Source: Escherichia coli
GTDB lineage: Bacteria; Pseudomonadota; Gammaproteobacteria; Enterobacterales; Enterobacteriaceae
Strand: one strand, 5' to 3'
Length of the DNA: 64,000 bases
Assembly: GCF_965641715.1 (NCBI RefSeq)
Contig: NZ_OZ282453.1
Shown here: one piece after another, positions 1 through 64,000 of the stretch
How positions within the stretch are numbered: the stretch's first letter is position 1
Layout of the letters: every line of letters begins with the position of its first letter
The notes under the pieces: model-generated
Told to the model about the DNA's origin: nothing
Database searches by the model: none
What the model saw: the letters and a program-made list of their open reading frames with translations, nothing else
Program-made: the position numbers and the translations under genes

Positions 1-54
1 TATTGCCCGTTGCAGTCAGAATGAAAAGCTGAAAAATACTTACTAAGGCGTTTT

Positions 55-741
55 TTATTTGGTGATATTTTTTTCAATATCATGCAGCAAACGGTGCAAC
101 ATTGCCGTGTCTCGTTGCTCTAAAAGCCCCAGGCGTTGTTGTAACCAGTCGACCAGTTTTATGTCATCTGCCACTGCCAGAGTCGTCAGCAATGCCATGG
201 CTCGTTCGCGTAAAGCTTGCAGTTGATGTTGGTCTGCCGTTGTGTCACTTTTCGTCGGTTGTTGTATTAATGTTGCTAATTGATAGCAATAGACCATCAC
301 CGCCTGCCCCAGATTGAGCGAAGGATAATCCGCCACCATCGGCACACCAGTAAGAACGTCAGCCAACGCTAACTCTTCGTTAGTCAGCCCGGAATCTTCG
401 CGACCAAACACCAGCGCGGCATGGCTCATCCATGAAGATTTTTCCTCTAACAGCGGCACCAGTTCTACTGGCGTGGCGTAGTAATGATATTTCGCCCGAC
501 TGCGCGCAGTGGTGGCGACAGTGAAATCGACATCGTGTAACGATTCAGCCAGCGTCGGGAAAACTTTAATATTATCAATAATATCACCAGATCCATGTGC
601 GACCCAGCGAGTGGCTGGCTCCAGATGTGCCTGACTATCGACAATCCGCAGTTCGCTAAACCCCATCGTTTTCATTGCCCGCGCCGCTGCCCCAATATTT
701 TCTGCTCTGGCGGGTGCGACCAGAATAATCGTTATACGCAT
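55..741 (-). CDS. lasT: SpoU-family tRNA/rRNA 2'-O-methyltransferase (LasT/YjtD-like); start likely at internal Met MRITIIL
   Basis: ORF 55..762 translation MRITIILVAPARAENIGAAARAMKTMGF... has SpoU-like N-terminus; position next to arcA/yjjY as in K-12. Confidence 0.8.
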   Translation of the reverse strand: MRITIILVAPARAENIGAAARAMKTMGFSELRIVDSQAHLEPATRWVAHGSGDIIDNIKVFPTLAESLHDVDFTVATTARSRAKYHYYATPVELVPLLEEKSSWMSHAALVFGREDSGLTNEELALADVLTGVPMVADYPSLNLGQAVMVYCYQLATLIQQPTKSDTTADQHQLQALRERAMALLTTLAVADDIKLVDWLQQRLGLLEQRDTAMLHRLLHDIEKNITK

Positions 742-1140
742 ATTGCCACTCTTCTTGACCAAATGACCGCGAACAGGGTGATCACTGTCAACTTATTACG
801 CGGTGCGAATTTACAAACTCTTAACGTAAGTCGCAGAAAAAGCCCTTTACTTAGCTTAAAAAAGGCTAAACTATTTCCTGACTGTACTAACGGTTGAATT
901 GTTAAAAAATGCTACATATCCTTCTGTTTACTTAGGATAATTTTATAAAAAATAAATCTCGACAATTGGATTCACCACGTTTATTAGTTGTATGATGCAA
1001 CTAGTTGGATTATTAAAATAATGTGACGAAAGCTAGCATTTAGATACGATGATTTCATCAAACTGTTAACGTGCTACAATTGAACTTGATATATGTCAAC
1101 GAAGCGTAGTTTTATTGGGTGTCCGGCCCCTCTTAGCCTG

Positions 1141-1281
1141 TTATGTTGCTGTTAAAATGGTTAGGATGACAGCCGTTTTTGACACTGTCGGGTCCTGAGG
1201 GAAAGTACCCACGACCAAGCTAATGATGTTGTTGACGTTGATGGAAAGTGCATCAAGAACGCAATTACGTACTTTAGTCAT
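1141..1281 (-). CDS. yjjY: small protein YjjY (46 aa)
   Basis: manual minus-strand translation MTKVRNCVLDALSINVNNIISLVVGTFPQDPTVSKTAVILTILTAT matches recalled YjjY; below the ORF-track length cut-off. Confidence 0.55.
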   Translation of the reverse strand: MTKVRNCVLDALSINVNNIISLVVGTFPQDPTVSKTAVILTILTAT

Positions 1282-1376
1282 GTTACGCCGATCATGTTAA
1301 TTTGCAGCATGCATCAGGCAGGTCAGGGACTTTTGTACTTCCTGTTTCGATTTAGTTGGCAATTTAGGTAGCAAAC

Positions 1377-2093
1377 ATGCAGACCCCGCACATTCTTATC
1401 GTTGAAGACGAGTTGGTAACACGCAACACGTTGAAAAGTATTTTCGAAGCGGAAGGCTATGATGTTTTCGAAGCGACAGATGGCGCGGAAATGCATCAGA
1501 TCCTCTCTGAATATGACATCAACCTGGTGATCATGGATATCAATCTGCCGGGTAAGAACGGTCTTCTGTTAGCGCGTGAACTGCGCGAGCAGGCGAATGT
1601 TGCGTTGATGTTCCTGACTGGCCGTGACAACGAAGTCGATAAAATTCTCGGCCTCGAAATCGGTGCAGATGACTACATCACCAAACCGTTCAACCCGCGT
1701 GAACTGACGATTCGTGCACGCAACCTGCTGTCCCGTACCATGAATCTGGGTACTGTCAGCGAAGAACGTCGTAGCGTTGAAAGCTACAAGTTCAATGGTT
1801 GGGAACTGGACATCAACAGCCGTTCTTTGATCGGCCCTGATGGCGAGCAGTACAAGCTGCCGCGCAGTGAGTTCCGCGCCATGCTTCACTTCTGTGAAAA
1901 CCCAGGCAAAATTCAGTCCCGTGCTGAACTGCTGAAGAAAATGACCGGCCGTGAGCTGAAACCGCACGACCGTACTGTAGACGTGACGATCCGCCGTATT
2001 CGTAAACATTTCGAATCTACGCCGGATACGCCGGAAATCATCGCCACCATTCACGGTGAAGGTTATCGCTTCTGCGGTGATCTGGAAGATTAA
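1377..2093 (+). CDS. arcA: aerobic respiration control response regulator ArcA
   Basis: 238 aa, [33 protein letters not shown]..., OmpR-family receiver plus winged-helix. Confidence 0.95.
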
Positions 2094-2110
2094 TCGGCTT
2101 TAACACCGTC

Positions 2111-2147
2111 AAAAAAAACGGCGCTTTTTAGCGCCGTTTTTATTTTT
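2111..2147. terminator. bidirectional rho-independent terminator between convergent arcA and creD
   Basis: A-run, GC stem aacggcgc/gcgccgtt with 6-nt loop, then T-run. Confidence 0.6.
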
Positions 2148-2152
2148 CAACC

Positions 2153-3505
2153 TTATTTCCAGATACGTAATTCATCGTCCGTTGTAACGTCTTTACTGGC
2201 TTTCATTTTCGGCAGTGAAAACGCATACCAGTCGATATTACGGGTCACAAACATCATGCCGGCCAGCGCCACCACCAGCACACTGGTTCCCAACAACAGC
2301 GCGCTATCGGCAGAGTTGAGCAGTCCCCACATCACACCATCCAGCAACAACAGCGCGAGGGTAAACAACATGCTGTTGCGCCAGCCTTTCAATACCGCCT
2401 GCAAATAAATACCGTTCATTAACGCCCCAATCAGACTGGCGATTATCCATGCCACGGTAAAACCGGTATGTTCAGAAAGCGCCAGCAAGAGCAAATAAAA
2501 CATCACCAATGAAAGCCCCACCAGCAAATATTGCATTGGGTGTAAACGTTGCTCGGTGAGCGTTTCAAAAACAAAGAACGCCATAAAAGTCAGCGCAATC
2601 AGCAGAATGGCATACTTAGTCGCCCGGTCAGTTAATTGGTATTGATCGGCTGGCGTCGTCACTGCGACGCTAAACGCGGGGAAGTTTTCCCAGCCGGTAT
2701 CATTGCCTGAAGCAAAACGCTCACCGAGATTATTAGCAAACCAGCTGCTTTGCCATTGCGCCTGAAAACCTGACTCGCTAACTTCCCGTTTGGCTGGCAA
2801 AAAATCACCTAAAAAACTGGGATGCGGCCAGTTGCTGGTTAAGGTCATTTCGCTATTACGCCCGGTAGGCACCACAGAAAGATCGCCGGTACCGCTTAAA
2901 TTCAATGCCATATTCAGCTTCAGGTTCTGCTTCCGCCAGTCCCCTTCGGGTAAAGGGATATGCACGCCCTGCCCGCCTTGCTCTAACCCGGTGCCGGGTT
3001 CAATCGTCAGCGCCATTCCGTTAACTTCAGGCGCTTTCACCACACCAATACCACGCGCATCCCCGACGCTAACCACAATAAATGGCTTGCCTAAGGTGAT
3101 ATTTGGCGCGTTGAGCTCGCCAAGACGCGAAACATCGAAATCGGCTTTTAGCGTTAAATCACTGTGCCAGACCTGACCGGTATAAATCCCTATCTTGCGT
3201 TCTTCCACGTTCTGATTGCCATCAACCATCAATGACTCAGGTAACCAAAAATGGATAAAACTTCGTTTCCGCTCCACGGTTTTATCCTCTTCCTGTACCG
3301 TATAAAGCTCGGTCACAGGAATAGCGATAAGCGGCCCAACGAGTTTTTGCGGCCCGCTGGTACTTTGGCGAATCGCATCTTCCACATCGCTACGGTAATC
3401 GGCACGTTCGACAATCACCTGCCGAATCAGCATTATCGGAATCAACAACAGCAATACTGCACCAAACAGGGTGGTCATTTTCCAGAACAGGGGGGATTTC
3501 AACAT
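2153..3505 (-). CDS. creD: inner membrane protein CreD
   Basis: 450 aa, multiple hydrophobic segments, position after creC. Confidence 0.9.
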   Translation of the reverse strand: MLKSPLFWKMTTLFGAVLLLLIPIMLIRQVIVERADYRSDVEDAIRQSTSGPQKLVGPLIAIPVTELYTVQEEDKTVERKRSFIHFWLPESLMVDGNQNVEERKIGIYTGQVWHSDLTLKADFDVSRLGELNAPNITLGKPFIVVSVGDARGIGVVKAPEVNGMALTIEPGTGLEQGGQGVHIPLPEGDWRKQNLKLNMALNLSGTGDLSVVPTGRNSEMTLTSNWPHPSFLGDFLPAKREVSESGFQAQWQSSWFANNLGERFASGNDTGWENFPAFSVAVTTPADQYQLTDRATKYAILLIALTFMAFFVFETLTEQRLHPMQYLLVGLSLVMFYLLLLALSEHTGFTVAWIIASLIGALMNGIYLQAVLKGWRNSMLFTLALLLLDGVMWGLLNSADSALLLGTSVLVVALAGMMFVTRNIDWYAFSLPKMKASKDVTTDDELRIWK

Positions 3506-3562
3506 AGTCTTCTCCTTTGCAATGGCAGCAGGATACGAAGGCTATGTGGGAAGAATTTGAAG

Positions 3563-4987
3563 CTATGTGAAGTGACGGTGAAGTCGAAGCGAGGCCAGCA
3601 CGCCACCTTCCTGCACGTTGCGCAGCGTGACTTCGCCGTTAAACAAACGGGCGACCTCACTGACGAACGCCAACCCCAGACCGCTGCTTTTTTGCCCATT
3701 TGCACGCGGCAAAGAGTAAAAGCGTTCAAAAATACGTGACAGCGCGTAGTCAGGAATACCACTACCGGTATCCAGCACCTTAAGCGTGACGTGTTCATGA
3801 TCCACTTCGGCGCTTAGCGTTATGCGACCGCTCTCAGGGGTAAAATCGATGGCGTTATCCAGTAAATTCCCCAGCGCCTGCTCCAGTAACGCCGGTTCAG
3901 CAGCAACGTTAACCTCAGTAGGCATAACATGCAAAGTGATGTTTTTTTCTGCCAACTGCACGGTGCGCGCTTCGCTGACGCGGCGAAATAATGCCGCCAC
4001 ATCAACAGCAGTCAGAACGACTTCCTGACGATTCTCCAGTCTTGCCTGGCGTAGTAACGTTTCTACCAATGCCTGCATACGCGCATTTTGCGTCAGAATG
4101 TTGTCGGTAAAACGAGCCACCACTTCCGGTGGCGGACCTTCGCGTAAAATTTCCGCCGCGCCACGAATCGCCGCCAGTGGGCTTTTTAGCTCATGGGTTA
4201 ACGCATAAACATACTGCTCAATATAGTTTTTCCCTTCCAGCTTCACGCGCATACTTTCCAGCGCCTGCGCAAGCTTACGCAACTCGCTACTGCCGAGTTC
4301 AGGAAGAGGAACGGGCTTATTGTCAGTGACGGAATCAGCATAGCGAGTGAGCCGGGCAATGGAGCGGTTGATCCACCAAACCATGCCTGCGCCAATCACC
4401 AGTGCAATCCCCAGCAAAATGGCGCTGGCCCATAAAATTCGCCGCTCGCTGCGCTTAATGACCGGAGCCATCGCCGCGTTCGGTTTGCCTACGCTCAAAA
4501 CGCCAATAAGCCGCGAGCCGTCCATAATCGGCGCGGCAACATACATCACTGAACTTTCGGGATCGGCAGGATTTTGCAACGTGCTGCGCGCACCATACTG
4601 ACCACGCAACGTTAGCCAGACGTCATTCCAGCGCGAATAATCCTGCCCAACGGCTTTATTTGCCGAATCGAACAATACTTTGCCCTGCGCATCGGTCATA
4701 TAGACATGATATTCATTGCGCACTTTGTTAATGCCACCGATATTGGCGCGAAACGGGCGATGTTGTAGCTGATTAAACGCCTGCGCCAGTTGCCCATGCG
4801 TTGGGTCCCCAGAGAGCAAATTGGGACGCGCCAGCTCCGCCAGCAACGTTGCGGTGTCGATCAGCGTCCCCTCCGTTGCTCTTCGCACGCCCGGTTTAAC
4901 TTCTTTGACAAAAATAGCCAGTACGAACCAGGCCGCCACCGCCACCAGTAAAAAATAGCCCAGCAACAACCGCATGCCGATACGCAT
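3563..4987 (-). CDS. creC: sensor histidine kinase CreC
   Basis: 474 aa; H-box LTHELKSPLAAIRGAAEIL and ATPase motifs; overlaps creB stop. Confidence 0.9.
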   Translation of the reverse strand: MRIGMRLLLGYFLLVAVAAWFVLAIFVKEVKPGVRRATEGTLIDTATLLAELARPNLLSGDPTHGQLAQAFNQLQHRPFRANIGGINKVRNEYHVYMTDAQGKVLFDSANKAVGQDYSRWNDVWLTLRGQYGARSTLQNPADPESSVMYVAAPIMDGSRLIGVLSVGKPNAAMAPVIKRSERRILWASAILLGIALVIGAGMVWWINRSIARLTRYADSVTDNKPVPLPELGSSELRKLAQALESMRVKLEGKNYIEQYVYALTHELKSPLAAIRGAAEILREGPPPEVVARFTDNILTQNARMQALVETLLRQARLENRQEVVLTAVDVAALFRRVSEARTVQLAEKNITLHVMPTEVNVAAEPALLEQALGNLLDNAIDFTPESGRITLSAEVDHEHVTLKVLDTGSGIPDYALSRIFERFYSLPRANGQKSSGLGLAFVSEVARLFNGEVTLRNVQEGGVLASLRLHRHFT

Positions 4988-5676
4988 TACAGGCCCCTCA
5001 GGCTATATCCCATGCCGCGATGAGTATTAATCGGTGAAAGATCGGGGTTGATGGCGCGCAGCTTGGCACGCAACGTTTTAATGTGGGTATCGACGGTGCG
5101 ATCGTAGGTGTCCTGCGCATCTTCCCATACGCTATCCATTAGTTGCTGGCGGGACCAGACGCGGCCTGGCGACTTGAGTAACGTCTTCAGCAATAAAAAC
5201 TCATACCGCGTCAGCGTTAATGGCGTGTCAAACCAGCTGATCTGCGCCGCGGGTTCATTCAATTCAAAATGTCCAATACGGATGACGGGAGACGGCGACG
5301 AGAACTTCTTCACCCGACGGAGTAAGGTGCGCACCCTGGCGCACACTTCGCGGGGTGAAAACGGTTTAGCTACATAGTCGTCAGCGCCAATTTCCAGCCC
5401 AAGCAGGCGATCGACCTCTTCACTTCGGGCCGTCAGGAACAGTACAGGTAACGCCGGATGGAGCGCCAGTAACTGGCGGCACAATTCAAAGCCGCTGATA
5501 TCAGGCAAACCAACATCGAGAATCATGACGTCGGGAACCTGCTGGCGAGCTTTATCCAGCACCGGCAAGCCTCGCTCAAAGACCTCGACGGCAAAACCTT
5601 CCTGCTGCAACATGTAGACCAGCGTGTCGGCTATCCCTTGCTCATCTTCCACTAACCAGACCGTTTCCCGTTGCAT
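4987..5676 (-). CDS. creB: response regulator CreB
   Basis: 229 aa OmpR-family regulator, MQRETVWLVEDEQGIADTLVYML... Confidence 0.9.
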   Translation of the reverse strand: MQRETVWLVEDEQGIADTLVYMLQQEGFAVEVFERGLPVLDKARQQVPDVMILDVGLPDISGFELCRQLLALHPALPVLFLTARSEEVDRLLGLEIGADDYVAKPFSPREVCARVRTLLRRVKKFSSPSPVIRIGHFELNEPAAQISWFDTPLTLTRYEFLLLKTLLKSPGRVWSRQQLMDSVWEDAQDTYDRTVDTHIKTLRAKLRAINPDLSPINTHRGMGYSLRGL

Positions 5677-5688
5677 AAATCGCCTCTG

Positions 5689-6162
5689 TTATTGCCGCCA
5701 CGGCATGACAGGAACCGCGCTAATCGCGTTTTTCGGCGAACCTTCTACAACTTTGTCGGAGTAAGCCAGATAAGCGAGCGCGTTGCGTTTGGCGTCATAA
5801 AAGCGCACGACCTGTAACGACTTAAAGACCAGGGACGTGCGTTTTTTGAATACTACCTCGCCCTGAGCTTTGCCGTTTTTAATACGATCCGACAGTTCAA
5901 TCGGCCCGACTTGCTGACAAGAAATAGCCGCATCGGAGGTATCTTCCGCCAGGCCCAATCCCCCTTTAATACCCCCGGTTTTCGCCCGGCTCACATAACA
6001 GGTGACATTTTTCACATCGGGATCGTCAAAGGCTTCCACAACAATTTTGTGATCTGGGCCGATCATTTTAAATACGGTGTCGACCGAACCAATCTCTTCT
6101 GCATGAGCCAATGGCCCCAGCATTATCAGGCTTAAAGACAGGATCAAATGCTTGTATTTCAT
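5689..6162 (-). CDS. creA: periplasmic protein CreA
   Basis: 157 aa with signal peptide [21 protein letters not shown]; first gene of cre operon. Confidence 0.85.
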
Positions 6163-6372
6163 ATTGTTACCATTTTTATCTATTACACGAGCAATTAGTT
6201 CGTCACGGTAAATAACATATTGATTAAGAACAAAATCTCAATACTTTTATTTCCGTCAAGACCTAAAACATACTCTACTAAGAAAAAAACACTGAATGCT
6301 AAAACAGCAAAAAATGCTATTATCCAATTACCTGATGTCAGGTGCTCGTTGTTGAAAGGATGAGGATATTTT

Positions 6373-7242
6373 ATGGATCAGGCCGGCATTATTCGCGACC
6401 TTTTAATCTGGCTGGAAGGTCATCTGGATCAGCCCCTGTCGCTCGACAATGTAGCGGCGAAAGCAGGTTATTCCAAGTGGCACTTACAGAGAATGTTTAA
6501 AGATGTCACTGGCCATGCTATTGGCGCGTATATTCGTGCTCGTCGTTTGTCGAAATCGGCGGTCGCACTACGCCTGACTGCGCGTCCGATTCTGGACATC
6601 GCGCTGCAATACCGCTTCGACTCTCAACAGACATTTACCCGCGCATTCAAGAAGCAGTTTGCCCAGACTCCTGCACTTTACCGCCGTTCTCCTGAATGGA
6701 GCGCCTTTGGTATTCGCCCGCCGCTGCGTCTGGGTGAATTCACTATGCCAGAGCATAAATTTGTCACCCTGGAAGATACGCCGCTGATTGGTGTTACCCA
6801 GAGCTACTCCTGTTCGCTGGAGCAAATCTCTGATTTCCGCCATGAAATGCGTTATCAGTTCTGGCACGATTTTCTCGGCAACGCGCCGACCATTCCGCCA
6901 GTGCTCTACGGCCTGAATGAAACGCGTCCGAGTCAGGATAAAGACGACGAACAAGAGGTATTCTATACCACCGCGTTAGCCCAGGATCAGGCAGATGGCT
7001 ATGTACTGACGGGGCATCCGGTGATGCTGCAGGGCGGCGAATATGTGATGTTTACCTATGAAGGTCTGGGAACCGGCGTGCAGGAGTTTATCCTGACGGT
7101 ATACGGAACGTGCATGCCAATGCTCAACCTGACGCGCCGTAAAGGTCAGGATATTGAGCGATACTACCCGGCAGAAGATGCCAAAGCGGGAGATCGCCCA
7201 ATTAATCTGCGCTGTGAACTGCTGATTCCGATCCGTCGTTAA
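6373..7242 (+). CDS. rob: AraC/XylS-family regulator Rob (right origin-binding protein)
   Basis: 289 aa, N-terminal AraC-type HTH (KWHLQRMFKDVTGHAIGAYIRARRL). Confidence 0.9.
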   Translation: MDQAGIIRDLLIWLEGHLDQPLSLDNVAAKAGYSKWHLQRMFKDVTGHAIGAYIRARRLSKSAVALRLTARPILDIALQYRFDSQQTFTRAFKKQFAQTPALYRRSPEWSAFGIRPPLRLGEFTMPEHKFVTLEDTPLIGVTQSYSCSLEQISDFRHEMRYQFWHDFLGNAPTIPPVLYGLNETRPSQDKDDEQEVFYTTALAQDQADGYVLTGHPVMLQGGEYVMFTYEGLGTGVQEFILTVYGTCMPMLNLTRRKGQDIERYYPAEDAKAGDRPINLRCELLIPIRR

Positions 7243-7886
7243 CGCTGCAGCTCATCTAATGCAGGGGCGTCCAGATGCGAGATGTCCCCTGCGGTTTCAA
7301 CGACCCAGCCAGACGCCAGCCACAGGCTTTCCTGATAATCCACGCGCGAAATAGAACAGTTACGCAGACGTAAGCGGCGCTCTGCCCATGCTGGTAATCC
7401 GAGAATCGTACTCACCAGGCATCCCAGTGCAATACCATGACTCACCAGCAGCGGTCGGCTTCCCTGCGGTAAGTCCCGGCAAGATTCCAGTGCCGCATTG
7501 ACGCGATCGCTGAGCTCCTGCATTGACTCGCCTTCAGGAATACGCCCGTCAACGGTGCCATTGACCAGCTGCCGACGCCAGTTCTCTTCTTCTTCGGTCA
7601 GAGAATCGATATGTCTTTTTTCCAGCACACCCATGTTTAATTCACGCAGGCGAGAATCAAAGATGATGTCACAGCCGCAGGCCTGGGCGATGATTTCCGC
7701 CGTACGCCGGGTGCGTCCTAAATCGCTACTGATGATATGCGTAATGCCAAGCTCTTTGGCACGCGTCGCCACCTGCATCGCCTGTTGCTCACCTTTGGCG
7801 GTCAGCGGGCTGTCAGACTGGCCCTGAATACGTCGCTCGGCGTTCCACTGCGTTTCACCGTGGCGGACTAGGTATACCTGTAACAT
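7239..7886 (-). CDS. gpmB: phosphoglycerate mutase-family phosphatase GpmB
   Basis: 215 aa, MLQVYLVRHGETQWNAERRIQGQSDSPL (RHG histidine phosphatase motif). Confidence 0.85.
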   Translation of the reverse strand: MLQVYLVRHGETQWNAERRIQGQSDSPLTAKGEQQAMQVATRAKELGITHIISSDLGRTRRTAEIIAQACGCDIIFDSRLRELNMGVLEKRHIDSLTEEEENWRRQLVNGTVDGRIPEGESMQELSDRVNAALESCRDLPQGSRPLLVSHGIALGCLVSTILGLPAWAERRLRLRNCSISRVDYQESLWLASGWVVETAGDISHLDAPALDELQR

Positions 7887-7925
7887 GCTTTTTTTCCGTA
7901 TACTGCTGTAACGTTAATTTTCTGA

Positions 7926-8450
<525 letters not shown>

Positions 8451-8454
8451 GCGC

Positions 8455-8596
8455 CTGATGCGACGCTGCCGCGTCTTATCATGCCTACCAAACATATTGA
8501 AATTACGGGTATTTGTAGGACGGATAAGGCGTTCACGCCGCATCCGGCATTCGGTGCACGATGCCTGATGCGCCACGTCTTATCAGGCCTACAAAA
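8455..8596. repeat. REP/BIME palindromic repeats in the yjjX-trpR intergenic region
   Basis: imperfect palindromes gcctgatgcgacgctg...cgtcttatcaggcctac and gccggatgcggcgtgaacgccttatcc. Confidence 0.6.
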
Positions 8597-8938
<342 letters not shown>

Positions 8939-9012
8939 TTAGCGGGGGAAGCAAAATGCCTCCCCCGGTTGTACTCGCTAAAGAGTACGATAGCATATCA
9001 TAAACGTGCGGA

Positions 9013-10950
9013 TCAGTAACGACGTCCCCATTCCGTGGCGCTCATCAACGTCGGTTTATCCCCCATGAAATAGCGGTAGTAAGCGTCATAAGCCAGCACG
9101 TTCTTCACATAACCGCGCGTCTCGGAGAACGGAATACTCTCGACAAATGCCACAGCGTCGATACGCCCGGCGCTGTTGCCAAGCCAGGTTCGCACCCGTC
9201 CAGGTCCGGCGTTATAAGCTGCTGAGGAGAAAATACGGTTATTACCAAATTGCTGATAAACATATTGCAGGTAACTGGTGCCAATGTTGATATTCGTTTC
9301 CGGATCCAGCAATTGCCCAGGGCTGCTATAACCAGGAATAGAGAACATCTTCACCGTATGGGTCGCCGTGCCCGGCATAATCTGCATCAGGCCGCTGGCC
9401 CCTACCGGTGATTTCACTTTCGGATTCCAGGCGCTCTCCTGACGGGCAATCGCCATCGCATAGCTTTGCGGGATCTCCTTCCCACTGGTGTAACGTTTGA
9501 AAAGATCGTTGTAAGCCAGCGGGAATCGCTCTTCCAGATGATCCCAAAGCTTCCCGGCGATCGTTGCCTGAACGCTAAGATCCCACCATTGGTTGTTGAA
9601 AGCATACCGCGCCAGTTGAGCCTGCTCTGTTTTTGACTTGCTCTTCACCAGATTGGCCCACTCGCTACGCGCGGTGTTATCGAGATTCCAGTACATCAAC
9701 TCGCGCACGCGCGCCATCTCCGGCCCCTGAGTCAGGGCGCTGTCAACATTCTGCGGCGCTTTATCAATCTTCAGCTCATACTCTTCGCCGATGCGTTGTG
9801 CAGCAACCATCGGGTAGAAACCACGCTGTTGCATGAGTTGATGCAAAATCTCTTTTGCTTCAGCTTCACGTCCGCGTTCCAGCAATAAATCCGCCTGCCA
9901 GTAACGCCATTCATCTTTCTCTTTCGCCTCCATCGGCAAACGCGCCAGCCAGGTATTCAGGCCACGACGATCGCCGGTGCCAAGCGCCATTCGTACACGG
10001 CGTTCAATAAGCGAAGTAGATTGCGAGCGCATAATGGCGTCATCGCGCCATTTCGCCTGCTCGTCGGTGACATCGTTGCCCATCAAACGCCAGGCGACGA
10101 TATCGCGCAGCTCCTGAATCTGATCTTCATTAAGCTGCTGCGCCTGGGCAAGCGATGGGATCATCAGCCGTGCATTCTCAGCATCCTGCCGCGCCACACT
10201 GGCAAACGCCACCGCCGCCATTTGACGGGTAAAATCGGTCGCTCCGGTTGTACGCGCGAAGGTCAGTACCGTATTAGGGTTGTTCGCCAGTGAAATGATT
10301 GCCGAGGCGATAGTCTGGTAATCGGCAGGCATCTGCCCTGCCAGCACTGTTACCAGGCCTGTGTTACCCGCTTTCATCGCCAGACGGATACGCTCTAAAT
10401 ACGCCAGCGGATCTTGTTTACCTGACGCACGCCAGACGCTAAATAACTTGTCACAGGCGTTAGGCTGGCTCTTGCCGGTTAGCCACAGCTCTTTCGCCCC
10501 TTGCCAGGCTTCTTCACTCTGCCCGGTGTTCCATTTCGCATAGTAGTAATTACATTGCGCTTCGGTAGTTCCGGGCTTTTCCGGGCTAAAGGCTAACAAG
10601 CCACGCCAGTCTTCACGCCGCGCCAGTTCATTGACGAAACGAGATTGCAGCGTGCGAGCGGGAGGAAGCGTGGGGTTAGCGCGAACAAAGTTAGTGACCG
10701 TCACCGCCGGTTGATTCATCAGATCATCGGTGATCTGGCGGTATTCCAGGTAGGGATAAAGCGGATAATCCTTCAGTCCAGGCATCATTTGTTCGACCAC
10801 ATCCATTTGTCGATTATCCCAGGCCTGCTTGATTTGCGCGTAACGACTACGCTGCTCATCCAGTGAGTCGGCTCGCGCCACGCTGCTGACCGTCAGCAGA
10901 CAGACACCGGCAGCCAACAGCCGCCAGGTAACTTGTTTGGCTTTTTCCAC
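9013..10950 (-). CDS. slt: soluble lytic murein transglycosylase Slt70 (ORF-track start 10980; recalled Slt start MEKAKQ reads VEKAKQ here, so the true start is uncertain)
   Basis: signal peptide, superhelical repeat domain, C-terminal lysozyme-like domain with E-S motif (ARQESAWNP). Confidence 0.9.
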   Translation of the reverse strand: MEKAKQVTWRLLAAGVCLLTVSSVARADSLDEQRSRYAQIKQAWDNRQMDVVEQMMPGLKDYPLYPYLEYRQITDDLMNQPAVTVTNFVRANPTLPPARTLQSRFVNELARREDWRGLLAFSPEKPGTTEAQCNYYYAKWNTGQSEEAWQGAKELWLTGKSQPNACDKLFSVWRASGKQDPLAYLERIRLAMKAGNTGLVTVLAGQMPADYQTIASAIISLANNPNTVLTFARTTGATDFTRQMAAVAFASVARQDAENARLMIPSLAQAQQLNEDQIQELRDIVAWRLMGNDVTDEQAKWRDDAIMRSQSTSLIERRVRMALGTGDRRGLNTWLARLPMEAKEKDEWRYWQADLLLERGREAEAKEILHQLMQQRGFYPMVAAQRIGEEYELKIDKAPQNVDSALTQGPEMARVRELMYWNLDNTARSEWANLVKSKSKTEQAQLARYAFNNQWWDLSVQATIAGKLWDHLEERFPLAYNDLFKRYTSGKEIPQSYAMAIARQESAWNPKVKSPVGASGLMQIMPGTATHTVKMFSIPGYSSPGQLLDPETNINIGTSYLQYVYQQFGNNRIFSSAAYNAGPGRVRTWLGNSAGRIDAVAFVESIPFSETRGYVKNVLAYDAYYRYFMGDKPTLMSATEWGRRY

Positions 10951-11160
10951 AAGCGCATCCTCTAAGTGTAAATACATCAATGCAGCGTCATGCCGCGTAA
11001 TAGATTTATGCTAACCAGTCATTGCCGTTTACGCCACGTTACGGACACTTTTTTACTTTTACTGCGAGGGTGATCGACCGGCTGGGATTAGGCGGGGAAA
11101 AAGGCTACACTTCGCCTTTGAAAACTCATCATCACGATAAACATAGAGGCGAAGTCCAAC

Positions 11161-23587: not shown

Positions 23588-25138
23588 ATGCCCACTTCTC
23601 ATGAAAATGCACTGCAACAACGTTGCCAGCAAATTGTCACCAGCCCAGTGCTTAGCCCGGAGCAGAAGCGCCATTTTCTGGCACTGGAAGCAGAAAACAA
23701 TCTGCCTTACCCACAGCTTCCTGCCGAAGCCCGCCGCGCGCTGGATGAAGGTGTAATCTGCGATATGTTTGAAGGTCATGCGCCGTACAAACCGCGCTAT
23801 GTCTTACCCGATTACGCCCGTTTTCTGGCGAACGGTTCCGAATGGCTGGAGCTGGAAGGCGCGAAAGATCTTGATGACGCACTCTCTCTGCTGACCATTC
23901 TTTACCACCACGTACCGTCGGTCACATCGATGCCGGTCTACCTGGGGCAACTGGATGTGTTGTTGCAACCGTATGTTAGAATTCTAACACAAGACGAGAT
24001 CGATATTCGAATAAAACGTTTCTGGCGTTACCTCGACAGAACCCTGCCAGACGCCTTTATGCACGCCAATATCGGCCCGTCTGATTCGCCCATTACCCGT
24101 GCAATCTTACGTGCAGACGCAGAGTTGAAGCAGGTTTCACCGAACCTGACCTTTATCTACGATCCTGAAATCACCCCTGATGACCTGCTGCTGGAAGTGG
24201 CGAAAAACATCTGTGAATGTAGCAAACCGCACGTCGCCAACGGTCCGGTGCATGATAAAATTTTCACAAAAGGGGGCTACGGGATTGTGAGCTGTTACAA
24301 CTCACTGCCGCTGGCGGGTGGTGGCAGCACGCTGGTACGCCTTAACCTGAAAGCCATTGCCGAGCGCAGCGAATCGCTGGATGACTTCTTTACGCGCACT
24401 CTACCGCACTACTGCCAGCAGCAGATCGCCATCATCGATGCGCGGTGTGAATTCCTCTATCAACAATCACACTTCTTTGAGAATAGCTTCCTGGTGAAAG
24501 AAGGGCTGATTAACCCTGAACGTTTTGTGCCAATGTTTGGCATGTATGGGCTGGCGGAAGCGGTTAACTTGCTGTGTGAGAAAGAAGGGATTGCCGCGCG
24601 CTACGGTAAAGAAGCCGCCGCAAATGAAGTGGGTTATCGCATCAGCGCGCAACTGGCGGAGTTTGTCGCCAATACCCCCGTGAAATATGGCTGGCAAAAA
24701 CGCGCCATGTTACACGCACAGTCGGGGATCAGTTCCGATATCGGCACCACGCCGGGCGCGCGTTTGCCGTATGGCGATGAGCCAGATCCGATCACCCATC
24801 TGCAAACTGTCGCCCCGCATCATGCTTATTATTATTCCGGCATCAGCGACATTCTGACGCTCGACGAAACCATCAAACGTAACCCGCAGGCACTGGTACA
24901 GCTTTGCCTCGGTGCCTTTAAAGCCGGAATGCGTGAATTTACCGCCAATGTCAGCGGTAACGATCTGGTTCGCGTTACCGGTTATATGGTGCGTTTGTCA
25001 GATTTAGAAAAATATCGCGCCGAAGGTTCACGTACCAACACCACCTGGCTGGGCGAAGAAGCCGCACGCAACACTCGTATTCTGGAACGCCAGCCGCGCG
25101 TGATAAGCCATGAACAGCAGATGCGCTTTAGTCAGTAA
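23588..25138 (+). CDS. yjjI: glycyl-radical-enzyme-like protein YjjI
   Basis: 516 aa, conserved neighbour of deoC and paired with an activase gene. Confidence 0.85.
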
Positions 25139-25973
25139 GGTTATCCCCTTCTCCTGCGTTGACGGGCCAGGCAGTCGTCTGGCTCTGTTTTTGCAGGGCT
25201 GCAATCTGCGCTGCAAAAACTGTCACAATCCGTGGACGATGGGACGTTGCAATGACTGTGGGGAGTGCGTGCCACAGTGTCCGCATCAGGCGTTGCAGAT
25301 TGTTGACGGCAAAGTGGTGTGGAACGCTGTGGTTTGCGAGCAGTGTGATACCTGCCTGAAGATGTGTCCGCAACATGCCACACCAATGGCGCAATCCATG
25401 AGCGTGGACGAAGTGCTTAGCCATGTCCGCAAAGCGGTGCTGTTTATCGAAGGGATAACGGTGAGTGGCGGTGAAGCCACGACCCAGCTGCCGTTTGTGG
25501 TGGCGCTGTTTACTGCCATCAAAAACGATCCGCAACTGTGCCATCTCACCTGCCTCGTGGACAGTAACGGTATGTTGAGCGAAACCGGCTGGGAAAAATT
25601 ACTCCCGGTGTGCGACGGCGCGATGCTCGATCTCAAAGCGTGGGGGAGCGAATGTCATCAACAATTAACCGGACGCGATAATCAGCAGATTAAGCGCAGC
25701 ATCTGTTTGCTGGCAGAGCGCGGCAAGCTGGCGGAACTGCGTTTGCTGGTAATCCCTGGCCAGGTGGATTATTTGCAACACATCGAAGAACTGGCGGTGT
25801 TTATCAAGGGACTTGGCGATGTTCCGGTACGCCTGAACGCGTTTCATGCCCACGGCGTGTATGGCGAGGCGCAAAGCTGGGCGAGCGCCACGCCGGAAGA
25901 CGTTGAGCCGTTGGCTGATGCGTTAAAGGTGCGCGGGGTGAGCCGGTTGATATTTCCGGCGCTGTATTTGTGA
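25110..25973 (+). CDS. yjjW: glycyl-radical enzyme activating protein YjjW (radical SAM)
   Basis: 287 aa, cysteine clusters CxxCxNPW and ferredoxin-like CPxxA, overlaps yjjI end. Confidence 0.85.
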
Positions 25974-25974
25974 C

Positions 25975-26395
25975 ATGCCGGATACGGCCTACGGTTCGGC
26001 ACAGACTTGTAGGCATGATAAGACGCGACAAGCGTCGCATCAGGCATTGTGCGCCAACTGCCGGATGCGGCGTGAACGCCTTATCCGGCCTACGGTTCGG
26101 CACAAACCTGTAGGCATGATAAGACGCGACAAGCGTCGCTTCAGGCATTATGCGCCGACTGCCGGATGAGGCGTGAACGCCTTATCCGGCCTACGGTTCG
26201 GCACAGACTTGTAGGCATGATAAGACGCGACAAGCGTCGCATCAGGCATTGTGCGCCAACTGCCGGATGCGGCGTGAACGCCTTATCCGGCCTACGGTTC
26301 GGCACAAACCTGTAGGCATGATAAGACGCGTTAAGCGTCGCATCAGGCATTATGCGCCGACTGCCGGATGCTGCCTACGAAGGGCAAACTACCCA
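25975..26395. repeat. tandem array of about 4 BIME/REP units (period about 98-100 bp)
   Basis: near-identical repeats of gccggatgcggcgtgaacgccttatccggcctacggttcggcacaaacctgtaggcatgataagacgcgacaagcgtcgcatcaggcat... Confidence 0.75.
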
Positions 26396-27171
26396 CGAAC
26401 GTTAAACACCGCATACGTGTTATTAAGCAACACTTCGGCAATCTCATCCGCGGGTTCCGGGCGTAACTCGCAAAGCACGGCAAACACACGGGCAGCATGC
26501 TCCGGGCGGTTAGGCTGCCCCTGAAAACCGTTGAGCGGCATATCCGGCGCATCGGTTTCCAGCAACAACGATGCCAGCGGTAATTTTGCGATGACATCGC
26601 GGGTTTTACTGGCGCGTGGATAGGTGATAGTACCGCCTACGCCGATTTTGTAGCCCAGCTGTACAAACCGTTCAGCCTGTTGCTGGCTGCCAGAAAATCC
26701 GTGGACAACACCAGCACGCGGCAAATCGTGGCGTTTAAGATGCATCGCCAGTTTGTCGTGCGTGCGCCGTGAATGCAGGATCACCGGCAGATCGTAGCGT
26801 TTCGCCAGTTTCAGTTGTTCGTCGAGTAACCACTGCTGCCTCTCAAATTGCGGATCGTCGCCAAAGAGATCCAGACCGATCTCCCCCACCGCCACCACCT
26901 TCGCCGGACGCCTTTCCAGCGCCTGCTGTAGCTGCTCAAGAGACACATCGCTATGTTTTTCCAACATACCAGGATGCAAGCCCAATGCGGCATACAGCGG
27001 TTGATAATTTTCCGCCAGCGCCAACACACGGGCAAAATTTGCCGCCTCTGTCGCCGAAACAATAATCTTGCCTACGCCCGCTTGTGCCGCGCGTTGCAGG
27101 CTGGCCTCTTCATCGCCACTAAACGGCGGGAAATCAAAATGGCAGTGGGTATCGATAAAACGGCAAATCAA
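26389..27171 (-). CDS. yjjV: TatD-family metal-dependent hydrolase YjjV
   Basis: 260 aa, N-terminal DTHCH motif (MICRFIDTHCHFDF). Confidence 0.8.
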   Translation of the reverse strand: MICRFIDTHCHFDFPPFSGDEEASLQRAAQAGVGKIIVSATEAANFARVLALAENYQPLYAALGLHPGMLEKHSDVSLEQLQQALERRPAKVVAVGEIGLDLFGDDPQFERQQWLLDEQLKLAKRYDLPVILHSRRTHDKLAMHLKRHDLPRAGVVHGFSGSQQQAERFVQLGYKIGVGGTITYPRASKTRDVIAKLPLASLLLETDAPDMPLNGFQGQPNRPEHAARVFAVLCELRPEPADEIAEVLLNNTYAVFNVRG

Positions 27172-28277
27172 GCCAGATCCTCATTGTTAAATGTCGGGTC
27201 GTTCGCCTGCGGAGCATCGCTCACTTCGGCAACCAGCGTATCGTTGGCGACTGGCGCAGGCGGAATGACAATCGATTCCGGCGTCACCACTGGCACCAGA
27301 TGGCGGGTAAGCGGCGCTTTTTCAGTTAATAGCTTGCCAACCGTGGCGAGGAAATAACGACCGCATAAACGCCCAAGTTTATAGTCTTCACGCAGCGCCG
27401 GAATCCGACTGCCAAGCGCGATACTATGTAATGGCTTCGGCGGATAAATTTCGAATATCCGCAGCTTGCCCGGTGGTTTCTCAATAAATTGCTGAATGTC
27501 ACGATAGCTGGTTTCATGATGCTGCACCAGATTGACCAGCGGCTGCAGGCTACTGTCACCCAGCCAGCGTTCCATGCGTTTGAACCACTGCGGCGTGTAG
27601 TACATTTGTGACGGCACAGTGCGGATGACGACTAACGTTTTAGCGCCCTGCCTTGCCGCCTCTTTAACCGGAATCGCATCACTGATCCCGCCATCCAGGT
27701 AGTTAATGCCTTCCAGCGACACTCCGCTACGATAAAAGCCAGGTATCGCACTGGAGGCGCGAATCACATCCAGCCAGTTTTGTTTGGTTGGTAAAAAGTA
27801 ATTCGGCGCGTAGTCATCCTGACGACAGGCGCACATATAAAACGATTTGCCGCTGTCAAACAACCGCGCGGCGGTATCCATTTGCAACGGCATCTGGCTT
27901 GCGGTGGCCTCCACCAGCCAGTCGAGATCGATAAGATTTCCTCCACGGACAAAGCGCAATGGATCGAAAAATTCGCGTTTTGTGGTATAGCGCATGATGA
28001 CTTTGCGCGCGTAACCGGGCTGATTGCAGATAAACGCCGAGAGGTTCTGCGCCCCGGCAGATGTGCCGAGATAAAGATCGAAAGGATTAAACTGCGCGCG
28101 CATAAACTCATCCAGCACGCCAGCCGTGAAAATTCCACGCTGTCCGCCGCCTTCACACACCAGAGCTATTCGTCCAGGCTGGAACGGCCTTAGCGACAAC
28201 GGCGCAATATTACCAAGCGTTACAGGTATTCGCTGCCCCACCTCTGCCTTCCTGTTTTTGTTGTGAAAGAATGACAA
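27168..28277 (-). CDS. yjjU: patatin-like phospholipase YjjU (true start may be internal)
   Basis: GGGxRG oxyanion motif (CEGGGQRGIF) and GTSAG serine lipase motif. Confidence 0.8.
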   Translation of the reverse strand: MSFFHNKNRKAEVGQRIPVTLGNIAPLSLRPFQPGRIALVCEGGGQRGIFTAGVLDEFMRAQFNPFDLYLGTSAGAQNLSAFICNQPGYARKVIMRYTTKREFFDPLRFVRGGNLIDLDWLVEATASQMPLQMDTAARLFDSGKSFYMCACRQDDYAPNYFLPTKQNWLDVIRASSAIPGFYRSGVSLEGINYLDGGISDAIPVKEAARQGAKTLVVIRTVPSQMYYTPQWFKRMERWLGDSSLQPLVNLVQHHETSYRDIQQFIEKPPGKLRIFEIYPPKPLHSIALGSRIPALREDYKLGRLCGRYFLATVGKLLTEKAPLTRHLVPVVTPESIVIPPAPVANDTLVAEVSDAPQANDPTFNNEDLA

Positions 28278-28362
28278 AGTAACGCAATTTATTATTCGCT
28301 AAAACCGCAAAAGCCAGTCCGCTGGACTGGCTTTGGATAAAATTTTCTTAATGGTCTGAAAT

Positions 28363-28524
28363 CTAGGGTCGTTTTCGGCCCATGAACAAACTCACCAGGA
28401 ACAGAATAATCCCGACGACAAAGACAATTTTAGCTGCGCCTGCAGCGGTACCGGCCAGACCACCAAACCCAAGTGCGGCGGCGATTAACGCGATAACCAG
28501 AAATATGATGCCCCAACGAAACAT
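28363..28524 (-). CDS. ytjA: small UPF0391-type membrane protein YtjA (about 53 aa, start at MFRWGII)
   Basis: two predicted TM helices, conserved position between yjjU and osmY. Confidence 0.7.
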
Positions 28525-28650
28525 AAGCGTCTCCTTTACCATAGTTAATGTCACCGCTTGATATGAGCGTGAAAATCACTCAATGCGATATTTTTAGTGT
28601 GGTGCACATCGCGCCTCCCGACAAAGTTCGGGAGGACGAATTACGACGAA

Positions 28651-29256
28651 TTACTTAGTTTTCAGATCATTTTTAACGCTTTTCACACCATCTACCGCTT
28701 TGGCGATACTTTCAGCACGGTCACTTTGTGCCTGAGAATCTACGGTACCGGAGAGCTGAACCACGCCATCGGTGGTTTCAACTTTCACATGACGGGAAGG
28801 GACGATATCGTCCGCCAGCAGTTTGGCTTTGATTTCACTGGTGGTGGCGGTGTCACCCGCGTAGCCCTTCACCGAGCCTTCTTTAGCGTCGCGAACGTGC
28901 AGTTTGTCGCTGACAGAGGTCACCCCTTCAACGCCTTTCGCCACTTTCACTGCCTCTTCGGCCTGGGCCTGACTTTCAACGAAACCGCTCAGGGTCACGA
29001 CTTTTTGATCGGTTTTGACAGAGATATCGGTGCTCTTGATGTTGTCATGATCCACCAGCGCCGCCTTCACTTTCGCGGTGATGGCGCTGTCATCCATGAA
29101 ATTACCGACTTTATTCATAGAGCTATCGACTTTTTGCCCTGCGCTTTCATTGGTAGTCTGCGCGTTGTTTTCCGCGTAGGCAGAGCCGGTCGCGACGGCA
29201 GAGGTCAACATTACAGCCAGCAGAGTTTTCGAAATCTTCAGTCTTGTCATAGTCAT
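28651..29256 (-). CDS. osmY: osmotically inducible periplasmic protein OsmY (start at MTMTRLKIS)
   Basis: signal peptide plus two BON domains. Confidence 0.9.
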
Positions 29257-29648
29257 CGATTTATTCCTGTATGTTTGCTCATAATTTGAGCCTGGCAACA
29301 CGAGGTTGCATTGCTGAATAGGGAGAGACTTCACCCTCTACAGAAGTCAATGGTCGCCATCACAAAAGCGATGGGTAATGAATAACGACCATTACAGCCT
29401 CTGAATCAGTTATTAATATCGGTGGAATGACAATCGACGGCTTTAGATACTGATATCTACGCATTGAACGGTATTTAACGCCGTCAGAAATGTCATTACT
29501 TTGTTAAATATAGATCACAATTTTGAAACCGCTCGGGATATCAGCGAAAACATAAGCAAAAGTGAATGTTTTAAGAACATTCCGTAAGCGGCTAATAAGG
29601 AAGGGAAATTGACAGGGCGCAGCGGCTACCGCGCCCTGGAGACAAGAA

Positions 29649-31235
29649 TTAATGCTCGCGGGTCTGGTGGAACTGAACGTCCGGATAACGTTCCTGCGCC
29701 AGGCGCAGGTTAACCATGCTGGTAGCGATGTAAGCGAGGTTATCGCCGCCATCAAGCGCCAGTTGGCTTTCGTTCTTACGCTTGAACTCTTCGAATTTCT
29801 TCGCGTCCGCACATTCTACCCACCGGGCGGTGGCAACGTTGACTGATTCATATACTGCTTCAACGTTGTATTCGCTCTTCAGGCGCGCTACCACCACATC
29901 AAACTGCAGCACACCAACCGCACCAACGATCAGGTCGTTGTTGGAGATCGGACGGAACACCTGCACCGCGCCCTCTTCGGAAAGCTGTACCAGCCCTTTG
30001 AGCAGCTGTTTTTGCTTCAGCGGATCTTTCAGGCGGATACGACGGAACAGTTCTGGTGCGAAGTTCGGAATACCGGTGAACTTCATCATCTCACCCTGGG
30101 TAAAGGTGTCGCCGATCTGAATGGTGCCGTGGTTGTGCAGGCCGAGGATATCGCCAGGATACGCTTCTTCAACGTGCGAACGGTCACCCGCCATAAAGGT
30201 CAGCGCGTCAGAGATCACCACGTCTTTCGCGGTGCGCACCTGGCGCAGCTTCATGCCTTTTTCATATTTACCGGATACCACGCGCATAAACGCCACGCGG
30301 TCGCGGTGTTTCGGGTCCATGTTGGCCTGAATTTTAAATACGAAGCCGGTAAATTTGTCTTCGCTCGCTTGTACGGTACGGGTATCAGTCTGACGCGGCA
30401 TCGGCGCAGGTGCCCACTCCACCAGGCCATCCAACATATGATCGACGCCGAAGTTACCCAGCGCAGTACCGAAGAATACCGGAGTGATTTCGCCCGCAAG
30501 GAACAGCTCTTTGTCGAACTCGTTAGACGCGCCTTTAACCAGTTCCAGTTCGTCACGTAGCTGCTGTGCCAGATCTTCACCAACCGCAGCGTCGAGATCC
30601 GGGTTATTCAGCCCTTTAACAATACGGACTTCCTGAATGGTGTGCCCTTTACCGCTCTGATAGAGATAGGTTTCATCTTTATAAAGGTGGTAAACGCCTT
30701 TAAACAGCTTGCCGCAGCCAATTGGCCAGGTGATCGGTGCGCAGCCAATTTTCAGCTCGTTCTCAACTTCATCGAGCAATTCCATCGGGTCGCGGATATC
30801 ACGGTCAAGTTTGTTCATAAAGGTGAGGATCGGCGTGTCGCGCAGACGGGTAACTTCCATCAGCTTACGGGTACGATCTTCAACACCTTTTGCGGCGTCG
30901 ATAACCATCAGGCAGCAGTCCACCGCCGTCAGGGTACGATAGGTATCTTCCGAGAAGTCTTCGTGCCCCGGGGTGTCGAGCAGGTTAACCAGGCAATCGT
31001 GATACGGAAACTGCATCACAGACGTAGTAATGGAGATCCCACGCTGCTTTTCCATCTCCATCCAGTCCGACTTAGCGTGCTGGTTGGAACCACGGCCTTT
31101 TACTGTACCGGCGGTCTGAATGGCCTGTCCGAACAGCAGCACCTTCTCGGTGATGGTAGTCTTACCGGCGTCCGGGTGAGAAATAATTGCAAAGGTTCTT
31201 CTTTTCGCTACCTCTGCGGCCAAAAGGCTTGTCAT
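29649..31235 (-). CDS. prfC: peptide chain release factor 3 (start probably [13 protein letters not shown]; N-terminus differs from the K-12 protein as I recall it)
   Basis: GTPase motifs [21 protein letters not shown]; full-length EF-G-like protein. Confidence 0.9.
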
Positions 31236-31421
31236 AATTGTTGTCTCTTTGATTATGTACAATCATATGTACAAAGAAAAATTCATGCCGCTGATTGTAC
31301 ATTTTGGAGGTATCAGAGCATAGCAGAACATGATCAGTAGGTGTATTTGTAGCCAAAGAACATTTGTACATGCAGCAATCTTTGCTCTATTGACACTGTT
31401 TATTTATACAGTTAAAAATAA

Positions 31422-31441
31422 TACTGTATGCAAACACAGTG
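31422..31441 (+). promoter_or_regulatory. candidate LexA (SOS) box upstream of the dinI-like gene
   Basis: tactgtatgcaaacacagtg fits CTGT-N8-ACAG. Confidence 0.45.
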
Positions 31442-31454
31442 TAGAGGGAGTTTT

Positions 31455-31715
31455 ATGCGTATTGAGATCTGCATAGCCAAAGAGAAAATGACTAAAATGC
31501 CAAACGGTGCTGTGGATGCGTTAAAGGAAGAATTAACCCGACGCATCAGTAAGCGTTATGACGATATAGAGGTGATCGTAAAAGCCACCAGCAATGATGG
31601 CCTTTCTGTTACGCGCACCACTGATAAAGATTCAGCTAAAACTTTTGTTCAGGAAACTCTGAAAGATACCTGGGAGTCTGCTGACGAGTGGTTTGTATAC
31701 TCCAACCATAAATGA
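31455..31715 (+). CDS. DinI-family protein (prophage-encoded; track ORF starts at 31428 but a better RBS precedes MRIEICIAK)
   Basis: [35 protein letters not shown]...[16 protein letters not shown] resembles DinI (MRIEVTIAK...QETWESADDWFV). Confidence 0.7.
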
Positions 31716-31883
31716 AGTTAATGACTATTGTGAGCGAGAAACGCGCTACTACTATATAGACAGACAAGATGCACTTACTGAATAAATACTCATAACGGAG
31801 AAACCAGCTGTATAGTGAACAATAGATTTCCAGTAGCATATTTTTACTTCACTTTTAGTTATTAATATGATAATCATAAACTA

Positions 31884-32018
31884 CGGCTCTGCCTTAAATT
31901 TGTGAGGTTGTTTCGCCTCGAAGGAACTAATGTTAGGACATACGCCACCGTTCAGTCGATGGTAACGCTTCTTAACTAGTGGTCCGCTAAGTGATGCGCA
32001 AAGTGATTGGGCAGAGCC
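31884..32018 (+). ncRNA. candidate retron msr-msd ncRNA bounded by 10-bp inverted repeats (a1/a2)
   Basis: cGGCTCTGCC at about 31884-31893 and GGCAGAGCCg at about 32009-32018 are exact reverse complements, immediately upstream of the RT gene. Confidence 0.5.
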
Positions 32019-32042
32019 GAAACGTTTACAATCCGATAGGAG

Positions 32043-33677
32043 TTGGTTTTGTCGCTACATGATAAATTATTAATGCATAACTTCGCATTAGCCAATAAAA
32101 AAAGCCCTGACTTCATATCTGAACTTCCTCAAATTGAACCTAAACCATACAGCAATGGACATAAAATTAAATGGATAAACCACACACTTACTAGCACTGA
32201 AGTTACTCCGCCTGATAACCTGATTAAAATATGCATATTGATTGAGTCAGGGGAAATTGCTATAACATCAGTAAGTGATATTGCCAATTTACTTGGAGTT
32301 CCTGCTGGCCAATTACTTTATATACTATATCGTAAAAAAGATAATTATCGTACTTTTGAAATAGAAAAGAAGAATGGTAAAAAAAGAGTCATTAATGCTC
32401 CTTGTGGCGGTCTATCGATACTCCAAACGAGACTAAAGCCCGTTCTTGAATATTTCTACAGGCCAAAGAAATCTGCTCATGGTTTTATAAAAGGAAAGAG
32501 CATCATTACTAATGCTGGGATGCATATTAAAAAAAAATTTGTCGTAAACATTGACCTAGAAAACTATTTCGAATCAATAAGTTTTGCTAGGGTTTATGGA
32601 ATATTTAAAAGTAAACCTTTTAATTTTTCTCATCCAGCAGCTACTGTTTTAGCTCAGTTATGTACTCACAATGGAAAATTACCTCAAGGTGCGTGTACAT
32701 CGCCAATATTAGCAAATATTGCATCAGCTTCTCTAGACAAACAGCTCACCCAATTTGCAGGAAGAAAAAAAATATCTTATTCTAGGTATGCTGACGACAT
32801 AACTTTTTCTTTCAATCAGAGAAATATTGATATAATCAAAAAAAACGACGACGGAAGTTATAGTCTTAGTGAAACTATAGACAATATTATTTCAAAAAAT
32901 GGCTTTAAAATAAATTATGATAAATTTAGAGTTCAAACCAGAAATACAAGACAAAGTGTTACTGGCTTAGTGGTTAATGATAAAGTTAACATTAACAGAA
33001 GATATATAAGAATTACACGTTCAATGATTCATAGATGGACAGATGATAAGCTAAAGTATGCACTTCTCTTTGCTACAGAAAAAGGATATCAGGCAAAGGA
33101 TAATAACCACGCAATTCAAATTTTCCGAAATCATATTTATGGAAGACTTAGCTTTATAAAAATGGTTAGAGGGAAAGACTATCCAGGATATTTAAAACTG
33201 ATGTCATACATGAGTCATAACGATCCATTAAAAACCCAAGAAGGATTGCGAGCAATGAAAGAAACAGAAAACTTTGATGTTTTTATATGCCATGCAAGCG
33301 AAGACAAAAAAGACATTGCAATTCCAATATATGACGAGTTAACTAAACTTAAAATTTCAGCCTTCATAGATCATGTTGAGATAAAATGGGGCGACTCCTT
33401 AATTGAGAAAATAAATGCAGCACTAGTTAAATCAAAATATGTCATCGCTATTTTATCTGCTAATTCAGTCAATAAGGAATGGCCTCAAAAAGAATTAAGA
33501 GCAGTTTTAGCCAGCGAAATATCGAGTGGCGACGTAAAACTTTTGACCCTATTAAAAAAAGAAGACAAGGAGGTCGTAAACCTATCATTACCTTTACTTA
33601 GTGATAAGTTTTATATGGTCTATGATAATAATCCTGAAGTAGTCGCCAACAATATTAAATCACTCTTACAACGATAA
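32043..33677 (+). CDS. retron-type reverse transcriptase fused to a C-terminal TIR domain (544 aa)
   Basis: RT motifs NAP, VNIDLENYFESI, TSPILANI, YSRYADDITFSF (YxDD) and retron-specific VTG (SVTGLVVN); C-terminus FDVFICHASEDKKDIAIPIYDEL...NKEWPQKEL is TIR-like. Confidence 0.85.
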   Translation: MVLSLHDKLLMHNFALANKKSPDFISELPQIEPKPYSNGHKIKWINHTLTSTEVTPPDNLIKICILIESGEIAITSVSDIANLLGVPAGQLLYILYRKKDNYRTFEIEKKNGKKRVINAPCGGLSILQTRLKPVLEYFYRPKKSAHGFIKGKSIITNAGMHIKKKFVVNIDLENYFESISFARVYGIFKSKPFNFSHPAATVLAQLCTHNGKLPQGACTSPILANIASASLDKQLTQFAGRKKISYSRYADDITFSFNQRNIDIIKKNDDGSYSLSETIDNIISKNGFKINYDKFRVQTRNTRQSVTGLVVNDKVNINRRYIRITRSMIHRWTDDKLKYALLFATEKGYQAKDNNHAIQIFRNHIYGRLSFIKMVRGKDYPGYLKLMSYMSHNDPLKTQEGLRAMKETENFDVFICHASEDKKDIAIPIYDELTKLKISAFIDHVEIKWGDSLIEKINAALVKSKYVIAILSANSVNKEWPQKELRAVLASEISSGDVKLLTLLKKEDKEVVNLSLPLLSDKFYMVYDNNPEVVANNIKSLLQR

Positions 33678-34121
33678 TTCTCTCACAAAAGCAAATGTGC
33701 AGATTGATGCGTATTAAGTATTAACCTGCACATACAAAAAATTAATAAAATAATATATTTTTCATAACCTGCAGGTAACAATAATATGTGTCGTAACGAA
33801 TAGTTGGATAACCTCTATACCCTATTAACCAACCAATTAACTCTATGTAATCTCGCAGCCTCAAAACCCGACTATTGTTCTCTTAACAGTCAGTTCACGT
33901 TCCATTTCGGCCTGAGCCCCATAACATGGAAGAAAAAACGCCCCCAGTCAGTCCAGCTTTCAGACAATCAGTGTGTCACCTGCCGATAATATTCTGAGTA
34001 GTTTTTTCAGCCCAGGCCTTTCGGACTTTGTACCACTGATTTTATCTTCAAAATCAGCGCGCATTCTTCGTAGTCCAGCAAACTCTTGTATATGACGTTA
34101 TTATGGCTACAGCAGTAACGA

Positions 34122-34215
34122 TTATTCCATAACAGGTACTGTAGGCCACTCAATATCCGGTGCTACTGATGTATCAACACGGTTCAGCAACACCCGATAC
34201 TTTTTCCAGGTTGTT
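34122..34215 (-). pseudogene. 3' remnant of the tail fibre assembly gene tfa (about 31 codons)
   Basis: minus-strand translation [28 protein letters not shown] matches the lambda Tfa C-terminus; no upstream tfa coding sequence. Confidence 0.55.
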
Positions 34216-34326
34216 ACCAGACTCACATTCGTTCATTAATATGTCCTGTGATTTGCGTGCGGTGAGGTAGCCTTTTCCCAACCTCACCATCATCCGGCAA
34301 TTTGTATTTATCACAAACGGCCTGTA

Positions 34327-36723
34327 TCAGTTGTCTGTTGCACCAACCATACCCGCAAATTTGAGCCATTGTCCTGATGGACTTCTGTTACCGCGGTAGT
34401 GATAAACAAGGATTGCATTTGTTACTCCACCATAGTCAGCTTTATGTGATGTGGTTAAGCGAATTGTATAATCACCATCGGGCAGGTTAAAAACTTCAAT
34501 TACAGTCCCTGCTAATTCAACCGCTCCAAACCCCGTTATATTGTTGATGCTGCCCGCATTGAATCCCATCATATCGCCAAAACCAATCCAGTACTTTTTG
34601 CTGAACGCACCATTTGACCTCAGGTGGTTAATAAATGTGGACATACTCATGCCCATTTCGCCGCCAGTTATGGCTGATGTACGTACCGAAATACTTGGCA
34701 GAGCACTACTCTTCACATAAGAGCTCAGAAGATTTATGACTTCTGTTTTCGTATAAGCATTAACGTTAGCCGCAGTCAACGTTATATCCGCAGTGCCATC
34801 AAACTTCACACCAGCAATTTCCCTTGCAGTCTGCAATTTCGTGGCACTGGCTGCGTTACCCGTTGTATCCTGATTGCCTGCCGCATTCACCCCCGGGATC
34901 AAATCTTTTACTGTATAAATCTGCGCCCAGTCCGACTCAAACCCATACTCATCCCGTGAGGAACGATAAAACAGCCCACCATTTTTATAATTGGCCCTGA
35001 TTTGCAACGTCCGGCAACTTCCACCCCCTGTATAGAAGTTTGCAACAATATAGCTGCTGCCTGTCCGGGTGACATTGTATGCACCAGATTTGGCATTCCA
35101 CGGAACGCCTCCCTCTGACTCTGCGTGCACACCGGACGATCCAAGAGCAAAAGCAGAGACATCTGCAGCGGACAGCCTGATGTCTGATTTCAATGCCTTA
35201 CCATTCACCTTACGACCAGATGGAACCCGGTCATTTGCATTATCATTCACCGCTTTCACCGCCATTGGTGTTGCCGCCAGCGATTCACTGTCACTGTCCG
35301 TGGCACTGCTGAGCTGTACCACCCCCTTTCTCGTCGTGCTCGCATCCTCTAGCGCCACGGCAGATGCAATATCCTCTGCCCGTTTTGCTGCTGTCTCGGC
35401 ACGCGTTGCTGCAGATTCCGACGTACTTTTGCTCTGAGCTGCCGCTGTCGCACTACCAGCTGCCTCTGTCGCCTTCGTGGATGCCGTCGTGGCACTGACC
35501 TTCGCCTCTGACGCCTGTCTTACCGCCTCATCTTTTGAAGCAGACGCCGATGATGCTGATGACGCCGCCGAACTGGCGGACGATGCGGCTGCCGTTTCTG
35601 AGGCTCCTGCGCGGGTTTCCGACGCTTTCGCATTCGTCTCAGATGTCTTCGCTGCGGAAGCAGAACTCGCAGCTGCAGTGGCCTGTTCAGTGGCTTCGCC
35701 AGCCTTCGTTGTGGCTGTTGAAGCGGACGATGCAGCGCTTTCTGCCGATTTTCCGGCGGCAGCGGCACTGGCTACAGCCTCCCCTGCCTTCACTGATGCC
35801 TCACGGGCCGATGATGCAGCCGCGGTTTCTGAGCCTGCCGCAGCTGAGGCACTCTGTCCCGCTGCCGTTTCAGAAGACCTGGCGTTCGTCTCGGACGTTT
35901 TTGCCGCTTTCGCGGAATTGCCTGCCGCTGTTGCCGAGGAAGCTGCGCTACTGGCGCTCGAGGATGCGTTCGTTTCTGATGATTTTGCCGCCTCTTTTGA
36001 AGCCGCCGCATCCCGGGCTGAGGTGGCAGCTTCTGACGCTTTCGTAGTCGCGGTGGATGCAGAAGTGGCTGCTGATTGTTGTGACGCTGCCGCATTCGTT
36101 TCTGACGTTTTCGCGGCACTGGCACTGGTAGCTGCCGCGCTTTTTGAGGACTCTGCAGCGGCAGCACTTTTTGATGCTTCAGTGGCCTTTGTTGATGCCG
36201 TTCCTGCGCTGGAAGTCGCTGACTGAGCCGACGACGCGGCCTGTCCGGCTGACGTGCTGGCTGCGCGTGCTGAGCCTGCAGCATCAGTCGCATGGGTTGC
36301 CGCCTCACGGGCTGATGTGCTGGCATCACTGGCTGACTTCTTCGCGGCTGCCGTGTTCTGTGCCACCACGGACGCGTTACGCGCCACCTCTTCCACCATC
36401 AGCTCAAAACGGCGCAGTGCCTCCGGACGGGCATCATCCTCCGTCATGGCACCGAGAAAATCATTCAGCGTACCGGGTCGGGAATCTTCATACACTGTGA
36501 TGGTCCCGGCATGTGACGGCGGGAATCCTTCCACCAACAGAATAACGCTGTACTGACCGTACTCAACGTCCATGCTGTAACGCCCGGCTTCATCCGGATT
36601 TTCTGAGGCCAGCGTGTTCACCACCACCGTGGTACTGTTACGTTTTGCTTTCAGCTGGATTGTGCAGTTCTGTACCGGTTTTCCTGTGCCGTCTTTCAGT
36701 ACACCTGAAATCTTTACTGCCAT
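34327..36723 (-). CDS. side tail fibre protein Stf (lambda-like N-terminus, Ala/Ser-rich repeats, divergent C-terminus)
   Basis: MAVKISGVLKDGTGKPVQNCTIQLKAKRNSTTVVVNTL...EEVARNASVVAQNTAAAKKSA matches lambda Stf. Confidence 0.85.
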   Translation of the reverse strand: MAVKISGVLKDGTGKPVQNCTIQLKAKRNSTTVVVNTLASENPDEAGRYSMDVEYGQYSVILLVEGFPPSHAGTITVYEDSRPGTLNDFLGAMTEDDARPEALRRFELMVEEVARNASVVAQNTAAAKKSASDASTSAREAATHATDAAGSARAASTSAGQAASSAQSATSSAGTASTKATEASKSAAAAESSKSAAATSASAAKTSETNAAASQQSAATSASTATTKASEAATSARDAAASKEAAKSSETNASSSASSAASSATAAGNSAKAAKTSETNARSSETAAGQSASAAAGSETAAASSAREASVKAGEAVASAAAAGKSAESAASSASTATTKAGEATEQATAAASSASAAKTSETNAKASETRAGASETAAASSASSAASSASSASASKDEAVRQASEAKVSATTASTKATEAAGSATAAAQSKSTSESAATRAETAAKRAEDIASAVALEDASTTRKGVVQLSSATDSDSESLAATPMAVKAVNDNANDRVPSGRKVNGKALKSDIRLSAADVSAFALGSSGVHAESEGGVPWNAKSGAYNVTRTGSSYIVANFYTGGGSCRTLQIRANYKNGGLFYRSSRDEYGFESDWAQIYTVKDLIPGVNAAGNQDTTGNAASATKLQTAREIAGVKFDGTADITLTAANVNAYTKTEVINLLSSYVKSSALPSISVRTSAITGGEMGMSMSTFINHLRSNGAFSKKYWIGFGDMMGFNAGSINNITGFGAVELAGTVIEVFNLPDGDYTIRLTTSHKADYGGVTNAILVYHYRGNRSPSGQWLKFAGMVGATDN

Positions 36724-36787
36724 ATTCACCCCACAAAAAAGCCCGCCTGAACCGGCGGGCTGTCATAACACTGTGTTACCTGGCTAA

Positions 36788-37387
36788 TCAGAATTTATAA
36801 CCAACACCCACGATGAACCCGTCAGTGCGCCAGTCACCACTGCCGGAGCCTTCATAAGCGACATCAATGGCCACGGATTCGGTCGGGTTAAACTGCACGC
36901 CAGCTCCCCACGCCAGAGACGTGTTGCTGTGGCGACCGTCATCACTTCCGGTCAGCACATCGTGCTTTTTCCCCTTGTTGTCAGTTACGCGGAGATAATC
37001 CCCGGAGAAAGTCGACACACGGCTGTAAGCCACACCCGCCATCGCATACGCGCTGAACCATTCATTCACGCGCACAGACGGCCCCGCCATTACGCTGAAC
37101 CAGCGGTTACGAACGGAATCTTCATGCCAGCGGGTATCGCTGTAACGGGTAATCTGGCGATTCTTGTCTCCTGCATAGCTGAACGACGTCACCATCCCCA
37201 GTGTGTCCGTAAACTCATAACGGTATTTCACGTTAATCCCGTTCAGATCATCACTGCCGGGAACGTTCGTCCGGGCATGAAGATACCCCGCGCTCAGCGT
37301 GGACTGATGTTCAGACGCCCATGCAGGCGCACCGGATACGGCCAGACAAATGGCTGCGGACAAAATGGCGGCATAAAGTTTACGCAT
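36788..37387 (-). CDS. lom: Lom/Ail-family outer membrane beta-barrel protein
   Basis: 199 aa, signal peptide, C-terminal [10 protein letters not shown], position between J and stf. Confidence 0.85.
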
Positions 37388-37453
37388 AATTACCTCTCGC
37401 TTTTCTGCAATAAAAAAGGCGTCATTTCTGACGCCCGTTCTGGGTTATAAAAT

Positions 37454-40855
<3,402 letters not shown>

Positions 40856-40912
40856 TCATGCTCCATAAACGATAAAACCGCCCGGAGGCGGTTTCACATA
40901 AAACATTTTGCA

Positions 40913-41584
40913 TCAGCGACCAATCACCACAACCTGACCACCATCCCCTTCGTCTGCCGTGCTGATCTCCTGAGAAACCACGCGTGACCCCACGCGCATT
41001 TCACCGTACAGAACCGGCAGAACATTGCCCTGGGCAACCATGTTATCCAGTGAGGAGAAATAGGTGTTCTGTTTGCCGTTATCCGTTGTCTGTGTACGGG
41101 GAGTTCTGGCTTTCGGTGCCAGCATCTGCGCCACACCACCGAGCACCATACTGGCACCGAGAGAAAACAGGATGCCGGTCATACCACCGGCCCCAATGGC
41201 TGCCCCCCATGCTGCAAGGGTGGCTCCGGCGGTAAAGAATGATCCGGCAATGGCGGCAGCCCCCAGGACAATCTGGAATACGCCACCTGACTTGGCCCCG
41301 GCGACTCTGGGAACAATATGAATCACAGCGCCATCAGGCAGAGTCTCATGTAACTGCGCCGTTAACCCGGACGTGCTGACGTCCCGCCCGGCAATCCGTA
41401 CCTGATACCAGCCGTCGCTCAGTTTCTGACGAAACGCCGGGAGCTGTGTGGCCAGTGCGCGGATGGCTTCAGCCCCCGTTTTCACACGAAGGTCGATGCG
41501 GCGGCCAAATCGTTGCAAATCCCCGTAAAGGCAGATGCGCGCCATGCCCGGTGACGCCAGAGGGAGTGTGTGCGTCGCTGCCAT
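40913..41584 (-). CDS. tail assembly protein I
   Basis: 223 aa, MAATHTLPLASPGMARICLYGDLQRFGRRIDLRV. Confidence 0.9.
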   Translation of the reverse strand: MAATHTLPLASPGMARICLYGDLQRFGRRIDLRVKTGAEAIRALATQLPAFRQKLSDGWYQVRIAGRDVSTSGLTAQLHETLPDGAVIHIVPRVAGAKSGGVFQIVLGAAAIAGSFFTAGATLAAWGAAIGAGGMTGILFSLGASMVLGGVAQMLAPKARTPRTQTTDNGKQNTYFSSLDNMVAQGNVLPVLYGEMRVGSRVVSQEISTADEGDGGQVVVIGR

Positions 41585-42225
41585 TTGTCGGTATACCTCT
41601 CTCGTTTGCTCAGTTGTTCAGGAATATGGTGCAGCAGCTCGCCATCACCACAGTAAATGGCGGCATGATTCGGCACCGATGAACCAAAACAGCACAGCAG
41701 CACATCGCCCGGTTGTGCTGATGACAACGGCACCTGATACAGCCCTGTGGCCTCCAGATTATCCAGATAGAGATTCTGACCGTGACGCCACCAGTCATCC
41801 TCGCGATGAAAATCCGGCATCTCAATCCCCGCCAGATGATAAGCATCCCGGAACAGCGTGTAACAGTCCGTCACCCCGTGCTCAAAGCGCCGCCCAGTGA
41901 GATGCGGCACACAGCGGAACTTATGAATCGTCCCCCGGCAGACCAGCCACCACGGCAAATCACTCTGCACCTGCAGCCGCCGGTCGGCCTCACTCAGCCA
42001 GGGCAGACCACCGGGGTGGCTGTGGACCTGCGCCACAATCTCACCCTGCATTTCTGCCTGCAGCCAGTCCTCCGGAGCCATCCGGAAATAATCCTCCGGC
42101 TCACCGGAAATATTCACGCAGGGAAAATATCTTTCCCCCTCCGGCGTTCTCACCACGAAGCCGCACGACTCCGCTGGCGCACATCGCCGGGCGTGCGCCA
42201 GAATCGCTGATTCTGTCTCTGTCAT
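41482..42225 (-). CDS. tail assembly protein K (NlpC/P60-like; start at MTETESAIL)
   Basis: MTETESAILAHARRCAPAESCGFVV...HSHPGG; gene order between L and I. Confidence 0.85.
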   Translation of the reverse strand: MTETESAILAHARRCAPAESCGFVVRTPEGERYFPCVNISGEPEDYFRMAPEDWLQAEMQGEIVAQVHSHPGGLPWLSEADRRLQVQSDLPWWLVCRGTIHKFRCVPHLTGRRFEHGVTDCYTLFRDAYHLAGIEMPDFHREDDWWRHGQNLYLDNLEATGLYQVPLSSAQPGDVLLCCFGSSVPNHAAIYCGDGELLHHIPEQLSKRERYTDKWQRRTHSLWRHRAWRASAFTGICNDLAAASTFV

Positions 42226-42229
42226 GGGA

Positions 42230-42928
42230 TTACTGCGAAAGTTTGTTAATGGAAAGGAAGCCGCCAAAGTTGCCGACGTTATTGCGGAACTTACAGCCAC
42301 TCAGGCATTTGCTGCATTTATCCTTCGTGATATCGGACGTCGGCTGGTCATATTCATCCGCGACAGCCGGACCGCTATAACCGCACTCGTCACCGCGATA
42401 GGTCCAGGTGCAGGTGTTGGCCAGCATGATACGTCCCGGAAAAACAGCGCCATCCGTTTCCGTCGGCGTGGACAGTACAAAGGAGGCACTCACCGCGCTC
42501 AGTTCGCTGCACTGCTCGATGCGCCAGCGGCTGATCACCTCCTGCTCCGGATCGGCGTCACTGTTTCCGTTGACGAAGTTCACCGCATCCAGAAAACGGG
42601 CGTAAACCTTACGCCGGACCACCGTTCCGCCGACCAGACTCTGCAGATCTTCCGCCATCCCGGTGACCATACCGTACAGGTTAGAAACCGTCAGCGTGGG
42701 GCGCGTACTGGTGCCTTTGCCATTCAGTTCAAAACCGCTCCCCTGAATGGGATACGGCTGATACTGTCGCCCCTGCCAGGTGACCGGCTCACCTTTTTCG
42801 TTCTGCTCATTACAGAAAAAATAACGTTCTCCACCGACCTCTGTCAGGTCGATTTCCCAGAGCACCACGCTGGCCGACTGCTCCGCACGGGTGCATTCAT
42901 TCAGTGTTTCCTGCCGGATATCCTGCAT
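42230..42928 (-). CDS. tail tip assembly protein L
   Basis: 232 aa, MQDIRQETLNECTRAEQSASVVLWEIDLTEVGGERYFF. Confidence 0.9.
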   Translation of the reverse strand: MQDIRQETLNECTRAEQSASVVLWEIDLTEVGGERYFFCNEQNEKGEPVTWQGRQYQPYPIQGSGFELNGKGTSTRPTLTVSNLYGMVTGMAEDLQSLVGGTVVRRKVYARFLDAVNFVNGNSDADPEQEVISRWRIEQCSELSAVSASFVLSTPTETDGAVFPGRIMLANTCTWTYRGDECGYSGPAVADEYDQPTSDITKDKCSKCLSGCKFRNNVGNFGGFLSINKLSQ

Positions 42929-43257
42929 CAGTTCACCACCTGTTCAAACTCTGCGCTGAACTCAACACGCAGCATACTGACCCGCGACGACCATTTTGCG
43001 CAGGTCACCTTTATCTGCCGCCACTCATAAGGCGGCGTCCACAGAAAGGATTTCCAGCCCCCGTGCTCTTCCAGAAACGACTCCAGTACCGTGGCCTCCT
43101 CACGGGGGACAGAAAGCGTCACGCTGTACGTTTTCAGGTTGGCATTCAGCCCGGCAGGCGCTCGCTGGGAATAGCCATCACCAAAGCGCACCTTTCTTAC
43201 AGAAGGGGCCGAAGCCACATCCATACCGGGTTTCACTTTCCAGCGGAAGGTTTTCAT
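42928..43257 (-). CDS. tail tip protein M
   Basis: 109 aa, MKTFRWKVKPGMDVASAPSVRKVRFGDGYSQRAP. Confidence 0.9.
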   Translation of the reverse strand: MKTFRWKVKPGMDVASAPSVRKVRFGDGYSQRAPAGLNANLKTYSVTLSVPREEATVLESFLEEHGGWKSFLWTPPYEWRQIKVTCAKWSSRVSMLRVEFSAEFEQVVN

Positions 43258-45833
43258 CGTCCACCTCCGGAGAACAGGCCACCATCACGCATCTGTGTCT
43301 GAATTTCATCACGGGCACCCTTGCGGGCCATGTCATACACCGCCTTCAGAGCAGCCGGACCTATCTGCCCGTTCGTGCCGTCGTTGTTAATCACCACATG
43401 GTTATTCTGCTCAAACGTCCCGGACGCCTGCGACCGGCTGTCAGCCAGACTGCCCGGTGTACCGACATAACCACCGGTGGCATAGCCGCGCATCAGCCGG
43501 TAGAGATTCCCCACGCCAATCCGGCTGGTTGCCTCCTTCGTGAAGACAAATTCACCACGGTGAACAATCCCCGCTGGCTCATATTTGCCGCCGGTTCCCG
43601 TAAATCCCCCGGTCGCAAAATGGAATTTCGCCGCAGCGGCCTGAATGGCTGTACCGCCTGACGCGGATGCGCCGCCACCAACAGCCACGCCAATGGCGCT
43701 GCCGATACTCCCGACAATCCCCACCATTGCCTGCTTAAGCAGAATTTCTGTCATCATGGACAGCACGGAGCGGGTGAAGCTGCGCCAGTTCTGCTCACTG
43801 CCGGTCAGCATCGCCGCCATATTCTGTGCAATACCATCAAAGGTCTGCGTGGCTGCACTTTTTACCTGCGACATACTGTCCGTGGCGCTCTCTTCCCACT
43901 CACTCCAGCCGGACTTCAGGCCTGCCATCCAGCTCCCGCGAAGCTGGTCTTCAGCCGCCCAGGTCTTTTTCTGCTCTGACATGACGTTATTCAGCGCCAG
44001 AGGATTATCGCCATACTGTTCCTTCAGGCGCTGTTCCGTGGCTTCCCGCGCTGCCTGCCGGTCAGTCAGCCCCCGGCTTTTCGCATCAATGGCGGCCCGT
44101 TTTGCCCGTTGCTGCTGTGCGAATTTATCCGCCTGCTGCGCCAGCGCGTTCAGGCGCTCCTGATACGTAACCTTGTCGCCAAGTGCAGCCAGCTGGCGTT
44201 TGTACTCCAGCGTCTCATCTTTATGCGCCAGCAGGGATTTCTCCTGTGCAGACAGCTGGCGACGTTGCGCCGCCTCCTCCAGTACCGCGAACTGACTTTC
44301 TGCCTTCCACAAATCCCGGCGCTGCTGGCTGATTTTCTCATTCGCTCCGGCATGCTTCTCCAGCATCCGGAGTTCTGCCTGAAGCGTCAGCAGGGCAGCA
44401 TGAGCACTGTCTTCCTGGCGATCGCCTGCAGACACTTTCACGCCGGACTGCTTCGGCTTTTTCAGCGTCGCTTCATAATCCTTTTTCGCTGCCGCCATCA
44501 GCGTGTTGTAATCTGCCTGCAGGATTTTCCCGTCTTTCAGTGCCTTATTCAGTTCTTCCTGACGGGCGGTATATTTCTCCAGCGGCGTCTGCAGGCGTTC
44601 GTAAGCCTTCTGCGCCTCTTCGGTATATTTCAGCCGTGATGCCTCAGACTCGGCCCAGTCCTTTGCTGCCATCTCTCTGGCCTTTTCAAGATCGGCCTGC
44701 AACGTGGCGGCTGAAAGCCCAAGTTGCGCATTCGCTCTGTCCTCCCATGCTCCCCGGAGATTGGCAAGAAATGCTGAGGTTTTACCGCGCCGGTGGCTCC
44801 GGCTCTGATACCACTGCCATTTTTTGTCCGCCTCATCAAAAGCCTTTTCTGCTTTCTCCAGCATTCCCTGGGCAGTGTCCGGGCGACCAATATCCAGCAC
44901 CGAATCCCACATGGATTTGAATGCCCGTGCTGTCCTGTCTGCCCAGGTCTCCAGCGTGCCCATGTTCTCTTTCAGGCGGCGGGTCTGGTCATCAAACCCT
45001 TTCGTTGCGGCCTCGTTCGCCGCCTGCAATGCCCCGGCTTCATCTCCGGAACGCTGCAACTGAGCAACATACGCAATCTGCTCCGCCGTCACGTTATGGA
45101 ACTGACGTGCCATCGCTGTCAGTCCCGACGTCGGGTCTGTGGTCAGCTTCCCGAAGGCTTCAGCGACCTTGTCCACCTCCACGCCGGATGCAGAGGAGAA
45201 ACGCGCCACACTCTGGCTGATCGCCTCAAACTGCTCACCACCACGCACACCGGCATTCACCAGCGCCGTCAGTGACTCGCTGGTCTGGTTAAACGTCAGC
45301 CCTGCCGCCTGCCCGGCTCTGGACAGGACCAGCATGCGATCTGCCGTCAGACCCGACTGATTGCCGGAAAGGACCAGCGTTTTGTTGAAATCGGACAGGG
45401 TTGAGTTGCCCTGATACCAGGCATACGCCAGCGCACCGGTCGCCACTGCCAGCGAGGTGGCCCCGACCATCGGCAGGGTGATCGCACCGGCAAGTCCCCT
45501 GAACATGGGGATCATACCGCCGAAGGAGTCCTTCACCTGACCACCCTGTTGCAGCAGGATCAGCCACGGACTCTGCCCGCCTGCAAGCTGCGTGGCCACG
45601 TCGGTGAACTGTGCAGGAAGCATACGCATGGCGGCTTTATACTGTCCGACGGAAATCCCCGCTTTCTGTGCAGCCAGCGCCTGCCGGTTCATTGACTGTT
45701 CAACGACTGCCGCTGTTTTTTTCGCATCACTTTCCGTACCGGAAAAATGACGCCTGACTCTGGCCATCTGCTCGTCAAATCTGGCCGCATCCAGACTTAA
45801 ATCAACGACCAGATCGCCTACCGGTTCAGCCAT
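43254..45833 (-). CDS. tail tape measure protein H
   Basis: 859 aa, long coiled-coil, lambda H-like N-terminus MAEPVGDLVVDLSLDAARFDEQMARVRRHF. Confidence 0.9.
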   Translation of the reverse strand: MAEPVGDLVVDLSLDAARFDEQMARVRRHFSGTESDAKKTAAVVEQSMNRQALAAQKAGISVGQYKAAMRMLPAQFTDVATQLAGGQSPWLILLQQGGQVKDSFGGMIPMFRGLAGAITLPMVGATSLAVATGALAYAWYQGNSTLSDFNKTLVLSGNQSGLTADRMLVLSRAGQAAGLTFNQTSESLTALVNAGVRGGEQFEAISQSVARFSSASGVEVDKVAEAFGKLTTDPTSGLTAMARQFHNVTAEQIAYVAQLQRSGDEAGALQAANEAATKGFDDQTRRLKENMGTLETWADRTARAFKSMWDSVLDIGRPDTAQGMLEKAEKAFDEADKKWQWYQSRSHRRGKTSAFLANLRGAWEDRANAQLGLSAATLQADLEKAREMAAKDWAESEASRLKYTEEAQKAYERLQTPLEKYTARQEELNKALKDGKILQADYNTLMAAAKKDYEATLKKPKQSGVKVSAGDRQEDSAHAALLTLQAELRMLEKHAGANEKISQQRRDLWKAESQFAVLEEAAQRRQLSAQEKSLLAHKDETLEYKRQLAALGDKVTYQERLNALAQQADKFAQQQRAKRAAIDAKSRGLTDRQAAREATEQRLKEQYGDNPLALNNVMSEQKKTWAAEDQLRGSWMAGLKSGWSEWEESATDSMSQVKSAATQTFDGIAQNMAAMLTGSEQNWRSFTRSVLSMMTEILLKQAMVGIVGSIGSAIGVAVGGGASASGGTAIQAAAAKFHFATGGFTGTGGKYEPAGIVHRGEFVFTKEATSRIGVGNLYRLMRGYATGGYVGTPGSLADSRSQASGTFEQNNHVVINNDGTNGQIGPAALKAVYDMARKGARDEIQTQMRDGGLFSGGGR

Positions 45834-46266
45834 ACCGGACTCCTCCTGCGATCCCTTCTGATACTGTCATCAGCATTACGTCATCCTCCGTCATGCCCGC
45901 CACATCCGGGGAAGCGGGGATAACTTCATTCCCGTCCGGGTCAAAGCGGACGCCTCCGGCAAGCCCTGCCGCTTTCTGCATCAGCACATCATCTTCAGGC
46001 TCTTCGTCAGCCTCACGCCGGTTCAGCAGACTGAAATCCAGCGGATGCATATCCGGATCGCTGAAAAACAGGCTGAGCACGGTGTACGTCAGCCCGGAAA
46101 AGTGCATATCCAGCAGAACATCATGAAAATAATGGGTACTGTAAAAGCGGTGCCAGTCGGCATACTCCGTGGATGACATCCCGGCAAGCATGGCGCGCCA
46201 GTCGGGTCGCCCCATCTCACGCGCCAGTTTCAGGGCAAAACTCAGCTCACCGTCGAACACTTTCCC
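45826..46266 (-). CDS. T portion of the tail assembly chaperone G-T, expressed by -1 frameshift from G
   Basis: -1 frame ORF directly overlapping the 3' end of G; slippery heptamer GGGAAAG present on the minus strand at the overlap. Confidence 0.7.
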   Translation of the reverse strand, partial: GKVFDGELSFALKLAREMGRPDWRAMLAGMSSTEYADWHRFYSTHYFHDVLLDMHFSGLTYTVLSLFFSDPDMHPLDFSLLNRREADEEPEDDVLMQKAAGLAGGVRFDPDGNEVIPASPDVAGMTEDDVMLMTVSEGIAGGVRYG

Positions 46267-46664
46267 GCAGAAACAGGCTCTGCAGGCCCGGCGTCATCTG
46301 CCTGTTCAGGTGCATCATTCACAACAAACTCAGACATACCGGACAGACGCATTACCACATTTTCAGCCTGAGCAATTGCCTCTGTGGGCCAGGTGGTAAG
46401 CACTTCCTGCTCAATTTGTTTAACGGCTTCATTCATGGATGGCATCTTTGTCTTCTGCGGATGGTTATGCCACAGGGACATCGCCACCAGAAAAGCACCG
46501 GTTCTGACGAGATCTTCCACGCTCACCTGTCGATTGACACTGGAGCCCGCCTGTTCTGCCTGTCGTTTCAGCAGGGCGAGATGCTCAATACGCTGCAGGG
46601 CTGACAGTTCAGAAAGCGTGACGCTCACACCGTTATATTCAAATGATTCGGTTTTCAGGAACAT
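46242..46664 (-). CDS. tail assembly chaperone G
   Basis: 140 aa, MFLKTESFEYNGVSVTLSELSALQRIEHLALLKRQ. Confidence 0.85.
   Translation of the reverse strand: MFLKTESFEYNGVSVTLSELSALQRIEHLALLKRQAEQAGSSVNRQVSVEDLVRTGAFLVAMSLWHNHPQKTKMPSMNEAVKQIEQEVLTTWPTEAIAQAENVVMRLSGMSEFVVNDAPEQADDAGPAEPVSAGKCSTVS
46260..46266 (-). promoter_or_regulatory. programmed -1 ribosomal frameshift slippery site (GGGAAAG) for G-T
   Basis: plus-strand ctttccc at the G/T overlap. Confidence 0.6.
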
Positions 46665-46679
46665 CGCTGACTCTCCGGA

Positions 46680-47420
46680 TTAACTGTCGGTGACGGTGAT
46701 TTCTGCAACCGCAGCAAGTTCACCATTACCGGATACAACCGGAATGTTGACCTTGCCTGCAGCAACGCCGTTCACGGTGATGGTCATACCGCTGACCGAC
46801 ACGGTGGCTTTTGTTTTATCCGCAGACACCGCACGGAAGCTCTTGTCGGTTGCGCCCTCCGGCTGGAATGCCACGGTCAGCGTGGTGCTCTGCCCTTTCA
46901 CCACCGAAGTGCTGGCAGGCGTCACGGTCATGCCGGTTGCCGCTGTTACCGTGCTGCGATCTTCTGCCATCGACGGACGCCCCACGTTGGTGACTTTCAC
47001 CGTGCGGGTGATCACTTCCTTCGCCGTCACCGCCTTACCGATACTGCTGACCCAGCCGCGGAACACATCGACCGTGCCGTTCGGGAAGCGGATTTTATAG
47101 GCACGGGTATCCCCTTCATTAAACCACGCCAGCAGCGCCTGCTGCCCCTGCTCTCCGGGCATCCACGCCAGCGTGAAGCTGGTATCTCCGGCAGATTTCT
47201 GCCCCTGCCCGGTCGCAGTCCAGTCCGCATCTTCATCATCGAGATAGCTGTCGTCACAGGACTCAGCGGTCAGTTCGCCGGGCGTCAGGTCTTTAACTTT
47301 TGCCAGACGCAACCAGTCAACGTCTGAAAGCGGATTCGCATAAGGGTTACCGCTCCCCTTATAAACCCACAGGGTGGTCCCGGCACCTTTCACCGGCATT
47401 ACAGGATTTGGTACAGGCAT
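46680..47420 (-). CDS. major tail tube protein V (start at MPVPNPV)
   Basis: [36 protein letters not shown]..., C-terminal Ig-like domain. Confidence 0.9.
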
Positions 47421-47427
47421 AGCGTCC

Positions 47428-47823
47428 TCACATTTCATAGGTAATGACATAAGTCAGATCGGCTGAACTCCACAGGCCCGCATCATCGTCGCGCCGGTAG
47501 TCATAGCCGCTGGCCACCATACTGGTGATCAAATCTGACAGTGCCGGGATATCACTCATCACCGGATAAATCCGGGACTCCATCCACGCATCCAGCTCTG
47601 AATCCGGCACCTGAGCAGGCAGGAAAACTTCAATATGCAACTCCGCCTGCCAGGTATCGCTGTCCAGCTCTTCGCCCGTGTATTCAGCGCCGGTGAGATA
47701 AACGGCAATTGCCGGAAAATCCGCCTCATCAAAAACAGCGGGGCGACCATCAAAAAGCGTCGCCCCGGTGTCATGCTTCTCCAGTGCATCCAGTACGGCT
47801 GCACGGAGTTCAGTATGTTTCAT
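47428..47823 (-). CDS. tail tube terminator protein U
   Basis: 131 aa, [33 protein letters not shown]. Confidence 0.9.
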
Positions 47824-48398
47824 CGCTTTATTACCATTCTCAGTTGATGCTGCAGCGCATAGCCCAGCTCTTTCGGAAGACGTTCACGCCGTATCCGCTC
47901 AATATTCTGTTTAAACGCCGTGGTCAGCGGCACCGCCATCGGGATTTTCACCACATCAATGGGGTAACGGTTTTTCCCGGCCACACGCTGCATGACATGC
48001 CAGCGGCCATTTTTCAGTTGCTGAATAAACGCGCCGGGAATACGACGGTTTCCCACCACAAGCACGCTGCCGCCACCTTTCAGGGCTGAACGCTGCCCCT
48101 TTTTACGACGCCTGCGGCGGGACAGGACAACCCGCGCGTTACCCAGCCTGATGACGGGCAAATCCCCCCTGTTAACCCTGATTCTGGCCTGCGGATTTTT
48201 AACCGTGGCCCTTTTCAGCCTGGCCCTTTCCTTTACCAGTTTCCGGCGTACCTTTGTTTCACGGGCAACCTGTGCCGCCGACTGCGATATCGCGGATGAA
48301 GCAACGCGGTTAATGGCCATTGCGGCGGCACCAGGCACCGCCGTTTTGCTGATACGGCTGAGGTTTTCAACGGCCTGCTCAAGACCTTTTATGGCCAT
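47820..48398 (-). CDS. tail completion protein Z
   Basis: 192 aa, gene order between FII and U. Confidence 0.85.
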   Translation of the reverse strand: MAIKGLEQAVENLSRISKTAVPGAAAMAINRVASSAISQSAAQVARETKVRRKLVKERARLKRATVKNPQARIRVNRGDLPVIRLGNARVVLSRRRRRKKGQRSALKGGGSVLVVGNRRIPGAFIQQLKNGRWHVMQRVAGKNRYPIDVVKIPMAVPLTTAFKQNIERIRRERLPKELGYALQHQLRMVIKR

Positions 48399-48409
48399 AC
48401 ATCCCCCTT

Positions 48410-64000: not shown

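Follow-up and report, generated by a model that had tools for sequence, protein, structure and literature searches.

A tandem REP array assigned by sequence to BIME-2 between the convergent genes yjjW and yjjV of Escherichia coli

Structure of the intergenic array

The window, i.e. the whole 64-kb stretch of Escherichia coli DNA analysed in the present study, contains a tandem REP array that fills the gap 25974-26388 between the convergent genes yjjW (+) and yjjV (-). On the left flank, yjjW (glycyl-radical enzyme activase; 25110-25973, + strand) is an ORF of 287 aa with the stop TGA at 25971-25973. On the right flank, yjjV (TatD-family metal-dependent hydrolase; 26389-27171, - strand) is an ORF of 260 aa, and its stop TAG is the reverse complement of 26389-26391. 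Both genes were named after their counterparts in annotated E. coli records, in which the identity of the flanks reaches 99.9%. The array adjoins both gene ends, each of the two genes stopping within 3-15 nt of it, and the left Y REP begins 2 nt past the yjjW stop. A preliminary description of this DNA had placed the array downstream of yjjW, which was correct concerning the adjacency and incomplete in that the array sits between the 3' ends of two convergent genes. Inside yjjW, an exact sigma-54 binding motif, CTGGCTCTGTTTTTGCA, was observed at window 25179-25195 (+), and this motif has been reported as the intragenic site IS57 in K-12 (PMC4591121).

The repeat homology spans ~25976-26378 of the window, head-to-tail, with 3.8-3.9 copies and 93% identity. 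One array was reported by Tandem Repeats Finder, at 25985-26371 (no strand assigned), with a period of 101, 3.8 copies in the order A-B-A-B', 93% matches, 0% indels and a score of 690. A separate repeat search revealed three 192-nt copies starting at 25977, 26078 and 26179 (spacing 101 + 101), with identities of 93-100%. When the array was cut at the period of 101, units 1 and 3 were identical (101/101), units 1 and 2 matched at 95/101 positions, and the divergence of unit 4 was confined to the contact with the right flank. The self-match at a shift of 202 bp was nearly perfect; therefore, the array reads A-B-A-B', with a higher-order period of 202 bp. Compared with dinucleotide shuffles, the folding of the region gave z = -9.3 (+ strand) and z = -7.2 (- strand), and these scores, together with the identical 101-bp units, rule out a chance origin. 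The earlier claim of near-identical tandem REP/BIME units beside yjjW is thus confirmed by the measured copies and matches, and the number of about four units holds in substance; the proposed unit length of 98-100 bp has to be replaced with 101 bp. Of the extent first proposed, 25975-26395, the left part was retained and the right limit was not. The homology stops at ~26378, and the array is limited there and not at 26395, because the stop codon and coding sequence of yjjV start at 26389.

Each unit comprises a Y REP of 34 nt (+), a 16-nt tail-to-tail linker, an inverted Z REP of 37 nt and a 14-nt head-to-head linker, giving a sum of 101 bp; the two REP palindromes per unit noticed at the outset are therefore one Y (+) and one inverted Z in each. 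The Y REP reads GCCGGATGCGGCGTGAACGCCTTATCCGGCCTAC on the + strand, and the Z REP is GTAGGCATGATAAGACGCGACAAGCGTCGCATCAGGC in + strand reading. Seven intact REPs, four Z and three Y, were observed, together with one Y remnant at each end. The array begins with a collapsed Y REP (25976-25992, +), in which TGCCGGATA is directly joined to CGGCCTAC and the central 18 nt are gone; the intact version is present in PE164, AHB5 and L1PEag1. Z REP no. 1 (26009-26045, -), which is GCCTGATGCGACGCTTGTCGCGTCTTATCATGCCTAC in - strand reading, is an exact copy of the search pattern with a hairpin of ~-15 kcal/mol, and Y REP no. 1 (26060-26093, +) folds at -21.3 kcal/mol and shows the mismatch of two bases in the stem by which Y REPs are characterised. 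Z REP no. 2 (26110-26146, -) has 1 mismatch to the pattern of the Z in unit 1, and Y REP no. 2 (26161-26194, +), which carries GGATGAGGCG (C to A), folds at -25.7 kcal/mol with a stem fully paired in RNA. Z REP no. 3 (26211-26247, -) and Y REP no. 3 (26262-26295, +) were located by pattern match, and Z REP no. 4 (26312-26348, -), with the loop variant TTAA, by pattern match and allele comparison. The array ends in a collapsed right Y REP (26362-26378, +), in which, compared with the internal Y copies, TGCCGGATGC is joined to TGCCTAC and the central 18 nt are gone.

By the published definition, a REP is an imperfect palindrome, 30-40 nt in length, whose stem carries a conserved tetranucleotide, GTAG/CTAC, at its base (PMC3333891). 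All seven intact REPs of the array are palindromes with CTAC at the end (Y, + strand) or GTAG at the start (Z, + strand reading), at an extragenic site between the stops at 25973 and 26389. Folded in isolation, the Z hairpins reached ~-15 kcal/mol and the Y hairpins -21 to -26 kcal/mol. The collapsed left Y remnant reached -6.8 kcal/mol compared with -21 for an intact Y, and the loss of REP hairpin formation is predicted for this remnant. An inverted-repeat search with 9-nt seeds gave no match in the array because the REP stems are interrupted, and the hairpins were shown instead by folding each REP. Y no. 1 and no. 3 have both GTAG and the two-base stem mismatch, and one mismatch is closed in Y no. 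2 (26161-26194), where GGATGAGGCG in place of GGATGCGGCG closes one of the two. The binding and cleavage of REPs by TnpA_REP in vitro require the stem mismatch (PMC3333891).

Class identity and related arrays

REP/BIME arrays have been known since the 1980s-90s. Judged from its sequence, the array described herein is the BIME-2 array that E. coli carries in the yjjW-yjjV gap, known as REP352a-h in K-12. BIME-2 elements combine Y REPs with inversely oriented Z2 REPs; they are repeated in tandem, their linkers are short, and their copy number varies between strains. BIME-1 elements are not repeated, and their long L linker often bears an IHF site (PMC3333891). The array has 3.8 tandem copies, linkers of 14 and 16 nt without an L linker, and a strain-variable copy number. 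Every unit comprises a Y and an inverted REP of Z type, either Z1 or Z2, so that an atypical BIME is still conceivable. Alternating Y and Z, short linkers, tandem arrangement, conservation within the locus and strain-variable copy number are all shared with the BIME-2 family of Gilson/Bachellier (PMC3333891), with no essential difference in the features compared.

The array shares with REP352a-h of K-12 MG1655 (EcoCyc name) the locus, the flanking genes, the 101-bp unit, the four Z REPs, the collapsed left Y and the alpha-beta-alpha-beta order of linker variants, and the identity with MG1655 was 95.7% over the full 1.4-kb query (array and flanks). The two arrays are several point substitutions apart, and K-12 REP352 has four units with 8 intact REPs and a complete right Y, whereas the window has 7 intact REPs and a collapsed right Y. 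The name REP352 for the yjjV-yjjW array comes from the text of bioRxiv 10.1101/2024.07.17.603846, and RefSeq NC_000913.3, in which the K-12 locus corresponds to 4,614,261-4,614,679, has no repeat_region feature annotated there. A 2024 preprint lists only eight REP regions with DNA that is shielded from exonuclease under SDS or copper stress. K-12 REP352 is one of them, and it is the sole one of those eight not predicted by RAREFAN as a RAYT-associated REPIN.

On the - strand, in the orientation of the yjjV 3'UTR, three units (26012-26090, 26113-26191 and 26214-26292) matched Rfam RF02564 (naRNA4) with 76.7, 68.6 and 76.7 bits, compared with a gathering score of 59.5. The fourth, truncated unit reached 30.3 bits (- strand), and the + strand gave 47-53 bits, under the gathering score. 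The Rfam scan of the array revealed naRNA4 only, apart from a snoZ206 match that was rejected as noise (E = 0.75). The RF02564 family was built on the REP325 array, which has been described as Y + Z2 (PMC4550694). The present array and K-12 REP325/naRNA1-6 (yjdM-yjdN) share tandem Y + Z doublets with a period of 100-101 bp, their order and orientation, and an RF02564 match per unit. REP325 differs in having a period of 100 bp, 5.8 copies, the linkers AACGGTGCCGACT and AAATTCCCGCACCCTCC and a shorter Z loop. Moreover, REP325 lies inside a co-directional operon and attenuates the downstream gene, whereas the yjjW-yjjV array lies between convergent genes.

Some E. coli BIMEs are bound by IHF (PMC3333891; PMC1525189), and IHF binding had been offered as an option in the preliminary description. 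This option was abandoned. An IHF-binding element of the BIME-1/RIP type is a single Y-L-Z1 with the IHF site in a long linker, whereas the array is tandem, with linkers of 14 and 16 nt and no L linker; in addition, the IHF consensus WATCAANNNNTTR occurs on neither strand of 25961-26400, with only two occurrences in the whole 64-kb window. It is therefore very improbable that the array belongs to this type. An even smaller chance is given to three further readings, namely coding sequence, an array of the CRISPR kind and an artefact of assembly. ORFs of 47-69 aa can be called mechanically across the repeats, and the regular spacing superficially resembles that of a CRISPR array. However, the whole 101-bp unit including the linkers is repeated, hence unique spacers are absent, the ORFs arise artefactually where a GC-rich palindrome is repeated between convergent genes that are both complete, and the architecture recurs in thousands of independently finished genomes. 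Thus, the sequence and this recurrence rule out all three. The identity of an intrinsic (Rho-independent) terminator was also considered and rejected: the GC-rich REP hairpins of the array are without a T run (the U tract in RNA), and a terminator scan of 25974-26388 detected no canonical intrinsic terminator between yjjW and yjjV. A promoter scan of the array yielded one weak - strand promoter-like match, no more than in shuffles.

Copy number and history of the locus

A flank-only query (400 bp of yjjW and 400 bp of yjjV) had a match in 5,423 of 5,426 complete E. coli genomes. The number of units was derived from the inter-flank distance, i.e. the intergenic length, in an evenly spread sample with 59 usable rows. 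Intergenic lengths of ~30, 112, 213, 314, 415, 516 and 617 bp form an allele series of 0, 1, 2, 3, 4, 5 and 6 units. Among the 59 sampled genomes, one unit (~112 bp) was the allele of 19, five units (~516 bp) of 13, two units (~213-225 bp) of 11, four units (~415 bp) of 10 and three units (~314 bp) of 5, and one genome had no unit and one Y REP only (~30 bp). The six-unit, 617-bp allele is present in Eco_70239 and in at least about twenty further records. The preliminary description had held that the copy number varies between strains, and this comparison of complete E. coli genomes, with 0-6 units, agrees. The exact allele of the window was not found among the 5,426 complete genomes. Among the matches listed, those with the nearest flanks include Res13-Sevr-PER07-33 (99.9%) and A30, with two units each, and JX21CE8, 23CRST027, 23CRST031 and KV7, with four units each. 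The occurrence of two and four units in close relatives appears consistent with the gain or loss of a 202-bp A-B block. The smallest allele is a single Y REP, and at least one REP was kept in every sampled genome with the locus (5,423 matched).

Fourteen alleles were read unit by unit, and two linker variants were observed in differing orders: alpha-beta; alpha-beta-alpha-beta; alpha-beta-beta; and alpha-alpha-beta-beta-beta-beta. Unequal exchange would produce such a shuffled linker order. Three distinct right junctions also exist among the alleles. In the K-12 type, the tail of a complete Y REP provides the yjjV stop, and YjjV ends in ...NVP-stop with 259 aa. In window-type alleles, the right Y is collapsed and followed by GAAGGGCAAA, and YjjV ends in ...NVRG-stop with 260 aa. 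JKHS016 has a third, separate right junction. The C-terminus of YjjV is hence set by the REP junction; AHB5 resembles K-12 in this respect (...NVP-stop, 259 aa), with the stop inside the CTAC/TTAC tail of Y.

The left end varies as well. AHB5 has a lone complete Y REP, which starts 2 nt past the yjjW stop and overlaps the stop codon of yjjV with its tail. The array of PE164 comprises four units, and its left-most Y is intact and shares the AHB5 diagnostic bases GTAAACGCCTTGTC. In PE164, AHB5 and L1PEag1, the intact left Y at the window position is TGCCGGATG(C/T)GGCGTAAACGCCTTGTCCGGCCTAC. The left Y of the window, and that of 11 further alleles among those read, has lost 18 nt between CGGC direct repeats, and a loss of this kind would be a classic outcome of slippage across a hairpin. 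In unit 2 of the array of TB06051, a 19-nt deletion has removed half a Z REP along with a portion of the head-to-head linker. In E. coli L1PEag1 (NZ_CP145513.1, 4401-5869), the IS3-family element IS1397 lies in the loop of a single Y REP at the orthologous locus, between GGCGTAAAC and AAACGCCTTG, with an apparent 4-bp duplication of AAAC. The specificity of IS1397 for REP loops has been published, and the insertion in L1PEag1 agrees with it.

Herein, we propose a sequence of events for the locus. The array is a 101-bp doublet (Y, 16-nt linker, inverted Z, 14-nt linker) amplified in tandem, and a comparison of E. coli alleles suggests that it grew from a single resident Y REP 2 nt past the yjjW stop. 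The copy number shifts by steps of 101 or 202 bp, with unequal recombination or replication slippage between the units as the likely cause. TnpA_REP (yafM), the REP-associated transposase, might assist in changing the copy number, and deletions of 18-19 nt that collapse the hairpins are a further kind of change.

Possible roles of the array

Transcripts entering the array from either side would carry stable REP hairpins, as predicted by folding, and by analogy with the class, these hairpins are expected to form part of the 3' end of each convergent transcript. The array most likely acts as a two-way barrier, which would shield the upstream mRNA from 3'-5' decay and would also limit read-through into the opposing gene. 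As DNA, the array might be a preferred site of cleavage and binding for DNA gyrase. Gyrase targeting and the stabilisation or termination of 3' ends are documented roles of the BIME-2 class, and we infer them for the yjjW-yjjV array by analogy. Gyrase cleavage sites are over-represented in BIME-2, favouring Y REPs, and behave as strong and transcription-independent sites (PMC6379681), and BIME-2 sites tend toward the borders between supercoiling regions (PMC10592627). REP325 acts as both a terminator and a stabiliser, with the upstream mRNA stabilised and an attenuation that is partly Rho-dependent; expression is higher for convergent gene pairs that have a REP, and many of these REPs coincide with bidirectional terminators (bioRxiv 10.64898/2026.03.23.713779). 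The same report describes REP effects as context-dependent, with an mRNA half-life that is not uniformly lengthened. In the supplements consulted, PMC6379681 has no entry for yjjV, yjjW or REP352, and bioRxiv 10.64898/2026.03.23.713779 gives only a yjjW differential-expression row, uninterpretable here.

Alleles with 0-6 units all persist, and a single REP is enough in some; therefore, little, if anything, essential depends on how many units are present. Much of the variation in copy number is probably neutral, and the unit number is probably near-neutral, at most tuning the effects of the class. Altogether, we consider it highly probable that the element is a REP352 BIME-2 array that has grown by doublet amplification, with the barrier and gyrase roles of its class and a largely neutral copy number.

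A different explanation, to which we give a minor but real share of credence, is that the array is purely a selfish or neutral doublet of REPs, similar to a REPIN, which owes its amplification to TnpA_REP/RAYT or to slippage and is tolerated between two gene ends without any function for the host. The range of 0-6 units with no preferred number evident agrees with this, as do the hairpin-destroying deletions at both ends of the array and inside that of TB06051, the linker variants shuffled among alleles as under unequal exchange, and the cleavage and recombination of BIMEs by TnpA_REP in vitro (PMC3333891). However, a complete absence of function is difficult to reconcile with the retention of at least one REP in every sampled genome with the locus (5,423 matched) and with the class-level effects on gyrase, termination and stability, and among the 8 REP regions protected from exonuclease in K-12, REP352 alone was not called a RAYT-associated REPIN by RAREFAN. 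Much less credible is a nucleoid-organising role, in which naRNA4-like transcripts and HU would bridge REP cruciforms and condense the chromosome. Such a model has been put forward for REP325 (PMC4550694), and three - strand units of the array exceed the Rfam naRNA4 threshold, although this match mirrors the shared Y/Z REP sequence and is not a functional test. Moreover, the naRNA4/HU model is contradicted by bioRxiv 10.64898/2026.03.23.713779, so that the function is disputed even for REP325, and unchanged Hi-C contacts or nucleoid volume after the deletion of REP325 had already been reported.

The BIME-2 reading with class-level roles could be extended to a regulatory one, which we regard as doubtful. 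The collapses of the end REPs and the 0-6 units might together form a heritable, coding-neutral dial on YjjW/YjjV output, with the collapses perhaps selected. Likewise, it is a long shot that natural alleles would switch the stop-codon-proximal REP hairpin on and off, the left Y being intact in rare alleles, e.g. PE164 and AHB5, and collapsed by the 18-nt deletion in most strains. In a cited model, REPs within ~15 nt of the stop codon reduce the translation of the upstream gene; if this holds, a dial on YjjW/YjjV output would follow.

The array is of little importance in itself: its class is old, the locus is named in EcoCyc, and BIME-2 copy-number polymorphism has been published. The element, its class, the K-12 name, the polymorphism and the candidate roles are already in the literature, and little is added here, namely the allele series of the yjjW-yjjV gap and the finding that the end REPs near the stop codons have collapsed recurrently. 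For annotation, short ORFs across the array should not become gene calls, and the Rfam naRNA4 matches should be read as "BIME-2 unit" and not as a dedicated sRNA gene. The locus acts like a 101-bp VNTR and differs even among close relatives, with consequences for assembly and typing. The allele series, with a single REP, 1-6 units, collapsed end REPs and the IS1397 insertion, provides a compact natural test set, suited to the question of how REP number and proximity to the stop codon bear on the effects on convergent genes. Elsewhere in the window, a smaller second BIME (Y +, Z -, Y +) was observed at 12839-12988 and a lone Y REP on the - strand at 8515-8548; no other REP cluster within the 64 kb comes near the yjjW-yjjV array in size.

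Follow-up and report, generated by a model that had tools for sequence, protein, structure and literature searches.

Does the prophage that begins at the 5' end of prfC in this Escherichia coli chromosome inactivate the gene of release factor 3 (RF3) or does it rebuild it, and what is the role of the TGTACA repeats next to the junction? In the window, by which we mean the whole stretch of 64,000 nucleotides that was analysed, ordinary E. coli genes (osmY and others) lie on the chromosome side, to the left of prfC, and the prophage lies to the right (Table 1). We are highly confident that this is the prfC-proximal junction of a prophage of the cdt-I group, that integration rebuilds the 5' end of the RF3 gene and that the TGTACA repeats are arm sites. 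In the proposed mechanism, a P4/SXT-type tyrosine integrase with an N-terminal arm-binding domain would recombine the 14-bp attP core with the identical 14 bp in prfC, the element being a lambda-like prophage of ~47 kb from the cdt-I / prfC-type Stx phage group. The attP arm landing at prfC would bear a diverged copy of the beginning of the gene (16 codons, start codon and upstream region), so that a full-length, in-frame RF3 would be recreated, with the residues EVAKRRTFA unchanged and the first seven, poorly conserved residues new. The native 5' end and its promoter would be stranded at the other junction, beside int, and the TGTACA motifs, four per arm, would be bound by the integrase and organise the recombination complex.

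Table 1. Features of the prfC-proximal junction in the window, and replacement N-termini found in other lineages.
Feature	Position	Strand	Basis or remark
Hybrid prfC (release factor 3), 528 codons	29649-31235	-	ORF list, translation and codon comparison
att core (crossover region), GGGTGAGAAATAAT	31174-31187		sole block invariant in attB, window and integrase-side junctions
Replacement prfC 5' coding sequence, 16 codons	31188-31235	-	contiguous with the integrase-side arm in cdt-I attP
Putative translation-initiation region, CAAAGAGACAACAATT before ATG, weak Shine-Dalgarno match	31236-31255	-	sequence reading; within cdt-I attP
TGTACA pair 12 bp apart, proposed P'1 and P'2, 74 and 86 nt from core	31256-31261, 31268-31273		pair conserved over lineages
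Third P' arm TGTACA	31296-31301		conserved in cdt-I, Ayreon and Stx phages
Fourth TGTACA, outermost recognisable P' arm element	31365-31370		within Ayreon homology
Promoter of DinI-like gene, TTGACA-18-AAAAAT, with LexA boxes 31396-31411 and 31424-31439	31390-31441	+	promoter scan, motif search
DinI-like protein gene, prophage cargo	31455-31715	+	RefSeq annotation of identical stretch
Type XII single-gene retron, RT fused to TIR	32043-33677	+	PADLOC RT-TIR_XII, E=2.5e-187; between DinI-like and tail-fibre genes
Replacement N-terminus MKDLSFAQQVASRRTFA			L169
Replacement N-terminus MSDIQQAHEVGLRRTFA			L171
Replacement N-terminus MSNEINRRRTFA			L174-176, L180
Replacement N-terminus MTNSSIADQVKRRRTFA			L182
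Replacement N-terminus MSNQEFLNEINRRRTFA			L184

The boundary was located by a three-way alignment of the window junction with an uninterrupted yjjG-prfC region (L002) and with the integrase-side junction found in the near-identical prophage of strain PEC41 (L003). To the left of a 14-bp block the window agrees with attB, to the right of it the integrase-side junction does so, and strict identity of the window to attB ends at 31187. The comparison with the uninterrupted region thus defines the att core, and bears out the preliminary description in its proposal that a prophage lies within the 5' end of prfC, as does the presence of the complete attP in free phages. In the record of an Stx2c phage (LC727876), these 14 bp bear the annotation 'duplication due to insertion'. 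The core, which is ATT ATT TCT CAC CC on the prfC strand (Ile-Ile-Ser-His-Pro), corresponds to codons 17-21 of the hybrid gene and 18-22 of the K-12 gene, and runs straight into the GTPase P-loop sequence. The core is thus not located in the very first codons, as had been proposed, and the end of synteny, which had been put exactly at the start of prfC, falls 48 nt inside the ORF, at the core. In the hybrid gene, whose ORF is intact, the phage contributes codons 1-16, the shared core makes up codons 17-21 and the chromosome provides the remainder; the identical junction in PEC41 is annotated in RefSeq as intact prfC (WP_000202564.1). The K-12-like PrfC begins with MTLSPYLQEVAKRR and is one residue longer than the hybrid protein, so that the comparison of translations confirmed the N-terminus as unlike that of K-12.

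The origin of the new 5' end can be read from the circular genome of the cdt-I phage (AB285204), in which attP is contiguous: the integrase gene is followed by an arm of ~230 bp, the 14-bp core and the equivalent of window 31188-31460 at 98% identity (L004 2240-2800). The BLAST match of cdt-I to the window begins at the first core base, 31174. The reconstructed attP is also present in the free phages 2H10 and Ayreon, and the P' arm is common to 2H10, PhiR63_1, Ayreon and 27 Stx1a/Stx2c phages; homology to Ayreon, the cargo of which is different, reaches ~31404. From 31188 onward the window is thus of phage origin, and since this stretch is joined to the integrase-side arm in the cdt-I attP, it is the phage that supplies the 16 codons, the ribosome-binding region and all that lies upstream, as had been supposed. 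In the free phage this prfC-like piece is a 23-codon ORF, and because the attP arm carries such a copy, integration recreates a full-length RF3 in frame. An ORF annotated as 'orf31' in cdt-I (equal to window 31168-31371, minus strand) is out of the prfC frame and probably represents a spurious call.

The far end of the prophage lies beyond base 64,000 and was studied in the PEC41 prophage and in IMG/VR loci. PEC41 resembles the window closely but is a different strain, with 93% of a 16-kb probe covered at 97% identity and tRNA coordinates offset by ~900 nt. Its far end comprises, in this order, the gene of a 407-aa integrase, the core, 69 nt left over from native prfC, yjjG, rimI and holD. A matching repeat at the other prophage end was thus recovered in a near-identical prophage, with prfC split between the two ends. 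A native prfC fragment abuts the core in all 47 IMG/VR integrase-side entries that extend past it, a number which stems from two overlapping scans and includes some contigs twice. The int gene begins beside attP, is directed away from it and shares the strand of prfC (L003 1330-1720; L004 2270-2760). Consequently, what faces into int in the lysogen is the native yjjG-prfC promoter together with the 24-codon remnant of prfC, and in the excised circle the P' arm together with the replacement ORF. No terminator-like hairpin was found between these elements and int.

Among 5426 complete E. coli genomes, a 901-nt junction probe found a match in 5424, mostly ending at 31215, and 641 of them matched through the DinI-like gene. 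With a 311-nt probe, the phage-type junction was detected in 698 of the 5426 genomes (12.9%), and prfC was annotated as intact in the rows sampled from these 698. In the ~4700 prophage-free genomes the nucleotide match ends at window 31215, so that the prfC 5' region of the window differs from that of prophage-free strains.

The replacement was compared with the native sequence over the nine codons adjoining the core (EVAKRRTFA), in which six codons and 8 nt differ from native prfC and all eight substitutions are synonymous. New residues are confined to the first seven or eight positions, which are variable among native PrfC proteins, too. A search with a degenerate DNA pattern for the PrfC N-terminal peptide matched 19 viral contigs, and besides the E. 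coli type five further lineages among them end at prfC with an in-frame replacement of their own (Table 1). Two of these, L169 with myovirus-type baseplate genes and L174, a siphovirus with a lambda-J-type tail tip, both carry replacements ending in RRTFA; since their virion genes differ, unrelated virion modules use one attachment strategy. Judged from its codons, the replacement 5' end is under selection to keep RF3 intact.

The TGTACA motifs were analysed for their number, clustering and position. The window contains 12 copies against 10.4 expected, four of them within 115 bp at the junction; the extended motif WTGTACAW occurs in the window exactly at these four positions, all within 117 bp, where ~3 would be expected overall. 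The attP locus of cdt-I (L004, 5.3 kb) has each of its eight TGTACA copies inside attP, four per arm, at 165-221 bp from the core on the integrase side and 69-183 bp on the prfC side, and none of 200 shuffled sequences reached eight. In all six divergent prfC lineages there is a GTACA pair, its members lying at -85/-86 and -73/-74 relative to the first base of the core, while the start codon varies from -36 to -51 and the GC content ranges between 28% and 62%. At these positions GTACA is missing from nine loci that lack this arm, which are the K-12-like attB and eight loci on viral contigs.

Single-integrase queries of IMG/VR returned the same E. coli prophages alone (97-100% identical) and were uninformative on covariation; diversity was sampled instead by a query with an integrase alignment and by the degenerate N-terminal pattern. 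In the diverged loci L087/L088 the TGTACA motifs stand at -65, -53, -44 and -15 from the int start, compared with -66, -54, -45 and -15 in the E. coli type, and the core-proximal arm bears no resemblance to the E. coli type. All integrase relatives with 50-67% identity have a TGTACA pair ~55-70 nt from the int start and another ~15-28 nt from it, and two of them (L190, L191) offer an intact attP with GTACA at -85, -73, +158 and +170/+188. The spacing to core and int is thus fixed despite a shifting start codon, so the motifs track the core and the integrase, as expected of arm-type sites.

The PEC41 integrase itself matches the Pfam domains PF13356 (Arm-DNA-bind_3, E=5e-16), PF22022 (Phage_int_M, E=3e-07) and PF00589 (Phage_integrase, E=2e-17); an NCBIfam search gave just a weak generic integrase match. 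This homologue of the integrase encoded outside the window hence combines the N-terminal DUF4102/Arm-DNA-bind_3 domain with the tyrosine recombinase catalytic domain, as is typical of the IntSXT subgroup. The suggestion that the TGTACA repeats serve as integrase arm sites is strongly supported by the cross-lineage comparison together with this domain; very probably, the four motifs in the window are arm-type sites, and we infer that the integrase binds TGTACA. A limited search of the searchable literature retrieved only Gateway and phiC31 papers and no report of TGTACA arm sites.

The same arm layout was seen in more distant relatives of the integrase (~50% identity; L202 with the core at 104, L206 with the core at 270, L208 and L214), which lie beside 5' fragments of other genes. 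The peptide IRNFSIIAHI beside one of them is presumably the N-terminus of LepA/EF4, that is, the equivalent P-loop region of a paralogous GTPase, and MALIVQK beside another resembles an aspartokinase N-terminus. This suggests that the integrase family specialises in integration at 5' ends and that its cores in prfC and lepA are paralogous. More speculatively, a same-family integrase with TGTACA arms at the P-loop DNA of lepA may point to an evolution of att sites along gene paralogy.

Whether and from where the hybrid gene is transcribed was approached by promoter scans. When the prfC strand of the phage arm was scanned for the consensus, no good sigma-70 promoter came up within ~180-200 nt of the start; the site that passed the scan, TCTACA-16-TATTAT (9 of 12 hexamer positions matching, 31445-31418), was not found in cdt-I. 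Under relaxed settings there were two weak candidates, TTTTCT-17-CATAAT (8 of 12 matching, 31280-31252) and a TG-extended TATGCT at 31322-31317. In attB, a plausible native promoter (TTGCCT-16-TAAAAT) lies between the genes, ~65 nt ahead of prfC; upon integration it relocates to the integrase-side junction. As the DinI-like and RT-TIR genes are on the opposite strand, no adjacent cargo gene is read towards prfC, and any expression would therefore have to start within ~31236-31450. On these grounds we infer that a promoter in the phage arm transcribes the hybrid prfC. The weakness of the promoter candidates and of the Shine-Dalgarno match and the rare tandem AGA codons of the replacement speak against our explanation.

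These results have to be weighed against other explanations of the locus. A difference that is short and falls into a poorly conserved N-terminal region could reflect an ordinary prfC allele, with the prophage sitting between yjjG and prfC, upstream of the latter. However, in free cdt-I, 2H10 and Ayreon the integrase-side arm is joined to these 48 coding nt and to what lies upstream of them, and a remnant of the native 5' end is preserved at the opposite junction; the three-way alignment and the free-phage attP refute this explanation, the probability of which we regard as close to nil. A more serious alternative is that integration disrupts prfC and that the hybrid ORF is accidental and unexpressed, leaving lysogens effectively RF3-null. 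The gene has been listed among those 'disrupted' by prophages (Bobay et al., 2013, PMC3603311), and the scans revealed neither a convincing promoter nor a strong Shine-Dalgarno sequence for the hybrid gene. It had also been pointed out that prfC loses its native ribosome-binding site and promoter, that the expression of prfC was not known at that time and that the gene is non-essential in E. coli (Ogura et al., 2007, PMC2323221), so that necessity does not guarantee expression of the hybrid. Against disruption, the frame is restored exactly, the substitutions in the nine conserved codons are without exception synonymous, an in-frame start and RRTFA are retained in at least six divergent lineages whose virion modules are unrelated, and the related element SXT has been reported to express a hybrid prfC from its own promoter. 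We therefore consider disruption quite improbable, and our data do not support the 'disrupted' wording for prfC.

A further view concerns the repeats, namely that TGTACA is mainly a transcription signal (a promoter or operator element acting on prfC or, in the circular phage, on int) instead of an arm site. It is true that the copy nearest to the start overlaps the best -10-like hexamer (TGTACATAAT, 31261-31252) and that several lineages have an A/T-rich -10-like sequence after GTACA. The spacing, however, is fixed to the core (-85/-73) and not to the start codon (-36 to -51), the motifs occupy both attP arms, they recur in integrase relatives at lepA-like and aspartokinase-like 5' ends, and the integrase has a dedicated arm-binding domain. 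A mainly transcriptional function thus seems unlikely to us, although the two roles are not mutually exclusive.

Integration into prfC with replacement of the N-terminus is an already known strategy, shared with the cdt-I and Stx phages and with SXT/R391, as is evident from previous accounts (Ogura et al., 2007; Smyshlyaev et al., 2021; Nakamura et al., 2023). The closest known systems are the cdt-I phage (AB285204 / NC_009514; Asakura et al., 2007) and the Stx1a/Stx2c phages at prfC, which have a 98% identical P' arm, the same 14-bp core, the same replacement of the prfC 5' end and a junction-adjacent DinI-like gene as here; the IMG/VR prophage integrases of this group are 97-100% identical to that of PEC41. 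They differ in the cargo at the junction, which is a type XII RT-TIR in the window and cdtABC or other genes in the cdt-I / Stx group. Long-tailed Stx1a/Stx2c phages at prfC have been described by Nakamura et al. (2023; LC727876-LC727902), an Stx1 phage in prfC was found to alter the N-terminus of RF3 (Ogura et al., 2007), and the integrase of the cdt1 phage clusters with IntSXT, both being located at prfC (Smyshlyaev et al., 2021, PMC8138268). SXT also integrates at prfC and provides a new N-terminus and, reportedly, a new promoter from the element (Hochhut and Waldor, 1999). Nevertheless, SXT/R391 are conjugative elements, characterised by conjugative transfer genes and a conserved 52-gene backbone, whereas the element described here is a tailed phage with an integrase that is related, not identical, and does not belong to these ICEs. 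The likeness to SXT is limited to the integration module and the prfC strategy, in which the start codon and N-terminal codons borne by the element restore the prfC frame. From dusA-specific elements (IMEVchUSA3) it differs in target gene, integrase lineage and element type.

The organisation of the arms resembles that of lambda, where short repeats on both attP arms (P1, P2, P'1-P'3) lie tens to hundreds of bp away from the core and are recognised by a separate N-terminal domain of Int. The lambda arm-site consensus is C/AAGTCACTAT, unlike the TGTACA motif found here, to which binding of the integrase is putative. Furthermore, lambda int is read towards attP, whereas int in the present prophage starts beside attP and is read away from it.

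The attP module could be read as a promoter-swap device, an idea that we put forward as a doubtful one, like the separate idea of att-site evolution along the paralogy of prfC and lepA. In the excised circle, the P' arm promoter of the 23-codon ORF may read over the core into int, ~230 nt beyond; after integration it may drive the hybrid prfC, and the native yjjG-prfC promoter may come to lie upstream of int. Integrase bound to the P'1/P'2 TGTACA pair, 21-37 nt upstream of the start codon, may modulate the expression of RF3. The replacement contains tandem rare AGA AGA codons (31197-31202) at the place of CGC CGC in native prfC. Two tRNA-Arg(UCU) genes and one tRNA gene with a CAT anticodon are found in the prophage (59767-59858, 61359-61435 and 61438-61513, minus strand), the first call being unusually long (92 nt). 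With AGA AGA in the prfC 5' end and tRNA-Arg(UCU) on the prophage, translation of RF3 in the lysogen could depend on the AGA-decoding capacity, and reading of the tandem codons by the prophage tRNA may tie the level of RF3 to the prophage.

The body of the prophage in the window carries tail, head, terminase, lysis and tRNA genes from ~34 kb to 62 kb, according to the window ORFs and the RefSeq annotation of PEC41. The region of the DinI-like promoter is prophage cargo, separate from the repair of prfC. The pattern CTGT-N8-ACAG has four matches in the window against 0.65 expected, two perfect ones being located at this promoter. A third perfect LexA-box-like sequence, CTGTTTATTTTTACAG (62587-62602), lies at the 5' end of the minus-strand ORF 61554-62612, the PEC41 counterpart of which is annotated as a DNA methyltransferase. 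The module of promoter and DinI-like gene adjoins different integrases in many lambdoid phages (mEp460, CP-1639). The RT-TIR gene is intact in the window and split into separate RT and TIR ORFs in PEC41. The retron non-coding RNA would be expected upstream of RT-TIR, at 31716-32042; a Rfam scan of 31000-34500, including these ~330 non-coding nt, found no retron RNA or other family above threshold. Between the RT-TIR and tail-fibre genes there is a sub-threshold match to the Rfam family IS009 (34165-34235, minus strand; 41.8 bits against a gathering threshold of 117, E=1.5e-07). No stx or cdt genes were apparent on incidental reading of the genes in the windowed part of the prophage.

To what was already known about prfC as an integration site our work adds only the codon-level evidence, which points to selection for an intact RF3, and the family-wide geometry of the putative TGTACA arms. 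For genome annotation, prophages at prfC replace the first 16 codons of the gene, where some surveys score a knockout, and ~13% of complete E. coli genomes have this site occupied. The cargo delivered to it is medically relevant in other strains (Stx1a, Stx2c and CDT-I) and comprises a retron RT-TIR defence system here. The TGTACA geometry constitutes a concrete, testable prediction for the arm-type sites of this integrase family.

Follow-up and report, generated by a model that had tools for sequence, protein, structure and literature searches.

A small gene coding for a DinI-like protein lies directly upstream of a retron in a prophage of Escherichia coli, which raises the question of whether the two form a functional unit or are simply neighbors. 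The original prediction envisaged both options: a damage-inducible RecA modulator might couple the SOS state or prophage induction to the activity of the retron, or the gene might be an independent moron. We addressed the question within a 64-kb window (the whole stretch of DNA that was analyzed, 64,000 nucleotides). In this window, prfC (minus strand, 29649-31262) is followed by a short intergenic region, a promoter with the small gene (plus strand), the retron (plus strand) and tail-fibre genes (minus strand), from which a lambdoid prophage runs on to the window end. The explanation that we favor, with a probability of roughly 80%, is that the promoter and the small gene constitute a self-contained, LexA-controlled prophage dinI module, and that the retron is a separate cassette that landed beside it once. 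The coordinates of the features are collected in Table 1.

Table 1. Features of the dinI-retron region, in positions of the 64-kb window
Feature	Position	Strand	Remarks
Sigma-70-type promoter of the dinI-like gene	31390-31419	+	-35 TTGACA 31390-31395; -10 TAAAAAT 31413-31419
LexA-type box 1 (predicted)	31394-31413		CACTGTTTATTTATACAGTT; core CTGTTTATTTATACAG at 31396-31411; exact CTGT-N8-ACAG; fills the -35/-10 spacer
LexA-type box 2 (predicted)	31422-31441		TACTGTATGCAAACACAGTG; core CTGTATGCAAACACAG at 31424-31439; exact CTGT-N8-ACAG; covers the expected transcription start
Shine-Dalgarno element GAGGGAG	31444-31450	+	4 nt ahead of ATG 31455; read from the sequence
DinI-like gene, 86 aa	31455-31715	+	ATG 31455 to stop 31715; Pfam DinI, PHROG 189, 1GHH
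142-bp spacer	31697-31838		Retron-bearing lineage only; replaces the dinI 3' codons and intrinsic terminator
Retron promoter TTTACT-17-TATGAT	31843-31871	+	Promoter scan; retained ahead of the ncRNA by relatives in four other contexts
Retron ncRNA (msr-msd)	31884-32018	+	a1/a2 inverted repeats CGGCTCTGCC / GGCAGAGCCG
RT-TIR fusion gene, type XII retron	32043-33677	+	RefSeq start at ATG 32073
Right-hand cargo with frameshifted invertase (recombinase) remnant	33741-34143		RefSeq annotation of identical loci
Tail-fibre assembly gene, 3' remnant	34144-34210	-	Backbone homology resumes (blastn against retron-less L002, L003 and L094)

The DinI-like gene and its promoter

The longest open reading frame of the small gene begins at ATG 31428, while the start supported by homology is ATG 31455. 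We rejected the upstream start, whose ATG is created by a G that is A in all six of the other aligned copies. All the aligned relatives retain the purine-rich, Shine-Dalgarno-like element ahead of ATG 31455, five of the six with nearly the same sequence and the two most divergent copies with AGGAGG. With the start at 31455 and ATG 31428 not conserved, box 2 is situated in the promoter/5' UTR rather than in the coding sequence, and the earlier view that it overlaps the 5' end of the gene has to be revised.

The assignment of the product to the DinI family, put forward from the outset, is borne out by matches to Pfam PF06183 (E = 1.7e-19, end to end, model positions 1-63 of 63), to PHROG 189 ('RecA filament binding protein DinI'; E = 1.1e-30) and to the structure of E. 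coli DinI (PDB 1GHH; E = 1.9e-13, aligned from residue 1). The C-terminal TWESAD(E/D)WF helix is conserved, its counterpart in 1GHH being ETWESADDWFV. In E. coli DinI, this acidic C-terminal helix (TWESADDWF) has been implicated in RecA binding. The score against NF007893, the NCBIfam equivalog model for chromosomal dinI, is 72.8 bits, below the cutoff of 111. We therefore consider the protein to be a DinI-like phage paralogue rather than a dinI orthologue; RefSeq labels the gene at identical loci 'DinI-like family protein'. The open reading frame is intact in nearly all the copies examined, the divergent copy L091 having an internal stop. The last five codons (YSNHK) and the stop lie past a recombination junction (see below), and the YSNHK tail stands where retron-less copies end in a single His.

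The domain composition also bears on a possible antirepressor role. Tum, the SOS-controlled antirepressor of coliphage 186 (146 aa), combines an N-terminal antirepressor half with a DinI-like domain. The gene described here would likewise be an SOS-controlled temperate-phage gene with a DinI-like domain, but of the 151 positions of the PHROG 189 profile, the 86-aa protein covers just 71-149. Since the alignment is limited to the C-terminal half of the profile, the antirepressor half of Tum is absent, and no N-terminal antirepressor is fused to the DinI-like domain.

The exact CTGT-N8-ACAG palindrome that had been reported upstream of the gene is present (box 2), yet it is not the only one, as a second, better-scoring box (box 1) had been missed. 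Exact matches to this pattern occur four times in the 64-kb window against 0.65 expected, and none of 100 shuffles gave four. Two of the four are the boxes in question, 28 bp apart. A LexA weight matrix trained on E. coli SOS boxes was also run over the window, which gives only semi-independent evidence. With 24.9 bits, box 1 outscores every other site in the window; box 2, at 20.6 bits, comes third, and both lie within the range spanned by the training boxes (12.6-27.8 bits). The promoter itself matches the consensus at 10 of 12 positions (promoter scan).

Conservation was assessed in an alignment of seven module copies from five integration sites (prfC, ssrA, yecD, btsS and dusA), with DNA identity down to 84%. 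Both half-sites of box 2, CTGT and ACAG, are invariant in all seven copies. In box 1, ACAG is likewise invariant, and CTGT is found in five of the seven, with CTGG in the two most divergent. The -35 and -10 elements and the start codon are invariant or nearly so, whereas the positions inside the box spacers and all of the sequence upstream of the -35 element vary. The -35 element is the first base of the shared prophage module, and similarity vanishes upstream of it. The region thus has the layout of an SOS promoter, with two CTGT-N8-ACAG operators placed on core promoter elements. We infer that the dinI promoter is LexA (SOS)-controlled through two predicted operators, in line with the LexA-type regulation originally proposed. 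The protein and its chromosomal counterpart (1GHH) would then share SOS-box control in addition to the fold family, about 47% identity and the TWESAD(D/E)WF helix. They differ in the number of operators, two here rather than one, and in the YSNHK tail created by the retron junction.

Two other LexA-like sites were noted. The second-best site in the window (62585-62604, CACTGTTTATTTTTACAGTA; 22.7 bits, exact CTGT-N8-ACAG) belongs to the same prophage and overlaps codons 3-9 of a minus-strand ORF (61554-62612) for a 352-aa DNA methyltransferase with a DPPY motif. SOS control may extend to this ORF as a second prophage gene, or the site may be there by chance. A weak half-site-like match in the spacer (31776-31795, 10.1 bits) scores under every training box and was dismissed.

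Distribution of the dinI module and of the retron

The promoter-plus-dinI module (about 31385/31390-31696) was found in 3,312 places in 1,758 of the 5,426 complete E. coli genomes, reaching up to seven copies per genome and occupying no fewer than five integration sites. Every inspected copy, irrespective of which of the five integration sites it came from (prfC, ssrA, yecD, btsS or dusA), is the last element of a lambdoid prophage and points inward to the tail-fibre genes. In lambdoid prophages, the dinI module forms part of the backbone, at the attR end on the side of the tail-fibre genes. It occurs without the retron at the same prfC site as well as at the four other integration sites. Between dinI and the tail-fibre assembly gene is a slot with varying contents: espM2/espW in O157, nleC in O26 and, in an O145 prophage likewise integrated at prfC, ynfT-ydfK-invertase. 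In phage cdtI, in which the module adjoins int, cdtABC fills the slot held here by the retron. In two loci, L002 and L094, homology to the tail-fibre assembly gene sets in again just 145 bp beyond the module.

Compared with four other loci (L002, L003, L092 and L106), the interval 31697-34143 acts like a slot for exchangeable cargo. On the right-hand side of the retron, in 33860-34222, lie the frameshifted remnant of a Pin-type invertase and a tail-fibre assembly gene that is truncated. The tail-fibre inversion switch, intact in the O145 prfC prophage, is disabled here by insertion or later decay. The assembly gene remnant also gives a partial, sub-threshold Rfam match to IS009 (34165-34235, minus strand; 41.8 bits against a gathering threshold of 117).

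The neighbor is a full member of type XII ('Retron-TIR'): a YADD reverse transcriptase (RT) is fused to TIR, and an ncRNA closed by a1/a2 lies upstream. The RT-TIR protein matches PADLOC RT-TIR_XII (E = 2.5e-187) and NCBIfam NF042941 ('TIR domain-containing anti-phage reverse transcriptase'; 671 bits, cutoff 600), and its YADD and TIR motifs are invariant in a 30-sequence alignment. The ncRNA fold has an energy of -53.3 kcal/mol (z = -2.66) and an 11-bp a1/a2 closure, and the ncRNA is highly conserved in six relatives. An Rfam scan of 28000-36000 at a permissive threshold returned only weak sub-threshold matches, with no retron or other relevant RNA family among them.

The retron is present in 82 E. 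coli genomes (83 records, 84 places) at 99.3% identity or more, which makes the dinI module about 40 times more widespread (3,312 places versus 84). The five carrier loci inspected share the prfC-type arrangement, four of them chromosomal at prfC and one on a plasmid record. In NZ_CP019281.1, a 33.7-kb record of strain 13P484A filed as a plasmid, the dinI-retron unit occupies 17604-19920 with 99.4% identity; this record may represent a prophage copy that was excised or mis-binned. In strain EC416 (L001, 7314-8414), RT-TIR is frameshifted/split and the dinI-like gene is intact. RT-TIR is interrupted by ISSen4 or IS1A in three other carrier records.

Nine relatives of the retron, with 63-85% protein identity, reside in other contexts. 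Four are located after the primase of P4-like satellites (L004, L005, L088 and L090) and one, in a P2-like prophage (L089), is flanked by the replication gene and the portal gene; by ORF layout, another (L103) is probably placed in the same way. One more is in a chromosomal site (L086), and two are on further viral contigs (L102 and L104). No DinI homologue was found within 5-6 kb of the retron in these nine close relatives. The same was true for about 80 further retron RT loci, among the matches listed, from a contig profile search with the 30-sequence RT-TIR alignment. This negative control consists mostly of distant generic retron RTs, full-length RT-TIR accounting for about 16 of the matches listed. 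Likewise, no LexA-type box was detected near the RT gene in the six close relatives scanned. The IMG/VR loci L098-L101 begin at the RT gene and are uninformative on the upstream side. The DNA common to the retron relatives is 31839-33740 and starts at the retron's own promoter. Judging by this shared sequence, the mobile retron unit is 31839-33740, its own promoter included. The sole peculiarity noted in this retron is its location, a lambdoid cargo slot rather than the P4/P2 hotspots of its relatives.

The junction and a possible SOS input into the retron

Homology to all the retron-less copies ends at 31696, 19 nt ahead of the stop codon, and resumes at 34144; homology to the retron relatives starts at 31827-31839. 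We used a query spanning the junction (31696/31697) to compare retron-bearing and retron-less copies. It was fully covered in the same 83 records (82 genomes) as the retron and elsewhere breaks at 31696. One identical junction in all the carriers therefore indicates a single acquisition. From the dinI stop codon (31713-31715) to the a1 repeat of the ncRNA at 31884 there are 168 nt, so that the initial estimate of about 170 bp was accurate.

These data fit a self-contained dinI module and a separately acquired retron, and hence the independent moron mentioned at the start: the module is widespread without the retron, and the retron was acquired once. The retron cassette (promoter, ncRNA and RT-TIR) would have landed a single time in the dinI/tail-fibre-assembly slot of a prfC-integrating prophage. 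Since the retron is a separate mobile cassette in a cargo slot, the adjacency would reflect a shared insertion hotspot and not shared function.

Full transcriptional independence is less certain. In the retron-less copies, a strong hairpin (-31 to -32 kcal/mol, z about -3 to -3.5) and then a UUUUU tract are found about 75 nt past the dinI stop. Because homology ends at 31696, this native terminator is missing from the window. A terminator scan found no terminator-like site in 31200-32100, and the spacer folds no better than shuffled sequence (z = -0.6 to -1.1). The missing terminator, the common orientation of dinI and the retron and the distance of only 168 nt all count against full independence. 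With the terminator lost and no other one predicted ahead of the retron, transcription driven by SOS may read through into it.

LexA-controlled transcripts would in that case run through the spacer into msr-msd and RT-TIR, making up an accidental SOS operon in which retron RNA, RT and msDNA rise upon SOS or prophage induction atop the basal expression from the retron's own promoter. However, that promoter is conserved in every context, and therefore upstream transcription is not needed. Moreover, Rho-dependent termination in the untranslated spacer is possible. The arrangement arose once and thus gives no demonstration of selection for it. In addition, the RT gene is broken by a frameshift or an IS element in at least five carriers, dinI staying intact where inspected. 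Taken together, we regard read-through as unlikely. It is similarly doubtful that terminator loss has put the RT-TIR retron under extra LexA control, so that an abortive-infection system is boosted in SOS or prophage induction. If read-through did occur, it would illustrate, on a modest scale, how a prophage promoter that already responded to DNA damage can capture a defence cassette.

A closer bond would make the DinI-like gene an unrecognised accessory gene of the type XII retron, its product serving as a sensor input, an antitoxin-like brake or a trigger that acts on the retron via RecA filaments. Some retrons monitor recombination and repair proteins, and here the proximity and the shared orientation of the two genes are what speaks for such a partnership. 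Yet the DinI-like gene does not co-occur with RT across independent loci: the association does not extend beyond one clonal junction, and the module is far commoner alone. Furthermore, type XII is a single-gene system in PADLOC, none of whose defence-system models is matched by the DinI-like protein. A published survey of retron-associated genes makes no mention of DinI or SOS (PMC7736814). A partnership of this kind is in our view very improbable. The coupling of the retron to SOS or RecA modulation, as originally suggested, is at odds with the single junction, the relatives without a DinI gene, the retron's own promoter and the roughly 40-fold excess of the module. The comparative non-association may, at the same time, be compatible with a lineage-specific dinI-retron interaction.

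That the boxes are chance palindromes and the gene a constitutive or silent part of a decaying prophage remnant, as the internal stop in L091 might suggest, is scarcely credible given two boxes set 28 bp apart exactly on promoter elements and ranking first and third in the window, half-sites essentially conserved in divergent copies whose spacer positions vary, and a reading frame intact in nearly all copies examined.

Comparison with known prophage dinI genes

LexA-controlled DinI paralogues at prophage ends are already published and routinely annotated, and the self-contained module that we favor can be compared with several of them. [quoted passage not shown] 2011, PMC3121763). As in Gifsy, a prophage-borne DinI paralogue is found here directly behind a promoter with a LexA box. 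In contrast, Gifsy dinI is the first gene of an operon with a small antirepressor and irsA, near replication genes, while the module in our window is monocistronic, has two boxes and is situated at the attR/tail-fibre end. We call it monocistronic because the retron-less copies have an intrinsic terminator some 75 nt past the stop codon. No small antirepressor ORF is co-transcribed downstream of dinI here; in the window, the ORF list contains no plus-strand ORF of at least 40 aa between 31716 and 32043. A Tum-like or Gifsy-like antirepressor role was rejected, as there is neither an N-terminal extension nor a small ORF downstream.

Another close parallel is the DinI-like gene of Serratia phage vB_SspS_OS31, which follows the tail genes in the opposite orientation and has a LexA box 14 bp upstream; the DinI homologue of Klebsiella phage PhiKO2 is stated to be LexA-regulated (PMC7556043). 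As in OS31 and PhiKO2, the gene here comes after the tail cluster and is oppositely oriented, and a LexA-type box precedes it by about 14 bp. The phage backbones differ, and the second ORF that overlaps the OS31 gene is absent here.

On the strength of the sequence and of these precedents, the region 31390-31715 would act as a strong promoter, shut by two LexA operators, from which a single DinI-family gene is transcribed. As long as the lysogen is undamaged, LexA dimers on box 1 and box 2 would occlude RNA polymerase. Upon DNA damage, RecA filaments would bring about LexA self-cleavage and the promoter would fire, as the Gifsy and PhiKO2 dinI genes suggest. The small acidic DinI-like protein would then bind RecA filaments through its C-terminal helix and tune their co-protease activity, by analogy with the E. 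coli DinI family.

For the biology of these prophages, the dinI-like gene is accordingly not to be read as part of the retron system. Instead, the attR-end module, a predicted two-operator SOS promoter together with dinI, delimits on one side a lambdoid cargo slot, whose contents may be cdtABC, type III effectors or, as in this window, a retron.

Follow-up and report, generated by a model that had tools for sequence, protein, structure and literature searches.

Retrons in which a reverse transcriptase (RT) is fused to a TIR domain were classed as type XII by Mestre et al. 2020. One of them, the Retron-TIR of Shigella dysenteriae NCTC2966 (Addgene 157883), is reported to have been moved as a single-gene locus by Gao et al. 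2020 and to give phage protection that needs the active sites of both RT and TIR. The census of Khan et al. 2024 includes “Mestre-1156,” a type XII retron of Salmonella enterica serovar Muenster, for which a 76-nt RT-DNA was sequenced and was weak by PAGE (0.025x Eco1). Among RT-effector fusion retrons, a mechanism has been solved for Retron-Eco2 (type I-C) alone: its msDNA cages the effector, whose release is triggered by the phage nuclease DenB; the authors of that work consider the same mechanism plausible for types XI and XII. For type XII itself, neither a structure nor a mechanism was documented as of February 2026, and our search of the PDB returned no type XII structure.

Here we describe a locus in the window (a 64,000-nt stretch of Escherichia coli DNA) that is almost certainly a complete type XII retron. 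The module appears to consist of its own promoter-like site, which would serve as its promoter, a noncoding RNA (ncRNA) of about 136 nt with msr and msd parts, and a single RT-TIR fusion protein. Taking its identity together with a mechanism in which msDNA restrains a TIR NADase, we consider this the best overall explanation, with a probability of roughly 0.75. The features on which it rests are collected in Table 1.

Table 1. Features of the RT-TIR retron locus, in coordinates of the window
Feature	Coordinates	Strand	Basis or remark
Promoter-like site (TTTACT, 17-nt spacer, TATGAT)	31843..31871	+	Consensus scan; ends 12 nt 5' of a1
Retron ncRNA (msr-msd), a1 to a2	31884..32019	+	Conserved in 10 homologous loci; homologous to “Mestre-1156” ncRNA
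a1 arm (CGGCTCTGCC plus U)	31884..31894	+	Perfect 10-bp inverted repeat, 31884-31893
TTAAAT linker after a1	31894..31899	+	Without variation in the 11 aligned ncRNAs and in retron 1156
msr hairpin (UGAGGU / loop UGUUUC / GCCUCG)	31903..31920	+	Six pairs, 98.5% paired
Predicted msd template	31932..32005	+	Mapped by homology from sequenced RT-DNA of Salmonella retron 1156
a2 arm (G plus GGCAGAGCCG)	32009..32019	+	Perfect 10-bp inverted repeat, 32010-32019
Shine-Dalgarno-like TAGGAG	32037..32042	+	6 nt 5' of TTG 32049; read from sequence
RT-TIR fusion gene	32049..33677	+	542 aa from TTG 32049
Reverse transcriptase domain	32361..32966	+	Pfam RVT_1, residues 107-308, 2.7e-19
NAxxH motif (NAGMH)	32511-32525	+	Invariant in 26 homologues
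YADD	32787-32798	+	Invariant in 26 homologues
VTG	32958-32966	+	Invariant in 26 homologues
TIR domain	33279..33569	+	Pfam TIR_2, residues 413-509, 4.2e-18
Putative catalytic Glu (WPQKE)	33492-33494	+	Aligned to Glu of WTNYE in AbTIR

The RT-TIR gene, its family and its setting

The 544-aa open reading frame (32043..33677, + strand), which an earlier note made from the sequence had read as joining an RT to a TIR domain, is real and uninterrupted. Three start codons come into question, namely TTG 32043 (544 aa), favored in that note, TTG 32049 (542 aa), and ATG 32073 (534 aa), used by RefSeq. The homologues start with MSLH... at an ATG or GTG following a Shine-Dalgarno sequence (GGAG or GGGAG before the same codon), and the counterpart of this codon is TTG 32049. 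We have hence moved the start to this position, which agrees with both the MSLH... start of the homologues and the Shine-Dalgarno sequence.

The top PADLOC match of the protein is RT-TIR_XII (2.5e-187, covering residues 72-543). Further, the protein scores 671.1 bits against a cut-off of 600 with NF042941 (Retron_TIR_antiphage), the curated NCBIfam equivalog for “TIR domain-containing anti-phage reverse transcriptase,” and covers positions 1-463 of the 464 in that model. The combination of NAxxH, VTG, and YxDD motifs typical of a retron RT is present, the best HMM and PDB matches are retron RTs, and the solved structure nearest to the RT is that of Retron Ec67/Eco2 (5.8e-42). Among the RT signatures listed in the earlier note, YADD and VTG stand and are invariant in a set of 26 homologues with 40-83% identity; its “NAP” does not hold as a retron signature, for this triplet (in VINAP) belongs to the RxIxxP motif of RT domain 1, and the retron hallmark proper is NAGMH. 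The C-terminal TIR-like domain it had noticed is recognized by Pfam (TIR_2/TIR) and is closest to AbTIR, with the catalytic Glu aligned; AbTIR, TcpB, and PdTIR were matched at 1e-13 to 1e-17 over about 125 residues. In the same 26 homologues, F404, H407, A408, S409, E410, and K412 (FxxHASExK) and W470, P471, and E474 (WPxxE) are invariant.

The locus is an intact copy of a catalogued anti-phage type rather than a new system. The 534-aa form of the protein has an identical sequence in NCBI, where it is named TIR domain-containing anti-phage reverse transcriptase, and the same prfC-adjoining locus occurs in 82 of 5426 complete E. coli genomes, in most of which the gene is annotated as intact; because of these two findings, the novelty assigned in the earlier note must be lowered. 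Its statement that RT-TIR retrons are a reported anti-phage class was correct, for they appear as type XII in Mestre et al. 2020 and as Retron-TIR in Gao et al. 2020, and its reading of the locus as a retron with an RT-TIR fusion and an ncRNA is supported by PADLOC, NF042941, Pfam, and the covarying ncRNA described below. A protein search of deposited phage genomes yielded partial matches to the RT but no RT-TIR protein, and a single-protein search of genome contigs gave no match. The matches listed from an alignment-based search of contigs were mostly retrons of other types, together with at least 12 distant RT-TIR loci.

A lambdoid prophage next to prfC carries the locus as AT-rich cargo at its tail-fibre/attachment end, in agreement with the proposed placement in a prophage accessory region next to a decayed tfa gene. 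The locus is flanked by a DinI-like gene on one side and by recombinase and tfa pseudogenes on the other, the recombinase being frameshifted and the tfa gene truncated. In homologous loci the flanks differ (P4-type primase, P2 gpA/portal, and others), while promoter, ncRNA, and RT-TIR gene remain together. Indeed, the neighbors vary across every locus examined and include no conserved additional effector gene, as befits a single-gene system. A matching −35/−10-like sequence at an equal distance from a1 also precedes the ncRNA of the homologous loci in Erwinia persicina and Providencia, where the genes further upstream are unrelated.

The noncoding RNA and the predicted msDNA

The noncoding stretch upstream of the gene, bounded by an inverted repeat in the manner of retron a1 and a2 arms, had been pointed out from the letters, and it proves to be a structured and covarying RNA. 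The arms (CGGCTCTGCC and GGCAGAGCCG) are perfect and lie 116 nt apart. By our own arithmetic, about 0.1 perfect 10-bp inverted repeats are expected by chance per 451-nt stretch, and hence the repeat by itself is no more than suggestive; that 10 other loci have kept both the repeat and the RNA it encloses, with compensatory changes, is far beyond chance. The region from a1 to a2 folds at −49 kcal/mol (z −2.9), and its a1/a2 stem gains one conserved U·G pair (31894/32009) to reach 11 pairs. We aligned the present locus with 10 homologous loci from other enterobacteria; at least 12 distant RT-TIR loci were left out because their ncRNAs, alike in layout, do not have the TTAAAT sequence. In these 11 sequences the 11 pairs of the stem are 99% paired, with double (compensatory) changes in five of them, and in the msr hairpin GAGG/CCTC is replaced by AAAG/CTTT, a double change at two pairs. 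Overall, for the 17 pairs of stem and hairpin, 98.9% of the cells are paired and seven pairs show double changes, as against 0 of 500 shuffles that were as good and 33-47% pairing in slid controls. A permissive-threshold Rfam scan of 31300-34400 detected no retron RNA family; apart from an IS009 fragment below threshold and a chance match to CRISPR-DR6, nothing was returned.

As the ncRNA is homologous to that of a Salmonella type XII retron with sequenced RT-DNA, we predict an msDNA of about 74 nt that would be the complement of 31932-32005 and start with CACTTTGCGC.... In retron 1156, the RT-DNA begins opposite the G in AAAGTG and has its end near GTTAG. The sequence of the msd body is variable between homologues, and per-sequence minimum free energy folds of it show no common topology; the predicted msDNA, unlike classical msDNAs, shows no significant hairpin when folded as DNA (z +0.85). 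For these two reasons we propose no structure for the msd.

The priming of the cDNA could hold a further peculiarity. The nucleotide that follows TTA after a1 is an A, as opposed to the branching G of a canonical retron, and in the Serratia and Yersinia homologues the first G after a1 is found only at the msr hairpin. In the absence of a G at the canonical branch position, priming may depart from the textbook scheme. Other clade-8 retrons that have TTTAAC and no nearby G still produce RT-DNA. When the a1/a2 stem is extended (U·G, U·U, A:U), the invariant A31897 comes to lie opposite a one-nucleotide spacer, just before the mapped template start G32005, which is exactly where the branching G is placed in Eco1 and Eco2. 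On the basis of this geometry, we raise the rather improbable idea that the enterobacterial type XII subgroup (12 ncRNAs compared), and perhaps other TT(T)AA clade-8 retrons, do not use branching-guanosine priming. If true, the msDNA would be linked 2'-5' to an A, or would be unbranched, and the accepted definition of retron priming would have to change.

A possible mechanism and its alternatives

Taking the architecture together with the precedent of Eco2, we propose, at slightly better than even odds, that a TIR NADase is held back by msDNA until a phage attacks, whereupon abortive infection ensues. The RT would bind the ncRNA at the a1/a2 stem and copy about 31932-32005 into the msDNA of about 74 nt, and the assembly of msDNA and RT would, by analogy with Eco2, keep the fused effector in check. 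Damage to the msDNA, or its modification, by a phage activity could then release the TIR domains, which might assemble and hydrolyze NAD+ in the manner of AbTIR, and this hydrolysis would stop the growth of the infected cell. It is from sequence and analogy that we infer the NAD+ hydrolysis, the trigger, and the oligomeric state for the present system.

A more basic challenge to this proposal is that the protein could be a nonretron RT (of the DRT/UG or Abi kind) or a group II intron RT fused to a TIR domain by chance. The group II intron RT and Drt2 models do give weak matches (64 and 34 bits, respectively), and Rfam retron families were not matched, but these scores lie far below the respective cut-offs of 300 and 390 bits, the top matches are all retron RTs, NAxxH and VTG are present, and the gene is preceded by a covarying ncRNA bounded by a1 and a2, of a kind from which a homologue makes RT-DNA. 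The HMM cut-offs and the context thus effectively refute a group II intron RT or DRT identity, which we regard as hardly credible. It is also conceivable, though quite unlikely, that the locus is a decaying, nonfunctional remnant in a degraded prophage end. It does adjoin the frameshifted recombinase and the truncated tfa gene; moreover, in the two most similar genomes, those of strains EC416 and PEC41, the gene is split by 1-nt deletions in two different A9 runs, at 32522-32530 and 32763-32771, which may be true frameshifts or homopolymer errors, and three further genomes have ISSen4 inside it. Against this, the reading frame of the present copy is unbroken with every RT and TIR motif intact, strains with an intact gene have the identical promoter-like site and ncRNA, and in the majority of the 82 carriers the gene is annotated as intact.

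Other alternatives concern the TIR domain. AbTIR-type TIRs produce isomers of cyclic ADP-ribose (cADPR) besides hydrolyzing NAD+, and the closest solved relatives of the present TIR are of this type. Hence, it could act as a signal generator whose cyclic ADP-ribose-type nucleotide activates a separate effector, in the way that ThsB switches on ThsA in Thoeris, and a weak NCBIfam match to the Thoeris type III protein ThcB4 (28 bits) points the same way. We consider this improbable: the ThcB4 match is far under the cut-off of 220 bits, the neighbors differ in every homologous locus, with no conserved partner gene, and Gao et al. 2020 are reported to have transferred Retron-TIR as a single-gene locus. 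We give no greater weight to the option that the TIR acts on a target other than NAD+ (e.g., by nucleic acid cleavage) or only scaffolds oligomers, toxicity arising by another route such as alarmone-dependent MazF. The undocumented mechanism of type XII leaves room for it, and one preprint links (p)ppGpp and MazF with abortive infection directed by TIR domains; in the same work the anti-TIR phage protein Atd1, which eases Retron-TIR restriction of T5 about 10-fold, is a (p)ppGpp pyrophosphatase that weakens Retron-TIR defense. Yet a MazF step could follow NAD+ loss and need not replace it, and none of the 26 homologues departs from the catalytic Glu and the HASED motif of NADase-type TIRs, which argues for conserved TIR catalysis.

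The proposal of an msDNA-restrained TIR NADase bears on a family that is worth study, given that neither its structure nor its mechanism had been documented as of early 2026. As its promoter, ncRNA, and predicted msDNA are well delimited, the present allele offers a convenient native system for examining msDNA control of a TIR NADase, the phage trigger, and the nucleotide that primes the cDNA. For the strain itself, the locus adds a catalogued defense gene to the annotation of its phage-resistance repertoire.

Comparison with known retrons and TIR proteins

The nearest parallels are the Retron-TIR/type XII systems of Gao et al. and Mestre et al., as captured by NF042941 and RT-TIR_XII, which share the clade 8 RT with a C-terminal TIR_2 domain, the single gene, and the upstream ncRNA. 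The Shigella Retron-TIR, likened here by architecture and profile score, comes from the same host genus group (Escherichia/Shigella) and shows no difference in architecture. Many type XII homologues reside in P4-like satellites or P2-like prophages, whereas the present copy is in a lambdoid prophage by prfC. At the level of the RNA, “Mestre-1156” has the a1/a2 arms, the TTAAAT, the GAGGTTGTTTCGCCTC hairpin, and the AAAGTGATTGG before a2 in common with the present ncRNA, but differs from it in the sequence of the msd body. An ncRNA of S. Poona (locus L085) that is near-identical to that of “Mestre-1156” adjoins an RT-TIR protein that is 67% identical to the present one.

Thoeris ThsB, considered as an identity for the TIR part, was rejected on the ThcB4 score (28 against 220 bits) and on the neighborhood of a DinI-like gene and pseudogenes, in which no effector gene is annotated. 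The TIR NAD+ hydrolases AbTIR, TcpB, and PdTIR share the catalytic Glu and the FxSHASEDK motif with the present domain, but they are TIR proteins of stand-alone or coiled-coil type, some of which act as virulence factors, whereas in the present protein an RT carries the TIR as its C-terminal effector. Finally, Retron-Eco2 (Ec67, type I-C1) has an RT of the same clade 8, is likewise a single fusion protein, and has a similar msr layout, with a1, a short U-rich linker, and a hairpin with a UGxxUCG-type loop. The protein reaches only 317 bits against the cut-off of 450 of the Ec67 model NF038237, with the RT part alone (74-378) aligned, and is thus not an RT-Toprim protein. The two systems differ in that Eco2 has a tRNA-cutting Toprim nuclease as its effector where the present protein has a TIR domain, and in that Eco2 has a defined branching G15, whereas the present ncRNA has no G at that position.

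Domain architecture and family of the RT-TIR protein

The 544-aa ORF reported in the earlier note was recovered in the ORF listing, and the TIR-like C terminus proposed for it corresponds to a clear Pfam match: within a single polypeptide, an RVT_1 domain (residues 107 to 308; 2.7e-19) is joined to a TIR_2 domain (residues 413 to 509; 4.2e-18; TIR, 1.8e-10). In an alignment with 25 homologues of 40 to 83% identity, the RT active site YADD, the retron hallmarks NAxxH (NAGMH in the window) and VTG, and the TIR residues F404, H407, A408, S409, E410, and K412 (FxxHASExK) and W470, P471, and E474 (WPxxE) are all invariant. YADD and VTG had been correctly read as retron RT motifs; the "NAP" listed with them falls within RxIxxP of RT domain 1, which does not mark retrons. 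The retron conclusion is unaffected.

Profile searches, suggested as a check on that reading, place the protein in a defined family: in PADLOC the top match is RT-TIR_XII, over nearly the whole length (2.5e-187), and in NCBIfam the protein reaches 671 bits with equivalog NF042941 ("TIR domain-containing anti-phage reverse transcriptase"), whose curated cut-off is 600. The Ec67-type, St85-type, group II intron, and Drt2 RT models were each under their own cut-offs. An identical 534-aa protein, named per this equivalog, is already in NCBI on 105 contigs; its 90% cluster has 795 members, and more than 2,600 relatives score below 1e-30. The closest RT in the PDB is that of retron Ec67/Eco2 (5.8e-42), and our PDB search returned no RT-TIR retron. 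The nearest matches of the TIR domain are the NAD+ hydrolase AbTIR, TcpB, and PdTIR (1e-13 to 3e-17), with its WPQKE aligned to WTNYE of AbTIR; the Glu at this position is the catalytic residue of TIR NADases. The locus holds a type XII retron that is intact and has a conserved, structured noncoding RNA (ncRNA), and we put about 95% on this identity. The earlier observation of an RT-TIR retron is confirmed and its interpretation supported; the system is already known and annotated in public genomes.

In the homologues, the protein starts with MSLH... from an ATG or GTG that has a Shine-Dalgarno sequence ahead of it, and the internal Met used by RefSeq in E. coli (giving 534 aa) is absent from several of them. 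The window codon matching these starts lies six bases after TAGGAG and gives 542 aa, a length also found among database entries (protein P0006). The conserved starts and the Shine-Dalgarno sequence point to this TTG as the probable start, correcting both the RefSeq choice and that of the earlier note.

Features of the retron locus and its surroundings (window coordinates)
Feature	Coordinates	Strand	Remark
DinI-like gene	31455-31715	+	between prfC and retron
a1 arm	31884-31893		perfect 10-bp inverted repeat with a2
TTAAAT	31894-31899		directly after a1
msd template, predicted	31932-32005		~74-nt msDNA
a2 arm	32010-32019		
RT-TIR, longest ORF	32043-33677	+	TTG; 544 aa
RT-TIR, probable start	32049	+	TTG; 542 aa
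RT-TIR, RefSeq start	32073	+	ATG; 534 aa
A9 runs	32522-32530; 32763-32771		within RT-TIR gene
CRISPR-DR6 match	32809-32875	-	sub-threshold; within RT coding region
IS009 match	34165-34235	-	partial
Tail-fibre ORF	34327-36729	-	800 aa

The noncoding RNA and its predicted msDNA

The inverted repeat upstream of the gene is perfect and lies where the earlier note had placed it; as about 0.1 such 10-bp repeats are expected by chance per 451-nt stretch (our own arithmetic), it is by itself weak evidence. Folding and comparison with known covariance models had also been suggested: a 153-nt stretch has a folding energy of -49 kcal/mol (z = -2.9), and Rfam has no family for this ncRNA. The type XII ncRNA is given as not determined in Mestre et al. 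2020. In DNA around ten enterobacterial homologues, from Erwinia, Providencia, Salmonella, Edwardsiella, Citrobacter, Serratia, and Yersinia, the same element lies directly upstream of the RT-TIR gene in every case, in the order a1 arm, invariant TTAAAT, hairpin GAGG-TTGTTTCG-CCTC, variable body, TGCGyAAAGTGATTG, and a2 arm. The aligned a1/a2 stem has 11 pairs, including a conserved U·G, and 5 of them show two-sided changes (e.g., CTCTGCC/GGCAGAG, CTTCGTC/GACGAAG, and CTCCACC/GGTGGAG), while the msr hairpin varies from GAGG/CCTC to AAAG/CTTT. Across the named structure 98.9% of cells are paired, against 33 to 47% in slid controls, and 7 pairs carry double changes; none of 500 shuffles matched it on four of five measures, and only the number of further pair types was unremarkable. 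We regard this comparative evidence from sequence as decisive in arguing for a structured ncRNA. A promoter-like TTTACT-17-TATGAT ends 12 nt upstream of a1 and is kept in the Erwinia and Providencia loci, where the upstream genes are unrelated. The CRISPR-DR6 match from Rfam (23.9 bits against 39; E, 0.075) carries a 41-nt insertion, and we take it to be a chance match.

By definition, a retron primes on a conserved branching G that directly follows a1, usually as TTA-G. Here, 12 related ncRNAs share TTAAAT without change, with no G at the canonical branch position, and the Serratia and Yersinia homologues have no G at all between a1 and the msr hairpin; the absent G is a trait of the whole subgroup and not specific to this locus. 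Extension of the a1/a2 stem by U·G, U·U, and A:U would place A31897 opposite a one-nucleotide spacer beside the mapped template start, a geometry matching that of the branching G in reconstructed Eco1 and Eco2. Priming may use an adenosine or a G elsewhere, or may yield an unbranched product. In the description of Khan et al., the branch nucleotide is "most frequently" guanine, and their census contains other clade-8 retrons (terminal 1190, for example) in which TTTAAC has no G close by yet RT-DNA is abundant (PMC10849725).

For one type XII retron, "terminal 1156" of Salmonella Muenster, the supplement to Khan et al. 2024 gives both the ncRNA and the sequenced RT-DNA; this RT-DNA (CACTTTATGCAAAC...) is 76 nt at 0.025x Eco1 by PAGE (PMC10849725). 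Its ncRNA is essentially that upstream of the Salmonella Poona homologue (L085) and shares every conserved block of the window ncRNA. The start of the RT-DNA lies across from the G of AAAGTG (four bases before a2) and its end close to GTTAG; transfer of these ends by homology predicts the window template. Within the ncRNA, variation is greatest in the msd body, and DNA folding gave no significant self-fold for the predicted msDNA.

Genomic setting

The same 2.1 kb (at least 95% identity) is present in 82 of 5,426 complete E. coli genomes. The three genomes inspected for annotation share the order prfC, DinI-like, RT-TIR, frameshifted recombinase, tfa remnant, tail fibre, lom, and J, and in one of the most similar genomes, PEC41, the prophage extends through tail, head, terminase, lysis, Q, and repressor-region genes. 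This arrangement bears out the attachment-proximal placement beside a decayed tfa and puts the retron in a lambdoid prophage, at its tail-fibre/attachment end. The RT-TIR gene has a GC content of 0.30 to 0.34 against about 0.5 in its flanks, as is typical of acquired cargo. Homologous retrons in other genera (loci L083, L085, L087, L090, L091 at about 1-1700, and L084) lie right after a P4-type primase (Zn_Ribbon_Prim/Toprim_3/D5_N) or in the P2 gpA-portal gap, sites which are recognized defence hot spots of satellites and P2-like phages. These varied neighbourhoods indicate that the module is carried by satellites as well as by P2-like and lambdoid prophages, and since the ncRNA is the sole conserved neighbour of the gene, the single-gene retron of the earlier note holds. 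A protein search of deposited phage genomes returned no full-length RT-TIR.

The DinI-like gene, at the prophage edge in three sister genomes inspected, is not kept beside homologous retrons elsewhere and hence falls outside the retron system. The IS009 match from Rfam (41.8 bits against a gathering score of 117; E, 1.4e-07) aligns the two model ends only; in sister strains, RefSeq annotates the stretch around it as a recombinase with a frameshift and a tail-fibre assembly gene that is truncated. The tail-fibre ORF, with a long Ala/Ser/Thr-rich repetitive central region, is whole in the window; sister strains have it truncated or carry a different fibre in its place. In the RT-TIR gene itself, EC416 (which with PEC41 makes up the two most similar complete genomes) lacks one A at 32529 and PEC41 one A at 32765, each in a different A9 run, splitting the gene in each, and ISSen4 is inserted in three other genomes; these disruptions could reflect recurrent inactivation, phase variation, or long-read homopolymer error.

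Proposed mechanism and relation to known retrons

We postulate that the RT would make msDNA from the predicted template, that the RT-msDNA assembly would hold the TIR domains apart or occluded, and that phage-induced damage to the msDNA would let the TIRs assemble and hydrolyse NAD+, resulting in abortive infection; we give this even to slightly better than even odds. That the TIR instead signals to a separate effector is disfavoured, as no partner gene is conserved; a TIR role other than NADase is likewise disfavoured given the invariant catalytic residues. A dead remnant sits poorly with the intact ORF and motifs, and a non-retron RT is effectively excluded.

To what was known of the type XII system, the analysis adds precise bounds for the promoter, ncRNA, predicted msd, and start codon, covariation support for the ncRNA, and a record of the missing branch G. 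A Retron-TIR from Shigella dysenteriae is reported to protect against phage (Gao et al. 2020), and the phage anti-TIR protein Atd1 partly relieves Retron-TIR restriction of T5. In the related fusion retron Eco2, the branched msDNA acts as a scaffold that keeps the effector domains caged in a trimer, and the phage nuclease DenB initiates msDNA decay, unleashing the effector; its authors, describing types XI and XII as without documented structure or mechanism, consider similar msDNA-dependent regulation plausible for them.

Follow-up and report, generated by a model that had tools for sequence, protein, structure and literature searches.

In a lambda-like prophage of Escherichia coli, a gap of 649 bases (33678-34326) separates two convergent genes, one encoding a retron RT-TIR protein and the other the side tail fibre Stf. 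All positions refer to the window, by which we mean the whole stretch of DNA that was analysed (64,000 nucleotides). The initial annotation of the gap recognised the end of a tail-fibre assembly gene (tfa) and linked its decay to arrival of the retron, which raised two questions: what truncated tfa, and was the neighbouring Stf thereby left without its chaperone? Our analyses indicate that the gap is likely to be the scar of a decayed host-range module, and that this scar was left by an exchange of the fibre tip and not by arrival of the retron.

Composition of the gap

Read on the minus strand from the stf stop, the gap consists of a non-coding spacer, a tfa stump, the remains of a serine DNA invertase gene and an AT-rich flank that reaches to the RT-TIR stop (Table 1). 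Both the invertase pseudogene and the spacer had been overlooked in the initial annotation.

Table 1. Coordinates of the features in and around the gap, numbered from the first base of the window
Feature	Position	Strand	Extent and basis
Retron RT-TIR gene	32043..33677	+	cargo between the attachment-site-proximal dinI-like gene and the tail-fibre end
AT-rich flank	33678..33860		~180 bp, RT-TIR stop to invertase remnant
Pin/Hin/Gin-type serine DNA invertase pseudogene	~33861..34091	-	alignment to intact P2-like phage invertase
8-bp inverted repeat, CTGATTTT / AAAATCAG	34036-34043 / 34050-34057		6-nt loop; within invertase pseudogene
tfa pseudogene stump	34122..34210	-	last 28 codons + stop; Pfam, lambda Tfa, DNA alignment
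Crossover interval within stump	34158..34173		16 bp; informative sites, five-way alignment
Non-coding spacer	34211..34326	-	116 bp, stf stop to stump
Exchanged distal (host-range) stf cassette	34327..35233	-	~last 300 codons; knob, fibre repeats, terminal alpha/beta knob
stf side tail fibre gene	36729..34327	-	intact 800-aa ORF; Pfam, lambda comparison

The tfa stump is contained in a 34-codon ORF on the minus strand (34226..34122, with a GTG at 34226). This ORF matched the Pfam family Caudo_TAP (PF02413) with an E value of 6e-13, over profile positions 103-130 of 131 only, and 28 of its 33 residues aligned with residues 162-194 of lambda Tfa are identical (85%). A five-way DNA alignment of the tfa ends from the window, lambda, 13P477T, SC516 and ETEC1731 showed that tfa-derived DNA begins at ~34210/34211 (CCTGGAAAAAG...). 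The initial annotation had described the remnant as the last ~31 codons of tfa; Pfam and lambda Tfa bear out that the stump is real, and the DNA alignment shortens it to 28 codons plus the stop. The stump is thus homologous to the Tfa family, in which complete members of about 130-200 aa combine an N-terminal and a C-terminal domain, but of the conserved C-terminal oligomerisation domain only the last part is left, and the fibre-binding N-terminal domain is missing. Judged by these alignments, it is a pseudogene remnant and not a Tfa member in a functional sense, and in near-identical genomes PGAP labels it as “tail fiber assembly protein, incomplete, missing N-terminus”. A complete tfa-like ORF was looked for as well; tblastn with six diverse Tfa proteins found no further Tfa-like sequence in the 64-kb window, and the alignment of the remnant holds.

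A stump of this kind might still have a use. The ORF that starts at GTG 34226 could encode a functional mini-Tfa made up of the trimerisation helix only, or the stump could be kept as a docking site for cassette exchange, as its frame is open, its residues are conserved and comparable stumps persist beside chaperone-independent fibres (SC516). However, just 28 of the 131 positions of the Pfam profile are covered, no Shine-Dalgarno motif is visible 5' of the GTG, and the copies of the stump are almost identical, which makes their conservation uninformative. Moreover, stump length varies by lineage (28 and 44 codons), with breakpoints lying at 89, 120, 130, 145 and 166 bp from the tfa 3' end, a pattern that fits passive recombination leftovers. 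We therefore consider a mini-Tfa or a maintained docking site exceedingly improbable and continue to treat the stump as a pseudogene remnant.

The spacer between stf and the stump was found by blastn in eight places in six E. coli genomes, all from pigs. A source for it was sought in phages by blastn and in viral contigs and one-genome-per-species contigs by exact-word scans, and none of these searches gave a match. Approximately 40 nt past the stf stop, the spacer contains a hairpin (34261-34288) with a 9-bp stem that includes a perfect 8-bp repeat (GGTGAGGT / ACCTCACC), a 12-nt loop and no U tract; the fold z-score of the spacer is -1.8. Two overlapping spacer ORFs of 48 and 46 aa had no Pfam or PHROG matches. 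The 48-aa ORF (34369..34223) was considered as a small chaperone and set aside as spurious, given the lack of such matches and the location of its first 43 nt within stf.

The invertase pseudogene lies 30 bases beyond the stump and aligns in two pieces, with 81-84% DNA identity, to phage invertase genes, including the intact one of a P2-like phage. The remnant begins near codon 22, so that the N-terminus with the catalytic serine is gone; internally, 101 bp are deleted, single bases are missing at two positions, and two stops lie in frame. The C-terminal third, which would hold the DNA-binding HTH, is also absent. Hence, the homology to serine DNA invertases is evident, but there is no intact ORF with a catalytic serine region and an HTH, and PGAP names the remnant in relatives “recombinase family protein, frameshifted”. 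An invertible segment would carry a pair of inverted crossover sites around alternative fibre or chaperone ends. On our searches the locus has no such arrangement, as tblastn revealed no inverted second tfa or stf end in the 64-kb window and only short inverted repeats were found in 33600-34400. The invertase is dead, and inversion is no longer possible.

One short repeat had been singled out in the initial annotation. This perfect 8-bp inverted repeat is indeed present, and it proved unremarkable: it corresponds to codons A-D-F-E-D-K-I-S of the invertase remnant, it is imperfect in the intact homologue, and a perfect 8-bp repeat with a loop of 3-20 nt occurs in 15% of Markov-simulated 649-bp sequences. 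Being part of a coding remnant, imperfect in the intact gene and statistically ordinary, it was rejected both as an invertase crossover site and as a regulatory hairpin. No function is indicated for it, and a functional explanation is unneeded.

The AT-rich flank always accompanies the retron haplotype in complete E. coli genomes. It contains an imperfect 19-nt inverted repeat (33695-33733) directly after the RT-TIR stop, which a consensus scan did not call as a terminator. The terminator and promoter scan of 33500-34500 found no terminator, and promoters were not in excess. Rfam returned a chance CRISPR-DR match and a sub-threshold match to IS009 (RF02111) over the stump (34165-34235, minus strand; 41.8 bits against a gathering score of 117), and nothing else.

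Stf and its distal tip

Stf has the features of a lambda-type side tail fibre, with a phage_tail_N N-terminal domain (PF08400, E value of 1e-71) and a gene position after J and lom. The ORF finder begins the protein at GTG 36729 (MNMAVK...), and in lambda and relatives it begins at an ATG two codons on, here 36723 (MAVKISG); by this comparison, translation probably begins there. The protein shares 84% identity with lambda orf-401 over residues 3-328, and a second, gapped alignment (56%) extends the likeness to about residue 499, through the motif ...LSSAT..SE.LAATP.AVK.... Up to about this residue, therefore, Stf consists of a lambda-like N-terminal domain and an Ala/Ser-rich shaft. Past it, there is no similarity to lambda orf-314. 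The initial annotation had correctly seen a lambda-like N-terminus joined to a foreign C-terminus, and the orf-401 and orf-314 alignments enlarge the divergent part from the 150 residues that it gave to about 300.

The last ~140 aa of Stf form the terminal alpha/beta knob. The tip as a whole matches phrog_6722 through to the end of the profile, and the distal 300 residues are 79% identical to the C-terminus of CYRAN_21 from Cyrano, with 80-82% identity at the DNA level. Between the window and Cyrano, dN/dS is 0.10 over the distal 300 codons and 0.07 for the terminal knob; by these ratios, the tip is under purifying selection. The 798-aa stf ORF is intact in all five prophage copies that were checked. 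At five loci, NCBI nevertheless marks stf with this tip as a pseudogene “missing C-terminus” despite the intact 798-aa ORF, a label that appears to be an annotation artefact of an unfamiliar tip.

Two sub-domains of the tip were found, in reversed order, in the phage Mu fibre of PDB entry 8ju3 (E value of 6e-31), a fibre that PMC11821841 designates gp52. For the last 140 residues, an alignment-based AlphaFold model (pLDDT 80) had 8ju3 as its sole PDB match, with a TM score of 0.76, an rmsd of 2.0 Å and 30% identity; a single-sequence AlphaFold prediction of the last 307 residues reached a pLDDT of only 35 and was unusable. The knob is located at the extreme C-terminus in 14 of 122 library relatives and is an internal fibre domain in the rest. 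A search for relatives in viral contigs returned mostly the generic fibre repeat (residues 1-45) and one full-length relative, and a homologous-protein search gave five close fragments only. Pfam found no match on Stf besides PF08400 at E<=1 and no Peptidase_S74 in the tip, such that Stf does not resemble the self-chaperoning S74 fibres in this respect.

Recombination breakpoints and the retron haplotype

The retron-side haplotype is present at prfC in approximately 80 complete E. coli genomes, with 97-99% identity to window positions 33678-34208. This haplotype comprises the dinI-like gene, RT-TIR, the flank, the invertase remnant and the tfa 3' end, and the segment 33678-33940 always travels with the retron. 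Two such loci that were fetched have 99% identity to 31001-34210 of the window. The similarity ends sharply at 34208-34210, and between 34210 and 35233 the retron haplotype differs from the window. Specifically, at least 35 of the ~80 genomes (for example, 13P477T) encode a full-length Tfa of 194 aa and a Stf of 1099 aa there, and others break 120-166 bp into tfa, as counted from its 3' end.

The combination of tip, spacer and stump, for its part, occurs in prophages that have no retron. It was found at potB in ETEC1731, ETEC1747, CV839-06 and RM10740 and at the Rac-type uspF/ompN site in PEC41, in each case 99-100% identical; over 34211-35200, the window and the ETEC1731 potB prophage share 99-100% identity. 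The six genomes with the cassette come from pigs, namely from Japan, Korea, Belgium and the USA and, in the case of one piglet isolate, from an unstated country. Two of the six hold the cassette in two different prophages, a pattern suggestive of its having moved recently between prophages resident in one host.

Informative sites in the five-way alignment placed the crossover between these two sequence types within the stump itself (Table 1). On the stf side of the crossover, the window follows the potB-type cassette and, on the retron side, the prfC retron haplotype; the breakpoints given by blast are 34208-34210 versus 34133-34144. Alignment to relatives, which the initial annotation had proposed as a check, thus located the breakpoints, and on this evidence the window is a recombinant of a potB-type cassette and the retron haplotype. 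The crossover interval also includes a 3-nt patch (34164-34166) in which GTA (Val) replaces ACT (Thr) and which is absent from the four other aligned tfa ends. An independent parallel at this locus comes from SC516, where Stf carries an intramolecular chaperone of the S74 type and the tfa stump after it measures 44 codons.

These data bear directly on the proposal that arrival of the retron truncated tfa by deletion or recombination and so deprived Stf of its chaperone. The stump, the decayed invertase and the retron do all fall within 650 bp, and another prfC prophage has cargo beside a truncated invertase. However, at least 35 genomes combine an identical retron-side sequence with a complete tfa, and, therefore, acquisition of the retron did not truncate tfa. 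In addition, the truncated junction is present in retron-less prophages at two other attachment sites, and the breakpoint between haplotype and cassette lies inside the stump and not at its truncated end, indicating that tfa was imported already truncated. We accordingly regard truncation by the retron as very improbable. What stands of the original suggestion is that the fibre end underwent recombination with exchange of the C-terminus; its link to the retron does not, in view of the genomes with full tfa and the retron-less copies.

Cargo insertion may have left its mark elsewhere. In other prfC prophages, homology to the window ends at about 31697, and two loci show that cargo varies in the slot bounded by the tail-fibre end and by the dinI-like gene adjacent to prfC. 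The slot of 2017-19-1CC holds an AAA ATPase and an SOS-response peptidase remnant beside a truncated invertase, and that of O103:H2 12009 holds the effector gene nleG7. A truncated invertase in a prfC prophage with other cargo makes it plausible that cargo insertion hits the invertase and not tfa; more plausibly, then, it was the invertase that cargo insertion damaged in the window.

The RT-TIR gene is named “TIR domain-containing anti-phage reverse transcriptase” by PGAP in relatives. The window carries an unbroken RT-TIR ORF; in EC416 and PEC41, the two complete genomes closest to it, the ORF is split or frameshifted, and in M505, M719 and YJ4 ISSen4 interrupts it. Upstream of RT-TIR, no Rfam retron ncRNA family was matched.

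The homologies and breakpoints are observed, as are genomes that combine the retron with a full tfa and contexts in which the tip stands without a neighbouring tfa; from these we infer the following order of events. The gap would be what decay has left of the distal part of a lambdoid host-range module and would have no function of its own. In the ancestor, stf and tfa would have been followed by a Pin/Gin-type invertase, belonging to a fibre segment that was invertible or had been so earlier. The invertase would then have decayed to a pseudogene, with RT-TIR sitting beyond it as cargo in the attachment-site slot. Independently, the distal ~1 kb of stf and most of tfa would have been replaced by a foreign tip that came without a chaperone gene. 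The upstream anchor of this replacement may have been the conserved shaft or linker of stf (~35233), and the downstream anchor the final ~90 bp of tfa, which are likewise conserved. As the Tfa C-terminal domain is conserved, the tfa 3' end is similar across cassettes of different specificity, and this oligomerisation domain, common to Tfa proteins of differing specificity, could have served as a ready patch of homology. Homologous recombination would since have carried the cassette between lambdoid prophages of pig E. coli, where it now occupies three attachment sites, and in the window the mapped crossover would have joined it to the retron haplotype.

It follows from this reading that the stump is uninformative on arrival of the retron and should not serve as a marker of the retron insertion point. 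The scar itself is of a known kind, and its parts are already annotated as pseudogenes in public genomes. Its interest is as a well-resolved case of the long-established exchange of tips at conserved linkers, with the crossover mapped to 16 bp.

Chaperone use by the tip and comparison with known systems

Whether Stf has lost a chaperone depends on whether its new tip needs one. Gene neighbourhoods suggest that folding of the tip most likely does not require a lambda-type Tfa, as this tip occurs without an adjacent tfa in six contexts. In Cyrano (pLF82), the fibre gene is followed by the genes for holin, endolysin and spanins, and the 108-kb genome contains no annotated Tfa and none detectable by tblastn (best E value of 0.5). 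The same fibre-gene arrangement as in Cyrano is found in two related phage-plasmids. A lipoprotein-like gene comes after the fibre gene in two jumbo-phage contigs, and ygiW takes that place in a dusA prophage of E. coli A10. Cyrano virions are made after induction, with no propagation host reported (PMC9928086). The closest relative, EC416, carries a lambdoid prophage that looks essentially complete between integrase and tail. The fear of an orphaned or non-functional Stf thus finds no support, although it is not disproved: the tip is tfa-free elsewhere, it shows purifying selection and the ORF is intact.

The alternative is that the swapped Stf still depends on a chaperone. It would then be helped in trans, by a co-resident Tfa or an unrecognised factor, or else the virions would be fibre-less, like those of lambda PaPa. 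Consistent with this idea, structural comparison relates the terminal knob only to a domain of the Mu tail fibre, a fibre that uses a Tfa-family chaperone of its own. The Mu counterpart of the knob, it should be noted, sits internally in 8ju3 and not terminally. Tfa would also be available in many hosts, as 5219 of 5426 E. coli genomes match a tfa-containing query and several tfa genes per genome are usual, and lambda is viable without side fibres. On the other side, the genes that follow the tip in the six contexts, which are independent of one another, are not tfa genes, Cyrano has no Tfa-like sequence by tblastn, and the tip ORFs are intact and under strong purifying selection. Tfa proteins have a variable, fibre-specific and fibre-binding N-domain and a conserved C-terminal trimerisation domain (PMC9608196); because the N-domains are fibre-specific, help in trans from an unrelated Tfa is unlikely. 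Taken together, we judge continued dependence on a chaperone to be unlikely and favour folding of the tip without a lambda-type Tfa.

A broader reading, possible but doubtful, is that the Mu-like terminal knob defines a Tfa-free class of E. coli side-fibre tips and that the terminal ~90 bp of tfa serve co-resident lambdoid prophages as a general site for docking such tips. If Tfa independence were confirmed, the tip cassette may constitute a chaperone-free receptor-binding module that can be grafted onto lambda Stf for use in engineered particles.

Among known systems, the lambda stf-tfa region has the same gene order as the window, J-lom-stf-(tfa). In Ur-lambda, Stf is accompanied by Tfa. Laboratory lambda has a frameshifted stf, whereas the window presents the reverse situation, with stf intact and tfa a pseudogene, and the last ~300 residues of the window Stf are unrelated to lambda. 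In the invertible segments of phages and prophages (the e14 P region, the Mu G segment, the P1 C segment and those of P2-like phages), a serine invertase is located directly 3' of the fibre and chaperone genes, as in the window. Unlike the segments served by Pin, Gin, Cin and Hin, the window has a dead invertase and no inverted tfa' or stf' copy, as searched for by tblastn of the window with respect to tfa.

The closest parallels to the tip are the fibres of Cyrano (pLF82, SSU5-like) and PHROG 6722, in which the distal 300 residues correspond to those of the window up to the same end residue and no chaperone gene comes after. The Cyrano fibre, in contrast, is 1341 aa long, has a different N-terminal attachment region and is encoded before the lysis genes of a phage-plasmid. 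Both distal sub-domains of the tip also have homologs in the Mu fibre of 8ju3, but there the domain order is reversed and the knob is internal, with a further C-terminal region after it, whereas in the window the knob ends the protein. Finally, the S74 Stf of SC516 offers a chaperone-independent tip on the same prophage backbone, and it too is followed by a tfa 3' stump. The two loci differ in that SC516 has S74 in its tip and a stump of 44 codons, whereas the window has no S74 and a stump of 28 codons.

What the first reader, a model, noticed from the sequence alone, without database searches (positions are those of the whole stretch)
45826..46664. Conserved G-T programmed -1 frameshift
The heptamer GGGAAAG sits at the overlap of the G ORF and the -1 frame T ORF, matching the classic lambda tail chaperone frameshift. 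This is expected biology, recorded because it explains two overlapping ORFs that are not independent genes.
Basis: partly seen in the sequence, partly recalled or inferred. Interest (0 to 1): 0.25.

Follow-up and report, generated by a model that had tools for sequence, protein, structure and literature searches.

The report
Lambda-type G–T tail chaperone frameshift
This is the well-known phage lambda "G-T" programmed -1 ribosomal frameshift, sitting in a lambda-like prophage of an Escherichia-type chromosome; it is real and correctly interpreted, but ordinary.

Summary
Confirmed, and already known. On the minus strand, ORF G (46664..46242, 140 aa, Pfam Phage_TAC_2, E 7e-56) is overlapped by a -1-frame ORF T (46260..45826, 144 aa, Pfam Phage_tail_T, E 2e-14). 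The pair lies between the major tail protein V and the tape-measure protein H. GGGAAAG lies at 46266..46260 in the phase G GGA AAG, 15 nt before the G stop. Phage lambda (NC_001416) has it at the same nucleotide position (399-405 of an 839-nt unit) and phase. The unit is 93.8% identical to lambda without gaps, and the predicted fusion is 279 aa in both. The heptamer is not enriched in the window overall (7 found, 7.4 expected), so its significance comes from position and conservation. It is invariant in 62 distinct related G-T units, including three synonymous sites, whereas 76% of other G third positions vary. The base pair after it changes the would-be T "start" GTG to GTC, GTA, GCG or GCA in relatives, and T has no Shine-Dalgarno sequence, so T is not an independent gene. 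A predicted downstream stem is suggestive but lacks covariation support. The exact G and T proteins occur on hundreds of public contigs. Interest is low.

The parts
46242..46664 (-). Gene G: tail assembly chaperone gpG, 140 aa, the product of standard (0-frame) translation
   Evidence: ORF. Pfam PF06894 Phage_TAC_2, E 7.4e-56, covering 1-125 of 126 profile positions. 86.5% aa identity to lambda gpG. The exact sequence is on 498 public contigs named 'phage minor tail protein G'.
46671..46676 (-). Shine-Dalgarno-like GGAGAG, 6 nt upstream of the G ATG
   Evidence: Direct reading of the upstream context CGACAGTTAATCCGGAGAGTCAGCGATG.
46260..46266 (-). Slippery heptamer G GGA AAG (0-frame phase), the site of the -1 shift to GGG AAA G
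   Evidence: Same position (nt 399-405 of the unit) and phase as lambda. Invariant in 62 distinct related units. 15 nt before the G stop in 78 of 82 sequences examined; of the other four, two have upstream indels and two are partial copies lacking G.
45826..46260 (-). T segment: -1-frame ORF of 144 codons, translated only as the C-terminal half of the gpGT fusion (predicted 279 aa: G residues 1-135 followed by T)
   Evidence: ORF. Pfam PF06223 Phage_tail_T, E 2.3e-14. 98.6% aa identity to lambda T and the same 279-aa fusion length. No SD at usable spacing. The GTG at 46260 is replaced by GTC, GTA, GCG or GCA in relatives.
46182..46252 (-). Predicted RNA stem structure starting 7 nt 3' of the heptamer; a possible but unproven frameshift stimulator
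   Evidence: MFE z = -2.35 against dinucleotide shuffles. z = -2.2 against a synonymous-codon null. 96% of cells paired in 23 relatives but no compensatory covariation, and 109/500 shuffles do as well. Other T segments are equally extreme.
46680..47420 (-). Context: major tail tube protein V, upstream neighbour and binding partner of the T domain
   Evidence: Pfam Phage_TTP_12 E 4.9e-70 plus Big_2. 96-100% nt identity to lambda V.
43254..45833 (-). Context: tape-measure protein H (859 aa), downstream neighbour and binding partner of the G domain. Its ATG overlaps the T stop by 8 nt and is preceded by AGGAGGAG
   Evidence: Pfam TMP_2 E 1.7e-70 and Tape_meas_lam_C E 3.7e-21. SD context.

Best explanation
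This is the lambda-type tail assembly chaperone locus G/GT, expressed through a programmed -1 ribosomal frameshift. Ribosomes start at the G ATG (46664, minus strand). Most terminate at the G stop and make gpG (140 aa). A few percent slip back one base when the P-site tRNA-Gly is on GGA and the A-site tRNA-Lys (anticodon mnm5s2UUU) is on AAG. Both tRNAs re-pair on GGG and AAA, and translation continues in the T frame to give gpGT (279 aa). By homology with lambda, the G part binds the tape-measure protein H. The T part recruits the major tail protein V, so the tail tube polymerises around H. Neither protein ends up in the virion. Shown here: the ORF geometry, phase, homology and conservation. 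Inferred from lambda experiments: the frameshift itself, its rate (about 4%) and the chaperone function.
For: ORF geometry and gene order V-G-T-H. Lambda-specific Pfam families for G and T. Ungapped 93.8% identity to lambda G-T, with the heptamer at the identical position and phase and an identical 279-aa fusion. GGGAAAG is present in every related locus that includes this region, and sits 15 nt before the G stop in 78 of 82 sequences examined. It is invariant in 62 distinct units, including its 3 G-frame third positions, whereas 76.5% of other G third positions vary; the naive chance of that is 0.235^3, about 0.013. G, H and V have SD sequences but the T frame does not. The first T-frame codon after the slip is a non-start codon in several relatives. 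The surrounding head and tail module is complete and about 97% identical to sequenced lambdoid phages. Literature: GGGAAAG is lambda's G/GT slip site, read in the 0 frame about 96% of the time, and the ratio depends on tRNA-Lys U34 thiolation (PMC3296357). The 30:1 gpG:gpGT ratio is crucial for tail assembly, and G_GGA_AAG is highly shift-prone in E. coli (PMC5009743, PMC7618472).
Against: Nothing in the sequence argues against it. The limits are these. No protein or ribosome-profiling data exist for this prophage. Whether the prophage is inducible was not established. The related sequences are phylogenetically linked, so the conservation statistic overstates independence. Positions 408-423 are dual-coding and would be conserved anyway.
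Confidence: 0.95

Rival explanations
1. T is an independent gene, translated from its own start: either the GTG at 46260 listed by the ORF finder and used in the lambda and PGAP annotations, or the internal ATG at T codon 16 used in the phiSTEC1575-Stx2k annotation. The heptamer would then be incidental.
For: ORF finders and RefSeq/PGAP list T as a separate CDS. One phage record starts T at the internal ATG. The exact T sequence is catalogued as a stand-alone protein on 292 contigs.
Against: The only purine-rich stretch upstream of the GTG is the heptamer itself, 2 nt or less from the codon, which is too close to act as an SD. In relatives that codon is GTC, GTA, GCG or GCA, none of them a start codon, while the heptamer is invariant. 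The internal ATG has no spaced SD (sequence). The three synonymous sites of the heptamer are invariant, which protein coding alone does not explain. In lambda the T sequence is reported only as part of the frameshift product gpGT (PMC5009743, PMC3296357).
Confidence: 0.02
2. The fusion is made by transcriptional slippage (RNA polymerase stuttering) rather than by ribosomal slippage.
For: Transcriptional slippage produces frameshifted products in some bacterial and phage genes (reviewed in PMC5009743, PMC4256274).
Against: The site has runs of only three G and three A. As far as I know, established transcriptional slippage sites are homopolymer runs of about 6-9 or more. In lambda, the dependence of the gpG:gpGT ratio on tRNA-Lys U34 modification points to the ribosome (PMC3296357).
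Confidence: 0.01
3. The locus is a silent relic. The geometry is intact by descent, but the prophage is defective, so the frameshift is never used in this host.
For: The other end of the prophage (integrase, immunity and replication regions) lies outside the window or was not examined. Two related loci (L002, L072) have indels in G that put the heptamer out of phase, so decayed copies may exist.
Against: All head and tail ORFs from the terminase to J are full length and collinear with lambda and with sequenced lambdoid phages at about 97% identity. G and T have no disruptions, and T is 98.6% identical to lambda T. This rival concerns use, not identity, and is compatible with the main explanation.
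Confidence: 0.1

Closest known systems
Bacteriophage lambda G / G-T programmed -1 frameshift (Levin, Hendrix & Casjens 1993; Xu, Hendrix & Duda 2013, 2014)
   Same: Same heptamer GGGAAAG, at the same position (nt 399-405 of G) and phase, 15 nt before the G stop. Same ORF lengths (140 and 144 aa, fusion 279 aa) and same V-G-T-H gene order. T is 98.6% and G 86.5% identical at the protein level.
   Different: 52 nucleotide substitutions, 47 of them in the first 381 nt of G. The rest of the prophage is not lambda: it has a different lysis module, is inserted beside prfC, and carries a retron RT-TIR gene at its edge.
Conserved tail assembly chaperone frameshift of long-tailed dsDNA phages (Xu, Hendrix & Duda 2004, Mol Cell)
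   Same: Two overlapping ORFs between the major tail gene and the tape-measure gene, the second reached by a -1 shift at a slippery sequence near the end of the first.
   Different: That class is defined by synteny and includes phages with no sequence similarity to lambda G/T, and some with other shift types. This locus is a close sequence homologue of the founding member.
E. coli dnaX -1 frameshift (A AAA AAG, producing the gamma subunit)
   Same: X XXA AAG type heptamer that exploits the weak AAG pairing of the single E. coli tRNA-Lys(mnm5s2UUU).
   Different: From my own knowledge, dnaX shifts at about 50% and depends on an upstream SD-like element and a strong downstream stem-loop. Here no upstream SD-like element is conserved, and the downstream stem is only a prediction without covariation support.

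Membership tests
Lambda-type tail assembly chaperone G/GT with programmed -1 frameshift | Two overlapping ORFs located between the major tail (tube) protein gene and the tape-measure gene | tested here: met
   V (Phage_TTP_12), then G, then T, then H (TMP_2 and Tape_meas_lam_C), all on the minus strand.
Lambda-type tail assembly chaperone G/GT with programmed -1 frameshift | The downstream ORF is in the -1 frame relative to the upstream ORF and overlaps its 3' end | tested here: met
   G codons are phased from 46664 and T codons from 46260/46266. The offset is -1 and the ORFs overlap by 19 nt.
Lambda-type tail assembly chaperone G/GT with programmed -1 frameshift | Slippery heptamer X XXY YYZ in 0-frame phase near the end of the upstream ORF | tested here: met
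   G GGA AAG at 46266..46260, 15 nt before the G stop.
Lambda-type tail assembly chaperone G/GT with programmed -1 frameshift | Sequence homology to gpG and gpT | tested here: met
   PF06894 at 187.8 bits (cut-off 27) and PF06223 at 54 bits (cut-off 25.9). 86.5% and 98.6% identity to lambda.
Lambda-type tail assembly chaperone G/GT with programmed -1 frameshift | The slip site is conserved among relatives beyond what coding requires | tested here: met
   Invariant in 62 distinct units, including 3 synonymous sites, against 76.5% variable G third positions. The flanking bases at +1 and +2 vary.
Lambda-type tail assembly chaperone G/GT with programmed -1 frameshift | The downstream ORF lacks its own translation initiation signals | tested here: met
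   No spaced SD before the T frame, while G, H and V have one. GTG is replaced by non-start codons in relatives.
Lambda-type tail assembly chaperone G/GT with programmed -1 frameshift | A G-T fusion protein is actually produced at a low percentage and is required for tail assembly | not testable with these tools
   Known for lambda (PMC5009743, PMC3296357). No expression data exist for this locus.
dnaX-type stimulated -1 PRF (upstream SD-like element plus downstream stem-loop) | Conserved SD-like element about 10-14 nt upstream of the heptamer | tested here: not met
   The upstream 12 nt differ among relatives (GCCTGTTTCTGC, TGATTTTTCTGC, ACCGATCACGGC) and contain no GGAGG-like motif.
dnaX-type stimulated -1 PRF (upstream SD-like element plus downstream stem-loop) | Downstream stem-loop or pseudoknot 5-9 nt after the heptamer, supported by covariation | tested here: inconclusive
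   A stem is predicted 7 nt downstream with z = -2.35 and -2.2. Only 1 compensatory cell was found and 109/500 shuffles do as well. Other T segments are equally stable.

The most novel reading that the evidence does not exclude
The GC-rich stem that begins 7 nt 3' of the heptamer (window ~46252..46182, minus strand) could be a conserved stimulatory or tuning element that sets the few-percent frameshift rate. It keeps 96% of its pairs across relatives through GC-to-GU changes only. That would make the lambda G-T signal more than a bare slippery heptamer.
Probability: 0.15. Interest if true: 0.3.

Novelty: already known. Interest (0 to 1): 0.08.

Why it matters
It matters mainly for annotation. 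The two overlapping ORFs are not independent genes, and the real second product is a 279-aa G-T fusion. Standard pipelines do not annotate that fusion: PGAP lists G and T separately, and the exact fusion sequence is absent from a collection of about 15 billion proteins although G and T are present on hundreds of contigs. Biologically it indicates that this prophage retains an intact lambda-type tail assembly pathway. It adds no new mechanism.

Tried and rejected
(1) Enrichment of the heptamer in the window: none (7 found, 7.4 expected), so frequency is not the argument.

(2) A genome-wide scan for in-phase slippery heptamers with long -1 extensions gave 14 hits. All but G-T come from shadow ORFs over real genes. 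This includes an A AAA AAG at 59626 that lies over a holin gene.

(3) Rfam: no curated frameshift element at gathering threshold, and only noise (E above 5) around the site.

(4) Downstream stimulatory stem: tested by dinucleotide shuffles, alignment folding, pair counting, a synonymous-codon null and synonymous-site variability. It is suggestive but not distinguishable from the background of T, so it is not claimed.

(5) Upstream SD-like stimulator: not present and not conserved.

(6) The apparent exceptions L002 and L072 are explained by indels upstream in G, not by alternative slip sites. L009 is a partial copy that still has the in-phase heptamer, L062 lacks the G region, and L079 is normal.

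(7) I tried to read Levin et al. 1993 and Xu et al. 2013 directly, but they are not held. I relied on reviews and on Maynard et al. 2012.

(8) I looked for the exact source genome. The best E. coli complete-genome match is 97.9% for the tail module and 99.3% for the chromosomal flank (O55:H7/O157:H7 lineage), so the strain is not in that collection.

Full report
**Observation.** The finding's coordinates (45826..46664) are, on the minus strand, exactly the start codon of a 140-aa ORF (46664..46242) through the stop codon of a 144-codon ORF (46260..45826) that overlaps it by 19 nt. Reading the minus strand gives ...CCT GTT TCT GCG GGA AAG TGT TCG ACG GTG AGC TGA. GGGAAAG lies at 46266..46260. 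In the upstream ORF's frame it reads G GGA AAG, the canonical X XXY YYZ phase. One base back it reads GGG AAA GTG and stays open for 144 codons. The upstream ORF's stop is 15 nt after the heptamer. The only omission is that the strand was not stated.

**Is it more than chance?** The heptamer as such is not enriched: there are 7 copies in the 64-kb window against 7.39 +/- 2.8 in dinucleotide shuffles. A scan of all stop-to-stop ORFs of at least 100 codons found 112 in-phase X XXY YYZ sites, 14 of them with a -1 extension of at least 100 codons. All except this one come from shadow ORFs lying over real genes. One example is the A AAA AAG at 59626, which overlies a Phage_holin_8 gene. G-T is the only case where the heptamer is within 10 codons of the 0-frame stop and where both halves are recognisable protein domains. 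Mononucleotide shuffles of the window give 0.23 such long extensions on average.

**Identity.** The upstream ORF matches Pfam PF06894, 'Bacteriophage lambda tail assembly chaperone, TAC, protein G' (E 7.4e-56, full profile length). The downstream ORF matches PF06223, 'Minor tail protein T' (E 2.3e-14). The neighbours are the lambda tail tube protein V (PF16461, E 4.9e-70) and a lambda-family tape-measure protein (PF06791 and PF09718). Lambda itself (NC_001416) annotates G at 9711..10133 and T at 10115..10549. The window's G-T unit and lambda's are both 839 nt and align without gaps at 93.8% identity. GGGAAAG is at nt 399-405 in both, and the predicted fusion is 279 aa in both. gpG is 86.5% and T 98.6% identical to lambda.

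**Conservation.** 143 phage records match the unit (best 98.6%, phages PhiR11_1 and ev099), and 4654 of 5426 complete E. coli genomes carry a match to the surrounding 12 kb. Eighty IMG/VR loci encoding relatives (54-99% identity in the best segment) were fetched. GGGAAAG lies 15 nt before the G stop in 78 of the 82 sequences examined. Of the other four, L002 and L072 have indels further upstream in G that put an otherwise intact heptamer out of phase. L009 is a partial copy that still has the in-phase heptamer, and L062 lacks the G region. L079, which I also inspected, is normal.

In a MAFFT alignment of 62 distinct complete units the seven bases are invariant. That includes the three that are G-frame third positions, whereas 76.5% of the other G third positions vary (naive chance 0.235^3, about 0.013). 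The two bases immediately 3' do vary. As a result the 'GTG start' of T becomes GTC, GTA, GCG or GCA in relatives, which argues against independent initiation of T. SD-like sequences at normal spacing precede G (GGAGAG), H (AGGAGGAG) and V (GAGGA), but not the T frame.

**Mechanism.** The mechanism is inferred by homology to lambda. GGGAAAG is lambda's G/GT slippery sequence, and the 0 frame is kept about 96% of the time. The gpG:gpGT ratio responds to 2-thiolation of tRNA-Lys(UUU) U34 and affects phage yield (PMC3296357; PMC7618472). The roughly 30:1 ratio is crucial for tail assembly. gpG and the G part of gpGT bind the tape-measure protein, the T part binds the major tail protein, and neither is in the virion. 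G_GGA_AAG is one of the highly shift-prone heptamers in E. coli (PMC5009743). The sequence here allows both tRNAs to re-pair perfectly in the -1 frame (GGA to GGG, AAG to AAA).

**Stimulators.** No SD-like element is conserved upstream, and Rfam has no family here. The 120 nt downstream fold into a GC-rich structure starting 7 nt after the heptamer (MFE -48.1 kcal/mol, z = -2.35). Across 23 distinct relatives 96% of cells stay paired, and seven pairs change on one side only (GC to GU). However, there is only one compensatory cell, and 109 of 500 column shuffles do as well. Against a null that keeps the T protein and randomises synonymous codons, the 81-nt stem region has z = -2.2 (1.7% of null sequences are as stable). 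Other segments of T reach -3.6 and -2.6. Synonymous variability in the stem is only mildly lower than elsewhere (45% against 66% of sites). I therefore do not claim a stimulatory structure, and it remains the one open question.

**Context.** The head and tail module from the terminase to J is complete and collinear with lambda. It is about 97% identical to sequenced lambdoid phages such as phiSTEC1575-Stx2k and Kati. The prophage abuts prfC, and the chromosomal flank is 99.3% identical to E. coli of the O55:H7/O157:H7 lineage. PGAP annotates G and T as two separate CDSs. The exact G and T sequences are on 498 and 292 public contigs, while the fused product is absent from the protein collection.

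**Verdict.** The finding is real and correctly interpreted, and it is already known: a close homologue of the founding example of tail-chaperone frameshifting. Interest is low. Its only practical value is correct annotation of the 279-aa fusion.

Noticed in passing
window 32043..33677 (+): A 544-aa ORF encoding a reverse transcriptase fused to a TIR domain (PADLOC RT-TIR_XII, E 2.5e-187; Pfam RVT_1 and TIR_2). It is a retron-type single-gene anti-phage defence candidate. It sits at the prophage edge between the tail-fibre genes and prfC, and the same arrangement is annotated in E. coli EC13.
   Followed up: partly
window 46283..46664 (-) (G nt 1-381), compared with flanks 45826..46282 and 46680..47420: 47 of the 52 substitutions against lambda in the G-T unit fall in the first 381 nt of G (82-91% identity per 100 nt). 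V, T and most of H are 95-100% identical. This looks like a mosaic or fast-evolving patch that ends just before the slip site.
   Followed up: partly
window ~44620..44920 (-) within H (alignment columns 2500-2800 of V-H against lambda): An indel-rich, poorly alignable patch in the tape-measure gene (30-72% identity, 68 gap columns). H is 859 aa here against 853 aa in lambda.
   Followed up: no
window 59767..59858 (-): ARAGORN calls an unusually long (92-nt) tRNA-Arg(tct) that the Rfam tRNA model does not report at gathering score. It may be a degenerate or insert-bearing phage tRNA.
   Followed up: no
window 59864..61513 (-): The tRNA-Met/tRNA-Arg pair (61359..61513) matches the tRNA cluster that precedes stx2 in the closest phage, phiSTEC1575-Stx2k. 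Here no stx ORFs follow. Instead there is a TerB-like 181-aa ORF (59864..60409).
   Followed up: partly
window 58413..59749 (-): The lysis module is not lambda's. It has a Phage_holin_8 holin candidate and a GH108 plus PG_binding_3 endolysin.
   Followed up: partly
window 26012..26292 (-) and 12907..12985 (-): Four copies of the naRNA4 (CssrE) REP-type element, three of them in tandem about 100 nt apart.
   Followed up: no
L002 1501-2340; L072 1501-2334: Two IMG/VR relatives carry the heptamer out of phase because of indels upstream in G. In L002, G is truncated and T falls in the same frame as the G start. These are either sequencing errors or decayed prophage copies.
   Followed up: partly
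window 45826..46664 (-); L082 6828-7666; L084 16988-17826: Annotation is inconsistent across public records. Lambda and PGAP start T at the GTG inside the heptamer, phiSTEC1575-Stx2k starts T at an internal ATG (129 aa), and none of the records inspected joins G and T as a slippage product.
   Followed up: yes
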